DNA from: Nitrosopumilus sp.
GTDB taxonomy: Archaea > Thermoproteota > Nitrososphaeria > Nitrososphaerales > Nitrosopumilaceae
NCBI GenBank assembly: GCA_965219345.1
Contig: OZ244732.1
Span: forward strand, 1,344,001 to 1,408,000
Direction of reading: 5' to 3'
Length of the DNA: 64,000 nucleotides
Below, in pieces: positions 1-64,000 of this stretch. Under the pieces are notes generated by a model. That model was not told the origin of the DNA, searched no databases, and worked only from the letters and a program-made list of their open reading frames with translations. Position 1 is the stretch's first letter. Each line of letters opens with the position of its first letter. The position numbers were made by a program, and so were the translations under genes.

Positions 1-1342
1 CTTTTCCACAATTAGTTATTGGTCTTACGGTAAAATCATTTCCACAAGCATCGATTGATTCGAAAAATTCTGGAGCTATGCCAGTTACAATCACATCTCT
101 TAACAAATCAGTAATTTCTCCATTCTCAATTCTTTGTGCGTACTGACACGAAATACTCCAATTGTATCGTTTCATGTCAATTGATGGAATTTTCATATTT
201 GATATTAGATATCCATTTTTGACTCCCTTTACCATCTCCTCTACATTCCAATCCCCATTATCAATACAGGTACATGCCATACGAATCAAAGGCATGAATC
301 TGTAGTTTGTTGCTCTCATGTTTCCAGTAGATGGAGTGTTAAAAATTTCTGCAGTCTCTCTATTTTGCATATGATTTTTTAAAACACCACTTTCAATAAG
401 CGTAGTTTTTTTAGTTTTAACGCCCTCATCATCAAAATAATACCATCCTAAACTATCTTTGATGGTGGGATCATCAAAGACATTTAATTTGTCTGAGCCA
501 ATTTTTTCTCCAATCTTTCCCTTCCACCATGCGCCGCCAGCCCATGCCATCTCTTTTCCTAAAACTCTATCCGCTTCAGATGGATGACCCAATATCTCAT
601 GTGTAAGTAATGACACAAAATCTGGGTTCATTACTACTGTTGCTTTTTCTTCTTTTGCTGGTTTCGCGTCAATCAGTTGAGATGCCTTTGAAGCAATCTC
701 TTGTGCACTATGTTGAATCTTATTATTTTCTGTGATTTGTTCCATTCCGCCTCTACCTCCTTCTGCTATGTTTACTGATTGTGTAAGTCCTGATTCATGA
801 GATGTAGCTACCATATCCACTATCGTATCTGTATAATTTTGTATAATTTCTGAACCTTCACTATTTACAAAATATTTTGAGTTAACTACATATCCTGAAC
901 TGATAATTGACTTGATGATTCTTGGTGTGTCTGAAATAATTTTGTTACATTCAAACCCTATTGACATTAATTCTTCTAATTCTGGTTTTTTTAAAACTGG
1001 AAAATCTATCTTAGCTTTATTAGTAGAATTCGGGTATAGTTTAATTTCATTTTTTTCATTTTTAGAATAATGTAACGAATTTCTTAAAACTTCATTAACC
1101 CCTTCTTTGATTTGTTGGAAAGAATTTGGATTTGTGATTGAACAAAAACTCCATGCACCTTTTTTTATTAATCTGATACCGATACCAACATCCTTCCTAT
1201 CTCTGACATATTCTATTTCTCCATCCTCTATGAGTATTGATTTTATTTCTTGTTGCTCAGCTCTGGCATCACAATATTGAGCACCAGAATCCATTGCGTA
1301 TCTAATCGCTTTATCCGCCAGGTCTTGTAGGCCTAAATCCAT
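1..1342 (-). CDS. tldD: TldD/PmbA family metalloprotease (3' end runs off the window)
   Basis: Hand translation from ATG 1342: MDLGLQDLADKAIRYAMDSGAQYCDARAE...; contains LLTHEILGHPSEADR (HExxGH motif) and GWYYFDDEG. Absent from the ORF track because it is open at the window edge. Confidence 0.9.
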   Translation of the reverse strand, partial: MDLGLQDLADKAIRYAMDSGAQYCDARAEQQEIKSILIEDGEIEYVRDRKDVGIGIRLIKKGAWSFCSITNPNSFQQIKEGVNEVLRNSLHYSKNEKNEIKLYPNSTNKAKIDFPVLKKPELEELMSIGFECNKIISDTPRIIKSIISSGYVVNSKYFVNSEGSEIIQNYTDTIVDMVATSHESGLTQSVNIAEGGRGGMEQITENNKIQHSAQEIASKASQLIDAKPAKEEKATVVMNPDFVSLLTHEILGHPSEADRVLGKEMAWAGGAWWKGKIGEKIGSDKLNVFDDPTIKDSLGWYYFDDEGVKTKKTTLIESGVLKNHMQNRETAEIFNTPSTGNMRATNYRFMPLIRMACTCIDNGDWNVEEMVKGVKNGYLISNMKIPSIDMKRYNWSISCQYAQRIENGEITDLLRDVIVTGIAPEFFESIDACGNDFTVRPITNCGK

Positions 1343-1382
1343 GATTTATGAAATTTAAAGGGACTCGTAAACCTTCTGTATT

Positions 1383-1705
1383 CTAATTATTTGAAATTGC
1401 AGGCATAGTGAAATAATATTCATCTTCAAAGTCATAATCTATTGTACCTTTTTTACGTAAAAATTCAAAATACACAATACAATTTTTATAAAATTCATTA
1501 TTTTTTTTGTGTTCCCTTTCCATGTCCTCTATATTGAAATCTACATTTTTTTAAGAGAGTGAGTGATTTTAGATCTAAAAGATTGCTTTCTTTACGCAGA
1601 ACCTACAGGAACTTTTGTTACCTCAGATGGTTTTTTTGGGATTGTAAACGAAAATGTGGAATCCTTGATTTGGAATACTGTTCATGGAAATCTGCCCATC
1701 ATGAC
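1383..1705 (-). pseudogene. Degraded small hypothetical gene
   Basis: Protein-like C-terminal frame NVDFNIEDMEREHKKNNEFYKNCIVYFEFLRKKGTIDYDFEDEYYFTMPAISNN* preceded by frames broken by stops. Confidence 0.35.
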
Positions 1706-1719
1706 TCCCAACTATTCCC

Positions 1720-2712
1720 TTACAAATGACCAATCTCATGACCAATTACATTTCCAATTAGATCTTCTTGTTCACACATTACATTTACAGCTACAAATGC
1801 ATTGACTTCATCACCTAGAATATCAGCAGCTAATCCACAATTACCTGTAATTCCTGTACCTATTTTATTTAACAAAACTCCAAGGTCTGCATCTTCATTA
1901 TCTCTAACAGCATTACCGCGTTCCATGTAACCATCATTTACTGTAATTAATCTATCAAGATCAGTATTCATACTGACTTCAACATAATTACCACCTCCCG
2001 AATTAGTACCAACTGAGTCAATTTCAACATTAACTAGTTGTATAGGAATATTACTTTCTGCAAAGGCAATGTTAGTTTTATCAATTCCTTGATTTGCCAT
2101 TAGACGAAGATTTGTATTTCCTTTTTCAGTGAATGCATTTGGGGTATAGAGGAAAATTATATCTACAATAATGTCATCGACTTGATCATCACTGTATTCA
2201 AAAGGAGGAAATGATGCAATAATGCTCTCCCAGTTTGGATTTTCATTATTTGGACTAGTGGCATGTAGACCAACGTCATCACTAAGATCTAAATTATTTT
2301 CATAATAACCAATTTGGTGATTTAATGCAGTAGGAGTTAAGATATAGTTTTGACCAAGAAGACTAATTTCTGCCCGTGCTTGATCTCCAAAAACAGTTAC
2401 AAAGACATTATTTTTAGAATCAGTTGTACTTCCAACATATGTGTAATCTGTGCTGTTTCTAAAGATTGTTTGTTCATGTGTAATTTCCAAAGTATCTCCA
2501 AAAATACTTAGATTCATTCTCTCAGAAGTTAGTGCAGAAGGATTAATGTTAACATTAATTACATTTGAAGGAATGCGATCGATTTTGTGATTTAATGCAG
2601 TTGCTACAGTAATTTCAGATATGAATTCAGGATTTGCAGCAAATGAATCGTGTATCCCAATACTAGTGATTAAAACAAAAATTGTTGCAATAAATAGAAA
2701 AGATGTTTTCAT
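1720..2712 (-). pseudogene. Secreted M12/reprolysin-like zinc metallopeptidase, truncated at the zinc motif
   Basis: Signal peptide, prodomain, VDIIFLYT, ADLGVLL and CGLA motifs; ends GHEIGHL* before the third His of HExxHxxGxxH and the Met-turn. Confidence 0.75.
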
Positions 2713-2713
2713 T

Positions 2714-3865
2714 TTACATTATACCTCCATTTGCAAGATACAATGGTTCACCAGTTAGAGCATTAATATTAGCATACCAATCTGATGGTTTGTGCATAGG
2801 TTGATTTACTTCACAGTGACCTGCATAAATTGAATAAATTGGTGTACCGTGAATAATTTTTAAAGATGTTTGCCAATCATAGGTACCAAATTCTTCATTA
2901 TAAATTAAATTACAACTAGGATCAGTTAATTCATCAAACAATATAGCATAATCTTTTCCAATTTGTTTTGCTTCTTCATAATCATAAAGTTCTACCTCAT
3001 CGAGATTCGCATACCAATCTCTTATATGAATACTTGTATGCATGCCATCAGTATAGGTCCCAATTCCACTATATTCAACAAAAATATTATCCTTGACTTG
3101 AACAAACCAATATTTATCACTATCAGGTGCAAGTCTTTCCTTTAACACCTCATACGTAATAGGATAGCCGAGTTCTTGTTGGAACATTAAAGTAAAATCT
3201 TTAACAACTTTATTTTGTATTTTGTGTTCCCCCATAAGCTTGTAACTAACAAGATCTCCTCCGGTAGGTGATCCTCTGATTTGAATGGTTCCTTTAATTG
3301 TTTCATAATTAGTGCCATTGTCGGGTGTTTGATATTGACTAGTAATTTCATCATCTGTAATAGATGTTATTTTCTGTGCTAATTCATTGCGATCCCAAGC
3401 AGATATCTCAAAGGCGTGTTTTATGATGCTAGTTTTAGGAATATAATCCATAACATTTTCAGGATCAATAATTAGTTGAATTTCATTATTTTCTTTAGAA
3501 ATAGGTTTTTCGTTTATCTGAGGATCAGGTATATGTGTGACAAATTCTTCTACTGTTTCTTCAGTGGATTCTAAATCAGTTTCTTCAGAAATAGAATGTA
3601 TTGATAATGGAATTTGTATTTCCCACCCGAGTCTTTCAGATGTCTTTTCAGATACACACGCAACATTTCCATTGGTGCGAAGCACAAGTACTCTGTTCTC
3701 TCTACACTGTATCTCTTCAGGCAACACGCCTTGTTCTATCTGTTTTCTTGGGCTTTGTATTGTATTTTGTGCCATCATCTCACTTTCAGAAAATGAAAAT
3801 GGTATAGAGCCTGAAAATACAGTAATTCCAAGAAATACTGCCAGAATTTGTCTATTACTAGTCAT
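2714..3865 (-). CDS. Secreted protein with N-terminal SPxKQ...C...C...GW module
   Basis: Signal peptide from MTSNRQ (3865; ORF is open to 3898); module SPRKQIEQGV...IQCRENRVLVLRTNGNVACVSEKTSERLGW; paralogous to 45223-46352. Confidence 0.75.
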   Translation of the reverse strand: MTSNRQILAVFLGITVFSGSIPFSFSESEMMAQNTIQSPRKQIEQGVLPEEIQCRENRVLVLRTNGNVACVSEKTSERLGWEIQIPLSIHSISEETDLESTEETVEEFVTHIPDPQINEKPISKENNEIQLIIDPENVMDYIPKTSIIKHAFEISAWDRNELAQKITSITDDEITSQYQTPDNGTNYETIKGTIQIRGSPTGGDLVSYKLMGEHKIQNKVVKDFTLMFQQELGYPITYEVLKERLAPDSDKYWFVQVKDNIFVEYSGIGTYTDGMHTSIHIRDWYANLDEVELYDYEEAKQIGKDYAILFDELTDPSCNLIYNEEFGTYDWQTSLKIIHGTPIYSIYAGHCEVNQPMHKPSDWYANINALTGEPLYLANGGIM

Positions 3866-3923
3866 TATTATGTAAAAATATACAAATCGTTTAACCATTA
3901 CTAGAAATTTGGATGTGTTGTAG

Positions 3924-4957
3924 TATATGAAAACTCGGTCCGCTAGTCATCTGCATCCTTCTCCATCCATTGCGGGTCGCCTTCCCTGATCGCGTCCGTG
4001 GCCTTTTTGTCCGAGAACGCCCTCAGCGGGGTCTGGTAGTTGTCAATGTCAAGGGAGAAGTGCAGCCTCTCCTCGTTGTAGTATTCCATGTACGCAGACA
4101 GGCTCTCATAGTGGAATATCTCGTCCTCTATGCTGCGGTGGAACCTCTCAAGCTTCCCGTTGGTCTGGGGATGGTACGGCCTGGAGTTTATCAGCTCGAT
4201 GCCGCAGTCGAGCAGCTCGGCCTCAAAGGCAGTAGCCTTCCACGCTTTTGCGGGCGGCGCCTTCCTGCGGCCGCCGCGGCCGACAAAGCATGAACCGTTG
4301 TCTGAGAGGATCGTGGCAGGCGTGCCGAACCTGCCTATTGCGTCCCTGAGCACCAGTACTGCGTTCTCGGATGTGGCCTGCGTGAAGACCTGCGAGGCCA
4401 CGACGCACCTTGAGGCGTCATCAAGATACGTGACCAGCTGGAGGCCCCGAAACCGCGGGTCCTTCATCTCGTGCCAGTCGACATGCCACATGGCATTGGA
4501 ATACCTGCGCTCATAGCGCACCCACTTACGCTTCCTTGATTTTGCAGCAGACGGCACGACTGAGCCGCTCTTCTTCAATATACGGTATACTGCATGGTAG
4601 CTTATATCATGATTCTTCCTGAGATCCCTTGCGGTACGCACCACCCCCACCGGACGCCTCCGGTGCGCCCATGTCACGAGCCGCATCCGGGATGCGGTGA
4701 TGCAGAGGCGCGGCCTACCCATCCTTGCGCGGGTGGTGCCGGTCCTCTGAAACCTCGCCCACAGCCTCCGCACGTGCCTGGCAGTGATGCCGAGGTCCCT
4801 TGCCACTTGGGATGAGGACGAACCCTTCCTGCGCTGCCTTACCAGATACTGCCTGGACTCTTCTGTCAGTCTCTTTGTCATGGACTTTCGTGATCGGTAC
4901 AGGCTAAAATAATCGGCTACTGTCCTCTTGATCCTGTGCGGACCGACTTTGCGTACA
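3924..4957 (-). mobile_element. IS481-family insertion sequence (about 1.03 kb)
   Basis: Imperfect 20-bp terminal inverted repeats (TATATGAAAACTCGGTCCGC 3924-3943 vs reverse complement of 4938-4957 TGTACGCAAAGTCGGTCCGC, 16/20 identical); abrupt GC-rich composition; single rve transposase. No target duplication seen. Confidence 0.85.
3943..4881 (-). CDS. IS481-family DDE (rve) transposase
   Basis: N-terminal HTH; WHVD, YLDDASR, SDNGSCF, PYHPQTNGKLERFH and YNEERLH motifs. Start placed at MTKRL (4881) because the longer ORF extends outside the terminal repeat. Confidence 0.92.
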   Translation of the reverse strand: MTKRLTEESRQYLVRQRRKGSSSSQVARDLGITARHVRRLWARFQRTGTTRARMGRPRLCITASRMRLVTWAHRRRPVGVVRTARDLRKNHDISYHAVYRILKKSGSVVPSAAKSRKRKWVRYERRYSNAMWHVDWHEMKDPRFRGLQLVTYLDDASRCVVASQVFTQATSENAVLVLRDAIGRFGTPATILSDNGSCFVGRGGRRKAPPAKAWKATAFEAELLDCGIELINSRPYHPQTNGKLERFHRSIEDEIFHYESLSAYMEYYNEERLHFSLDIDNYQTPLRAFSDKKATDAIREGDPQWMEKDADD

Positions 4958-5125
4958 ATAGAACGGGGTACGGCATCTTTGATGATGCCACGACCCAAAA
5001 CGCCCTCAAAGCGCTAGACGAGGCAGTTGAGAGCCACGGCAGGCCTACATCAGTCATGACCGACCACGGAAGCCAGTTCTATGCAAACAAGAAGGAGGAG
5101 AAGGGGAGTTTTTACCTGATTCCCA
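4958..5125 (+). pseudogene. Internal fragment of a second IS481-type transposase
   Basis: GYGIFDDATTQNALKALDEAVESHGRPTSVMTDHGSQFYAN aligns with GYGVFDQATSRHAIEVLRAAMEAHGKPASILTDRGSQFYAN of the transposase at 16770. Confidence 0.8.
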
Positions 5126-5165
5126 ATAATGAATATTTTTTATATGGAAAAATAAGTGAAATTTG

Positions 5166-5509
5166 ATGGTAAAAATACTCATTGCAGGTGATTCTGATGC
5201 AATTCGTTTAGTTTTAAAAGATATTTTAACAATTGAGAATCCTGAAGTAGGTGCTGAAGCAGTTGATCTTTATCAACAATATAATCCTCAAATTCCTCTT
5301 CTTGATTTGGCAATGCCAAAAAAGATGGTTTCGCAGTTGTAAAAGAAGTAATGAAATATGATTCCAATGCAAAAATAATTTTAATCACTGCAAATGATGA
5401 TCAAAAAGTCATCGCTCAATGTTTAAAATATGGTGCAAAATCTCACATTGCCAAACCCCTTGATTTTAATTCTGTCTTAAAATCCATTTCTGCACTTTTG
5501 GAAAATTAA
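5166..5509 (+). pseudogene. CheY-like single-domain response regulator, frameshifted
   Basis: MVKILIAGDSDAIR...LLDLAMPKK / DGFAVVKEVMKYDSNAKIILITANDD...GAKSHIAKPLDF; 1-nt loss in an A-run near 5330, first acidic Asp replaced by Gly, apparent internal deletion. Confidence 0.8.
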
Positions 5510-5546
5510 TTTAGGGCATTAATTTATATCAAAATGGAAGGATAAT

Positions 5547-7367
5547 TTGTCAAAAATTGTTGCTGATACTAGTATCATAATTAATGGTCAACTTATTGCT
5601 CAGATAGAAGCAGGTTCAATTAGAAATTCTGAAATTATAATACCTCAAGCAGTTTTTGATGAATTACAATCTCAAGCGTCTAACAAAAAGGAACAGGGTT
5701 TTACTGGATTAGAAAAAATTCAAAAACTTAAAGAATTATCTGGCAGTTATGGGCTGAATATAGTTTTGAAGGGATCGCATCCCTCTACCGATGATATTAA
5801 ACTTGCAGATCGTGGTAGAATTGATGCCCTTATCACTGATTTGGCTAAACAAAACGATGCTGTTCTTTATACATCAGATAATGTTCAACATCTAGTTGCA
5901 CAAGCTGAAGATGTTGAAACAGTTTTTCTTAAACATGTAATTAAAGATGAAACATTAGAATTTCTGAAATTTTTTGATGCTGAGACAATGAGTGTTCATC
6001 TTAAAGAAAACCAATATCCTTTAGCAAAAAAAGGAAAACCTGGCACTTTTTCATTAACTACACTTAGTGATGATATTCTTTCAAGAGATTATTTGGAGTC
6101 AATTTCGTCACAAATCTTAGATGTGGCACATGCATCTGATTCAAGTAACATTGAGATCTCAAAGACTGGCGCATCTGTAATTCAACATGATGATTATCGT
6201 ATAGCAATCACCTGTCCTCCTTTTTCTGAATCTTTTGAAATAACAATTGTTCATCCAATCGTAAAATTATCTCTTGAAGATTATCAAATTTCTGATGAGT
6301 TAATGAAACGTTTCTCTGATAGAGCTGAAGGAATTGTGATTTCTGGTGCTCCGGGTTCTGGGAAAAGCACTCTTGCATCCGGACTTGCAAATTTTTATCA
6401 TAATAAGGGAAAAATTGTTAAAACATTTGAATCGCCCCGCGATTTGCAAGTTGATCCTGGAATTACTCAATATAGTAAATTAGATGGAAGTTTTGATAAC
6501 AGCGCTGACATTTTGTTACTTGTTCGTCCTGATTATACTATTTTTGACGAAATAAGAAGACGAGAAGATTTTAGAACATTCGCTGATTTGCGATTAACTG
6601 GTGTAGGAATGGTCGGTGTGGTTCATGCGAATTCCCCAATTGATGCAATTCAGCGTTTTATTGGAAAGATTGAACTTGGTATAATTCCAAGTGTATTGGA
6701 TACTGTAGTCTTTGTAAAAGATGGGAGAATTGAAAAAGTCTATGACTTGAAATTAAAAGTAAAGGTACCTTCTGGAATGACCGAATCTGATCTAGCAAGG
6801 CCTGTCATTGAAATTAGAAATTTTGCAGATAATGTTCTAGAACATGAAATCTACACATTCGGAGAAGAAAATGTTATTGTTCCCATTGCAAAAAGGGTTC
6901 AAAAAGTTGGAATTGAAAAACTTGCCGAAGATAAAATAAGAGAAACTTTCAAAAGATATGATCCTCACGCAGAAGTTGAAATTTTATCTGATAATAGAGT
7001 AAAAGTATTTGTAGATGAACAATGTATCCCGTCAATAATAGGAAGAGGAGGCTCAAACATCAATGAAATTGAAAAATTCCTCAAAGTCCATGTTGATGTT
7101 GTTCAAAAAGACTCTGATTATTCATCTAGAATGACGAATGATCTACCATTTACTTATTCAGAATCAAAAACTGCTCTGCTTCTAACCGTTAACAAAGAAT
7201 ATACTTCAATGCATGTAAATATCTCTGTTAATGACGAATATGTCACATCAGTAAGAATTGGTAAGAAAGGGCAGATAAAAATTCCAAAACGTTCTGATAT
7301 TGCAAGAAATCTTATGAGTCTTGCATCCTCGCAAAACGATATTCAAATATTCCTCAAAGATTTTTAA
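5547..7367 (+). CDS. PIN-domain / PilT-like ATPase / KH-domain protein (PINA-type ATPase)
   Basis: N-terminal PIN (VADTS), Walker A GAPGSGKST, FDEIR, C-terminal KH IIGRGG. Confidence 0.88.
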   Translation: MSKIVADTSIIINGQLIAQIEAGSIRNSEIIIPQAVFDELQSQASNKKEQGFTGLEKIQKLKELSGSYGLNIVLKGSHPSTDDIKLADRGRIDALITDLAKQNDAVLYTSDNVQHLVAQAEDVETVFLKHVIKDETLEFLKFFDAETMSVHLKENQYPLAKKGKPGTFSLTTLSDDILSRDYLESISSQILDVAHASDSSNIEISKTGASVIQHDDYRIAITCPPFSESFEITIVHPIVKLSLEDYQISDELMKRFSDRAEGIVISGAPGSGKSTLASGLANFYHNKGKIVKTFESPRDLQVDPGITQYSKLDGSFDNSADILLLVRPDYTIFDEIRRREDFRTFADLRLTGVGMVGVVHANSPIDAIQRFIGKIELGIIPSVLDTVVFVKDGRIEKVYDLKLKVKVPSGMTESDLARPVIEIRNFADNVLEHEIYTFGEENVIVPIAKRVQKVGIEKLAEDKIRETFKRYDPHAEVEILSDNRVKVFVDEQCIPSIIGRGGSNINEIEKFLKVHVDVVQKDSDYSSRMTNDLPFTYSESKTALLLTVNKEYTSMHVNISVNDEYVTSVRIGKKGQIKIPKRSDIARNLMSLASSQNDIQIFLKDF

Positions 7368-7818
7368 AATTTTCAATTATCTTGGGATTTGCTTTAAGAA
7401 AAGTAATGAATTTTCTTAACTGCTTAATTGTTTTTGGGTTTAGGTGATGCTCAATTCCTTCTGTATCTTGATTTGCAGTCTCATATCCAACTCCTAAAAT
7501 TTCAAAAAATTCCAATAAAATTCCATGTTTTTGTCGGATTCCATCAGCTACCCGTACTCCTTTGTCTGTAAGATTAATTCCATGATATTTTTCATATTCT
7601 AAAAATCCATTCTCATCTAGTCTTTGAAGCATCTTAGTAACACTAGGTGCACTAACATCCATGTATCTTGAAATGTCCAAAGTAGTTGCGTAACCTTTCA
7701 GTTCAACTAATTCTGATATTATTTCCAAATAATCCTCCATCCTTGTACTTGATTGGGTTCTTTCTGAATGATGAGCTGCTTTAATTGAATCCAATCTTTT
7801 GGAATTTTTAGATTTCAT
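7354..7818 (-). CDS. DtxR/MntR family metal-dependent repressor
   Basis: MEDYLEII, VSAPSVTKMLQRL, KHGILLEFF and GIEHHL motifs. Confidence 0.9.
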   Translation of the reverse strand: MKSKNSKRLDSIKAAHHSERTQSSTRMEDYLEIISELVELKGYATTLDISRYMDVSAPSVTKMLQRLDENGFLEYEKYHGINLTDKGVRVADGIRQKHGILLEFFEILGVGYETANQDTEGIEHHLNPKTIKQLRKFITFLKANPKIIENFKNL

Positions 7819-7953
7819 GTAATCTTTGTATCTAAATCAAATCCAGTATAATTGAGTGTCTTTTTCGTTGATTTTAGTTGTTCTTTCTTGACTTGGATGT
7901 AACCAGAATTGATCTTCGAATCTTAACTAACTTTTTCCAAATGATAGGCTGAA

Positions 7954-8304
7954 ATGACAGATCCCTTAAAGGTACGACTGGAAAAACTAAGAAAATCATC
8001 CGAATCAGCTAAACGCAGAGCAAATTTGTATACTGAAGTTGCTAAAATGAATCAAGGTCCTAATACGAGTTCATTAGATGCTCTACAAAAAGCTCCTGCA
8101 CCAGGTAAAAAACTTCAAAAAATTGGATTTTTGATGTTGTGGGTTCCTGAACCCACTGGTGTTACTTGTGCAATTGGAGGGCCTATGATTGTTGCTGGAC
8201 GATATCTTGACAAAAAATACAATGGCGCAACTATTCACGATATTGGCCATGAGACAAAAAATACCTTTTCATCAATTAACGACTTTAAGAATTCTATAAT
8301 ATGA
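7954..8304 (+). CDS. Hypothetical protein
   Basis: 116-aa ORF in gene-like spacing with a hydrophobic WVPEPTG segment. Confidence 0.65.
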   Translation: MTDPLKVRLEKLRKSSESAKRRANLYTEVAKMNQGPNTSSLDALQKAPAPGKKLQKIGFLMLWVPEPTGVTCAIGGPMIVAGRYLDKKYNGATIHDIGHETKNTFSSINDFKNSII

Positions 8305-8342
8305 CACACTTAGTTTTTAAAAGGATTCAGATAAATTAATTT

Positions 8343-8834
8343 ATGACAACTCGGGGCCAAGTACTTATTCCTATTTCGATTGCCGCAGTAATCATTGGCA
8401 TTGCAGGTTTGATGTCACTTCCAAGTGAAAGTAAATTACAATCTGTTGAATTTCCTATGGGGACAATCATGGTTGATGACATTCCTCTTCAAGTAATGAT
8501 TGCTGATACTGAACCTAGACGTATTCGTGGATTAATGTTTGAAGATCAATTGCCTTATGATCAGGGAATGATCTTTGTATTTGAAGAATCTGGACTATAT
8601 TCACTGTGGATGCTTAACATGCAATTTTCTCTTGATATGATTTGGTTTGATCAGGACGGAAAAGTTGTACATATTGAAACCGATATTCCTCCATGTAAAA
8701 CTGCATTAGAAATCGCAACCTGCCAAAGTATTGTTCCCAATGAGGAAGCAGTTTATGTTCTTGAAGTTACATCCGGGTTTGTTACTAAAAATAATATTAC
8801 AAAAGACTCTTTATTGAGCATTATCTCAATTTAG
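8343..8834 (+). CDS. DUF192 family membrane-anchored protein
   Basis: ADT..R.RGLMF, GMIFVF, WMLNMQFSLDMIWFD and YVLEV..G motifs. Confidence 0.88.
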   Translation: MTTRGQVLIPISIAAVIIGIAGLMSLPSESKLQSVEFPMGTIMVDDIPLQVMIADTEPRRIRGLMFEDQLPYDQGMIFVFEESGLYSLWMLNMQFSLDMIWFDQDGKVVHIETDIPPCKTALEIATCQSIVPNEEAVYVLEVTSGFVTKNNITKDSLLSIISI

Positions 8835-8875
8835 AATTGCAAAGCCTTATCTTTGAATGTTAAAGGTTGTAATTT

Positions 8876-9508
8876 ATGAACAAGTTAATTTTGATCCCTA
8901 TTTTGCTTGGCATTGCAGCAGTTGTTTCCATTTCTATCTTTTCAACTTCTGAAAACGCATCACAACCGCAGTCAAAATCAATCTATGAAGTAGGTTTTAC
9001 TTTTAATGATGTTGACAAAATTAAAAAATCTCTATCAACACAAAAAATTTTCATGTCTTCCCCGTCTGAAATCACTGATCACACTATAGAACAATACTGC
9101 CCATACTTTACTGATATTCAAAACCCAATTGAACATTGTGCTACTACTGCCATCACAGACATTCATGGAAAGTCCCTTGGAAATATCAACATGGGGGGAA
9201 CTATCGACGGACCAATCATGGCATTTGCCATTATTGACTCAACTCCACTTTTAGATTCAAAACAAGATGTAGTTAACCATGTTTTTCAAACAATGATTGA
9301 GACTTTGGTGTGTGACTGCTGGGAGGAAAAACAGCCAGGTGGTTTTGAATCTGTACGTGCATGGCTAGATACTGCTTCAGAAAAATATACTGAATCTACC
9401 CAAAGTACACTCACATCAAAAATTAATGGTCTGGAAAATATGAATCTGATTTTGGAGATAACCTCTACAAATGAAAAGTATCTATGGACATTAATTATTC
9501 TCAAGTAG
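8876..9508 (+). CDS. Exported hypothetical protein
   Basis: N-terminal signal/TM segment; 210 aa with paired Cys. Confidence 0.7.
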   Translation: MNKLILIPILLGIAAVVSISIFSTSENASQPQSKSIYEVGFTFNDVDKIKKSLSTQKIFMSSPSEITDHTIEQYCPYFTDIQNPIEHCATTAITDIHGKSLGNINMGGTIDGPIMAFAIIDSTPLLDSKQDVVNHVFQTMIETLVCDCWEEKQPGGFESVRAWLDTASEKYTESTQSTLTSKINGLENMNLILEITSTNEKYLWTLIILK

Positions 9509-9536
9509 TCTAATTATATACAACAAAATTCTTTGA

Positions 9537-10322
9537 TTGGCGATTACAATGATTGATCAGTTATGGCTAATTGCTCTAGGATTTGCTGCAGGAATATTAG
9601 GTTCCATAATTGGACTTGGTGGGGGAATTATTGTCGTTCCTGTATTGACATTTCTAGGATTTCCTCCAACAACTGCTGCAAGTAATAGTCTATTTGCTGC
9701 ATTGAGTAATGCAATTGCATCTACTATCTCTTATTCTAGACAAAAAAGAATTGAATTTTCTTTAGGAATCACACTGGGGTTACTTTCCATTCCTGGAACT
9801 GTATTAGGTGCGTTAATCTCTACAGATGTAACTCCTGAAATTTTTAAAATATTATTTGGTTTAGTACTAATTGCATCTGCAGCTTACATTTTTTTGAGAA
9901 AAAAGATTGAGAGCAAAGAAAAGAAGCTTTCTACACAAATGATGGTCTTTGCAGTTGGTGCTAGTTTCTTTGCAGGAATAATATCTTCATTTTTTGGAAT
10001 CGGTGGCGGAATTGTGTTTGTTCCATTAATGGTAATTGGGATGGGAATGGCAATGAAAAGGGCAGCACCTACATCTCAGCTTATCTTGTTATTTGCATCA
10101 TTATCTGGTGTGCTATCTCACAGCTTATTAGGACATCCAGATTTTACACAAGCTGGACTTTTGGCAATTGGTTCCTTTATTGGTGGACTAGTTGGTGCAA
10201 GACTATCGCTAGAAATCAAAGAAAGATATTTGAAAATTCTTGTTTCTGCTGTAATTCTAATTGCTGCTGCAAAACTCTTTTTTGATTCAATATCTGATGG
10301 TTCTGTTCTTTTTGGATTCTAG
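9537..10322 (+). CDS. TauE/SafE (DUF81) membrane transporter
   Basis: Duplicated G(L/I)GGG..VP motif; about 8 TM segments. Confidence 0.9.
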   Translation: MAITMIDQLWLIALGFAAGILGSIIGLGGGIIVVPVLTFLGFPPTTAASNSLFAALSNAIASTISYSRQKRIEFSLGITLGLLSIPGTVLGALISTDVTPEIFKILFGLVLIASAAYIFLRKKIESKEKKLSTQMMVFAVGASFFAGIISSFFGIGGGIVFVPLMVIGMGMAMKRAAPTSQLILLFASLSGVLSHSLLGHPDFTQAGLLAIGSFIGGLVGARLSLEIKERYLKILVSAVILIAAAKLFFDSISDGSVLFGF

Positions 10323-10426
10323 CCTCGAATTTTTCCTTGTGCTTTTATGATAATTTTGTAATACAGACTGTTCGTTAGGTCATTTGACCTGATGGCTGGA
10401 GAGACTAGTCGGCTCTCTAGTTTCAT
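10319..10426 (-). CDS. Possible 35-aa small protein
   Basis: Hand translation MKLESRLVSPAIRSNDLTNSLYYKIIIKAQGKIRG*; fills an intergenic gap. Confidence 0.35.
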   Translation of the reverse strand: MKLESRLVSPAIRSNDLTNSLYYKIIIKAQGKIRG

Positions 10427-10583
10427 TTTTAATCACAAATTGTTAGTATGATTTCTGCGACCCTATTAAATACAAATTCTACAAATCATGCTTATGACAA
10501 TAATATTCATTCCTGTAAGGCCATCAAGAAGAAGTGATGATGAATTTGACGATTAATCTACTTTAAGTTCAGATTTTTTAATC

Positions 10584-12350
10584 TTATCTTAATTCATCAA
10601 CACAGAAAACAATTTCTGCTGATGAAGCTGCACTATCCGACACAAGGAAATTAATTGCATCTGCAATTCTTTGGTTGTTTGGTTCTGCACCAGTTACTGT
10701 ACCTGGAAATACTGTAAGCATTCTAATTTTTGACTTTAGAACGTCACTTAGTTCTTGGTTAACTGTAGTTGTAAATGGTCTTAGTGCCCCTCTGAAAACT
10801 TCTACCTGGGCTCTTTGTGTTCCAGAAACTTTTCTTCCAACTGGTAAATCTGGACCAATTATCATGATTGCACCTTTTGCATCTTTGTAAAGGCGAGGAT
10901 CTTCACCTCCTCCTGGAACAAATTGCTCAAGTGCTCTTTGGGCTACTGTAGCTGGAGTTGAGATGAATTTTTCAGTTAGTTCTTCCCACTTTGCCCTGGA
11001 TAATTCCGTTAATTTTGATATTTCAGGCAACTTTCCTGTAACGTGAACCACTGCTAGGATTTCACCATGGTTAGTTTTAGCAGTGTTTAACCACTGTTCT
11101 ACCTCTTCAGGATTCTTGAGATCCATAATATGGGTATGGCATTTACTACTGATGTATTCCTGAAGTTCTTTTGGTGTTGATTGTGAAATGAAACATGCCG
11201 CTCTTCCTCCGTTTTTCTCAACATGCTGTGCCAAAAATTCCACTCTTTCGGCATCTGCTTTATCAGTTGCATCAATGGCAAACACAACTACTTTACCTCC
11301 AAAATCTGGCTGATGAACTCCTGGTGTTGCGGTTCCGATATGTGGTCTTACAGGATAAAATACTCTGTCTCCTGGAATTACTTTGCCGTTTAGAATTTTT
11401 GCAATTTCATCGTCACACAAGTTAAGAACTGATTCTGCCACTTGGTCTTGCTTTAGAAATTCTTGGTCTGCAATCATATGTGATGTATTGTTTTGAATTT
11501 TTCCTGCAAGACTTTGAATTTGTTCTAATAACTTTGTAAATGTCTCATTTACTTTGGTAACATCCTTTCCGTTTGCTAGTTTTGCAGCAACCTTGGCAAT
11601 TCCATCTGTGTCTACTCCATCTGCCAGTATGCATTCTAACAATTCTTTACTTGCTTCTTCAACTTCAACTGGACTTAGATCTTCAAATCCACTGACTCGC
11701 ATAAATTCTGATGCTGCTTTGGGATAAACAGTTTTATAAATTCGATCTGAATGCACTGGTCCTGGGTTTGTTGCAATGGATATGATTCCTTTATCTGTTA
11801 ATTCCCATGACATTGCCTCAGCTAATCTGTTCTTTGCACCTTGTGATGCAGTATATGGACTTCTAAATCTGTATGGTCTTTGCTCTAATGGTCGTTCTTC
11901 AGTAAAGAATGTTGAAATTGTAATTATCTTTCCTCCCTCTTTCATTACTTTGAGTGCCTGTACAGAACCCCAGAAAGTACCAGTAAGGTGAATTCCAATA
12001 GTACTTTTGAATTCATCTAGTGGCGCATTTGCAAAACATGTGACGGGACCTGAAACTCCTGCATTATTAATTATGTAATCTACAGTAACGTTCTCATTTT
12101 TTAGTGAATCAAACATGTTATTCATTGCTGTCTCATCAGCTACATCTACTCCTGAAAAAATTCTAACTGACGCGCCACTATTTTTTTCAGAAATAATTTC
12201 TTCTAACATTTTTGATGTTTCTTCTAATGGTTCCCTCCTTCTTCCAAGGATAATTACACTTGCTCCATTTTCAACAAATTTTTTAGCTATAGCTTTACCT
12301 ATACCCGTTCCGCTGCCTGTAATTAGGGCAACTTTGTGTTGAAATTTCAT
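10584..12350 (-). CDS. Tandem-domain short-chain dehydrogenase resembling the N-terminal part of Chloroflexus-type malonyl-CoA reductase
   Basis: Start at MKFQHKVALITGSGTGIG (12350); NNAG motif; YTASQ in place of YxxxK; second degenerate Rossmann domain. Confidence 0.75.
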   Translation of the reverse strand: MKFQHKVALITGSGTGIGKAIAKKFVENGASVIILGRRREPLEETSKMLEEIISEKNSGASVRIFSGVDVADETAMNNMFDSLKNENVTVDYIINNAGVSGPVTCFANAPLDEFKSTIGIHLTGTFWGSVQALKVMKEGGKIITISTFFTEERPLEQRPYRFRSPYTASQGAKNRLAEAMSWELTDKGIISIATNPGPVHSDRIYKTVYPKAASEFMRVSGFEDLSPVEVEEASKELLECILADGVDTDGIAKVAAKLANGKDVTKVNETFTKLLEQIQSLAGKIQNNTSHMIADQEFLKQDQVAESVLNLCDDEIAKILNGKVIPGDRVFYPVRPHIGTATPGVHQPDFGGKVVVFAIDATDKADAERVEFLAQHVEKNGGRAACFISQSTPKELQEYISSKCHTHIMDLKNPEEVEQWLNTAKTNHGEILAVVHVTGKLPEISKLTELSRAKWEELTEKFISTPATVAQRALEQFVPGGGEDPRLYKDAKGAIMIIGPDLPVGRKVSGTQRAQVEVFRGALRPFTTTVNQELSDVLKSKIRMLTVFPGTVTGAEPNNQRIADAINFLVSDSAASSAEIVFCVDELR

Positions 12351-12453
12351 TATAGATATGCTATCAAATTTTCTGTGATATTTAATTGGATTGATCCCTA
12401 AGAAAAAATAATTTCTTGATATCTTTATTTGTGGGTGTGACTCATGATTTTTT

Positions 12454-12690
12454 ATGCATGATACAGAGTTAGACACATTTGTTAATCAAACATGGCCTGA
12501 AAAATTTAGTGGTATGTTAAAGGAGATCGGAGTGGATTCTGTATCAAAAGAAATTGGAACTGATGATGTCGAAAAAGATGAATACTATGGTAGATATTTT
12601 ACTCAAACACCTAGAATGGTAACTAATAGGGGATGTCTTGATGTCAAGAACTCTAACATTGATGTAATACAAATTATTCAAAAGGGATAA
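12454..12690 (+). CDS. Small hypothetical protein
   Basis: 78-aa ORF closely coupled to the next gene. Confidence 0.65.
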   Translation: MHDTELDTFVNQTWPEKFSGMLKEIGVDSVSKEIGTDDVEKDEYYGRYFTQTPRMVTNRGCLDVKNSNIDVIQIIQKG

Positions 12691-12692
12691 AA

Positions 12693-13070
12693 ATGCAAGA
12701 TCCAAATCCAATCCCCTGGGGTGCACAAGACAGATTTCAAGCACATTTTATTGTAAGAAAGGATGTTGGTACGGCAGATGGAGACTATCTTGCAAAAACT
12801 AAACTAACAACTAAAGGACATTTTGGCGCGAAGACTGTTGTTAAAGTTGAATGGAATGGTCCTGGTAGTTTAGCTTCAAAACTAAATGAAGATGACGAAC
12901 TTAATGAAATGATTGCAAAACAATCAATCAAATATACAACTATCTATGTTGAGCCCACTGATGTAGCCGTCAGAATTAGAGGTAAATGGGATAATCACCT
13001 CGCATTTGGAATTACCAAAGAACTTTTTGAAATTTATAATAAAATAGCTGGTCACATAAAAGCAATCTAA
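12693..13070 (+). CDS. Hypothetical protein
   Basis: 125-aa ORF, 2 nt after the previous stop. Confidence 0.7.
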   Translation: MQDPNPIPWGAQDRFQAHFIVRKDVGTADGDYLAKTKLTTKGHFGAKTVVKVEWNGPGSLASKLNEDDELNEMIAKQSIKYTTIYVEPTDVAVRIRGKWDNHLAFGITKELFEIYNKIAGHIKAI

Positions 13071-13603
13071 GCTTTCCACCAGTCTAACGCAAGGAAATCT
13101 ACTTTATCTTTACCTTTAGGAATTGCTAAAATGAATTGCTTTCTTACTGTGGTTGCAAGTCGTCCTGCAAGAACAATTCCTGTTGATGTAATTGCCTCAT
13201 TTCTATTATAGACCTGAATCAGATAAGGGGCATGATCAATTCCTGGTCCTTTTTCATACACAGCAAAGTCGCACCCAAATTTTATTCCAGGATTGATAAT
13301 GTATCCTTTATCTCTGAAATTTTTGTAAACTAAATATTTTTTATCAAAATCATGATATTCTTTTTTGCAAATCTCAATCATTTTATCAATCGTTACTTTT
13401 TGTTTTGACTTAGTAATGGTGATTTTCTTATTTTCTAAAAGGTATAGTCCTTCAATTAGATCTAAAATTAGTGGAACATCTATTTCTTCAAGTTTAGGTT
13501 TTGGAATGCCTATTGGTTTTCCATAATACCCTTGACTGAAAAGCTTACGTGAATCATCAATATTCCAAACAATGATTCGATTTTCAATTAATTCACTTTT
13601 CAT
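13067..13603 (-). CDS. endA: tRNA splicing endonuclease, catalytic subunit
   Basis: VYKNFRDKGY, GIKFGCDFAVY, PGIDHAPY and RLATTVRK (Tyr/His/Lys triad). Confidence 0.92.
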   Translation of the reverse strand: MKSELIENRIIVWNIDDSRKLFSQGYYGKPIGIPKPKLEEIDVPLILDLIEGLYLLENKKITITKSKQKVTIDKMIEICKKEYHDFDKKYLVYKNFRDKGYIINPGIKFGCDFAVYEKGPGIDHAPYLIQVYNRNEAITSTGIVLAGRLATTVRKQFILAIPKGKDKVDFLALDWWKA

Positions 13604-13703
13604 AATTTTTATGAAACATTAAGCGTATATGAATTCTCTAGTTGAGCATAACCGCTTTTGAAGAATTGAAAATAAAGTAAAAACGGAAAATGATTTGTTT
13701 TGC

Positions 13704-14357
13704 TTATAGACTCAATGCTAGTAGTATGAAAGAATCAGATACCCGTTGACATTTGTCTGCCATCTCTTCGATTCCTTCTATCACATCTTTCATCAACATC
13801 AATTCTTTAGTGTTTGATACTTCAGATAGAAGTTTAATTGTGGCATCTCTGTATTTGATATCAATTTCTCTCTCTATTGTCTGTGTTTCTTGAGCCAATT
13901 CAATTGCATTTGCAGTGTTTGTGTTGAGACTTCTGATGATCTCATTTAGCTTGTATACTTCATCTACAACTAGTTCAATCAGCTTTGTTATCTCTTTGTC
14001 AAGGTTTCCGCTTTTTAGTGTAGTTAGTTTCACGTTTGAAAGTTTGAATGAGATACCTGTGATGTAGCCCGCAATTTCATCCATCGTATATGCTGTATTG
14101 AGAAGATTTTCTCTATTCATGATTAATCCTCCAACATCTGCTACTTCTCGTGTAATCTTTCTTCTTAGATTTTCCACTTCTTCTTCAATGGTTGAAATTT
14201 GTTCCAATACATTTTTGACTCCTGTCTTATCTTTTTTCATCATAAGATCAGGTAAGGTTGCAAGTTCTCTGGCAGCGTTTAGAATTCTGTTGATTTCGTC
14301 TTGTAAAACTGCTATGGCTTTTCTTTTTGCTTGAACCTCAAGCTCTCCGCTATACAT
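13704..14357 (-). CDS. DUF47/PhoU-like phosphate transport regulator
   Basis: Helical-bundle repeats IEEEVENLRR, IEREID and IEEMADKC. Confidence 0.8.
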   Translation of the reverse strand: MYSGELEVQAKRKAIAVLQDEINRILNAARELATLPDLMMKKDKTGVKNVLEQISTIEEEVENLRRKITREVADVGGLIMNRENLLNTAYTMDEIAGYITGISFKLSNVKLTTLKSGNLDKEITKLIELVVDEVYKLNEIIRSLNTNTANAIELAQETQTIEREIDIKYRDATIKLLSEVSNTKELMLMKDVIEGIEEMADKCQRVSDSFILLALSL

Positions 14358-14446
14358 AACAGAAAACGAACAATTCTCAGGTAATTTAAATCCTCTATGA
14401 CTGTTGATATTTTTTGAGCACGATTAAATCAAATTTTTATCAGAAG

Positions 14447-16189
14447 TCACTTTTTTTGTCCTTTGTATAATGTAATAACTTCTTCATTTGTAGATGCATC
14501 TTCAACTGCTTTTTCAACCCTGATTTTCCCAGTAAATTTTGGGAATCTCAAAGCAAGACCTGCATCTTTTCTAATCTTATCTTTTGCTGCTTTATGTATT
14601 GGACTTAAAGTAATCTCCGAAGCTACTATCTCTATTACTAGTTCTGGTTCAAACCACACATCAGCTTCCATTTCACTATCTATGCGTGGATTTTTCTTAA
14701 TTGTAACTTTAGGATTTAAAATTTGATACAATTGATCTAAATCTTCATCTGAAAATCCTGTTCCTACTTTACAAATACTTGTGAATATATCTTCATCTTC
14801 ATCATATGTTGCAAGCAGTAGTGTTCCATAGTTTCCTGTTCTTCTACCCTTTCCAAAAAATCCCCCTATTACCACAAGATCTAAACTATCTCCTAATTCA
14901 TTCTGATATTCCCGCTTTAGCTTCAACCAATGACTTCCCCTTGAACCTGCTTTGTATGGCTTATCAAGCATCTTCAACATCAATCCCTCACTACCTGCGT
15001 TAATGCTATTTTCTAAAAAGTCCTTAATTTCGTTATCATTTTTGACTAATGTCATTGGGACATATTTTGCAAAATCATCTTCTTTTACAATTTTCTCTAG
15101 TTTCTCTCTTCTATCTTTGTAGTCTAATTCTAAACAGATCTTTCCATTGCAGTACAAAATATCAAAAAAATTCACTGTGATTGGATATTGTGTAACTGCT
15201 TTTTCTATCTTGTATTTTCTTCTTCTATGCATCAATTCCTGAAATGGTAGAAAATCTCCCGTATTTTCATTAATTGCCACTGCCTCTGCTTCTAAAATTA
15301 CATTGTCTGCTTGAATTGCTTTGGGAATTTTTTCTATAATGTCCGGATAATAACTTGAAATGTTTTCTAAACTTCTAGAAAACAATACTACTTTTTCACC
15401 TTCAATGTGGAGTTGTACTCTTTCTCCATCTAACTTGTATTCTGCCGCAAAATTGCTTCCCATTTTTTCAATTGCATCCTTTTCACTCCTTATTCTGTCT
15501 GCAAGCATTGGCCTGATTGGATTAAATAAAATAACATCAAATTTCTCAACTCCTTCTATGCCTTTAGTTGCTATAGTTTCAGCAACTTTTCCTAAATCAC
15601 TTGAGACATTGTATGCATGTTGCAAAATTTTTCTATTATCCTTATTTCCCGAAAATGCTACTGCTAATGCATCCATCACTGTGTTTTCTGCAATTCCTAA
15701 TCTTAATGATCCCAACAAAATCTTCAAAATGTAACTTGCCTCTAATGGATTTGCGTCATTTAGTAAACTCGAAATATATTTTATCTTCATATCTTGTGAA
15801 CCCGAGCCTTCTAACTTGGCAATTTTGAATAATGTATCGTAGACTCTTTCTACTGTAATGTCTTCTGCAAGAAACGTTGTCTGTGTTTTTTGTTCTAGTA
15901 TTATAGATGCGGCATGTCCTAGATCTCCTTGTTTCCTATATTCATCTTCAATTTTCTTAATTGGAATTCCTGATGACTTTGAAATTGCTCTTAACGCAAG
16001 TTTTTCAGCAACACCTAATTCAATTCCTTCAAAATCTGGTCTTAGTTTTCCCTGTAACAGATACACAATTTTAGAAATAATATTCTCCGAGGTTTTTTCA
16101 AATAATTCTACTAGATATTGTGTTAACCCTGATCTTTTCCTGGTTGATTCCATTTTGTTAAAAGAATCAGCTAAAATAGAGAACTCCAT
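14447..16189 (-). CDS. lig: ATP-dependent DNA ligase
   Basis: EYKLDGERVQLH (KxDG), EGLMLK, WLKLK and LRFPKF motifs. Confidence 0.97.
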   Translation of the reverse strand: MEFSILADSFNKMESTRKRSGLTQYLVELFEKTSENIISKIVYLLQGKLRPDFEGIELGVAEKLALRAISKSSGIPIKKIEDEYRKQGDLGHAASIILEQKTQTTFLAEDITVERVYDTLFKIAKLEGSGSQDMKIKYISSLLNDANPLEASYILKILLGSLRLGIAENTVMDALAVAFSGNKDNRKILQHAYNVSSDLGKVAETIATKGIEGVEKFDVILFNPIRPMLADRIRSEKDAIEKMGSNFAAEYKLDGERVQLHIEGEKVVLFSRSLENISSYYPDIIEKIPKAIQADNVILEAEAVAINENTGDFLPFQELMHRRRKYKIEKAVTQYPITVNFFDILYCNGKICLELDYKDRREKLEKIVKEDDFAKYVPMTLVKNDNEIKDFLENSINAGSEGLMLKMLDKPYKAGSRGSHWLKLKREYQNELGDSLDLVVIGGFFGKGRRTGNYGTLLLATYDEDEDIFTSICKVGTGFSDEDLDQLYQILNPKVTIKKNPRIDSEMEADVWFEPELVIEIVASEITLSPIHKAAKDKIRKDAGLALRFPKFTGKIRVEKAVEDASTNEEVITLYKGQKK

Positions 16190-16226
16190 CCCAATCCTTT
16201 ACTTAATCCTGAATAAAAGTTTGAAA

Positions 16227-16640
16227 CTAGATGTATTTGAAAATTATTGGTTTGTCTGAATCAGTATGTTCAGAAACTAGTGCAAAGTTGTATAATGGAT
16301 ATTCTTTTTTGTATTGTTTCATAAAACTCCAAGCAACATCATGTGTTTTGAATTCAGTTCTAATGCCGTCAATTTGGCTCTTTTTCCCAAATACATCGAA
16401 TGTTATCACTGAATACTGTTTTGGACGATTATGGGGCCTTGCCTTAACAAGCCAAAACAGTGCAAAAGCGAAGACCGATCCTAAAATTATGTACTCGCCA
16501 GCCATTTTGAAGAATGTCAAAAAGATTCCTGGTATGGTCTGTCCAAATAAAACAGCCATAAAATTTGAAAATGTAATTACTGCAAATACTGTAACAAGGT
16601 AAGTTTTGTAATCAAAAATTTTTTGAAAACAACTTTTCAT
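16227..16640 (-). CDS. Membrane hypothetical protein
   Basis: Two N-terminal TM segments plus a soluble C-terminus. Confidence 0.7.
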   Translation of the reverse strand: MKSCFQKIFDYKTYLVTVFAVITFSNFMAVLFGQTIPGIFLTFFKMAGEYIILGSVFAFALFWLVKARPHNRPKQYSVITFDVFGKKSQIDGIRTEFKTHDVAWSFMKQYKKEYPLYNFALVSEHTDSDKPIIFKYI

Positions 16641-16769
16641 CTATTTTGATAGAGTCTTTTTTCATTTAACTATTTCCTAAAACTTGATGACATGTATAGT
16701 CCAGAAAGTAGTATACCCCCCTCAAAATAGGAGGGACGCATACTGACTGAAGCAAGACGCAGAATTGAG

Positions 16770-17885
16770 ATGATGGTACGTGGGTTCCTAAAGCGCACAC
16801 AGAGGTGGAGACATATCGGAAGGCACCGCATCAGGGTCATAAGAAAACTTGACGAGTCAAAGGTAAAGTGGATAATCCTGCAGAAGAAGGCCGGCAAAAC
16901 GACCAACAGACAGATTGCAGATACCATGGGCATCTCCGAGATCTGGGTAAAGAAACTGTGGGCCAGGTACAAGGGTGTGGAACCTGACAGGATAGTCTAC
17001 CCGGCTAGCATGGGCAGGCCCGAGAATGGTCTTCCGGGTCGCAGGGAACACTCTGCGGTCCTCTCTGCACACTGCAGGCACCGCCAGGGGGCCGTCCGCA
17101 CGGAGCGACTGATCGAGGAGGAAGAGGGAATACATATCCCTCACAATGCCGTACACGGCATAATGAGGGACAACAACCTGTCGGCAAGGCAGCCCAAGAA
17201 GAGCAAGAGGCGCAAGTGGATCCGCTTTGAGCGCACCTACTCCAACTCGATGTGGCACACAGACTACAAGCAGCTGGATGACGGAAGGTGGTTTATCGCC
17301 TATCTGGATGACGCCTCCAGGTTTATTGTCGGATACGGCGTCTTTGATCAGGCCACCTCCAGGCACGCAATCGAGGTTCTCAGGGCAGCAATGGAGGCGC
17401 ACGGCAAACCCGCGTCCATTCTGACTGACCGCGGCAGCCAGTTCTACGCCAACGAGGGGCAGTACAAGAAGAAAGGCGCCTCCGAATTTGAGCGGGAGCT
17501 GGTGTCGCTGGGCATCAGGCAGATCCTGGCGCGTGTAAGACACCCGCAGACAAACGGCAAGCTCGAGAGGGTTCACGGTGAACTCCAGCGCAAACTGCAC
17601 CTCTTCGAGGAGGAGTCGGCCTACAGAACGGTGCGTTCAGCAGGATCCGAGACGGACCGTGTGGGCGGACCGTTCAACACGAAACCAAAGACGGATCCCG
17701 TGGAGCGGTTTGTGGAATGGTTCAACCACGACCGGCCACACATGTCACTTGATCTGGACAACCTAGAGACACCGGCGCGGGCATTCACCAGAAAGATGCC
17801 ATCCCCAGGACGGTGCTGTCCAAATCCTCCCGGAAAAATCCGCGAAAAGCTTATGGATCATGAATCATCCCGTAATGCTTTTTGA
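16770..17885 (+). CDS. IS481-family transposase; native C-terminus displaced by an insertion at 17811
   Basis: WHTDYK, YLDDASR, TDRGSQF, HPQTNGKLER and FNHDRPH motifs; residues after KMPSPG derive from the inserted IS5 end. Confidence 0.92.
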   Translation: MMVRGFLKRTQRWRHIGRHRIRVIRKLDESKVKWIILQKKAGKTTNRQIADTMGISEIWVKKLWARYKGVEPDRIVYPASMGRPENGLPGRREHSAVLSAHCRHRQGAVRTERLIEEEEGIHIPHNAVHGIMRDNNLSARQPKKSKRRKWIRFERTYSNSMWHTDYKQLDDGRWFIAYLDDASRFIVGYGVFDQATSRHAIEVLRAAMEAHGKPASILTDRGSQFYANEGQYKKKGASEFERELVSLGIRQILARVRHPQTNGKLERVHGELQRKLHLFEEESAYRTVRSAGSETDRVGGPFNTKPKTDPVERFVEWFNHDRPHMSLDLDNLETPARAFTRKMPSPGRCCPNPPGKIREKLMDHESSRNAF

Positions 17886-19052
17886 TCACGGGACATGGCA
17901 CACATCTAATGTCTTTGAAAAGAAAGAAGCGTGAGAGGGCAGGCGCGCAGTACGACGCCCATGTCAGGCAGTATCGCAGGCATGCCAGGAACGCCAATGC
18001 CAGAAAGTATCGCAACTATAGGGCATACGAGGGCAGGCGAAGGGAGGAGGGCAGAACCATAAGGGCGAGGATCAAGAAACTCAAGAGATTGATCCCCCAC
18101 CGTATGGAAGGATGCCTCCGATGACGCGGCCGCCTTGCTGTGCGTGCTGGATATGGCGTTCCGGAACCACTCGTACAGGGTTCATGTCACGTACATGGAA
18201 CTGCACCCGGGTTCGGTAAACGCCTACGGCCTAAAAAGCATTCCATCAAAATCGACCCTGCACAACATGGCGGTGAAGCTGTCTGCCCAGATGACATGCA
18301 TCATGGAACTGTTGATGGCACAGGCAGGCAATGATGCCTGCGGCACGCTTGCAGGCGACTCGTCGGGGTTCTCCATATGAGGTACGAGGACGGAGGATGC
18401 CAAGAGGGGAGTCGTGTCCAGACGCAGGTTCGACAAGCTGCACGTGCTTGTGGCGCTCCGCATGGCATGATATCTGCCTGCGAGGTGACACATGGAAGGG
18501 CGCACGACTCGCCGGTATTCCGCACGATGTTTGCAAGGATCTCACATGGTTCGGGGCACGTGCTGCTGGACGCGGCCTACCTTGCAAGGAAGAACTGCCG
18601 GGCCATAGCAGACAGCGGGCGCCGGTCCGTGATATGCCCAAGGAGAATTCTGTTCCCCGGGGGTTTGGTCCGATGGGAAGGATGCTTAAGTGGCACCGCG
18701 ACGATCCTAACGGATTCAAAAAGGCGTATCACCGGCGCAGCCTGGTGGAGGGCGTCTTCTCTGTGATCAAGGAGAGGTTCGGTGCCGTGGCACGCGCAAG
18801 GACTGCCCCGATGAGGCGGGTGCATCTGAGCCTCATGTGCATATGCTACAACCTGGTCGCATGATGCCATCACTGCTGGAATGCTGTGTCTGGCCTAGCG
18901 CAAGCTGTATTCTGGCACTCCGTTTTGGTGCGGAATTGTGAAACCATGCATGTTAGCCCGTCTAATTCGGCCGTACGGGTTGATTTGTCCTCATATCCTT
19001 ACACCAAAAGTCATGCAATCAGTGTCCAGAATTGGCAAGTTTGGACAGCACC
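17812..19052 (+). mobile_element. IS5-like insertion sequence (1241 bp)
   Basis: Perfect 13-bp terminal inverted repeat GGTGCTGTCCAAA (17812-17824) / TTTGGACAGCACC (19040-19052). Confidence 0.85.
17882..18864 (+). pseudogene. IS5-like DDE transposase, multiply frameshifted
   Basis: Motifs spread over several frames: GDSSGFS, FDKLHV, AHDSP, LLDAAY, YHRRSLVEGVFSVIKERFG, CYNL. Confidence 0.85.
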
Positions 19053-19099
19053 ACCTTGATCGATATAGATATTTACCCCCTCCCCCCTGTAGATAGTCA

Positions 19100-20482
19100 G
19101 TGACACTAAAGAAGAGAGACAGCACTGTTGCGGCAGTCTTGATGGTTGTAGCGATAACAGCGGTAGTAACAGCAAGCGGCTACCACGCAGCGTATGGCCA
19201 GTCAGGCACCGATGCCGATGTGGTGGTTGTTCCAACGCTGAAATATAGTGTCGAGTACGGTACGATTGCCCATGACTTGGAACTGACAAGAGTACTGTTA
19301 AGCACACCATCCACGTTACCAGACCAATCTAGACTTGTTCATAATGCTATTGGTTATAATGTCACTGGAAGTCCCTGGATTGCCGTGTTTCCTGACTCTT
19401 TGAATACCATACAGGGCGGCAGTCTTGTGGCATCCGGAGAACCTATGAGACCGTACGATTTTAATAATGGCACTAGACTTGCCATAACCTGTGATACGAA
19501 CGACTTTGGCCACGACCCCACAATGCTTGCAGAGTTTGACTACATCCCCGGTGCCACGTATACCGGTACCGATACGTTTGACATTGTCATAAAAGAGTTC
19601 ACCTATACCGGTGATGCCAGATCTGCGGCCTGTCTTGTTACCGGAGAAACTAGAACCATACCCGTAGATATTACGGTAGGTGAAAAGCCATCCGTAACGT
19701 TCAGGGATGACTTTACAAAGTTCTCCAACAGTTCCGGCGTAGTCGTGCTTTATAAAATTGAAGACCTGTATGGTAAGCAACCTCCGAATTTCTCCTTTCC
19801 ATTTCCCTCCTTTGAGCCCTTTGTAAGTAATGCAAGAGTCGGACTTGACCTTCCTGAGACGACAGATAGCGGACTGCCCATAACATTAAACGCGGATCAG
19901 GATGGGAATCTGGATAATACATCATTTGTATTATATGGCACCGAGTACAACATCAGGGGCGTGTTTAGTAACGACTTCTTTTTATACAATATGACTGTCG
20001 GCCTGCCCTACGGTACCGTTGTAAATGGCGCCATCGTAGAGTCCCAAAACGAGATTGCAAGAAAGATGATTAACGTCACGCTGGATGCCGCTGACGCCGA
20101 TGTTCCAGTATGCTCGGCCAGCGTATCCGGTGATCTGGACTTTGGCAGCCTGGCATATGGCGATACTTCGGATGCAAAGTTATTAGCAGTTCAGAATACC
20201 GGCACCGGCCCTGTTCAAGTGTTCATATCTGCAACTGACTGGCTGAACAGTGAGGGTGAATCAATCATGAATGTGGAGCAGACAAGGTACTCTTTTAATG
20301 ATTCGAACGGTGCATACGGAAATAGAACCCCAATGTCTGAATCTGAAGTTTCACTTGTAGATTATATTCCACCTCCCAATTATTATTCCACCTATCTGCA
20401 AGTTCAAATTGGTGAGATCTCTGATACCTTTACAGGTCAGCTGACACAGACCATAACTACGACTGCAACCTGCAGTAGCTAG
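19100..20482 (+). CDS. Secreted beta-rich surface protein, putative adhesin (Ig-like segment plus Cys-bounded pilin-like C-terminal domain)
   Basis: Signal peptide; FDYIPGATYTGTDTF (Big_9/cadherin-like); C-terminal CSASVSGDLDFGSL...VQNTG...QTITTTATC; GC visibly higher than the host. Confidence 0.7.
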   Translation: MTLKKRDSTVAAVLMVVAITAVVTASGYHAAYGQSGTDADVVVVPTLKYSVEYGTIAHDLELTRVLLSTPSTLPDQSRLVHNAIGYNVTGSPWIAVFPDSLNTIQGGSLVASGEPMRPYDFNNGTRLAITCDTNDFGHDPTMLAEFDYIPGATYTGTDTFDIVIKEFTYTGDARSAACLVTGETRTIPVDITVGEKPSVTFRDDFTKFSNSSGVVVLYKIEDLYGKQPPNFSFPFPSFEPFVSNARVGLDLPETTDSGLPITLNADQDGNLDNTSFVLYGTEYNIRGVFSNDFFLYNMTVGLPYGTVVNGAIVESQNEIARKMINVTLDAADADVPVCSASVSGDLDFGSLAYGDTSDAKLLAVQNTGTGPVQVFISATDWLNSEGESIMNVEQTRYSFNDSNGAYGNRTPMSESEVSLVDYIPPPNYYSTYLQVQIGEISDTFTGQLTQTITTTATCSS

Positions 20483-20662
20483 CCTTTCTTATTTTTATTC
20501 ATTCATTACTACATTCTGGCCTGAGTTATCTCTAATAGCAAGTTACGAACAATGGTTTCAGAGCACATTATAAGATATGATGAACCAAGAAGTGCATTGT
20601 TTTAGGTTCTGACAAGTTACAGTGACCTATTTTTTACTGGAAAGTTTGGTGACCCGATAATG

Positions 20663-21127
20663 TCAAGAATTGTTAGATGGAGGAGACAATCCATACTGAT
20701 TTGAGGGTTTTATTTCCATTTGATTTGATGTTTCAATATTATACACAGGATCTCCGTTTACATCATGTAATCTGCTTCTGTCAATACTAGTAACATTAGT
20801 GTAAATCTTAATCTTTGTACCGTCATCTAAAACATATTCATTAAACTCTTGTGATATTGTATCATATCTGATATCGCGTTTTTCTATTGTTCTCATTATC
20901 TCTTCTTGCGAATGTTGTTTATTGTTAGGAGATCATCTCAATGCTGGATCAGTATTGACGACAATTAATGGATGAGCACCTATTCTGAAACTAGGAACAT
21001 TTTCAGTCATTTTTCGTTCTACTTTTATTAAGATTGTACGTATTTTCAGAATAGAATTATCTGAGATTTGATACTTAATCCAAGGCTCTTTTATAACTTC
21101 AAATTCAATAGATCGAATATCAGACAT
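20663..21127 (-). pseudogene. Two-repeat hypothetical protein interrupted by one in-frame TGA
   Basis: ORFs 20933-21127 and 20663-20896 share a frame and join as DPALR*SPNNKQHSQEEIMRT; halves resemble each other (EPWIKYQISDNSILKI / QEFNEYVLDDGTKIKI). Confidence 0.7.
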
Positions 21128-21431
21128 CTACACTTTTCTCAAGCGAAATATTCTTCAAGTTTTCTGTTTGATTATTCATTCTACCCACTCCTAATTCTTT
21201 TGAGCTTTCTTCAAGATATTTGAAACAATTTTCTTTAAGATCTTTAACTTTTAGAATTCGGGCAATAGATCCTCTTCACTTAGCAATGATAATCACCATT
21301 TCTCTTTACAACTAACTCAAAAGGGAATAGACATATTATTTTTGATAAAATCTTGATATTTTTTGGGTGATTTTGTGACATTTAGGAAATTTTTAGAAGA
21401 GACGTTAAAATTAGATAATATCATAGAACCT

Positions 21432-21563
21432 ATGAAGGCCAGATTTAACGGAAAATGTGTAGAATGTGGTGAGGCAATCAAAGTAGGCAAAGAAATTCTG
21501 AAAAACTCTAATGAAAGATGGATTCACAAGGCATGTTGTGATTTAGAAGAGGAATCACCATAA
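21432..21563 (+). CDS. Small zinc-binding protein (CxxC...HxxC)
   Basis: MKARFNGKCVECGEAIKVGKEI...WIHKACC; paralog at 48301-48432. Confidence 0.7.
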   Translation: MKARFNGKCVECGEAIKVGKEILKNSNERWIHKACCDLEEESP

Positions 21564-21623
21564 TTACAAAGTTGGAACAAATTAGTAACAAATTTTTAAA
21601 GGACTTGGAAAAAAGAGGAAGAG

Positions 21624-22022
21624 ATGAATATAAAATCAAGTTTAGTTTTGATGGCATCAATTATGACAGTATTTGGCATAATGATGATCCCAGCAGATAT
21701 TTCTGCAGAATCTAATCAAAACAGCATTACTGTAACTCCAATTAATGAGGAGATAAGTTTGCAAGAGACGGTCACTGCAATGAGCATTCCTGAAGACAAC
21801 AAACTTCCTTGGGGAGCAGTAGTTGGTGCGGCATCAGATTATGTTGAAAGATATCCGGTAATTATCCAAATGTACAAGGGTGAAGATCCAGTTCACGTTT
21901 CACAAGTTGATGTAAAAGGAGATGGCTCCTATGAATACAAATTCAGAGTACGAAGTCTTGATTCAAACACTGGAGAATTTGTAAATGTCTTTGAAGGGGA
22001 TTATACTAGACTTTATGCGTAA
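21624..22022 (+). pseudogene. Secreted protein truncated by an IS remnant
   Basis: Signal peptide; composition changes at about 22007, so the last residues after FEGDYT come from the IS end. Confidence 0.7.
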
Positions 22023-22493
22023 TCGCCACTTGCAAATTTTTCGAAACATTTAGATCCGCCTTGATCGCCGCCACATGCAATAGTCCCCCGAACAGATCAT
22101 ACAAAGGCTGCAAAGGGAGCTCAAAGAGAAGAACAGAACGATCAGACAGAAGGACAGGGAAGTCAGCAAGCACATCAAGGCAGTCAGCTCTCTCCGCGAG
22201 CGGCTGGAACTTGAGGATGGTCTGTGGCAACGGGTGCAGACAGGCTTGGCATGGACGCCTCGCTGCTTCACATGAGGGAGGTCATATGCGACATACTGCA
22301 AGACGGGGGCAAGATTTCTGCCATGACCGGGCTTGACGCCGGCCAGTTCGACCATATCCACGGGAAGTTTGTAAAAGAGTCAAGGAAGCACGGCAACGCG
22401 CCGCTCTTCTCCGAAGACTGCACACCGGATCCCGGAAACCGGTGCCTGCTTGACCGCAGGTCCGTCCTGCTGCTTGCGCTCTTCCGCAAGAGG
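22007..22493 (+). mobile_element. 5' remnant of an IS5/ISL2-like element (transposase N-terminus only)
   Basis: GC-rich; encodes MTGLDAGQFDHI...PGNRCLLDRRSVLLLALFRKR (HTH_Tnp_4-like); no DDE domain follows. Confidence 0.65.
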
Positions 22494-22650
22494 TCAAAGG
22501 AGAACCGTTCTTTAGGTGTCCTCCGCGATAGTCAAGCCATATATCACATATCTGACATCGTGCCTGTCCTGCTTCGTACCGGCCACCGACTACGGGCTTG
22601 GTTACTCTGAACTTTTTGCATATTTCCTTGCAGGTGCTCTTTAGTTTCAC
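22494..22650 (-). pseudogene. Cys-rich zinc-ribbon protein, 3'-truncated
   Basis: MKLKSTCKEICKKF...GGRYEAGQARCQICDIWL...NGSPLT, then runs into the IS remnant. Confidence 0.6.
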
Positions 22651-23072
22651 AACCTTGATAATCCTTCTGCCTATATGAAAATTATTTGCGCCTTACAAAT
22701 ACAGGAGTTTGAATACTTCGTCTATATCAGAAGTTGTAAATGTGCTTTGCCACATCGTTGAGCTTTACGCATCATTGGTAAAAATGCTGATTTTTGTGCA
22801 GGAAACTGAAAACAACCACGCATGTGGATCATGCGTCTACAGAGCACATTTTCAACTTTTGATATGACAATAGTTAGCTGTTCTGCCATGATCTGTCTAG
22901 TGCATTATTGCGCATGTGCCTGAAATTCTAGTCTGTTGCACAACTACGCCTAAAACCTGACTGATACCAACAATTTTTACCATTGGACAAACATTGGTGC
23001 GCCAAAAGACATTTGGATCAGGTAACCTGCTAACCATACACAGTGGCATCCACAGACAACGCACCCCAGGAC

Positions 23073-23119
23073 AAACAGTTATTGACGAACAAACGGGAGA
23101 GGAATACGATGTCAGATAG
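23073..23119 (+). pseudogene. Displaced C-terminus of the IS481 transposase
   Basis: Joining 17811 to 23073 restores in-frame KMPSPGQTVIDEQTGEEYDVR*, ending at the right terminal repeat. Confidence 0.85.
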
Positions 23120-23171
23120 GGGGTATACTACTTTCAGGATCCCACATAAAACTTGGTGACAAAAGAAATTG

Positions 23172-24308
23172 TTAATCTGGATCTTCATAATTTTCTTTCT
23201 TTTCACCTTTGGCAGAATATCCTTCCATTGGTTTCATCTTACTCTCAAGAATACCCATTCTTGCTTTGTATCCTTCAGCATATTCTAGTTCTGATGGAAC
23301 AAGAGTCGCTGGATGAATGAATCCTTGACTTCTCATTGCCATTGCCTTTTTTGTTGCAATTTCTCTGATATAGTCCCAATCAGGAGTTGAGAATCCATCA
23401 AATGGACCTGTAAACTTTCCATTATGCATACTGAATACCAGGGCCTCCACAATTGGAATACAGAAATTGATAGTTGCTGCAGAATTTAATTTCACAGGCA
23501 TTAGTGGCATGTTGTGACTACCTCTTGTATTTCCTGCAACATAATGTGGGTTGTTAAATACACTTCCAACTTCTTCTGTAGCTGGGAAATTCTTTTGTGT
23601 TCTAATCAGACAAATTGGATCATCTTTTCCAACATATGTTCCTGCAATGTTGTGTAGTCTATCTGTTGATGCGGCAAGAATTGGCTCTCCCTCTTTAGTA
23701 TTAACTGAATCAACAACGTATCTACTTGGATACATCAATGCAGCTTCAATTGTTGGTTTGTCTTGCCACAATTCAAGTTCAGCAATTTTTCCTTCTTCTA
23801 CATCCATTATGTTTATCTTAACGCCACTGGCAAGTGACTTGTTCACAATCAAACCTGTATTACTTAATGCATCTACGAACATTCTATAAATTGGATAATT
23901 GAACGCTCCAGGCTCTGTTTTATCTGCTGCAAACACTGTAAATGCCTCATTAGGTCTTTCTTCAAATTCCAATTCTGCAACACCTGGACCCATGCCTTTC
24001 ACATTTCCTGAAAAAGAGTCTTTTAGCAAGTCTTGTCCAGCACCATACAAACCCTCTTCTTTGGCAACCTTTGTTCCTGCCATGAATGAATCCCACGCGA
24101 GTTTGTGAATTTGCTGATTATCTACTCCATGTTTGTGAGACATTACAATGTGGACGTCATCACCACAGTATCCAATGTAATAATCAATTAACAGATCTGC
24201 TGAATTTTTGATGGTATTTCTTACTGCCTCAATTAATCCATCACTTGGTTTTGTATGACCGCCAACCCCGCCAACGTCAGCTTTGATAACTGATACTGTA
24301 ATCTTCAT
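23172..24308 (-). CDS. fbp: Fructose-1,6-bisphosphate aldolase/phosphatase (FBPase class V)
   Basis: SVIKADVGG..GH, LYGAGQDLLKDSFSGNVKGMGPG and YVGKDDP motifs. Confidence 0.96.
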   Translation of the reverse strand: MKITVSVIKADVGGVGGHTKPSDGLIEAVRNTIKNSADLLIDYYIGYCGDDVHIVMSHKHGVDNQQIHKLAWDSFMAGTKVAKEEGLYGAGQDLLKDSFSGNVKGMGPGVAELEFEERPNEAFTVFAADKTEPGAFNYPIYRMFVDALSNTGLIVNKSLASGVKINIMDVEEGKIAELELWQDKPTIEAALMYPSRYVVDSVNTKEGEPILAASTDRLHNIAGTYVGKDDPICLIRTQKNFPATEEVGSVFNNPHYVAGNTRGSHNMPLMPVKLNSAATINFCIPIVEALVFSMHNGKFTGPFDGFSTPDWDYIREIATKKAMAMRSQGFIHPATLVPSELEYAEGYKARMGILESKMKPMEGYSAKGEKKENYEDPD

Positions 24309-24438
24309 AATTCCTCTTTCTACCTCTTTGATTTATGTACTTTTGGCAAAACTTTCTGATCTAAAATTAATTGAAAAAAGATGGAGTTTTTTTCAAAAAT
24401 TCATAACGCTAATAAATGCCCTCAGAGAGGCAGTCCAT

Positions 24439-25737
24439 ATGGCAAACAAACCACACTTGAACATGATCATAACAGGTCACATTGATAATGGTAAATCAAC
24501 AACCATGGGCCATTTCTTGATGGATCTAGGCGTTGTAGATGAAAGAACAATCGCAGCACATGCAGTAGAATCTGAAAAGACCGGAAAAGGTGATACTTTC
24601 AAGTATGCATGGGTTATGGATAATATTAAAGATGAAAGAGAAAGGGGAATTACCATTGATCTTGCTTTCCAAAAGTTTGAATCTGCAAAATACTTCTTTA
24701 CATTAATTGATGCTCCTGGTCACAGGGACTTTATTAAAAATATGATTACTGGTGCTTCTGAAGCAGATGCTGCTATCTTAGTTCTTTCAGCCAAAGAAGG
24801 TGAAACTGATACTGCAATCGCAGCAGGTGGACAAGCAAGAGAACACGCATTCTTACTAAAAACACTCGGTGTAAGCCAACTAATCGTTGCAATCAATAAA
24901 ATGGATGCTGTCGATTACACTGAAGCAGCATTTAACGCAGCCAAAGAAAAAGGTGAAAAATTAGTAAAATCTGTTGGTTACAAAATAGAAAACGTACCAT
25001 TCATTCCTGTTTCTGGATGGAAAGGCGATAATTTAGTAAAAAAATCTGAGAACATGTCATGGTACACTGGAAAGACACTCCTTGAAACATTTGATGACTT
25101 TACAGTACCTGAAAAACCAACTGGTAAACCATTACGTGTTCCAATTCAAGATGTTTACACCATTACTGGAGTAGGTACGGTACCTGTAGGTAGAGTTGAA
25201 ACCGGAACTATGAAGGCTGGCGATAAAATTGTTGTAATGCCTTCTGGCGCCCCAGGTGAAATCAAATCAATTGAAACTCACCACACAGAAATGCCATCTG
25301 CAGAAGCAGGTGATAACATTGGTTTCAACCTTAGAGGTGTTGAGAAGAAAGACATCAAGAGAGGCGATGTACTTGGAACACCTGATGCACCACCAAATGT
25401 TGCAAAAGAATTCAAAGCACAAATTATAGTTATTCACCATCCAACAGCAATTGCTCCTGGGTATACTCCAGTTATGCATGCACATACTACACAAGTTGCA
25501 GCAACTGTTACAGAGTTTCTACAAAAGATCAATCCAGCAACTGGTGCCATTGAGGAAGAAAATCCAAAGTTCCTTAAAGTTGGTGATTCAGCAATTGTTA
25601 AAATCAGACCAGTAAGACCAACTTGTATTGAAACTTTCCAAGATTTCCCAGAAATGGGTAGATTTGCCCTTAGAGACATGGGTGCAACTATTGCAGCAGG
25701 TATAGTTAAAGAAATTACTGAAGAGTACAAACCATAG
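24439..25737 (+). CDS. tuf: Translation elongation factor EF-1alpha
   Basis: Start MANKPHLN (24439); GHIDNGKST, RGITID, DAPGH and NKMD motifs. Confidence 0.98.
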   Translation: MANKPHLNMIITGHIDNGKSTTMGHFLMDLGVVDERTIAAHAVESEKTGKGDTFKYAWVMDNIKDERERGITIDLAFQKFESAKYFFTLIDAPGHRDFIKNMITGASEADAAILVLSAKEGETDTAIAAGGQAREHAFLLKTLGVSQLIVAINKMDAVDYTEAAFNAAKEKGEKLVKSVGYKIENVPFIPVSGWKGDNLVKKSENMSWYTGKTLLETFDDFTVPEKPTGKPLRVPIQDVYTITGVGTVPVGRVETGTMKAGDKIVVMPSGAPGEIKSIETHHTEMPSAEAGDNIGFNLRGVEKKDIKRGDVLGTPDAPPNVAKEFKAQIIVIHHPTAIAPGYTPVMHAHTTQVAATVTEFLQKINPATGAIEEENPKFLKVGDSAIVKIRPVRPTCIETFQDFPEMGRFALRDMGATIAAGIVKEITEEYKP

Positions 25738-25747
25738 GCAGATTTTC

Positions 25748-26056
25748 ATGACACAAACTGCCCGTGTTAAATTAACATCTACCAGTTTACACAAGTTAGA
25801 TGGTGTTTGTGGCGAAATCATGGGAATTGGTAAAAAAACTGGCATCAAAATAAAAGGTCCTACTCCACTTCCTGTTAAAAGACTACATGTTGCTACCAGA
25901 AAATCTCCATGTGGCAGTGGTACTGAAACATATGAGAAATGGGAAATGAAAATGCATAGGAGAATTATCAATATCAACGCTGATGACAAAGCAATTAGAC
26001 AACTAATGAGGCTTAAAATTCCTGATGATGTCTATATTGAGTTGTCTCTGACATAA
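25748..26056 (+). CDS. rpsJ: 30S ribosomal protein S10 (uS10)
   Basis: KGPTPLP, RKSPCGSG and WEMKMHRR motifs; directly after EF-1alpha. Confidence 0.97.
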   Translation: MTQTARVKLTSTSLHKLDGVCGEIMGIGKKTGIKIKGPTPLPVKRLHVATRKSPCGSGTETYEKWEMKMHRRIININADDKAIRQLMRLKIPDDVYIELSLT

Positions 26057-26085
26057 TTTGGTATCCTTAAATTATCGAAATTTTA

Positions 26086-26289
26086 ATGATAAATATGGCT
26101 GAAGAAAACTCTGATTCTGTTGAAGAAGCTCCTGTTGAGACATTTGATGTAAACTATGCTTGTCTTAGATGTGCAACTGTTGTATCTAATACTGAATTGT
26201 CTCGCTTACCTGAAATCAAATGCATCTGTGGGTTCAGAGTATTTACTAAAGTAAGACCACCTGTAGTAAAAACAATAAAAGCAATTTAA
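26086..26289 (+). CDS. rpo12: RNA polymerase subunit P (Rpo12)
   Basis: YACLRC...IKCICGFRVFTKVRP zinc ribbon. Confidence 0.85.
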   Translation: MINMAEENSDSVEEAPVETFDVNYACLRCATVVSNTELSRLPEIKCICGFRVFTKVRPPVVKTIKAI

Positions 26290-26487
26290 CTATCTATCTT
26301 TTTTGTAACTATGCTCTCTTTGTAAATGTGTTCTCATATCTTCCATGTTTGAAAAATACTTGTTGCATTCTTTACAATCATATTGTAAATCTTTACCATG
26401 AATAATTTGTTTGTGATTCATCATCTCTTCTTCTTTTGAAAATTTTTTGTCACAAGTATCACAACTAATTTTTTTAAAAAAACGCAC
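26290..26487 (-). CDS. Double C2H2 zinc-finger protein
   Basis: CDTC...HKQIIH and CKEC...HLQREH. Confidence 0.85.
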   Translation of the reverse strand: MRFFKKISCDTCDKKFSKEEEMMNHKQIIHGKDLQYDCKECNKYFSNMEDMRTHLQREHSYKKDR

Positions 26488-26489
26488 TT

Positions 26490-26900
26490 TTATCCAAACT
26501 CTGCTTTCTTTTTATCCCAACAAATCCTGCAAAGCTGACCTTCAATCTTCCAATTTCCTTTTGCATTATATCTAATCAATCCCATTTTTCCTCCACATAA
26601 TGCACAAAAATTTTTCTTTTTAGCATGCTCTTCTTCTTTTTTGTCAAAACATTCTTTGCATAGCAATCCTTCCATATCCCATTGCCATCGAGGTTCCCAC
26701 AAATTTGTGATCTTTTTAGTTACTCCACACTCAACACATGGCTGTACAATTTTTCCTTCAAAATACTCCTTTGATTTCTCAAAATGACAATCGCCACAAA
26801 GCAGACCTTTCATGCCCCACTCTCTCTTTGGTTTGTGTTTGTGAGTTAGTTGTTTGTTACAAACAGCACAATATGCTGGCTTTCTACCAAATAGTCCCAT
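26490..26900 (-). CDS. Protein with three CxxC...CxxC zinc-finger repeats
   Basis: Three repeats ending W.M.GLLC..C. Confidence 0.8.
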   Translation of the reverse strand: MGLFGRKPAYCAVCNKQLTHKHKPKREWGMKGLLCGDCHFEKSKEYFEGKIVQPCVECGVTKKITNLWEPRWQWDMEGLLCKECFDKKEEEHAKKKNFCALCGGKMGLIRYNAKGNWKIEGQLCRICWDKKKAEFG

Positions 26901-27051
26901 TATCTCTATAATATTTCGAATAATTTGATCTATTAAATGTAATAAAAAAGAAATGCATTAGATGGAAGAACAATCCTCCTGATTATTATAAAATTTCATG
27001 ACTGAAGCACAACTAACATTATTCAATAAAGATAAAAACAACAAAAATTTC

Positions 27052-27174
27052 TTATTGTTTTAAGATTTTTTCAAGGGCTTGACTTGCATTGAGTAAACCA
27101 TTTTTCTTGGCAAACTCTTCGATCATTTTGTATTGTTTTTCAGTAAAACATACTGGAATTGAACGTCTTTCCAT
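27052..27174 (-). CDS. 40-aa ribbon-helix-helix-like protein
   Basis: Hand translation MERRSIPVCFTEKQYKMIEEFAKKNGLLNASQALEKILKQ*. Confidence 0.55.
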   Translation of the reverse strand: MERRSIPVCFTEKQYKMIEEFAKKNGLLNASQALEKILKQ

Positions 27175-27260
27175 ACATTTAGTTTGTATTTTTAACTAAT
27201 ATCCTTTTTGTTTACTCGAAATCAAATTGAGCATCACTTACTCATGAATTTTTGGAATTC

Positions 27261-27962
27261 TCAAATTAAATTATAATATTTCATAATAAAAAAAATCATG
27301 GTTCCTGCAATAACTCCAATTGTTATCAATTTCAAAATACGTTCTTTCTTTTTGATGACGTATGGATCTCCATCATCTCTCTTGAGTAGTTTGTATCGTC
27401 TAGATGTAGTAATCAAGGCATAGGTGACTAATCCAGTAATTGTAGCAATAGCTATGGTTTCAATAGCTATGGAGTTTGTTTGTATAACAGAACCTGCAAA
27501 AACGGGTAGAATTCCCCACGAAAATATTGTTGATAAATTATTGTGAAATTTACCTCCAAACAATTCTAGACTATATGCAAATAGAAAAAAGCCTTCAATA
27601 GTCCCTATTAGAAAAAGCCAAGGAGAATCCAAAAATGCAAAATAAATGCCTACAGAAAATGCAATACCTACTGCAAACAACGCCATAACCCAAATCTTTC
27701 TTTTTGGTAAATTTCCCCAAGGTTTTGTTTTACCTCCCACTGCATCAAGTAGGTGTGCACCAACACCCAGCGCCAAGATGTAAATCACACAAATTGCTGC
27801 CACTCTCTCCAATTGTAGTGGACCTGAAATTGCTCCTAATGCAGCAAAGCAAGTAACAATACTTGTGTATGGTAAAAACAAAATTCCTATACTAATTCGA
27901 AATTTCTTAGAGCCAAATTTTGGAACAAACCATTCTGAGGTTCTATCTACTTGCAATAACAT
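27261..27962 (-). CDS. Multi-pass membrane protein (UbiA-like fold possible)
   Basis: About 7 TM segments, GAHLLD motif; start likely near MLLQVDRTSEW (ORF is open to 28049). Confidence 0.7.
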   Translation of the reverse strand: MLLQVDRTSEWFVPKFGSKKFRISIGILFLPYTSIVTCFAALGAISGPLQLERVAAICVIYILALGVGAHLLDAVGGKTKPWGNLPKRKIWVMALFAVGIAFSVGIYFAFLDSPWLFLIGTIEGFFLFAYSLELFGGKFHNNLSTIFSWGILPVFAGSVIQTNSIAIETIAIATITGLVTYALITTSRRYKLLKRDDGDPYVIKKKERILKLITIGVIAGTMIFFIMKYYNLI

Positions 27963-28034
27963 TATTTGGACTTTGTTGCTTATATGATCACGGGATGGAC
28001 AACTGATATAATTGATAGAATGATTAGTTGATTC

Positions 28035-28439
28035 GTGAACAAATATCAAAAATATATCAAAAAAGGAGTCATCGAATCACTTGATAAGGTTCCATTTCAT
28101 AGCAATGCTCCCATCAAACGATTATCAATGTTGAGCAAATCTTTGATTCCTCAATCAGATACACATATCGCAGTTCACTTTGTTGATGCCTCCAAAGATC
28201 TTCCAAAATATAGTAAATTACACAAACACAATCATGACGAAATTAATCTGATACTATCTGAAGATTCTAGCTTGACATATGAGATTCAATTGGAAGATGA
28301 GTCCTATGAAGTAACATCGCCTTCAACAATATTCATTCCAAAGGGAATGAAACACAGCGCACAGGCGATTTCAGGTAAGGGAATTTTTGTATGTATGATT
28401 TTATCCAATAATAATGACTTTCCTTCAGAAAAAAATTGA
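28035..28439 (+). CDS. Cupin-domain protein
   Basis: HKHNHDE...FIPKGMKH. Confidence 0.85.
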   Translation: MNKYQKYIKKGVIESLDKVPFHSNAPIKRLSMLSKSLIPQSDTHIAVHFVDASKDLPKYSKLHKHNHDEINLILSEDSSLTYEIQLEDESYEVTSPSTIFIPKGMKHSAQAISGKGIFVCMILSNNNDFPSEKN

Positions 28440-28454
28440 AACCCTAAAAAGTAA

Positions 28455-28727
28455 ATGTCTAATAATTCTAATATGAAAATAACTGAAATAGAAATTGATG
28501 ACAGTCAAACAGGCTATTGCTGGATTCAAATACATGCTGGTAACAGAAAACAAGCAATTTCATTAAGACATCAAATCTTAGATGATCAGGCCATACGGGA
28601 AAGATTGGAAAATGAAATTACACAAAGCCAGAAAATAACAACAAGCTCGTTAACTCCGATGGAAATTACATTCCAAAGTTTCCTTACCAAAAAACTCCAA
28701 TTAATTCTTGAAGGAGAAAATAAATGA
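28455..28727 (+). CDS. Hypothetical protein
   Basis: 90-aa ORF overlapping the next start. Confidence 0.6.
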   Translation: MSNNSNMKITEIEIDDSQTGYCWIQIHAGNRKQAISLRHQILDDQAIRERLENEITQSQKITTSSLTPMEITFQSFLTKKLQLILEGENK

Positions 28728-29332
28728 CAAAGAAACGTCAGATCTTGGTTATTGGAAATAACACAAATGGATGTACACTAAAACATGAAAAAATTGCATA
28801 CGAAGTTGGGGTAGAAATTGCAAAATCTGACTCTGTTTTGATAACCGGTGGGTTAGGAGGAGTAATGTCTGCTGCATCACATGGAGCTCATGATACAAAT
28901 GGTTTGACTGTAGGAATAATTCCTCAGAATGACGCTACAATGGCCAATGAATTCTGTGACATTGTAATTCCAACCGGTATTGGACTTGCTCGTGATTTTC
29001 TAAATGCATTAACTGCTGACGGAGTAATTATTGTTGGTGGTGGCTCTGGTACTTTATCCGAAGTATGTGCTGCATACATGTACAAAAAACCCATGGTCGC
29101 AATCAGAAACATAAAAAGTTCTATTGAACCATACATTGATGGTTTTATTGATCATAGAAAAAATATCAAAATTGTTGGGGCTGATACTCCTCAAGATGCT
29201 GTAAAGAAAATTTTGGAATTAATCACTACATCATACAGTGATACCGAATCATCTGATGCTGAAATTCTTGACGCTTTTAATAAAATAAAGAGCGGTGAAG
29301 CTTCAAGAATGGGCCAAAAGAGTTCAGGTTAA
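28724..29332 (+). CDS. TIGR00725 / LOG (SLOG) family protein
   Basis: TGGLGGVM, VGIIP and GGGSGTLSE motifs. Confidence 0.88.
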   Translation: MTKKRQILVIGNNTNGCTLKHEKIAYEVGVEIAKSDSVLITGGLGGVMSAASHGAHDTNGLTVGIIPQNDATMANEFCDIVIPTGIGLARDFLNALTADGVIIVGGGSGTLSEVCAAYMYKKPMVAIRNIKSSIEPYIDGFIDHRKNIKIVGADTPQDAVKKILELITTSYSDTESSDAEILDAFNKIKSGEASRMGQKSSG

Positions 29333-29339
29333 CGTTAAA

Positions 29340-30479
29340 CTATTCCATAGACACAAGCAATGGATCTGGCTTGTAAAACTCACCATGTTCTTCTGCAAGT
29401 TTGTTTAGTTCATCAACAATTTTTTTGATACCAATCTCTTTTGCTGTCTCAAATAATGGCTTTTTTAGCCCTAATCCTAACTGTGCTGCTTTTTCAATCT
29501 CTTCTATATCGCTTGCAGCATTTGTGACAAGCCATGCTGCATTGTTTATGATATTTGCAACAATCTGAATTGGATCACATTTTGCTGCCAATTCTTCTGA
29601 AAGTGCAACTCGTTCGTATTTGTCATCTGAATACTTGTAATATCCCTCTCCTGATTTTTGTCCGAGTTTCTTTTCATCAAACATTTTTTCAACTAAAGGA
29701 TGAGGGCTGATTACTTTTTTGTCCCGCAAATGCATCTCTGTAGTAGCTTTGTGAATTACATCAATTCCTGTAAAATCTGCTAACTCAAATATGCCCATTG
29801 GAAATCCTAACTTGAATTTGACAGCAGAATCAATCTCTTCAAGCGTTGCTCCAGTTCTATCTCTTACATAACATGCTTCATGCACCATTGGAATAAATAA
29901 TCTGTTAATAATGAATCCTGGAACGTCTTTTCTGCATATCACTGCTATCTTGTTAACTGATTTTACGTATTCTTGAGTCAGTTCAATTACTTCTTGTGAT
30001 GTTTTTTCTCCTGGAATTATTTCAACTAGTTTCATTAGTTGTGGCGGATTGAAGAAATGAATTCCTATGAATTTTTCTGGTCGTGATGTTGTATTTGCAA
30101 TTTCAGTAATTGGTAATGTACTAGTATTTGATGCAAAGACTACTTCTGGCGCTGCTGACTTGTCTAGTTCTGCATATACTCTCTTCTTTAGATCCATGAT
30201 CTCTGGAACTACTTCGATAATTAATTCCGCATCTTTTACTGCCTCATTCAAATCTACAATGGGTGTAATTCTTGCAAAGATTGCATCGCCTTCTTCTTTA
30301 GAAATTTTTTCTTTGGAAACTAGTTTATCCAAACTCCATTTTACCTTCTCCATTGCTTTATCCAAAAATCCTTGTTCAATATCTCGTAAGACTACATTGT
30401 ATCCCGCAGTTGCTGAGACTTGAGCAATACCATGTCCCATTACTCCAGAACCTAAAACTGTGATATTTTTTACTGACAC
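29340..30479 (-). CDS. 3-hydroxyacyl-CoA (3-hydroxybutyryl-CoA) dehydrogenase
   Basis: GSGVMGHGIA, SNTSTL, HFFNPP and PGFIINR motifs; this family supplies a step of the 3HP/4HB cycle. Confidence 0.93.
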   Translation of the reverse strand: MSVKNITVLGSGVMGHGIAQVSATAGYNVVLRDIEQGFLDKAMEKVKWSLDKLVSKEKISKEEGDAIFARITPIVDLNEAVKDAELIIEVVPEIMDLKKRVYAELDKSAAPEVVFASNTSTLPITEIANTTSRPEKFIGIHFFNPPQLMKLVEIIPGEKTSQEVIELTQEYVKSVNKIAVICRKDVPGFIINRLFIPMVHEACYVRDRTGATLEEIDSAVKFKLGFPMGIFELADFTGIDVIHKATTEMHLRDKKVISPHPLVEKMFDEKKLGQKSGEGYYKYSDDKYERVALSEELAAKCDPIQIVANIINNAAWLVTNAASDIEEIEKAAQLGLGLKKPLFETAKEIGIKKIVDELNKLAEEHGEFYKPDPLLVSME

Positions 30480-30540
30480 TGTTTTTAAAAATTGAATATC
30501 CCTTATAATGTATTCTTGGGATTCTCAGAAATATCCAAAA

Positions 30541-30726
30541 TTAAACACCAAATGACTGGGGTTTTTTTTCACATCTAGGACACTTTAGTCCATTTGTCTT
30601 AGTTCCACACTTTCTACAAAAGATATCCATCCCTACCACTTCCTTGGAGTGTGTTTTAGCTGCCTTGACAATCAGAATTGTTACTATGATAATCCCTACT
30701 ATGATTCCTATCAATGCAAGTACCAT
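30541..30726 (-). CDS. Small membrane-anchored zinc-ribbon protein
   Basis: TM segment plus CRKC...CPRC. Confidence 0.7.
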   Translation of the reverse strand: MVLALIGIIVGIIIVTILIVKAAKTHSKEVVGMDIFCRKCGTKTNGLKCPRCEKKPQSFGV

Positions 30727-30788
30727 GGATTATGATACGTCACACGGCATATTATCTCTTTAAATATGGTTCAAATATCTTGATTTCT

Positions 30789-31349
30789 ATGCCAGTCACT
30801 AAACCTATAATTGAAATTGTAAATGTTGTGGCATCAGCTACAATAGACCAAAAACTAGATCTATATGATATTCAAAAAAAATTCCCTGGTGTGGAGTATA
30901 ATCCTGATCAATTCCCTGGTGCCGTCTTTCGTCTCAAAAACCCAAAAACTGCAACATTGCTTTTCAGTACGGGGAAAATGGTTTGTACTGGTTCAAAATC
31001 AGAAGATATGGCAAAAAAGGCAGTAAAAACAGTTGTACAGAAACTTCGAAAAGATGGAATTAAAATCAAAAAAGATGCAGTTGTAACTGTTCAAAACATT
31101 GTGTCCTCAATAAATCTTGGAGGCAGAGTTCATCTGGAGCTAGCTGCACGAACACTGCCTCGAAGTATGTATGAACCTGAACAATTCCCTGGCGTCATTC
31201 ATAGAATGCTTGATCCTAAAACAGTAATTCTGATTTTTTCCTCAGGAAAACTAGTTTGCACTGGAGCCAAAACTGAGAAAGATGTCTATCGCTCAGTAAA
31301 TAATCTTCATAGTATGCTTGAAGAAAAGGAACTGATGATTTATGATTAG
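30789..31349 (+). CDS. tbp: TATA-box-binding protein
   Basis: Two repeats of NVVAS...Y(N/E)P(D/E)QFPG...F(S)xGKxVCTG. Confidence 0.97.
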   Translation: MPVTKPIIEIVNVVASATIDQKLDLYDIQKKFPGVEYNPDQFPGAVFRLKNPKTATLLFSTGKMVCTGSKSEDMAKKAVKTVVQKLRKDGIKIKKDAVVTVQNIVSSINLGGRVHLELAARTLPRSMYEPEQFPGVIHRMLDPKTVILIFSSGKLVCTGAKTEKDVYRSVNNLHSMLEEKELMIYD

Positions 31350-31428
31350 ACTTGTTTTCACTCCTGAGAATTAAATTTTAAAGCACACTTCGAATCATTT
31401 TTAATGTATTTCAGGAGTTTATCAAATA

Positions 31429-31596
31429 ATGGGTTTGTTTAAACGTAAAAAAGAAGACGAAAACCAAACAAAATGTGAAAAATGTGGTACTGAATTACAT
31501 GATCCTGAGCGTTTGAAAAGACATATGAAAAAAGCACATGGAAACATTCCTGAAAAGAAATTAGATCCAAACGCAGGTGATGGCGGTCTATGGTAA
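31429..31596 (+). CDS. Small C2H2 zinc-finger protein
   Basis: Hand translation MGLFKRKKEDENQTKCEKCGTELHDPERLKRHMKKAHG...GGLW*. Confidence 0.75.
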   Translation: MGLFKRKKEDENQTKCEKCGTELHDPERLKRHMKKAHGNIPEKKLDPNAGDGGLW

Positions 31597-31652
31597 AATG
31601 GAACCAAACTCAAAATCGATGATTTAATATTTTGAAACCTTAATGAAATTTT

Positions 31653-32069
31653 ATGGATTGTATTTTTTGTAAAGTCATTGCGGGAGATATTCCGGCAAAA
31701 ATTCTTAAAGAAACTTCAAACAGTATATCGTTTTTAGATGCATTTCCGCTTGCAAAGGGACATGTGCTTGTAATCCCAAAAAATCATCATGAAAAAATTC
31801 AAGATTTGAGTCATGAAGAAAATACTGATTTATTCTCTCTTGTTCATCTGATGATTTCTAAAGTAGATGTTTTAACTGGTGCAACTTTGGTTGCAGTACA
31901 TAACGGCAAAGAAGCAGGGCAAGAAGTTCCTCATGTTCATGTACATCTAGTTCCACGACGCACAAATGATTCAGCAGGCACTATTCATAGTATGTTTAAC
32001 TCTACATTGAAACTATCTGAACCTGAAATTGAAGAACTTTACAATAAATTAAAAATCCAATCTCAATAA
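31653..32069 (+). CDS. HIT family hydrolase
   Basis: MDCIFC and HVHVH motifs. Confidence 0.93.
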   Translation: MDCIFCKVIAGDIPAKILKETSNSISFLDAFPLAKGHVLVIPKNHHEKIQDLSHEENTDLFSLVHLMISKVDVLTGATLVAVHNGKEAGQEVPHVHVHLVPRRTNDSAGTIHSMFNSTLKLSEPEIEELYNKLKIQSQ

Positions 32070-32743
32070 GGAAATAATCTCTCTCTTGTGTCCATATTGT
32101 TTACACTAATTGCTTTTGTCGGACAAGTTTCTGCAGCACTCATTATCTTGTTTATTCCTGCGCCTTTTTGATTGATTACTGATGATTTAGGATTTGATCT
32201 ACTTTGTTTGTTTATTTCAAAAACCTCCGGTGCTATAGTTTCACAACTACAACAGCCAATACACAAACTTTTGTCTACATCTGTGAAAAGGTGTGGTTGT
32301 TTTTTAGGTTCTCTTGCTTTATCATATTCTCCATTTTTACCATCTGGACGTACATTAGCATTGTATTCTTTCCAGAATTTACTTTCATATTCTTTCCAAA
32401 AATCAGGATCTCCTTCTTCAAATTCGCGAGTAAATTTACTCCAATCTTGTTCAGGAGTCTTTCCTTCTCCTGGGGCTCCCCATTGAGGTTTTCTCTTAAA
32501 GTTTGTTTTTGTATTTGATTTTCTTTCAGTATATTCTTGATGTATTAAATTATTATTTTGATTGTGATTTTTCTTAAGGTGATTATATGCCTCGGTAATT
32601 TTCTTAAATTGTGCATCCCCTTTTTTGTCCTTGTTTTTGTCCGGATGTAACTCTAGTGCAAGCTTTCTATAAGCTGTTTTGATCTCAACTTGGGATGAGC
32701 CTTGTTTTACATCCAATAGTTTGAATGCTTGATGTGTATTCAC
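32063..32743 (-). CDS. DnaJ-ferredoxin fusion protein
   Basis: J domain with HPD; C-terminal CIGCCSC...CP ferredoxin. Confidence 0.9.
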   Translation of the reverse strand: MNTHQAFKLLDVKQGSSQVEIKTAYRKLALELHPDKNKDKKGDAQFKKITEAYNHLKKNHNQNNNLIHQEYTERKSNTKTNFKRKPQWGAPGEGKTPEQDWSKFTREFEEGDPDFWKEYESKFWKEYNANVRPDGKNGEYDKAREPKKQPHLFTDVDKSLCIGCCSCETIAPEVFEINKQSRSNPKSSVINQKGAGINKIMSAAETCPTKAISVNNMDTRERLFPY

Positions 32744-32804
32744 TACTTTTAGAGACTCGTCATATGTTAAAAATAATTACCTAAGATTTTGTGCTAAATC
32801 TTGT

Positions 32805-33167
32805 TTATTCTAATAAAATTTCATTATCTGATTTCCACGCGGGTTCAACTATACATAAAAACCTCAAATTAATCGAGCCTGTATTTTCAATAAACTGCTT
32901 AGAATTTGGTGGAACATACACAGAATCATCTTTTTCAAGTCGGTATGTATCTTCGTTGATCTTTAGGTTCCCACTTCCTTCTAAAATGTAGTAGATCTCC
33001 GATGAACTCATTTTGTGAAGTTTAGATTTTTTTCCTGGCTCCAATGAGAATTGTGCTATGCTATAATTAATTCCATCTAGTGTATTGTGTGGATGAAAAT
33101 ATTGTTTAATTTTGGTTCCTTCGTCTCCTTGGATGGACTTGATTTCCGAATTCTTTCTTAGCGACAT
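32805..33167 (-). CDS. Cupin-domain protein
   Basis: LHKMSSSEIYYILEGSG...VYVPP. Confidence 0.85.
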   Translation of the reverse strand: MSLRKNSEIKSIQGDEGTKIKQYFHPHNTLDGINYSIAQFSLEPGKKSKLHKMSSSEIYYILEGSGNLKINEDTYRLEKDDSVYVPPNSKQFIENTGSINLRFLCIVEPAWKSDNEILLE

Positions 33168-33172
33168 ATTAT

Positions 33173-33628
33173 CTAAATGATTTTTGAAACTATTGTTTTA
33201 AAATCTGATTCATACCAGATTGTTTTGTATATTGTATTTTTTCTAGGTAAGATGTTTATTGCGATATGGGAGAATGTCTTTTTCTTGTCAATAGAGCCAT
33301 GAGTGTGAAGGATCTTTGCTGGAATGTGAACAATATCCCCTTCATTGAGAATAAACTTCTCCGTCCTTTTAATCTTGAAATTAGTTTTACTTGAACCATA
33401 TCTTCGAAAAATCTCAAGGCTTCCTTTACCTTTTGTTGCAATTAATACCTGATTTCCATTGTGGGAATGAATTTTTGTTCTAGATCCTTTCTCAAAATGA
33501 ACATGATAGATATCTTGTTCTTTTGATTTTATTTTTTCTGAAAGAACTTTCATCCATGTTTTGTCTGTAAACCAATCTGGGTTTACTTTTCTTTTATCTC
33601 CTGACCCAAAAATATTTGATTTTTTCAT
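33173..33628 (-). CDS. Cupin-domain protein
   Basis: IHSH...GDIVHIPAKILHTHG. Confidence 0.85.
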   Translation of the reverse strand: MKKSNIFGSGDKRKVNPDWFTDKTWMKVLSEKIKSKEQDIYHVHFEKGSRTKIHSHNGNQVLIATKGKGSLEIFRRYGSSKTNFKIKRTEKFILNEGDIVHIPAKILHTHGSIDKKKTFSHIAINILPRKNTIYKTIWYESDFKTIVSKII

Positions 33629-33629
33629 A

Positions 33630-33995
33630 CTATATTCTATCCAAAATTTTCTTTTTCTTTGCTTGAAATTCTTCCTCCGTAATTATTTCAGCCTTTCTTA
33701 ACTTACTCAGTTTTTTCAGCATATCCAAGTCATTTTGAGTATTTGACGTTACACTTTTTGCAGCAGTAATTCCTTCGTTGATTTTTCCAATACCTCTTTT
33801 CTGTAATGCCTTTCTTTCTTTTTTTACTTGATTGCGAAGTTCCTTGCTTCTCTTACCAGCTTGTTTTGTAGTCATTATTCCAAGTTCTACTGCATTATCT
33901 AATACTTCGTCTGCTTTTTTGACTCCTTCTTCTAGTGCCTTGTCTGCTTTTTTTAGTAATTTTTCAATATATCCGCCTTTTTTTGAGATTCCCAT
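33630..33995 (-). CDS. SHOCT-domain protein
   Basis: C-terminal LKKLSKLRKAEIITEEEFQAKKKKIL. Confidence 0.8.
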   Translation of the reverse strand: MGISKKGGYIEKLLKKADKALEEGVKKADEVLDNAVELGIMTTKQAGKRSKELRNQVKKERKALQKRGIGKINEGITAAKSVTSNTQNDLDMLKKLSKLRKAEIITEEEFQAKKKKILDRI

Positions 33996-34076
33996 ACTTT
34001 CTAAATCATCTCAAATCTATTATTTCTTTCTTAGCAGAATTGGTTTAATAGATGGAATCGTATACTTTGTGTAGTT

Positions 34077-34784
34077 TTGGCAAAGACTGCTTATGATGTA
34101 AAGACAATTGTTCTAAGAAAAAGCATTGAAGAAGAAGAGGCATTAGAAATAGCTGAACAAAAGAAAACAAAACCTTTCAAGTCATTACTTTCACGACCAA
34201 AAAAAGAGCAAGTCCATATCTCTTCCCTGAAATTATATTATGAGTGTATATTGATGGTCTCTGGGAAATACATTGCAGATTATTATAGAAAAGCAACTCA
34301 CTCTATTTCTGTTCCTTCAAATGTAAAAGAGATTGTTCTGGGAGATGGTGTGTTTCCTATTCGCTCAAAATCTGGATTTCAAAAGGCATTTGTCGGAAAG
34401 AGAGCAAAAAACAAAATTGACATGAAACTCGAAGAACATGTCTTTGTTGAAGAAGAAGATAAACTAACTTTTGATCATCATGGACGGGAGATAAAATTTC
34501 CTTTTAAAATAAATTCCAAAACTATTGAAAACTATCCAATTAGATTATTAGAAAAAAATCAACTAAATGTTAAAAAACCAGAATTAACATATGATGCAGC
34601 ACTTGACAAGTTACAATCTAAACTAAAAAAACAACTAGAGACTGATGTGAGAAATTTATCTGAAGAATTTGTACTTCGTGAAATTACTGAACTATATGCT
34701 CCAATTTTTGAGGTAAGACTGATTGGTCCCAAAAAGAAAGTAGGCATTATTCGTATTGATGCTGTAAGGAAAAAGATTCTATAG
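34077..34784 (+). CDS. Hypothetical protein
   Basis: 235-aa ORF. Confidence 0.75.
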   Translation: MAKTAYDVKTIVLRKSIEEEEALEIAEQKKTKPFKSLLSRPKKEQVHISSLKLYYECILMVSGKYIADYYRKATHSISVPSNVKEIVLGDGVFPIRSKSGFQKAFVGKRAKNKIDMKLEEHVFVEEEDKLTFDHHGREIKFPFKINSKTIENYPIRLLEKNQLNVKKPELTYDAALDKLQSKLKKQLETDVRNLSEEFVLREITELYAPIFEVRLIGPKKKVGIIRIDAVRKKIL

Positions 34785-35600
34785 TTTTACTAGTTTTCTA
34801 AATTGATCATTTTCATGTAATTTCTCAAAGATTTTTTCTTCTTTTGCCCATCCACGAATTACTTTGGGGTTTTTAGAAACTGCCTGTTTTAACAATTCTA
34901 ATGATTCTGGATACATTCCTAATGCTGCTTTACTTCTTGATTTTGCATAAATGACATTTACATTGTCTTTGAATTTTGAAAGAATTTCGTCAAACACTTT
35001 GAGTGCTTTTTCATGTTGTCCTAATTCTGCTAATTGAATACCTTTTTGAAAAAATGCATCCTGATTGTTAGGATATTTTTTGCAAATATTTTGAAAGCAG
35101 TTTAAAGCTTCTTCATGTTTTTTCATTTTACCTAGTACAATTCCTTTGTAGACCAATGCGTTCACTTTTCTTGGTTCAATTGAAATTGCTTTGTCTAAAA
35201 CTTGTAAAGCTTCTTCATGTTCCTGTAATTTATCAAGTAATACTCCTTTGTTAAAATAAGATGCAGCAAATTTTGGATCTGCTTCTATTGCTTTATCATA
35301 ACATTCCGATGCATCTTGGACATTTCCCATTTCTGCCATTGCAATTCCTTTGTTGTTAAATGCTTGAGCATCTTTTGGATTAATCTCCAATAATTTATCA
35401 AAACAGGTTACTGCATCACTGTATTTTTTTCTCTGATTTAGAGCCAAACCTTTGTTAAATAACGCTGAAGTATTTTCTGAATCTTGTTTTAGAACTTTAT
35501 TGAAAAGTGAGATGGCAGCTTTTAGCTGATTCTTTTCTATCATAGACATTGCATGATACATCAAGTCTTCTGGGTTTTCCTTAGATCCAAACAGTCCCAT
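34779..35600 (-). CDS. TPR-repeat protein
   Basis: Multiple A..NKG..L repeats. Confidence 0.9.
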   Translation of the reverse strand: MGLFGSKENPEDLMYHAMSMIEKNQLKAAISLFNKVLKQDSENTSALFNKGLALNQRKKYSDAVTCFDKLLEINPKDAQAFNNKGIAMAEMGNVQDASECYDKAIEADPKFAASYFNKGVLLDKLQEHEEALQVLDKAISIEPRKVNALVYKGIVLGKMKKHEEALNCFQNICKKYPNNQDAFFQKGIQLAELGQHEKALKVFDEILSKFKDNVNVIYAKSRSKAALGMYPESLELLKQAVSKNPKVIRGWAKEEKIFEKLHENDQFRKLVKL

Positions 35601-35637
35601 AATTTCTACAAAATAATACTGCTAATGAAAGTTTGGC

Positions 35638-35757
35638 TTATCCTAGTGACTTGAATTTCTTGATTGCTTCTTTTGCCATGTCTTCTTGTTCTTTTGCTGA
35701 AGTATCTGTAGGATCATCTGTTGCATATGCCTCTTTTCTCTCTTTTTTCTTTTCCAT
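35638..35757 (-). CDS. 39-aa charged small protein
   Basis: Hand translation MEKKKERKEAYATDDPTDTSAKEQEDMAKEAIKKFKSLG*. Confidence 0.45.
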   Translation of the reverse strand: MEKKKERKEAYATDDPTDTSAKEQEDMAKEAIKKFKSLG

Positions 35758-35842
35758 GCTTTACTAGATTAGGTTATTTTATAAAAATTGAATCTCAATA
35801 TTCAAAGATACGCTTAATTTGAATTAGAATTGAGTTTGATCA

Positions 35843-36208
35843 TTGCCAGATTCTGAAATTAAATATTTGTCTGATAAGATTCATGTGCATAAATGGCCTC
35901 AAGATTCCCAAATTTGGGATGATTTCACACAAAAACAGATTAATGATTCTATTAATGAAAATCCAAAAAAGAAACAAGTTACAATCAAAGAAAAAATTAT
36001 TCAAATTGAAAATTTTGAATTTAATTCTATTAACACAATTGGAATTTCAGTGCCTTTTTTCAAAGAAGAATGTACAATGATCTTTGAAGCCCAATTTGGA
36101 GAACTTTCTGCCCATGTTCATATCACCATAAAATCTAAAAATTATGTGGATATCTTTAACCAACTAATCATTTGGAGAGATAGTTTTTTTCCAAATACTG
36201 ATCTCTAA
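35843..36208 (+). CDS. Hypothetical protein
   Basis: 121-aa ORF. Confidence 0.65.
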
Positions 36209-37494
36209 AAATTCTCAGATGCTAAAATCATCTTCTTGATATCTTCTTTAGTGTGTGAATTAGATATTGCGCCTAATTTACCCGGTAAAAAGAAGATTCC
36301 ATCATGAGCAATCATCTTGAAATGATATTTTGCAAGCATCGCAGAATCACATTTTGCAGCTTGTACTGCATTTGTAACTTCTGTAATGTTTCCTTTTAGA
36401 AAGTGGGTCATAAACAACGAGCCTTTTCCAGTGACTACAACTTTACCATCAAATGCTTTTCTTATCTCTTTTCTGGTAAATTCTCCAAGTGAGTTAATTT
36501 TTGAATAAACCGATTTTTTTGATTTTAGATAACCCAGTGTTGCATATCCTGAGGTCATTGATGCAGGATTGGCAGAAAATGTTCCCCCTCCTACATAGGA
36601 GCGTTCTGATTTTTTCTTCCCAGATGTGTCCGCATATTCCATAATCTCTTTTTTACCACACATTACACCAATTGCCATTCCCCCTCCTACAATTTTTCCC
36701 AGAGTTACAATGTCAGGATCAAGATTCATAGTTGGATAGAGACATCCATATCTGAATCTGAAACCTGTGACAATCTCATCTAAAATAAACAGAGATTTAT
36801 TTTTGTGAACAAATTCCTGAATTCCTTTGAGATATTCCTTGGATGCTGGAATGCATCCACCTCCGCCTAATACGGGCTCAATAATTACACCTGCTAAGTT
36901 CTTTGAATGTTTTTTTAAAATCTTCAAAGAGCCCTCCAAATCATTGTAAGGAATTGAGATAATTTTCTCTTCATTAATTATCCCGCTGCTTTCTGGTTCT
37001 GTAAATGGCCAGTTTACACTCTTTAGTAAATCTGATGTATATCCATGCCAACCTCCATCAATTTTTGCAATTACTTTTTGACCTGTAACAGAACGTGCCA
37101 ATCTTACTGCATACATTGTGGCTTCAGTTCCTGATGTTACATAGCGAATCTTTTCTGCAACTGGAACTGCCTTTGAAATCAACTCTGATAGTTTTATTGT
37201 TTGATCATTTACAGTTCCATACATCCAGCTTTTTTCAATTTGCTTTTTCAAAGGTTCTTTGACATTTTTTGGACCATGCCCTAATATCAAACTCCAATGC
37301 CCCATCCAATAATCAGCATACTTGTTGTTGTCTACATCAACGAGATTCTTTCCTGTAGATGATTTTACAACAAATGGATATGGTTCATAAAATCTTATGT
37401 TATGACTTACTCCATGTACATGAAGTTTTGAAGATTTTGCAAATATCTTTGCAGATGTTTTAGTTTTCTTTTTGTATTCTGAAATGTAATCCAA
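36205..37494 (-). CDS. hemL: Glutamate-1-semialdehyde 2,1-aminomutase (class III aminotransferase)
   Basis: [23 protein letters not shown] and GGTFSANP motifs. Confidence 0.85.
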
Positions 37495-37706
37495 AAGTAA
37501 TTTTCAAAACAAAATCTACAATTTTAACTATCGATCAGGCATAATTTCACGCATGGTTTATATGGTTTCTGCATTCTTCACCTTCTGCATACGTAACGCA
37601 TTAGGCGGCGCTTGTGATGAAGTATGGTATTATGCCATTTTATGATTCATGGGCCTCCAGTTACGCATACAAAATGAGGATTTGATCAAAAGATCAATAT
37701 CTGAAA

Positions 37707-39292
<1,586 letters not shown>

Positions 39293-39404
39293 AAAATCAT
39301 CGATGCAATGCATCACGAAAGTGTTGTATGAAGGATGTAGCAGGTCTCTGCCAGGAGATTTGCAATGATCATCGTGCATAGTCGTGTAATATGTGGCTGA
39401 ATTT

Positions 39405-42389
<2,985 letters not shown>

Positions 42390-42411
42390 TCAGCCACTTA
42401 CATAGAGACTT

Positions 42412-42453
42412 TGACCCCGTTTTAGGCCAATATATTGTCTAAAATAGGGGTCA
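42412..42453 (+). other. Stem-loop in the 23S 3' trailer
   Basis: TGACCCC.TTTTAG...CTAAAA..GGGGTCA inverted repeat. Confidence 0.6.
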
Positions 42454-43188
42454 TGCACGATGATCACATATTACACGACTTTATTTTATTTTAAAAAAAA
42501 TCATCATAGATTTTAAATAATTTATAAGAATTAACTACAAAGATTGTATTTATAAGACATTTTTTTGTACTTTTAGTGTTTTTTGCATTATTAAGAAATT
42601 GTTATGATCATATTACAATTTTTGTTAATTTTTCTTTTAAATGTGATTTCTTATTAAAATTATAACCTATGCCATTTACTATACAAAATTCTGGTAATTC
42701 AGTCAATATTTTATGATCAGGATAATCCCCTTTATCGGATGAGCCACACTAAATTCAGATAGATGTTTTTAGTAATTGGGATCGTACTGTTAGGTATGAT
42801 AATATTCTCAACAATATTTACAATTTCATACTTATTTAATTATCAATACACAATCATATGCTAAAATTAGTATATAGAAATTATAGTAGTTTTTAATGAA
42901 TTTTTGTCAAGATTAGTGTGTTAAAACAAGCCCCAATAAAAGCAGATAAGGGGGGAGGGGGAGGGGACAACCCTGCAATGACACCTGCTAGGAAAAAATT
43001 TGATGAATAAGTACAGTCTTTATCCCAGACGAATCTATGTAGTTTATCATCAAGTTTTAAATTAACCAAAGTCATAACCACCCATTAGCATCTGTGAATT
43101 TATTACATTTATAAATTTGACAATTATCAAACAAGTCACGCTCTAGTATGATCACATACACATTTTGTAGTTTTTTGGGTCATAAAAT

Positions 43189-43969
43189 CTAACGAAGATT
43201 AATGCTTATTTCATTAGAGTATAGCTTTTGTTTACCTAATCGCTCAAAGACTTTGTATGATACAGTATCCCAATCAGATTCTATATCGTCTAAAGTTTCA
43301 GTATCAAATCTAGGCGTAAGGTTGGTCAATACATAGTCCCCATCATTGACTGACCTCTCTACACGATACCTATTCTCACCAATATTGTCTGAATCAGTCC
43401 ACGATAAAGTAACTGTACTATCATCATACACTGCACTAAGATCAATTAGGGAATTATACGGTAAAGAGTCATCAGGTATTACATAGGAATAATCATAGAC
43501 GACATCAAATGGAACGCCAACTTGTGCAGTAGATGGGTATGCTATAGTATATTTTGGCCAGAAATCTATAATTCCAAGCTCACCTGTAGTAAATCCAGAT
43601 TGTATATCATTGTTTGAGAAAGTAATGTCACCAGTTGGGATATTTTTTAGTGTATCCATATTCTGTTCTTCATCAATAATGTTTGATTCAGTGTTTACAG
43701 TGTTTGTTTCTAATTCTGCAACACTTACAACATCAACTTTAACAAATCCTTTATTCTCTAATCTCTCAACTGAATTCTCATTAACACAAGCTGGAGTCCC
43801 TCTGTTTGTCTCTATTAGTATCTTAGTCTCTGCATTGAATTTCCTGTAATGGTGTACCGTTTTGGAATTGCTTGTGCGGTGATAAGATAGTCTCTGTTTC
43901 TGCAAATGCAGGTATTGTGAATAATCCGATTGCTAGAATTACTAATCCTAACATTGTTTTACAAATCAT
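43189..43969 (-). pseudogene. Secreted protein (SPHKQ-C-C module, C-terminal FN3-like domain), frameshifted
   Basis: 5' part near-identical to the gene starting at 46352 but lacks 2 nt (GA) near 43826; C-terminal VTLSWTDS...YRVERS...YSN resembles fibronectin III. Confidence 0.75.
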
Positions 43970-44602
43970 TAAAGTTTACAGAAAATGTATAATTATTAAG
44001 CATAGATCAGGATATTGATTTTTAGCGATCAGGATTAGCTGTCTAATTTTATTAAAATATGTGTAAAAGCGATAGTTTAGCACATATTCATAATATTAGA
44101 ATCATAATATCAAACATCAAGAAAACCCCAACCTCGCATGATTAATTTATCAGCAGAAGTTGGCTTTACACAAACTGTTTTACTTTTATCAGATTTCATA
44201 AGAGATACAAAATTAGATTTACAAGATGAATTTTCAACGTTAATTTTAGATATTGTTTTTTGATCTTCAAATTCCAACAGAGGTATAGTTAGATTATAAT
44301 CATGATTAAATGCAGTATCACCACTAATCGGAGAAGCAACCTCAAATTTTGAATATTGCGTATTTGCAGATAAAGTAAATTCAAAAGTCTGATAGTTTGA
44401 ATACTGATGAGTTACTAGCTCATCAATACTTTGATAAAGTTCCCAGCCATCTAACAATATAAAAAAATCTTGTGTATTTTCTTTGGTTACTAATGGTAAT
44501 ACAGTATAGGGAACATCAATAGTGAAAACAGTGTCAGAAGTAACATTTTGTGTTTCTATTAAAAATTCAGAAATATTAAAATTACAAAATCTTTTAATTT
44601 CA
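43757..44602. repeat. About 850-bp direct repeat, copy A
   Basis: Near-identical to 46138-46998; spans the 3' end of one gene, the intergenic region and the 5' end of the next. Confidence 0.9.
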
Positions 44603-45222
44603 CCACTGCCAAGTGTATAATTTAACATTATTTCTCTTCCTAAACATCTTGTATCATAAATCTCATTCAAAGTTGGAAGGTGAATTTCTGCACTTTTTTG
44701 ACCTGATTCAACTAAGCCAATACACCAATTAGGTTCTGAATAATCCACATCATCAATAATTGCAAAAGTGCCAAAATATTCTATATACGTTATTGGTTCT
44801 AACCAAGTAAATTCTAAAGTTCTTGATTCATCTGTTTGAGAAATTTGTGTAACTGATGCTAGTGATTTAAACGAATCAATATTTGTAGTCAAGCTCCTAA
44901 TATTACTACAAGATTCATAGTCAAAATGCTTTAGATCAATGTTGTTTTTTGGAATAGTTATTGTAAGGCTTCCCGATTCTTGTGCGTCAAGATAAATTTT
45001 GTACCATAGATAGTTAGGTTCTGCACAAAACTGTAAAAATTCTCCATTTGTAATTGAATGTTCTAAAGGGGTAATTATTTTATATTGATATTGATCTGAT
45101 AAGGAATACTCCTCTTCACATTCTAATTCTGCATAAATCTCAGGTATTTGTTGAGCATAAATTTCATCTGTTACGACAGAGAGGAAAAACACAAAAAGTA
45201 AAGAAAATAATATAATTTTCAT
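44110..45222 (-). CDS. Secreted protein with C-terminal C...C...KL..RGW module
   Basis: Signal peptide; two similar beta domains; ends SCKSNFVSLMKSDKSKTVCVKPTSADKLIMRGWGFLDV. Confidence 0.8.
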   Translation of the reverse strand: MKIILFSLLFVFFLSVVTDEIYAQQIPEIYAELECEEEYSLSDQYQYKIITPLEHSITNGEFLQFCAEPNYLWYKIYLDAQESGSLTITIPKNNIDLKHFDYESCSNIRSLTTNIDSFKSLASVTQISQTDESRTLEFTWLEPITYIEYFGTFAIIDDVDYSEPNWCIGLVESGQKSAEIHLPTLNEIYDTRCLGREIMLNYTLGSGEIKRFCNFNISEFLIETQNVTSDTVFTIDVPYTVLPLVTKENTQDFFILLDGWELYQSIDELVTHQYSNYQTFEFTLSANTQYSKFEVASPISGDTAFNHDYNLTIPLLEFEDQKTISKINVENSSCKSNFVSLMKSDKSKTVCVKPTSADKLIMRGWGFLDV

Positions 45223-46352
45223 TTAGAACAACACCATGCTCTTAGCAAATAATGATTCTCCTGAAAGCCCATCAATAATCGTATAGTATGAGTGATGATG
45301 ACCATCCCATATTGCAACTTGGCATGTGCCAGAATAAATTTGATATACTGGATATCCGTTTAATATTAAAACAGAATCATATCTATCTTCTAATCCTTTT
45401 TTATATTTTACATCACAATCTTTGCCTGTAAGTTCATCAATTGAAGAAATATATTTTATAGCATTTTCTCTTGATTTATTAAAATCATACAAGTCAAGAT
45501 CTGAAATATCAGTATTCCAGTTACCAATGTGGAAAAATGTGTATCCTGCATCAAAAGTTGTTTTAATCTGATTTGTTTTTATTATGAAATATCTTTTAGT
45601 TGTGCTATCCAATAAGTGTATGATGATGTTTGTGCAGGTTCATGCTGAAACAGTTCAGTGCCATCAAGTACAATTCCTAAATTGTTTAATAAATTCAAAG
45701 TTACTTCTTCTGCCTTGTCAGGATGTATTCTGTCTTTTCCAAAGAAAGTGTATTTGATTGGAAAATCATAAGTATAGTTATCATATATTTTAATTGAACC
45801 TCTTTGCGTATCATATCTTATGCCATTAGGAAGAACTATTTTTTCCATTATCTCGTCATTATGTAGAGTTGCAAGATTTTGCGCAAAGTCATCTGAATTA
45901 TCTGTGGTAATTTTTAATATATAATCAAGTTCGAAATCATGTGGGATCAAGTCATCAATGTCAGAAGGGTTGAGGACTGGCTTTGTTTCTTCTTGTTGTG
46001 TTTGTAATGGGTCAGGTTCTTCAAATGGTTTTCGTTGTAGTTTATCAGGTTGTATAGTTTCTTGGGTTGTAGTAGATTCTAAAGTTTCTTTGACTTTAAT
46101 AGGTTCTACAAATACAACTTTTTCAAATCCTATACCTTCTAATCTCTCAACTGAATTCTCATTAACACAAGCTGGAGTTCCTCTGTTTGTCTCCATTAAT
46201 ACCTTAGAGTCTCTGCATTGAATTTCCTGTAATGGTGTACCGTTTTGGAATTGCTTGTGCGGTGATAAGATAGTCTCTGTTTCTGCAAATGCAGGTATTG
46301 TGAATAATCCGATTGCTAGAATTACTAATCCTAACATTGTTTTACCAATCAT
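45223..46352 (-). pseudogene. Secreted protein, paralog of 2714-3865, split by a frameshift near 45590
   Basis: ORFs 45582-46352 and 45223-45612 together match the 394-aa protein (HIGNW/HIRDW, GYPVYQIYSGTC/GTPIYSIYAGHC, IDGLSGE/INALTGE). Confidence 0.8.
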
Positions 46353-46998
46353 TAAAGTTTACAGAAAATGTATAATTATTAAGCATAGTTCAGGATATTG
46401 ATTTTTAGCAATCAGGATTAGCTGTCTAATTTTATTAAAATATGTGTAAAAGCGATAGTTTAGCACATATTCATAATATTAGAATCATAATATTAGAATC
46501 ATAATATCAAATATCAAGAAAACCCCAACCTCGCATGATTAATTTATCAGCAGAAGTTGGCTTTACACAAACTGTTTTACTTTTATCAGATCTCATAAGA
46601 GATACAAAATTAGATTTACAAGATGAACCTTCAACGTTAATTTTAGATATTGTTTTTTGATCTTCAAATTCCAACAGAGGTATAGTTAGATTATAATCAT
46701 GATTAAAAGCAGTATCACCTCCAACCGTATAAGCAACCACAAATTTTGAATATTGCGTATTTGCAGATAAATTAAATTCAAAAGTCTGATAGTTTGAATA
46801 TTGATGAGTTACTAGATCATCAATATTTTGATAAATTTCCAAGCCATTTAACAATATAAGAAAATCTTGTGTATTTTCTTTGGCTACTAAAGGTAATACA
46901 GTATAGGGAATATAATAGTGAAAACAGTGTCAGAAGTAACATTTTGTGTTTCTATTAAAAGTTCAGCTATCCTAAAACTACAGAATCTTTTAATTTCA
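46138..46998. repeat. About 860-bp direct repeat, copy B
   Basis: Matches 43757-44602; carries one extra 14-nt TCATAATATTAGAA unit. Confidence 0.9.
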
Positions 46999-47035
46999 TC
47001 GTGTCTTTTGGAATAGTTATTGTAAGGCTTCCAGA
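46507..47035 (-). pseudogene. Deleted and frameshifted second copy of the 44110-45222 gene
   Basis: C-terminal 115 aa near-identical; the SGSLTITIPK-coding segment at about 47007-47033 is joined directly to EIKRFC, i.e. an internal deletion. Confidence 0.8.
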
Positions 47036-47444
47036 CTATCCATTCCATTTCCAACAGGTGCTTTGTCTACTTCTGCTATTCTAAGATTAATTTGTAAAAT
47101 GTTTTCTTTAACCGAGTCTGATTCTTTTTTATCTTTCAAAATTTTGTCTAGTTTGTTGACAGCATTTTGATCTGCATTCAGGACTTTTTTCCCGGTTTAA
47201 AGTTTAATGTTGATTCATCTTTCCAAAATTTTGCATCTAGAGTTTTTTCAATCTGTTTAATTGTAGATTCAATGTTCTTTTTTGTTTTTTTATTAATATC
47301 TGGATTATTTTTTATGATTTCTAAATCTTCTAAAATATTTTCTTTTTCTAGCATTGGAGTCAAAGCAAAAATTTCTTGTGAATTAATTGAATATCCAAAT
47401 GTCAACAGTAGAATTGACATAAGAACTGCGGTATACTTTTTCAT
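47036..47444 (-). pseudogene. Secreted protein fragment, frameshifted and truncated
   Basis: Signal peptide; reading continues in another frame after an A-run (GKK / VLNADQNAVNKLDKILKD...). Confidence 0.65.
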
Positions 47445-47717
47445 TTACTTACTTTACTTGTAATATGATTCATTCTTTAATCATTGTAATTAGAAAATAT
47501 TACAATCTCTTTATGATTTCCCATTTTTGGAAAAATGGCTGTGACATGAATTCCACATTACTGTTCTTCAAACTCTATGTCATTTTGCAGTTCATCTGGT
47601 AGTCCTATCCACCACTGTTTGTTATTGTCAGACATTCTATCCAAAAAAGATCGAATGTTGCTAATAGATCTGTTGGTTAAATCTTCAAAGTAAATGTTCA
47701 ACAAAATGTGACAAAAT

Positions 47718-48218
47718 CTAATCTTTTGAATAACTAATATTTGATGTATCATCTGGAATTTTGATTTTTACAACAAGCGTATCTCCTAATTTGTTAAACA
47801 CTCTCTGGCGTTTTTCATTAGTTAAAATCCAGCCTAGAACTACGTCTATTGGTAGTAAAAATGCTTTTCCGAAACTACCAATTATGATTCCTTTCAAACT
47901 AGGATTACCTCCATAGGTATTAGTCACCTTCAAATTGAGAATTTTTTTCCCGATTGTTTGGCCTGTTTTATACTCTAAAATTGCCCAATATGCAAAAAAC
48001 AAGATACTTGTTGGAATGTATTGCGTACTTTCTGCCCAAAAAATATCTTCGTCATACTCATAGTCTAATGTTCCAAATGATGCAAAAATTATTGACGTTG
48101 AAATGATTGAAATTATGATAAAATCAATCAACCAAGCCAGGAATCTATCTGTCCATTTTGCAAGAATTATCTTTGATGATATTCCAGAGTCTGAATCACT
48201 CATGAGATTATCACTCAT
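47718..48218 (-). CDS. RDD family membrane protein
   Basis: RFLAWLID, GQTIGKKILNLKV and KRQR...GDTLVV motifs. Confidence 0.9.
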   Translation of the reverse strand: MSDNLMSDSDSGISSKIILAKWTDRFLAWLIDFIIISIISTSIIFASFGTLDYEYDEDIFWAESTQYIPTSILFFAYWAILEYKTGQTIGKKILNLKVTNTYGGNPSLKGIIIGSFGKAFLLPIDVVLGWILTNEKRQRVFNKLGDTLVVKIKIPDDTSNISYSKD

Positions 48219-48300
48219 TTAGAATTAATAAAATGTGTTATTCATTAGTTAACGCCAATTGCAACATAGTTGCTTTATCTATGTATGAGAATGAACATCT

Positions 48301-48432
48301 ATGAAAGCAAAATTTGCAACATCCTGTGTATCTTGCGGTGATAAGATTCAGCCTGGAAAAGAGATTACTAAAAATAATGATGAATACTGGGTTCATAAGC
48401 ACTGTGCTGAAGATTCAGAAGGATTACCCTAA
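48301..48432 (+). CDS. Small zinc-binding protein (CxxC...HxHC)
   Basis: Hand translation MKAKFATSCVSCGDKIQPGKEITKNNDEYWVHKHCAEDSEGLP*; paralog of 21432-21563. Confidence 0.7.
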   Translation: MKAKFATSCVSCGDKIQPGKEITKNNDEYWVHKHCAEDSEGLP

Positions 48433-48461
48433 AAATTATTAGTCTCTTATTTCAAATAAAT

Positions 48462-49307
48462 TTGAAATTATTTTTGGTCTCAATAAATCCACTTGATGTT
48501 TTTCTATGGACTCTTCGTCGAAATGAAAAAGATGTTGTAAATCTTTACAATACCCTATCTCCTGTAATGCAACTTGCAACTGGTGGTTCCATGTTAAATT
48601 TTGGATATTGGAATAATGAAAACTCTGATCCGATCTCTGCGCAAAAAAATTTATGTTCTTATTTTGCAAAAATGGCAGAACTAGAAACTGCTAAAACCAT
48701 TGTTGATGTTGGAAGTGGATTATCTGCACCAGCAGTTTTTTGGAGAAATAATTTTGAAAATCTGTCAATCTATTGTGTAAACATCAATTATTCTCAACTT
48801 CTTTATTCAGGTGCTCAAAAAAATATAGAATTCGTTAACTCATCTTCTACAAAACTACCTTTCTCTAACAATTCTGTTGACCGTGTTTTGGCATTAGAAT
48901 CAGCACAACATTTCAAACCTATTTCGGAATTCATCTCTGAATCAAAAAGAGTATTATCTAATTCTGGATTACTTGTTTTAGCAATTCCTGTTACTCTGAA
49001 TGCCTCTTCGATCTCAAAATTAGGAATTTTAAAATTTACTTGGTCATCAGAACATTATAGTTTAGAACAAATTCGTCAGGTGATAACTTTAGGTGGATTT
49101 ACGATTTCTGATGAAAAATTAATTGGTTCTTTTGTTTATGATCCTTTGGCTGATTACTATCTTCAAAAAAGAAAACAATTGAAAGAATTAATCTTACAAC
49201 AATATCCTCAATATGTTGAAACACTTCTTTTCAAATCTATTCAAAAAATGAAAAAAGCATCAAAAGAGAAAATAATTGATTATGTGTTATTAAAATGTCA
49301 TTTGTAG
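48462..49307 (+). CDS. Class I SAM-dependent methyltransferase
   Basis: LNFGYW, VDVGSG and LPF...VDRVLALESAQHF motifs. Confidence 0.9.
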   Translation: MKLFLVSINPLDVFLWTLRRNEKDVVNLYNTLSPVMQLATGGSMLNFGYWNNENSDPISAQKNLCSYFAKMAELETAKTIVDVGSGLSAPAVFWRNNFENLSIYCVNINYSQLLYSGAQKNIEFVNSSSTKLPFSNNSVDRVLALESAQHFKPISEFISESKRVLSNSGLLVLAIPVTLNASSISKLGILKFTWSSEHYSLEQIRQVITLGGFTISDEKLIGSFVYDPLADYYLQKRKQLKELILQQYPQYVETLLFKSIQKMKKASKEKIIDYVLLKCHL

Positions 49308-49351
49308 TGAAATTCTATGCGTTCATAGGCTAGGTTTTTATTTTTGGTATC

Positions 49352-49750
49352 TTGACTAAATTTATCATGTCAGATCCAGATATCGCTCTAAAATTGTATG
49401 TTGAAAAATGTAATCACTTACTTGAAGAATCTGAAATCAGATTTGCTGGAATTGTTGACAAGGATGGTAAACTCATAGCAGGAGGCTTTAAAGATGGAAT
49501 TACTCCTCATGAAAATGATCAGACTAAATTACAGTTATTTTTTGAATTTGTTTCAAAAGCATCTATTCGAAAAGAATTTGATGAGAGTTTAGGCCCAATT
49601 AATTATATTGCCGCCAGACGAGACAAGGCTGTTTTAGTAAGTTTCCCATTTCCTATCACGCAAATCCTATTACTGATATCTGCAGAACCTACTGTTAACA
49701 TTGAAATCTTGGCTAAGAAAGTTATTGAAATATTTACCGATGTCAATTAA
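49352..49750 (+). CDS. Roadblock/profilin-like small protein (DUF6659-like)
   Basis: IRFAGIVDKDGKLIAGG...RKEFDESLG...RRDKAVLVSFP; paralog of 53756-54148. Confidence 0.75.
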   Translation: MTKFIMSDPDIALKLYVEKCNHLLEESEIRFAGIVDKDGKLIAGGFKDGITPHENDQTKLQLFFEFVSKASIRKEFDESLGPINYIAARRDKAVLVSFPFPITQILLLISAEPTVNIEILAKKVIEIFTDVN

Positions 49751-49801
49751 AACTAATTTTTACAAATAGTTTTAATCTGATATCCATTCACATTAATTGA
49801 A

Positions 49802-50257
49802 TTGAAAGCAACATTTGGTGCAGGATGTTTTTGGCATGTTGAAGATTTACTTAGTAAAACCAAAGGTATCAAATCTACTCAAGTAGGATACATTGGTGGA
49901 AACCTGCCAAATCCTACTTATGAAGAGGTATGCACAGACAAAACAGGACATGCTGAAGCTGTACAGGTAGAATATGATCCTAATGAAATATCTTATGAAG
50001 ATCTTTTAGATGTATTTTGGAATAATCACAATCCAACAACGTTGAATCGTCAGGGACCTGATGTGGGAATTCAATATCGTTCGGCAATTTTTTACCACAA
50101 TGACGAACAAAAAGAAATTGCAGAAAAATCAAAGCAAATACTTGACAAATCTGGGCAATATGAAAATCCTGTAGTCACTGAAATTGTCCCTACCCCCATA
50201 TTTTACAAAGCAGAAGACTATCATCAAAAATATTTCAAAAAACACGGACTTTCATAA
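49802..50257 (+). CDS. msrA: Peptide-methionine (S)-S-oxide reductase
   Basis: GAGCFW, GHAEAVQV, QGPDVGIQYRSAIF and AEDYHQKY motifs. Confidence 0.96.
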   Translation: MKATFGAGCFWHVEDLLSKTKGIKSTQVGYIGGNLPNPTYEEVCTDKTGHAEAVQVEYDPNEISYEDLLDVFWNNHNPTTLNRQGPDVGIQYRSAIFYHNDEQKEIAEKSKQILDKSGQYENPVVTEIVPTPIFYKAEDYHQKYFKKHGLS

Positions 50258-50331
50258 ATATCATTTTAAACATTTGGTGATCTCAAAAAATCATATGTGC
50301 CTTTGATCGCTAATTTACTAAAACTTATCTA

Positions 50332-51147
50332 GTGATAAGAATTGACGATAAAACGGTGGAAGAAAAATTCCTTCATATTGATGGAAACAAGATCCGTTAT
50401 TTAGAATCTGGCGATTCTAAAAAAACGCTTGTACTTATTCATGGATTGGGGGCATCAGCTGAAAGATGGGATCAGGTAATTCCTCTTTTTTCAGATAAAT
50501 TTCGTGTTGTTGTTCCTGATCTTATAGGATTTGGTTATAGCGATAAACCTCTTGTAGATTACACTACAGAATTCTTTTCAGAGTTTCTAGAAAAATTTTT
50601 TATTGCTTCTGGAATTAAACGACCTAATCTTATTGGCTCTTCGTTAGGAGGACAAATTGTTGCTGAATATGCTACTTCTCACCATCAAGAAATTGAAAAA
50701 CTCATCTTGGTATCTCCTTCTGGAACTATGAAAAAATCCACCCCTGCCCTTGATGCATATATCATGGCCGCATTATATCCAAATGAAAAAAGTGCTAAAA
50801 ATGCATTTGAACTGATGGAAGGTTCTGGACATAATGTTCATGAAAAAATTGTTAATGGGTTCATAGAAAGAATGCGATTACCTAATGCAAAACTTGCTTT
50901 CATGTCTACATTATTAGGAATCAAAAATTCAGAGTTAGTTGTATCAAAACTTCAAACAATCTCTACTCCTACTATGATAATTTGGGGTTCTAATGATCTG
51001 GTTATTCCAATTAATTATGCCGATAGTTTTGTTTCGACAATTCAGGATTGTAGATTTTTTAGAATGGATGGATGCGGTCACACTCCCTATGTTCAGGATC
51101 CACATATTTTTGCCTCTAAAGTATTAGAGTTTTTGAATGGCCCCTAG
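50332..51147 (+). CDS. Alpha/beta-fold hydrolase
   Basis: HGLG, GFGYSD, GSSLGG nucleophile elbow, WGSND and GH motifs. Confidence 0.92.
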   Translation: MIRIDDKTVEEKFLHIDGNKIRYLESGDSKKTLVLIHGLGASAERWDQVIPLFSDKFRVVVPDLIGFGYSDKPLVDYTTEFFSEFLEKFFIASGIKRPNLIGSSLGGQIVAEYATSHHQEIEKLILVSPSGTMKKSTPALDAYIMAALYPNEKSAKNAFELMEGSGHNVHEKIVNGFIERMRLPNAKLAFMSTLLGIKNSELVVSKLQTISTPTMIIWGSNDLVIPINYADSFVSTIQDCRFFRMDGCGHTPYVQDPHIFASKVLEFLNGP

Positions 51148-51183
51148 ATGCATTTAAATACCCCTTAATTCCATCTATTACCA

Positions 51184-51609
51184 ATGAATGGTAATAGTAA
51201 CCAATATGACCCAACCAAAATGTTCCAAGAATGGATCCAAAAAGGTGGACGTGCTCAAGCAGAATTTATGAAAAATTTTGGCTCTTTGATGACAAATCAA
51301 ACCAGTCAAACGTTCAATCCATTGGAAGCACTAAGAGGTGTTTCTGATAGTGCTAGACAAGCTCAATCTAATGTGATGCAAAACATGTCATCAATGCAAA
51401 GTAAAAGTATGGATACAATGTTTAACATCGGACAAATGCTCCCTTCTTTCATGAATTGGGGTGCTTACAAAACTACTATTAGTAGTAATGGAAGAATTTC
51501 AATCCCTGAAGCTGAACGTAATGCACTTGGTTTAGGAGATGGTGACTTGATTCAAGTCATTATATTACCAATTGCAAAAAATTCAAAAAATAAGGAGGTG
51601 AAACAATGA
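51184..51609 (+). CDS. AbrB-domain protein, PhaR-like PHA granule regulator
   Basis: Gln/Met-rich N-terminus; C-terminal TISSNGRISIPEAERNALGLGDGDLIQV; overlaps the phasin start. Confidence 0.75.
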   Translation: MNGNSNQYDPTKMFQEWIQKGGRAQAEFMKNFGSLMTNQTSQTFNPLEALRGVSDSARQAQSNVMQNMSSMQSKSMDTMFNIGQMLPSFMNWGAYKTTISSNGRISIPEAERNALGLGDGDLIQVIILPIAKNSKNKEVKQ

Positions 51610-52031
51610 GTAACGAAACAACAACAAAGAATTCTAAAGATGTATTTTCTGTATATCAGACAAACGTAGACAAACTCTTCAATGGTATTAAACAATCAGT
51701 ACCACAGTATCATCAATCAATCACTAATGTACAACAGGAATACCTACAAGCATATGAAAACATAGTAGATTCAACTATCACACTACAAAAAGAATATGCA
51801 AAGAAAGCAGGTATTGCAACTAACATCCCTGAAGCAACACTAAAAGTAATTCGTGATACAACTGAAGAATTTGTAAAGGCAGCTTCAATTCAAAATCAAG
51901 TAGCACTTGCAACTATCGATGCAACACAACAAAATATCAAAACATTCAACGATAATGCAAAGTCATTTGCTGACCTAAACAGAAACATTCTACAATCTTG
52001 GATTTCTGCATTCACCACAAAGAATAACTAG
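51606..52031 (+). CDS. phaP: Phasin-like granule-associated protein
   Basis: Amphipathic helical Q/N/T/A-rich sequence adjacent to phaCE. Confidence 0.65.
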   Translation: MSNETTTKNSKDVFSVYQTNVDKLFNGIKQSVPQYHQSITNVQQEYLQAYENIVDSTITLQKEYAKKAGIATNIPEATLKVIRDTTEEFVKAASIQNQVALATIDATQQNIKTFNDNAKSFADLNRNILQSWISAFTTKNN

Positions 52032-52037
52032 TGGTAA

Positions 52038-52071
52038 ATTTTTTTCTTTTTTCTTTTTTTAAATTTATTTT
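52038..52071 (+). terminator. Oligo-T archaeal terminator after the phasin gene
   Basis: Three consecutive T-runs separated by single C residues between convergent genes. Confidence 0.55.
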
Positions 52072-53134
52072 ATGACCTTTCAGCCAACCATTGCCCCAAT
52101 TCAGGTAACACCTTCTTTTGTGATAATGAACTTGCAATCATTCCAACATGCCCTGTTGGATACATTCTCAATGTTTTATCTTCAGTGCCTACTGCATAAT
52201 GAAGTGGCATACTACATTCAGGCGATACCAAGTGATCTCCTACTGCTACCTGTGTGAAAATCGGCATATCGATTTTTTTCAAATCTATGTGTTTTCCACC
52301 CACGTACATCTTATTTTGAATGAGCAAATTATCTTGGTAGATATCTTTAATCCATTGTCTAAATAATGCTCCAGGAATGGGAGGTGTATCTCCTAACCAT
52401 TTTTCTACTCTGAGGAAATTATCGACGTATTTTTTATTGTCAACGTTTTTGAAAAATTTGACATATTTTTCAATTCCTTGTTCAAATGGTTTGAGGACTG
52501 AAAAACAGTAATACATGAATTCAGGAGGCATATTTCCTATGGTTTCCACCATTTTGTCTACATCCATATGTTTTGCAAGATTACTAATCACTGTAGTGTC
52601 TCGCCATCCATCAATAACTGGGGCCGTTGCGATATAGTTTTTTACACTTTCTGGATGCAATGTGATGTATGCTGTTGCTATTGTTCCACCAGTACAATAC
52701 CCTTGTAATGAAATTTTTTCAACAGATGATTCGTTTTTAATATATTCGACATTTGAGTCTAAATACCCATTTACATAATCATCGAAATCAAGATATTTAT
52801 CCATACTAGTTGGGGTTCCCCAGTCCAGCATGTATACATCGAATCCTTGTTGAAGAAGATTTTTAACCCAACTTTTTTCTGGATGGATATCCAGTATATG
52901 ATATCTGTTAATTAGTGCATACGAAATTAACAATGGTGTTTTATGTTGTTTATCTGTAAGGGGTTTGTAGTGTAATAGTCTTGTTTTATCTAATTCTTGC
53001 ACAATGTCATGCGATGTTACTTCTAAACTAATTTCATCAGGTGCTGGAACTAAACTTGGAGCATCGATAACATTTTTACTGAATTTTAAAATCTCTTCAA
53101 TTATTTTTGGATCTACACTTGATTCACTTTGCAT
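52070..53134 (-). CDS. phaC: Class III PHA synthase subunit PhaC
   Basis: PLLISYALINR, DVYMLDWG, lipase-like box GYCTGG, DHLV and GHVG motifs. Confidence 0.95.
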   Translation of the reverse strand: MQSESSVDPKIIEEILKFSKNVIDAPSLVPAPDEISLEVTSHDIVQELDKTRLLHYKPLTDKQHKTPLLISYALINRYHILDIHPEKSWVKNLLQQGFDVYMLDWGTPTSMDKYLDFDDYVNGYLDSNVEYIKNESSVEKISLQGYCTGGTIATAYITLHPESVKNYIATAPVIDGWRDTTVISNLAKHMDVDKMVETIGNMPPEFMYYCFSVLKPFEQGIEKYVKFFKNVDNKKYVDNFLRVEKWLGDTPPIPGALFRQWIKDIYQDNLLIQNKMYVGGKHIDLKKIDMPIFTQVAVGDHLVSPECSMPLHYAVGTEDKTLRMYPTGHVGMIASSLSQKKVLPELGQWLAERS

Positions 53135-53702
53135 TTTTTTTCGTTTCCTTCTTCTTTAATTCTAACTCTAGTTTTCCAACTCTTTTTTTAAGAGAATGGA
53201 TTTCTTTGTAAACTTCATCGATCTCTTCTTTGCTTGGAAGGTTAACTGACTGTAAAATTACGTTAGTAATATTATTCCAATGTTTGGTTAATTCAAGCTC
53301 TTTTGAAACCAGTTTTCCATAATTGTCTCCAAATTTCCCAGAGTCAAATAATTCGGTAAAATCATTATCAAAAATATCTATCCAAATTCTCTTCAATGCT
53401 TCTATTTGTTCAACATCTTGAGGAACCTCGGGAGCCTTTAGATTAACTTTCTTTTGAGCAGTGGACCATGTATCTGAAAGCTGTTTGTAATATTCCGTAA
53501 TATACTGATTAAATTCTAATAAAATCTCATTAATGTCAATTAATTCAGTAGTGATTTTCTTTGAATTTGCTGCAAATGCTCTCATTGGACCAATTGATGT
53601 CAGTGCTTGTGGTTTGCTTGACATCAAATGTATGATATCTGTCCAGAAAAGCGACAAATGTTTGTAATAATCGGTAATATCTTTAGGAGATTCTGGTTTC
53701 AC
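53124..53702 (-). CDS. phaE: Class III PHA synthase subunit PhaE
   Basis: IWID and NLPSKEEIDEVYKEIHSLKKRV; overlaps phaC. Confidence 0.9.
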   Translation of the reverse strand: MKPESPKDITDYYKHLSLFWTDIIHLMSSKPQALTSIGPMRAFAANSKKITTELIDINEILLEFNQYITEYYKQLSDTWSTAQKKVNLKAPEVPQDVEQIEALKRIWIDIFDNDFTELFDSGKFGDNYGKLVSKELELTKHWNNITNVILQSVNLPSKEEIDEVYKEIHSLKKRVGKLELELKKKETKKNAK

Positions 53703-53755
53703 AGATATCTGTTGATACAGATCGCAATAAATAGATCTATTATCTCATTAGACCC

Positions 53756-54148
53756 GTGGACAATGTCGAAGAACTAGAAAAAATCTGTCAGGAAATCATC
53801 AAATTGAATTCTAAAATGCGTTCGGCTAGGTTCATCAACAGTAGAGGCCATCAAGTAGCTGGTGGGATGAAAGATGGATTACTCTCACTTGAAGCTCAAA
53901 AGCAAGATGAAATGATGTTCATGGAACTTTCTTTGCGTGTGAGAATGAGACATGAATTTGATAAAGAATTTGGTAAAGTTCACTTTTCTATGTCATATCG
54001 AGATAAGGTGATTATAATGAGTTTTCCGTTAACCAATGATGACGTATTGTTGATATCATGTGAAAAAGATATTGAATTTGGAAAAATTTCTTTCATAATT
54101 CTCAAAATAATTGAACCTCTTAAAAAAACACCAGTGAAGACATTCTAA
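53756..54148 (+). CDS. Roadblock/profilin-like small protein (DUF6659-like)
   Basis: MRSARFINSRGHQVAGG...RHEFDKEFG...YRDKVIIMSFP. Confidence 0.75.
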   Translation: MDNVEELEKICQEIIKLNSKMRSARFINSRGHQVAGGMKDGLLSLEAQKQDEMMFMELSLRVRMRHEFDKEFGKVHFSMSYRDKVIIMSFPLTNDDVLLISCEKDIEFGKISFIILKIIEPLKKTPVKTF

Positions 54149-55056
54149 TTATTTAACATTTTTCTCAATCCTGCACATCTGTTTCTTATAGTTACTTCAG
54201 TGACTCCAGATGCAATTGAAATATCTTTTTGTGATTTTGTTTCTCCTGTAGTAATACATGCAAGATAAAGTGCAGCAGCTGCTATTCCCATTGGGTCCTT
54301 TCCTGCAGTTATGTGTTCTTTCTTGGCTTCATTTAAAATTGAAATTGCTTTTCTCTTAGTTTTTTCACTAAGTTCTGCAATACTAGAAATCCTTGAAACT
54401 CCTTTTACAGGATCAACAACTGGCATTTTTAACTCTAATTCTCTGTAAATTAATCTGTAACATCTGGCAACATCTTTTCTTCTAATATTAATTCCTTTAG
54501 CAATGTCATCTAAAGTTCTGGGAGTCTCTGTATTTCTACATGATGCATAAAGACATGCTGCAACTAATCCATGGATTGAACGACCCCTAACTAATTTTTT
54601 TTCCATTGCCTTTCTGTAAATATAAGCAGCTTTTTCTATTACTGCATTTGTTAATGCAAGTTTGTCTTTTAGTTTATCCATTTCATTAAGAGCTTGTCTG
54701 AGATTTCTGTCTGCAGAAGAATGTGCTTGTGATCTACTATCCCATGTTCTTAATCTTTCAATAGAACTTTTCATAGAAGAAGTAAGTGGTTTTCCTGTTG
54801 CATCTTTGTTGACTGCCCCAATTACAGTTGATAAACCCATATCATGCATTGTTAGTGAAGTTCCTGCCCCTACTCTGGTTCGATTACTCTCGTCATTTGC
54901 AAAAGATCGATATTCCGCACCAGTGTCTGCAATTTTATCTGTCATTACAAGTCCACATTTTTCACAAAATAATTCTCCCGTATTTTGATCTGTAATTAAT
55001 TTTTTACAACCGCAAGATGGACATTTAGAACCGGTGATGATTGTGTTTTTTAACAT
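54145..55056 (-). CDS. tfb: Transcription initiation factor IIB (TFB)
   Basis: Zn ribbon, EYRSF B-reader, RGRS, GKDP and VTEVTIRNR motifs. Confidence 0.96.
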   Translation of the reverse strand: MLKNTIITGSKCPSCGCKKLITDQNTGELFCEKCGLVMTDKIADTGAEYRSFANDESNRTRVGAGTSLTMHDMGLSTVIGAVNKDATGKPLTSSMKSSIERLRTWDSRSQAHSSADRNLRQALNEMDKLKDKLALTNAVIEKAAYIYRKAMEKKLVRGRSIHGLVAACLYASCRNTETPRTLDDIAKGINIRRKDVARCYRLIYRELELKMPVVDPVKGVSRISSIAELSEKTKRKAISILNEAKKEHITAGKDPMGIAAAALYLACITTGETKSQKDISIASGVTEVTIRNRCAGLRKMLNN

Positions 55057-55177
55057 AGTTACTAGAAATGACTACATTTTACTATTATCAGTTCTACGTG
55101 ATTTCTGCAGGTTAATTGTGTGTAGGTTAAGCTAATTCTATTCTTGTTTTTTAGAACATGACCAAGTTTTTTCAAAT

Positions 55178-56614
55178 TTAATTTAGGATGCAATATGCAT
55201 ACGATGGAGTATATGATGTATACATGATGCTGTTTCGGTCTGCTACATGTTGCAAACCAATAGAATGACCTAATTCATGTGTCATGATTGTTTCAACACT
55301 TTTAATATCATATAATTGAAAACTTCCATCACAATTGAAGTCTCCTAATGTTACCTCTACAACTCCTTTTCCAAGATGTGCATGTCCGAGAACTCCTTCT
55401 CCAATATTTCGGACTATCCAAGTTACCCAAACATTTGCTTCATTTCTCAAATTTGTAATTTCAAATTTTATTTCAGCTTTTTGATTATCAGTATCAAATT
55501 CTTGTTCTTCCCAAAACAAAAAAGATTTTTCTAATGTACTCACATGATCTAATGGCAATCCTGGTGGTTGTTCATTGATGAATACTTTATAGTGAATAAT
55601 TACTACCTCATCAATTGTTTCATATGTTGGATTGGGAAATATTTCAGATGCCTTTTTGACCTCCTCTTCAAAATTCCATTTTACGTAATCTCTAAGAAAT
55701 TTTTTTATCACGTCTTGACTCGGGTTTGGATATTCGATAAATCGCGTCTCTTTAAAAATATTTTTTGAAATATCTCTAAGATATCTTCCAAACAAATACA
55801 ACTCACGATCTAATTCTTCCGATGATTGAGATGTTTCTTGAACATTTACGGTAATTAATCCATATTCTATCATATGTTGAATGCCTGTAACAAAAGCATT
55901 ATTGTCACTTCTATCATAAGCCCACTCCCTAGCATTATTTTTTACCCATTCTGGAATTTTATCTTCAGGAATACTCTGTATTTCTACTGGTGGAATTTGT
56001 ATTGTTTTATTTTCTATCAGATACAACAAAGCTGACATAAATTCTGAATCATTGATATCCCCTTCTGACCACCATTTCGCTATTGGTTTTACCCATTCTG
56101 GTATTGTTGTGACATAGACTTTTTCTAACCCTTTTGGTTTTTCAGTTGCTATATATGGATATTTTGTAATTACTTTTTCGATAAATTCTTTATAGTTTTT
56201 AATCACAATACTATCTGGGTCTTCTTTTAATGCTTTATCAAAGTACGTTATAGATTCTTGATATTCTCCTAGATATCCAAACCCGACTCCCATACCCGTC
56301 AATGAAATAACATCGTTTGGTCTAGTTTGCAAAACTTTGAAAAATTGCTTTAAAGATTTGTCATGTTGCTCAAGATTACTTTGTGCTATCCCTTTCATTT
56401 TTAGTGTTGAAATATTATTTGGCGAAATCTCTAAGATATCATCAAAAATTTTTATGGCTTGTTTGTATTCTCCATTGACAAAATGTTCTTTAGCTAGACT
56501 AAACATTAATTCTGGATCTTTTTCTGTTTGTGCAAACACAGTTCCTGTAAGAATGGAAGAACTTAACAAAATCAAGACTAAGAAATAAGGAATTATTATT
56601 GCATCTTTTTTCAT
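55178..56614 (-). CDS. Secreted TPR + IPEWVK-repeat + matrixin (M10-like) metalloprotease
   Basis: Signal peptide, TPRs, two IPEWVK..A..W repeats, HELGHSIGLQH and SIMY Met-turn. Confidence 0.88.
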   Translation of the reverse strand: MKKDAIIIPYFLVLILLSSSILTGTVFAQTEKDPELMFSLAKEHFVNGEYKQAIKIFDDILEISPNNISTLKMKGIAQSNLEQHDKSLKQFFKVLQTRPNDVISLTGMGVGFGYLGEYQESITYFDKALKEDPDSIVIKNYKEFIEKVITKYPYIATEKPKGLEKVYVTTIPEWVKPIAKWWSEGDINDSEFMSALLYLIENKTIQIPPVEIQSIPEDKIPEWVKNNAREWAYDRSDNNAFVTGIQHMIEYGLITVNVQETSQSSEELDRELYLFGRYLRDISKNIFKETRFIEYPNPSQDVIKKFLRDYVKWNFEEEVKKASEIFPNPTYETIDEVVIIHYKVFINEQPPGLPLDHVSTLEKSFLFWEEQEFDTDNQKAEIKFEITNLRNEANVWVTWIVRNIGEGVLGHAHLGKGVVEVTLGDFNCDGSFQLYDIKSVETIMTHELGHSIGLQHVADRNSIMYTSYTPSYAYCILN

Positions 56615-56740
56615 GTTTGTGATTTTCGATGTGGTTATTTCTATTTTATACTAAATTTAGGCTTAGATTTGCTTTTATTACATAAACAATATGACTATGT
56701 CAAAAAATCTTTAATTTATTAATAATAACGTGTTTTTGTA

Positions 56741-57091
56741 TTGACAAAAATTGATACTGGAGGAGCAATCCATGACTTGCGCAAAAAAATTCAACAGATT
56801 CAAGCAGATTTGAATCAATTAGGAGATCCTGTATCTGAAATGCCTGAATTGATTACTTCAGCAAACCTATTACGCTCAAATGAGTATCTATCAAAGGCAA
56901 ATGAAAAGAAAACTGAACTGTTATCTGCCTTCGAACAATATTCTACGGCTCTAGAAGAATTACTCTCGTCCGTTTTTGACATACAACACGATCTAAAAGA
57001 GATTCTCACAGCTCAATCCTCTATGATTTTTTCTCATCAAAAAAAAAAACAATCAAAATCAAAAGTTAAATCAAGAATTACTAAAAAATAG
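56741..57091 (+). CDS. Coiled-coil hypothetical protein
   Basis: 116-aa ORF. Confidence 0.7.
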   Translation: MTKIDTGGAIHDLRKKIQQIQADLNQLGDPVSEMPELITSANLLRSNEYLSKANEKKTELLSAFEQYSTALEELLSSVFDIQHDLKEILTAQSSMIFSHQKKKQSKSKVKSRITKK

Positions 57092-57092
57092 T

Positions 57093-58100
57093 CTACTTTG
57101 ATAAATGAATAATATCGCCTGCGATAATTCTATTAACTCTGTTGTTATCTGATACTACCAATGCCCCATCTTCGTCAATTTTGATTGCTTTTCCTTTTAT
57201 TTTTCCATCTCTAGTGTTTAACTCTACATTCTTCCCAATTGTTGATGATCTTTTTGTCCATTCTGAAATGATTTTTTTTGTTTGTTTTGTATTTAGTAAC
57301 TCATAAATTTTTTCCAATTCTACCAAAAATGTTTGAACTAACTGAATTGGTTTAACTTTCTTTTTATGTTCACTAAGAGATACCACTCCATAAAAATTTG
57401 ATGAACCCTTGAGTGTTTTCTCAATATGTTTTACATCAATGTCAAAATTTATTCCAACCCCTAAGACCATATTTTCAATTCTGTTTGATTCTAACGATGC
57501 ATCGACAAGAATTCCTGCTACTTTTTTACCTTTAATAGTCAAGTCATTTGGCCATTTCAATTCTGGAAAAATCTTTAACATTTTTTCTAATGCATTTGAT
57601 AATGCTAGTGCTGATGCAATTGGAAATAAAGTTGTAATAGAAATATCAAATTTTGGTTGCAAAATTATTGAAAGCCATATGCCTCCTTTAGGCGAAATCC
57701 ATTTTCTTCCATCTCTTCCTTTTCCTCCTGTCTGTTTTGCTGCAATTATCACAGTACCATTATTTACAGGATCATCTGCCATTTTTAATGCCTGATTTTG
57801 GGTAGAATCAGTTGAATCAAAATAATATGCTTGTTGTCCAATTACCTCTGTTTTAAGCCCTGAAGTAATCTCCCATGGAAAGAGCTCGTCTGAATTTGAT
57901 GTTAACTTGTACCCTAGTTTCTGTTTTGACTCAATAGTATATCCTAACTCTTGAATTTTTTTGATATGTTTCCATACTGCAACTCTGCTTATCTTTAAAA
58001 CATCACTCAAATCTTGACCAGATAGGTATTCTGTATTATGAGTTTGCAAAAATGTTAGGACTTTTACAAATCCTGGATTATCAAATGAATTGTATATCAA
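57093..58100 (-). CDS. birA: Biotin-protein ligase with N-terminal HTH
   Basis: SRVAVWKHI, QTGGKGR, LKWPND and KKVAGIL motifs. Confidence 0.95.
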   Translation of the reverse strand: MIYNSFDNPGFVKVLTFLQTHNTEYLSGQDLSDVLKISRVAVWKHIKKIQELGYTIESKQKLGYKLTSNSDELFPWEITSGLKTEVIGQQAYYFDSTDSTQNQALKMADDPVNNGTVIIAAKQTGGKGRDGRKWISPKGGIWLSIILQPKFDISITTLFPIASALALSNALEKMLKIFPELKWPNDLTIKGKKVAGILVDASLESNRIENMVLGVGINFDIDVKHIEKTLKGSSNFYGVVSLSEHKKKVKPIQLVQTFLVELEKIYELLNTKQTKKIISEWTKRSSTIGKNVELNTRDGKIKGKAIKIDEDGALVVSDNNRVNRIIAGDIIHLSK

Positions 58101-58136
58101 CTATGGTTTGTTTTTACTTCAAGTATAAAACACACA

Positions 58137-58628
58137 CTAGAATTCAACATCCATGTCAAATTCCCCCTCACCCATGTTATTGTCTCCACCTTCTGGCATA
58201 TTTTCTGCCGGAACATAATTTGACATTGTCATGCCTATCATACTAAACATCATACTAAACATCATCATATCCATCACTCCAAAAAATATCATCATAGGAA
58301 GGAATGATTTGTTATCATCCATGTATTGTTTTAACTGCTCCTTATCTTGTGCTTTGTATAATGTTGACATTTGATTCCACTTTGTTTGTAATTCATGGAC
58401 TTTGTTATCTACTTCTATAGCCCCTTTTTCAGTGACCTTGATCTCTATTTTCTTCCCTAACAATCCATTTTTTTCTACTACTTGAATAAACCCGCCATTT
58501 TCTAGTTGTTCTAAAATTGAATTCAATTCTTCAGATTCAATTAGTGTCATTTTTTGAATTTTATCAAATTTTTTAATTCCTGCTTGTATTGCTCCTAGTA
58601 CAATGATCCCTTTTGGCTCCGTATTCAC
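58137..58628 (-). CDS. Winged-helix protein with Met-rich hydrophobic tail
   Basis: wHTH-like N-terminus ending VTEKG; MMIFFGVMDMMMFSMMFSM segment. Confidence 0.7.
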   Translation of the reverse strand: MNTEPKGIIVLGAIQAGIKKFDKIQKMTLIESEELNSILEQLENGGFIQVVEKNGLLGKKIEIKVTEKGAIEVDNKVHELQTKWNQMSTLYKAQDKEQLKQYMDDNKSFLPMMIFFGVMDMMMFSMMFSMIGMTMSNYVPAENMPEGGDNNMGEGEFDMDVEF

Positions 58629-58714
58629 AATGCATTTTTTTTATTATCCCTAAAAATTGTTTGTTTAATTCTAAATACTTGAAAAATTATATCCTGTATA
58701 TTCATACATTCTTT

Positions 58715-59128
58715 ATGGAACGAGATAATTATTCTGATGAAGAAATTCGTAATATTCTTTCTTTAAAGAAAGTGACTGTTGTAGGAATGTCTAAAAGTTC
58801 TCATAAGGCAGCTCATTTTGTCCCCAAATATCTTTCTGATAATGGATATGATATCACTCCTGTAAATCCAACATCCGAAGAAATCTTGGGTAAAAAATGC
58901 TATAATTCCATTTCAGAAATTGATGAAGAAATTGAAATTGTGGATATATTCAGACCTTCAGACCAAGTTTTACCGTTCGTCCAAGAAGCCATAAAGAAAA
59001 AACCAAAAGTGATTTGGCTGCAAGAAGGAATTCATAATCCTGAAGCTGAAGAATTAGCAAGAAAAGAAGGAATCAAAGTAATTTTCAACAGATGTATGCT
59101 GGCAGAACATAGGAGACTATTGAGATGA
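58715..59128 (+). CDS. CoA-binding protein (YccU-like)
   Basis: VVGMS, PVNP, VDIFR, WLQEG and NRC motifs. Confidence 0.9.
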   Translation: MERDNYSDEEIRNILSLKKVTVVGMSKSSHKAAHFVPKYLSDNGYDITPVNPTSEEILGKKCYNSISEIDEEIEIVDIFRPSDQVLPFVQEAIKKKPKVIWLQEGIHNPEAEELARKEGIKVIFNRCMLAEHRRLLR

Positions 59129-59490
59129 CAAACTTTGAAAATTTTTATCATGATCTACTTGATTTGGCAAAAAAATATGAATTGCAAAACACTCCTCTAA
59201 AAATCGAACAAGATCTTGAAAATGATATCATCAAGATATTTGGTGAAAAAATTACGTCTTTGACAAGAGCAAAAAATGGCTTGAATGATGTAGCAGAACT
59301 TGCATTTACAACAGCTGAACATCACCCATATTGGAATTTACTCTACAATTGTTCAGAAATAGCAAGTAGTGTTTTAGAAAAATGGAAAGGATCTCTATCT
59401 ACAGATGATTTTTCTGATATTGATTGGGCTATCAAAGAACTTAACCATTCACTTGAAAAAATCAAAAACAAAAATTCTTCTAATTCCTAG
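59125..59490 (+). CDS. Hypothetical protein
   Basis: 121-aa ORF coupled to the upstream gene. Confidence 0.7.
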   Translation: MTNFENFYHDLLDLAKKYELQNTPLKIEQDLENDIIKIFGEKITSLTRAKNGLNDVAELAFTTAEHHPYWNLLYNCSEIASSVLEKWKGSLSTDDFSDIDWAIKELNHSLEKIKNKNSSNS

Positions 59491-59525
59491 GCAGAGATAA
59501 ATATTCTAAACTGACAAATTATTGT

Positions 59526-60737
59526 ATGTCTATTAAGATTGGGTTAATTGGTAAAACCAATACTGGAAAGACAACCTTCTTTAATTCTGCTACATTGTCT
59601 TCTGAAGAAATTTCGTCTTACCCATTTACTACTAAAAAACCAGTGTCAGGAACAGCACATGCCGTTACACTTTGCGTTCATCCAGAATTTAAAATTCAAG
59701 ACAATCCCAACAACTCCAAATGTGTTGAAGGATGGAGATACATTCCAATTGAATTGATAGACTTACCTGGACTCATCAAGGATGCATGGAAAGGTAAAGG
59801 CCTTGGAAATCAGTTTCTATCCATTGCTGCACAATCTGATGTGTTACTTCACGTTGTTGATGCTTCTGGGGGGATTGATTCAACGGGAAAAATTACTGAA
59901 ATTGGAACGGGTGATCCTATTTCTGATTTTGCAGATATAGAGGAAGAATTGATCATGTGGTATCATAAAATTTTAGAAGGAAATAGAGACAAAGTATCAA
60001 AACTGATTAGAACCGGCACTGATATTTTAGACGCAATTACAGATCTTTATCGTGGTATTGGTGTAGACAAAACTCATGTTAAAGAAACACTTCTAGCAAC
60101 TGAACTTGAAGAAAAAGATTTTGATGATTTTGATATGATTGATACCAAAAAATTTGTATCACATCTAAGAAAAATTTCAAAACCGACTCTTATTGTAGCA
60201 AACAAAATTGATGTAGAAGGAGCTGACAAAAATTTTGCTAGATTAAGGGAGCGTTACAATGATTCAATAGTAATTCCTGTTAGTGGCGATAGTGAATTTA
60301 GTCTTAGACGTGCAGAGCAAAAAGGACTGATAAAATATTCTCCTGGCTCTGAACAATTTGAAATAATCAAATCTGATGAACTAAATGAAAAACAAACAAA
60401 TGCACTAAACTTTATCCAAAAAGGAATTATGGGTGAATATATGAGAACTGGGGTTCAATTTGCAATTAATGTTGCAGTCTTTAAACTACTTAAGATGAAT
60501 TCAATTTATCCTGTTGCAGATGAGAAAAATCTTTCTGATAAAAAAGGAAGGGTGCTCCCTGATTTACTTTTACTAAAAAATGGGGCTACAATAAAAGATC
60601 TTGCGAAGGAAATCCATTCTGATCTGACTAAAGGACTTTTGTACGGAAAAGATTTGAGGTATAATTTGAGACTGCCCATTGATTATCAACTAAGGGATAG
60701 AGATGTTGTTTCTATCATTAGTGCTGCAAAAAAATAA
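59526..60737 (+). CDS. Obg/YchF-family GTPase/ATPase with TGS domain
   Basis: GKTNTGKTT, YPFTT, DLPGL and NKID motifs. Confidence 0.92.
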   Translation: MSIKIGLIGKTNTGKTTFFNSATLSSEEISSYPFTTKKPVSGTAHAVTLCVHPEFKIQDNPNNSKCVEGWRYIPIELIDLPGLIKDAWKGKGLGNQFLSIAAQSDVLLHVVDASGGIDSTGKITEIGTGDPISDFADIEEELIMWYHKILEGNRDKVSKLIRTGTDILDAITDLYRGIGVDKTHVKETLLATELEEKDFDDFDMIDTKKFVSHLRKISKPTLIVANKIDVEGADKNFARLRERYNDSIVIPVSGDSEFSLRRAEQKGLIKYSPGSEQFEIIKSDELNEKQTNALNFIQKGIMGEYMRTGVQFAINVAVFKLLKMNSIYPVADEKNLSDKKGRVLPDLLLLKNGATIKDLAKEIHSDLTKGLLYGKDLRYNLRLPIDYQLRDRDVVSIISAAKK

Positions 60738-60809
60738 TTCCATTTAATTGACATACAGCATTACAATAATCTCAAAAATAGTTATTATGCGCTTAAATCT
60801 CATCATTGA

Positions 60810-61799
60810 ATGAGAAAATTAACAATTCTTTCAGTGATCATTGGAATTATTGTTATTGGTGTGGCATTATCTTATGTCTCAACCATAAAAATTGATAAAG
60901 ATCCATCAAAGGATCCATTCAAAGTTGGAATAGTAAAATGGGTGACAAGTGAGCAATTTGATGAAAATATTTCAGAATTTAAAAGATACTTGGAATTAGA
61001 TGAACATTTTCATGAAAATAATCTTGAATATCTAGAAGATATTTCTTATGCGGATAAATCTAAACATAAAGAAATCGTTCAAAGATTTATTGATGAAAAA
61101 GTAGATCTAATTTTCACTCAAACTACATCTGGAACTTTGATTGCAAAAGAAATGACACAAGACATGCCAATTGTTTTTTCTGTTGTGACTTATCCAGTTG
61201 AAGCAGGTATTATTGATGATTTATCACATTCTGGAAATAATTTAGTTGGAACTGGAAATTATATTTCAATTGAAAAACAATTTGATTTTTTTATAGAAAT
61301 TGCTCCAATAAAGAAATTAGGATTTGTTCATAAATTAAATGAACCAAATTCAATTATTCAATATAATGAAGTAAAAGAATATGCTAATAATAATGGAATA
61401 GAGATCATAGATATTGCAGGAACATCCCTAGAAGATTTAGAAAGTTTGATATCTGAAAATATTTCCAAAGTAGATACATTATGCCAAGCTTGTGATACTT
61501 TGGTACAAAGTGGCGGTGAAGAATTAGCCATTAAAATTGCAACTGAACAAAATAAACCAACTTTTTCTTGTAATCTTGATGGAGTAAAAAAGGGAGCGTT
61601 GGCTGGTAAGGTTGCAAATTTTATTGATATGGGACAATTATCAGGCTTAAGCAATAGGATTTTAGAAGGTTCAAATATTGATTTTTTAAAAACTGAGAGT
61701 CCAAGTGCTCACAGTATATTAAATTTGAAAACAGCTGATTCATTGGGAATAGAAATATCTCCAGAATTGAAATTTTCAGGAGCGGAACTAGTTAGTTAA
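60810..61799 (+). CDS. ABC-type substrate-binding protein (ABC_sub_bind-like), no adjacent permease
   Basis: N-terminal TM; PIVFSVVTYPV.AG, SGNNLVG and LNLKTA..LGI motifs. Confidence 0.82.
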   Translation: MRKLTILSVIIGIIVIGVALSYVSTIKIDKDPSKDPFKVGIVKWVTSEQFDENISEFKRYLELDEHFHENNLEYLEDISYADKSKHKEIVQRFIDEKVDLIFTQTTSGTLIAKEMTQDMPIVFSVVTYPVEAGIIDDLSHSGNNLVGTGNYISIEKQFDFFIEIAPIKKLGFVHKLNEPNSIIQYNEVKEYANNNGIEIIDIAGTSLEDLESLISENISKVDTLCQACDTLVQSGGEELAIKIATEQNKPTFSCNLDGVKKGALAGKVANFIDMGQLSGLSNRILEGSNIDFLKTESPSAHSILNLKTADSLGIEISPELKFSGAELVS

Positions 61800-61968
61800 T
61801 CATAAACACATTTAGAATTCTAAGAGACCTTCATATAAAAAATCAAAAAAATAATTGCGAAAAGCTGACCTTAAGCATTACAATATACACATAACATCCA
61901 CAACTATCAAGCATAAGTTCATTTTGAACCACAGGCAAGTTAATAGGCATAATTTAGGCACAAAAAAC

Positions 61969-63126
61969 ATGTCTTCTGATTCTCAAGATATACGAAGATC
62001 AATTTTGGCAAAATGGCATGAAACTCTATCAAAATATGGGAATTTGTTTTCTTCTGATTCAATTAGTGGCACTAGTCCCCCATCTGTTTTTGTAGGTTCT
62101 CATAATTATCCCAAAGTCTCTCTTGGCCCAATGGTCCCACCAATTCATGGTGACACAAGTCTACTCGACAATCCAGAAAAGTGGAAAGGAAAATCACTTG
62201 AAGAAATTGTTAATTTTAGATTAAATTTAGTTCGCGGAATACAAAAAATTCCAATTGATCAAACAGATGGTAGATACATTGAAAATCTTCAAGAAATTAC
62301 AATGTCTTCAAAACCAACCGATTCTGATTTGATATTTGAAAAGGCTTTATCTTCAAGTGTGTCTCTTGATGATGAAAGTGCTCCCTTTGGCCCAATTGGT
62401 CAGATAAAAACTGCAAAATTTTCTGGAACCTCTTCTGTAAAATCAATTGAAAAGACATTCTATGATAAGGACTTGAAAGCCAAAGATGCAGTTTTGAATT
62501 TATATAATTCTGGAATTGAAATTTCCAAAATTCAAAAATGTTTTAGTATTGGAATGTTAGGACAAAAAAGAAAGCTAGTTCCAACTAAATGGAGTATAAC
62601 TGCAACTGATGATATTATTTCTAAATCTCTTACCGATGAAATTTTAGATTATAATTTAATTGATTCATGTAGAGTTTTTTCATATGAACATTTGGGAAAT
62701 GTTTTCTCTGTTGTCTTATTTCCTCATAGATGGATATATGAAATGATTGAGGCTTGGTATTCAAATGGAATACTGGGATTTGGGTCTGATTCTGAGGATG
62801 CTCGTGGAATTAATCATTCTCCTGTTATAGCTGGTGCTTATTTTGCAGCCAAATTGGGAATTGTAGAATATTTGTCTAAAAAGAGAATTCAAGCAGGAGT
62901 CGTGATTCTAAGAGAAATTCGACCTGAATATGCTATTCCTGTTGGTGTATGGCAAATTCGTGAAGGTATCCGTGAGGCCATGAAGCAAAAACCTGCAATC
63001 GCAGATAACTTTGATCATGCACTCCTTCTGGCATCAAATAAAATGAGCATTAGCAAATCTGAATGGCTTTCCCATGGAAACATCTCAAAAATAATCAGGC
63101 AAAAAACTCTGTCTGATTTCTTTTAG
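61969..63126 (+). CDS. nreA: Archaeal DNA repair protein Nre
   Basis: SPPSVFVG..NYPKV, LVPTKWSITATD and PVGVWQIRE motifs; C-terminal PIP box QKTLSDFF. Confidence 0.92.
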   Translation: MSSDSQDIRRSILAKWHETLSKYGNLFSSDSISGTSPPSVFVGSHNYPKVSLGPMVPPIHGDTSLLDNPEKWKGKSLEEIVNFRLNLVRGIQKIPIDQTDGRYIENLQEITMSSKPTDSDLIFEKALSSSVSLDDESAPFGPIGQIKTAKFSGTSSVKSIEKTFYDKDLKAKDAVLNLYNSGIEISKIQKCFSIGMLGQKRKLVPTKWSITATDDIISKSLTDEILDYNLIDSCRVFSYEHLGNVFSVVLFPHRWIYEMIEAWYSNGILGFGSDSEDARGINHSPVIAGAYFAAKLGIVEYLSKKRIQAGVVILREIRPEYAIPVGVWQIREGIREAMKQKPAIADNFDHALLLASNKMSISKSEWLSHGNISKIIRQKTLSDFF

Positions 63127-63309
63127 ATTCTAACAAAAAATCTAACGATGTTATGCCGTCTTTGAAGTAACTTGTTTTTTAGCGCGTCGTTTCTTAATTA
63201 TACTACACATGACTGCCATTTGGATATAATTTAATTCGATTAGGACAATTATTCAATAATTTGTAATTTTTATAATCATTATGTAGAATTTAGGCATAAA
63301 AGAGGTGTT

Positions 63310-63507
63310 TCAATCGGCTATTTTTTTTCTTATACAATCAGGACATAGGATGATACCTTCATTATTTGTTAATTTGTACATTGTTTGTCCATACTCTTCA
63401 TTGTCTTTTCTTATTATTTGCCACTCATTTTCAAAAAATAAAATGCAACATGTAGGAATATCATGTTTGATACCTTTCCAAAAAAACTTTCCAAATTTAT
63501 TTCTCAT
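63310..63507 (-). CDS. Small Cys-rich hypothetical protein
   Basis: IPTCCILFF...ILCPDC. Confidence 0.6.
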   Translation of the reverse strand: MRNKFGKFFWKGIKHDIPTCCILFFENEWQIIRKDNEEYGQTMYKLTNNEGIILCPDCIRKKIAD

Positions 63508-63626
63508 AGAGATTTGAATCGCGATTTGCGATCAAAAGACTAGGTTTTTGGATCAGTTGACCAAAAGATCAGAGTCTAATGAACCAATCATGCTATCCTT
63601 TATATGAATAAAAAGTAATTTTACCC

Positions 63627-63766
63627 ATGGGAAAATTTGATTATAAAAAATGCCCTCAATGTCATAAGATAGCAAACAACAATACCCAAGTCAAAGAACT
63701 ATTCGGTATTAGAAATAATGGTGTAATATCATGGTTCAATCATGGTGTAAATCATGCAGAGGTTAA
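63627..63766 (+). pseudogene. Small zinc-finger gene with a frameshift
   Basis: MGKFDYKKCPQCHKIANNNTQVKELFGIRNNG / IMVQSWCKSCRG*; the second CxxC is in a shifted frame. Confidence 0.55.
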
Positions 63767-63781
63767 CTATTTTTTTTAATT

Positions 63782-64000
63782 TTATCTATAGGGTCTAATA
63801 ATTTTCATATTTCCTTTTTGGTTATAGGAATCTAACAGAATAACGCCCTTATCTTCTGTAATGAATTTTTCACATTTTAGGTTTGAAGCAACCATCAAAT
63901 GCATAAAATCCATAGAACCCGGAAGTTTTCGCATATCAAGAAAATCAATCAATTTGGAGCCAGGTACATTTTCAACAAAATTGGTTAAATTCATAGAATC
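63782..64000 (-). CDS. PIN-domain (VapC-like) protein, C-terminal part
   Basis: MDFMHLMVA...CEKFITEDK; 5' end lies beyond the window. Confidence 0.7.
   Translation of the reverse strand, partial: DSMNLTNFVENVPGSKLIDFLDMRKLPGSMDFMHLMVASNLKCEKFITEDKGVILLDSYNQKGNMKIIRPYR

Follow-up and report, generated by a model that had tools for sequence, protein, structure and literature searches.

Composite transposons of the Tn5/Tn10 type move passenger genes by means of IS ends, and within the IS5 family the IS903 group makes 9-bp duplications. Termini reading TGT...ACA are a trait of the prokaryotic IS481 family. This family is described from bacteria and archaea, with duplications of 2-15 bp that are mostly 6 bp, 'not a few' being about 15 bp, and the TGT...ACA trait is reported in the same article for the related IS481EU elements (PMC10045372). 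ISEcp1 (IS1380 family) is described as using its left end together with unrelated sequence past its own right end; neighbouring genes travel with it, and a duplication of the usual length for the IS surrounds the entire unit (PMC6061673). According to a 2019 survey of mobile elements in thaumarchaea, composite transposons with passenger genes had gone undetected in archaea, thaumarchaea included (PMC6563490), and a 2026 survey assigns the highest IS content among archaeal genomes to a Nitrosopumilus sp. (PMC13343696).

We analysed a window of 64,000 nucleotides from Nitrosopumilus sp. (contig OZ244732.1, positions 1,344,001 to 1,408,000), in which an IS481-like element is split by a 5,252-bp interval. 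The locus very probably records two successive transposition events, both now fossilised, with an inner IS5-type element nested in an outer IS481-type element. The nesting is real, but it looks like a decaying one-off scar and not like an active cargo transposon. The features, in window coordinates, are as follows.

16678-16692, no strand: left 15-bp target duplication of the outer IS, TAAAACTTGATGACA
16693-17811, + strand: 5' part of the outer element, 1,119 bp, with left inverted repeat at 16693-16720, transposase ORF from 16770 and intact DDE core
17803-17811, no strand: left 9-bp duplication of the inner insertion, CCCCAGGAC
17812-19053, + strand: IS-C, a complete IS5-family element of 1,242 bp with terminal repeats GGTGCTGTCCAAA (17812-17824) and TTTGGACAGCACC (19041-19053)
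19054-20495, + strand: passenger cassette with an intact 460-aa ORF (19100-20482; hydrophobic N-terminus) and an upstream conserved box, CCTTGATCGATAT...poly-C
20496-22007, no strand: host-type AT-rich DNA, 33% G+C, with ORFs 20663-20896 (-), 20933-21127 (-), 21363-21563 (+) and 21624-22022 (+)
22008-22924, no strand: IS-B fragment, whose first ~250 bp correspond to the terminal portion of a MITE-like repeat (~310 bp, with terminal inverted repeats of ~35 bp)
22925-23063, + strand: first 139 bp of IS-A, a ~1.2-kb IS5-like element with 16-bp perfect terminal repeats (TAGTCTGTTGCACAAC), cut at the junction
23064-23072: right 9-bp duplication of the inner insertion, CCCCAGGAC
23064-23146, + strand: 3' part of the outer element, 83 bp, with the right CCCCAGGAC, the last 15 transposase codons, the stop at 23118 and the right inverted repeat at 23119-23146
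23147-23161, no strand: right 15-bp target duplication of the outer IS, TAAAACTTGGTGACA

An interrupted IS481-like element next to fbp

The two outer parts (16693-17811 and 23064-23146) make up a 1.19-kb (1,192-bp) IS481-like element. Read from the sequence, its inverted repeats start with TGT, end with ACA and are identical at 23 of 28 positions; a repeat search of the ends returned a 21-nt core at 95%. The flanking 15-mers TAAAACTTGATGACA and TAAAACTTGGTGACA agree at 14 of 15 positions, and a G at 16687, present in contigs of runs X1 and X2, would render the duplication perfect. Like the IS481 subgroup with duplications of about 15 bp, the element combines a single ORF for an rve/IS481-type DDE transposase, a length of about 1.2 kb, TGT...ACA termini, short imperfect repeats and a 15-bp duplication, which falls within the 2-15 bp of the family. 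Pfam rve matched the transposase at about 52.1 bits (cut-off 32.6). The best NCBIfam match was transpos_IS481 (NF033577) at 170.1 bits, below the cut-off of 224, over profile positions 3-283 of 284, and the runners-up were ISNCY_2 (83 bits) and IS3 (72 bits). Besides being an interrupted copy, the element differs from the family in this score (170 vs. 224 bits), which, because it lies below the curated cut-off, points to a divergent archaeal lineage. With the best match leading by a wide margin at less than the curated score, we classify the element from its sequence as IS481-like, or as a divergent member of the IS481 family.

Its nearest relatives, with protein identities of up to 64%, all belong to Nitrosopumilaceae. 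Homologues of the transposase were found in 12 Nitrosopumilaceae assemblies, where they occupy 36 loci and number up to nine in a single chromosome; this does not support a first, sequence-only reading of the window that had called its proposed cargo transposon unusual for an ammonia-oxidising archaeon. Another Nitrosopumilus assembly (OZ244651.1) contains related copies with the same TGTATAGTCC... ends, and perfect 15-bp duplications surround five of its six IS481-like copies, the sixth agreeing at 12 of 15 positions.

A search of the genome for uninterrupted IS481 copies of about 1.2 kb had been proposed, and five were found (1190-1193 bp). All five are collinear across the break and contain CCCCAGGAC once; they are 99.3-99.6% identical to the 5' part of the outer element and 100% identical to its 3' part. 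Perfect 15-bp target duplications flank three of the five copies and none flank the other two. In the window, the transposase ORF (16770-17885) runs 24 codons into the interval, and 24 foreign residues stand in place of the last 15. Excision of the interval restores the transposase, as had been proposed: the predicted C-terminus, ...KMPSPGQTVIDEQTGEEYDVR and stop, is exactly how the intact transposase (362 aa) encoded by another copy ends.

The outer element sits in a spacer of ~40 bp between a gene for a 137-aa membrane protein and fbp. As the earlier reading had expected, these two genes are neighbours at each of the 10 loci examined in relatives (an eleventh, L018, truncated by a contig end, was left out), with the flanks <160 bp apart and no IS between them. 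The closest relative (G007; flanks 84-88% identical) has an empty site in which the 15-mer stands once. These observations put the structure beyond coincidence and show that a 1,192-bp IS481-family IS inserted into the spacer between the 137-aa gene and fbp, with 15 bp duplicated. The intact copies, the 15-bp and 9-bp duplications and the empty site in relatives all agree with the initial proposal that the 6.45 kb is one IS481 with a later insertion, and the repeats, duplications, frame break and direct repeat that it listed all lie where it had placed them.

Composition of the inserted interval

The insertion point of the interval lies 74 bp short of the outer IS's right end. Judged by its parts, it is a mosaic of IS-C, the 460-aa gene, host-type AT-rich small genes and two IS fragments, and not a defined cargo transposon. 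Its earlier description as a 'cargo unit' is right in that it is a later insertion with a 9-bp duplication, but the interval is not a discrete unit bounded by its own ends on both sides, since its right border falls 139 bp inside the truncated IS-A and is not an IS end.

The 13-bp terminal repeats of IS-C are perfect, and its transposase gene (about 17879-18861) is split over three reading frames, with tblastn pieces in frames 2, 3 and 1. Homologues in other genomes of the genus are 65-77% identical and share the exact left end; matches in other genomes begin at base 1 of the interval (window 17811/17812). Intact homologues have about 320-330 aa, and those from G147 and G135 matched Pfam DDE_Tnp_1 at 62.5 and 62.8 bits (cut-off 23), whereas, owing to the broken frame, the pieces in the window reached no more than 20.8 bits. 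The best NCBIfam match of the intact homologues was transpos_IS5_2 at 94.5 bits, below the cut-off of 140. The relatives of IS-C resemble the IS903 group in their DDE_Tnp_1 transposase of this size, their length of ~1.2 kb and their 9-bp duplications, and their terminal repeats of 13-15 bp are as in the IS5 family; they differ in scoring below the cut-offs of the NCBIfam IS5 models, and the window copy is a pseudogene. In G147 the 9-bp duplications surround three of five full-length homologues, and in G135 they surround a tandem pair, so that the 9-bp rule comprises four events. The other two G147 copies and one G151 copy have no duplication, nor was a matching 9-mer found within ~9-10 kb on each side of any of these three. 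Elsewhere in the genome of the window, a 384-bp fragment (C1:1415050-1415433) is the only IS-C sequence; the end motif was found nowhere beyond it, and no intact IS-C is left.

The stretch with the 460-aa ORF has at least 10 paralogous stretches in its own genome, 73-92% identical and with sharp common borders. Five of six database relatives of the protein lie on its own contig, and Pfam and NCBIfam gave no match to it. By these sequence comparisons the family to which the gene belongs is multi-copy and peculiar to this genome; the product is a predicted surface or secreted protein. In the neighbouring AT-rich DNA, ORF 21624-22022 (+) is truncated at its 3' end by the element that follows. Positions 21187-22007 are 97% identical to C1:1248466-1249290, a locus that adjoins a 75% paralogue of the 460-aa gene and diverges in sequence after the point equal to 22007; most of the genomes in the genus have the same stretch, conserved at 70-89%. 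This 97% copy, the conservation across the genus and a G+C content of 33% in the passenger DNA vs. 56% in the IS point to a host origin of the passenger DNA.

The two IS fragments complete the interval. The MITE-like repeat at the start of the IS-B fragment has copies at C1:54690-55007, 1716265-1716572 and 1841312-1841402; the remainder of the fragment is unique, G+C-rich and without a family match, and Pfam gave none for 22224-22610 or 22282-22650. Copies of IS-A at C1:57k, 803k and 1590k share its start and continue for about 1.05-1.1 kb beyond the position equal to 23063, and none of them has a 9-bp duplication.

How the interval may have entered the IS481

In the second event, the 5,252-bp segment entered the IS481 with duplication of 9 bp (CCCCAGGAC), the duplication length made by IS-C relatives. 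Because those relatives make 9-bp duplications, cutting and joining were most probably the work of an IS-C-type transposase. Since the right border is not an IS end, IS-C probably moved adjacent host DNA, either by a surrogate right end or as part of a composite later left without its right copy. Our favoured, still tentative, reading of the inner event is a surrogate right end of the kind that ISEcp1 uses. The transposase would have skipped the right repeat of IS-C at 19053 and extended the segment through 4.0 kb of host DNA, comprising the 460-aa gene, four small genes and remnants of two further IS, to end at an arbitrary point 139 bp inside IS-A. The geometry would be that of ISEcp1 units, with the IS-C left end, a skipped right repeat and a 9-bp duplication around 5.25 kb, but IS-C has an IS5-type DDE_Tnp_1 transposase and provides a single instance without independent repeat. 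To our knowledge, ISEcp1-like one-ended behaviour has not been described for IS5-family elements. The right border resembles the IS-C end no more closely than expected by chance: they agree at 6 of 13 positions, a value equalled or bettered at 350 of 3,998 positions of the passenger DNA. We did not find a second case of IS-C carrying neighbouring DNA, and a donor-like IS-C/cassette junction was absent from 150 other genomes of the genus.

A composite origin is the somewhat less likely alternative: two IS-C, the right one inserted in IS-A at position 139, would have bracketed the host DNA and entered the IS481 as a pair with a 9-bp duplication, and the right one would later have been cleanly lost. 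It would account for IS-A stopping at an arbitrary internal point and abutting the duplication without end-like sequence, and IS-C relatives do occur in multiple, even tandem, copies in other genomes. However, it needs an extra rare event, the precise removal of one IS, after which its flanks were joined again; a second IS-C end left no trace at 23063, and no IS-C sequence lies behind 23063 among the contig loose ends listed. The locus resembles composite transposons and the IS-in-IS nesting of IS-rich genomes in having passenger genes moved by IS ends and one IS inside another. In place of two bracketing copies, though, the unit contains one IS-C only, and its outer 'arms' are the halves of a single IS481 and not two IS.

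Order of the insertions and present mobility

The 15-bp duplication around the whole unit alone says nothing on the order of events, and an IS481 already loaded with the 5.25-kb insert elsewhere might have jumped beside fbp as a 6.45-kb unit. We regard this order as improbable. One 922-nt contig of run X5 joins an uninterrupted IS (17255-17802 straight to 23064) to this fbp flank as far as 23400 with one mismatch, although, as a de Bruijn assembly through a repeat, it may follow a wrong path, and the left flank (16400-16633) is uncovered in X5. IS-C is essentially absent from that run, with depth 0 in most bins. Other copies of the nested 6.45-kb unit, for which the sequence-only reading had proposed a search, were not found in the genome, nor was a second copy of the interval.

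With the IS481 placed first and the 5,252-bp segment second, the resulting unit could still be a working compound transposon, whose IS481 ends, served by the local or another IS481 transposase, move the load; the earlier suggestion of a single cargo transposon that might still be mobile amounts to this, and we consider it decidedly improbable. Neither outer repeat is damaged, and both are the same as in the other copies; the local transposase has kept its DDE core with only the last 15 residues replaced, and the 362-aa ORF is kept in two other IS481 copies of the genome. Moreover, three IS481 copies share the same 2-bp frameshift at different sites with perfect 15-bp duplications, a pattern suggesting that IS481 mobilisation in trans works in this genome; gene conversion could also have spread the frameshift. 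An active transposon should be present in more than one copy or be polymorphic in presence with its own duplications, but the unit is single-copy in its genome, and neither a second unit nor a match to the whole load appears among the matches listed from 150 other genomes of the genus, none of those to the interval exceeding about 1.1 kb. Its junction patterns were absent from the metagenome collection, and no circle junction or empty-site variant was seen. Because the inner transposase is broken over three frames and the outer one is without its native last 15 residues, the unit as it now reads could move only by transposase from other IS481 copies.

It is rather unlikely, taken as a whole, that a thaumarchaeal IS5-family one-ended unit moved 4 kb of genes into an IS481 and that the resulting 6.45-kb element is mobilisable in trans. 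If it were so, an IS481 with working sister copies would have acquired passenger DNA carrying an intact gene from a surface-protein family in fast expansion, and the element would be of the class that the 2019 survey gave as undetected in archaea (PMC6563490).

Finally, it is hardly credible that the assembly misplaced the interval between two halves of a repeat: IS481 is a six-copy repeat, some stretches of the interval occur more than once in the genome, and no contig bridging the inner junctions (17811/17812 and 23063/23064) was seen among the short Logan contigs, which break at every repeat border, but a mis-join would not yield an exact 9-bp duplication of the length typical for the junction element, the assembly consists of 2 contigs only, and the depth over the interval's unique stretches is close to that of the flanks (35-97 vs. 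41-45 in X1; 214-303 vs. 148-189 in X2).

An IS481-like element split within its transposase gene

Between the gene for a 137-aa protein and fbp lies an insertion sequence (IS) in two parts (16693-17811 and 23064-23146), separated by 5,252 bp (17812-23063). On reading the sequence, all features listed by the sequence-only reading were present, including terminal repeats (16693-16720 and 23119-23146) that start with TGT and end with ACA. These agree at 23 of 28 positions; a repeat search gave them a 21-nt core at 95% and matched the two 15-mers flanking the element at 14 of 15.

16678-16692: left 15-mer flanking the outer IS, TAAAACTTGATGACA
17803-17811 and 23064-23072: 9-bp direct repeat, CCCCAGGAC
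23147-23161: right 15-mer flanking the outer IS, TAAAACTTGGTGACA

The local transposase ORF (16770-17885, 371 aa) is family-like up to ...KMPSPG at 17811 and then continues through 24 foreign codons. Uninterrupted ~1.2-kb copies, for which the sequence-only reading had proposed a search, exist: five were found in the own genome (1.91 Mb, two contigs searched), 1190-1193 bp long and 99.3-99.6% identical. All five have both halves contiguous, overlapping by exactly the 9 bp CCCCAGGAC. Because these intact copies hold the 9-mer only once, the 9-bp duplication in the window is real, and the outer element is one IS with a later insertion. The 362-aa transposase of one uninterrupted copy terminates ...KMPSPGQTVIDEQTGEEYDVR*, the C-terminus predicted from excising the interval.

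The outer transposase scores above the Pfam rve cut-off, and its best model by far is NCBIfam transpos_IS481, at 170 bits over profile positions 3-283 of 284, short of the curated cut-off of 224. Members of this family are described from bacteria and archaea, with duplications of 2-15 bp, many of ~15 bp (PMC10045372). Perfect 15-bp duplications flank three of the five uninterrupted copies, and the other two have none. A related IS in another Nitrosopumilus assembly (64% protein identity, 1,432 bp, the same TGTATAGTCC... ends) has a perfect 15-bp duplication at five of its six copies and a 12/15 match at the sixth. Judged by its sequence, then, the outer element is a divergent IS481-family member. 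The own genome also contains, at G000:C1:1571590-1572553, a second and diverged IS481-like element whose nucleotide sequence is 69% identical to that in the window.

The G+C content of the IS DNA (56% over 16693-19053) exceeds that of the genome (36%), and the closest homologues of the transposase (loci L044-L074 in relatives) lie mostly in Nitrosopumilaceae genomes with flanks of 50-62% G+C, which points to acquisition from high-G+C relatives.

The insertion site and the order of events

The empty site expected in relatives was found. At all 10 loci examined (the count omits an eleventh, L018, where the contig stops short), the 137-aa gene neighbours fbp with <160 bp between them and no IS, and the nearest genome, G007, carries the 15-mer once (TAAAATTTTGATGACA). 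Short Logan contigs from sequencing runs X1 and X2 have G at 16687 in the left flank, with which the 15-bp duplication is perfect.

In a third run, X5, one 922-nt contig with a single mismatch covers 17255-17802, passes straight to 23064 and extends into the fbp flank as far as 23400, and the depth over IS-C, the IS at the left end of the interval, is 0 in most bins. This suggests that a strain with an uninterrupted IS at exactly this site exists, and that the IS came first and its load second, the contig being a short-read contig through a repeat, from a run with no cover of the left flank. Logan contigs end at repeat borders, and that none is listed across 17811/17812 or 23063/23064 carries no weight.

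The interval is a mosaic

The sequence-only reading took the interval for a 5.25-kb cargo unit. This part of its account did not hold: the interval is best described as a mosaic, and its right border is no IS end.

17812-19053: IS-C, a complete IS5-family element; homologues in other genomes begin at its exact first base
19054-20495: cassette with an intact 460-aa ORF
20496-22007: AT-rich host-type DNA, 33% G+C
~22008-22924: IS-B, the start of a repeat that also occurs as ~310-bp MITE-like copies
22925-23063: IS-A, its first 139 bp

IS-C has perfect 13-bp terminal repeats (GGTGCTGTCCAAA and TTTGGACAGCACC) and homologues in other genomes of the genus that are 65-77% identical. Intact homologues encode a single protein of ~320-330 aa that scores 62.5 bits against DDE_Tnp_1 and 94.5 bits against NCBIfam IS5_2, below the latter's cut-off of 140; in the window, the gene is broken across three frames. 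One X1 contig has extra bases in this pseudogene, A after 18376 and TG after 18391, either a population variant or an indel error in one assembly; the X2 contig agrees with the window there. In another genome (L040, G134:C1:1599300-1602500), an IS-C homologue directly adjoins fbp, a shared neighbourhood that is probably coincidence.

The 460-aa cassette has at least 10 paralogous stretches in the own genome, 73-92% identical and with a common sharp 5' border.

Paralogues of the 460-aa cassette: G000:C1:331687, 402769, 485111, 1249783, 1431123, 1442585, 1448920, 1451440, 1582593

Several cluster at 1.43-1.45 Mb. All begin at an upstream box, CCTTGATCGATAT..., followed by 10-15 C, and the DNA preceding the box is unrelated. 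Profile searches assigned the protein to no Pfam or NCBIfam family, and in the Atlas it fell only into unnamed clusters (score 0.90, low recognition); a search of 5.8 billion proteins returned six relatives, five of them on its own contig, so that the family hardly occurs outside this genome. To judge from these copies, it may consist of variable surface proteins that share a conserved promoter, or else be a mobile cassette.

Within the AT-rich segment, 21187-22007 has a 97% identical counterpart at C1:1248466-1249290, next to a paralogue (75%) of the gene for the 460-aa protein, and is 70-89% conserved across most of the genus. IS-B removes the 3' end of a 132-aa ORF. The MITE-like ~310-bp elements (G000:C1:54690-55007 and 1716265-1716572) have ~35-bp terminal inverted repeats (TAGACTTTATGCGTAATCGC...), with a poly-T run following one end, and share an end with the IS-B fragment (window 22008-22254). 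IS-A is a ~1.2-kb IS5-like element with perfect 16-bp terminal repeats (TAGTCTGTTGCACAAC). Its transposase is split over several frames in the 57k and 803k copies, the two that were read, and another copy breaks off at position ~120.

IS-A copies: G000:C1:~56150-57338, 803860-805100, 1590317-1591110, 1852279-1852399

The borders and the source of the 9-bp duplication

Of the two borders, only the left, at the first base of IS-C, coincides with a genuine IS terminus; three other IS-A copies extend ~1.05-1.1 kb past the point equal to 23063, which rules out 23063 as an IS end. Nor does the whole interval have inverted repeats: its ends agree at 6 of 13 positions, equalled at 350 of 3,998 positions of passenger DNA, that is, at chance level. 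IS-A and IS-B were rejected as sources of the duplication, the left end of IS-A being wrongly oriented and IS-A copies showing no 9-bp duplication.

Three of the five full-length IS-C homologues in G147 are flanked by 9-bp duplications (GCCGTCTGC, GTGTGAGAT and CCTTCAACG), and G135 contains a tandem pair with CAATCATGC three times around it; two homologues in G147 and one in G151 have none. No further IS-C unit with distant duplications appeared in 20-kb stretches around these duplication-less copies, and no donor locus with IS-C next to the 460-aa cassette was found among 150 genomes of the genus. The sole other IS-C piece in the own genome (384 bp, 98% identical, at G000:C1:1415050-1415433) adjoins an AT-rich ~600-bp repeat, the two together spanning G000:C1:1415050-1416033. 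The other copies of this repeat, at G000:C1:1591161-1591778 and 791102-791407, go on with ACGCTGTTCCAAATTCT, similar to the IS-C end ACGGTGCTGTCCAAATCCT. This could reflect short-homology recombination or an AT-rich relative of IS-C.

How the nested unit may have arisen

Because relatives of IS-C make 9-bp duplications and IS-A copies make none, we infer that an IS-C-type transposase acted on the whole 5,252 bp. It would have inserted this DNA by means of the left end of IS-C and something other than that element's own right repeat. Our leading, still tentative, candidate is a surrogate right end as in ISEcp1 transposition units, where the surrogate is likewise reported to be little like the true end (PMC6061673); here the match is 6/13. 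Somewhat less probable is a composite with an IS-C at each side whose right copy was later cleanly lost, which accounts for IS-A ending at an arbitrary internal point. Templated break repair, with the DNA beside a different IS-C copy as the template, is improbable because the own genome contains no such template locus.

Probable IS movement of passenger genes

Among Thaumarchaeota, IS elements are reported to be widespread, with 244 of them, from 13 families, counted across 20 genomes (PMC6563490, whose main text does not contain 'IS481'), and the highest archaeal IS content given in a 2026 survey, 14.95%, is that of a Nitrosopumilus sp. (PMC13343696). Across 12 assemblies of Nitrosopumilaceae, 36 loci have a homologue of the outer transposase, so the element is not, as had been proposed, unusual for an ammonia-oxidising archaeon. 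Nesting of IS elements is commonplace in IS-rich genomes. The present case is a well-documented example in such a Nitrosopumilus genome that serves annotation, and it defines an IS481-like lineage with 15-bp duplications, native to Nitrosopumilaceae, and an IS5-like element with 9-bp duplications.

Ordinary host genes lie between transposase-type 9-bp duplications. The sequence thus gives direct evidence of passenger genes being carried by an IS, whether inside an ammonia-oxidising archaeon or into one. A 2019 paper reported that passenger-bearing composite transposons were undetected in archaea, including thaumarchaea (PMC6563490), which lends the segment some note. Its significance is limited, as it is a single decayed instance; if repeatable, such an event would offer a route to duplicate and spread accessory genes where passenger-carrying transposons had gone undetected.

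Mobility of the nested unit and its sister copies

The outer repeats are intact, and the 362-aa ORF is kept in two sister copies. It is nevertheless very unlikely, from its sequence, that the 6.45 kb is currently mobile as one unit, as the sequence-only reading had envisaged: the unit is single-copy, the local outer transposase has a foreign C-terminus, and the inner transposase is dead, with no intact IS-C elsewhere in the own genome. A search of that genome yielded no second copy of either the 6.45-kb unit or the 5.25-kb load; among the matches listed from 150 further genomes of the genus, the longest cover of the load was ~1.1 kb, and the exact patterns of both junctions had 0 matches in metagenome_contigs.

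Four of the five full-length copies (G000:C1:439793-440982, 970031-971221, 1462726-1463915 and 463520-464711) share a frame-shifting 2-bp (CT) deletion at the position of window 17051-17052, also seen in X2 and X5 contigs. In the 463k copy, a 2-bp insertion ~80 bp downstream compensates the deletion and restores an ORF of 362 aa. In the three copies that lack this compensation, the longest ORF has 276 aa; it is these that have perfect 15-bp duplications, at separate sites, so that their common frameshift hints at mobilisation in trans; the pattern suggests this, gene conversion or tolerated frameshifting.
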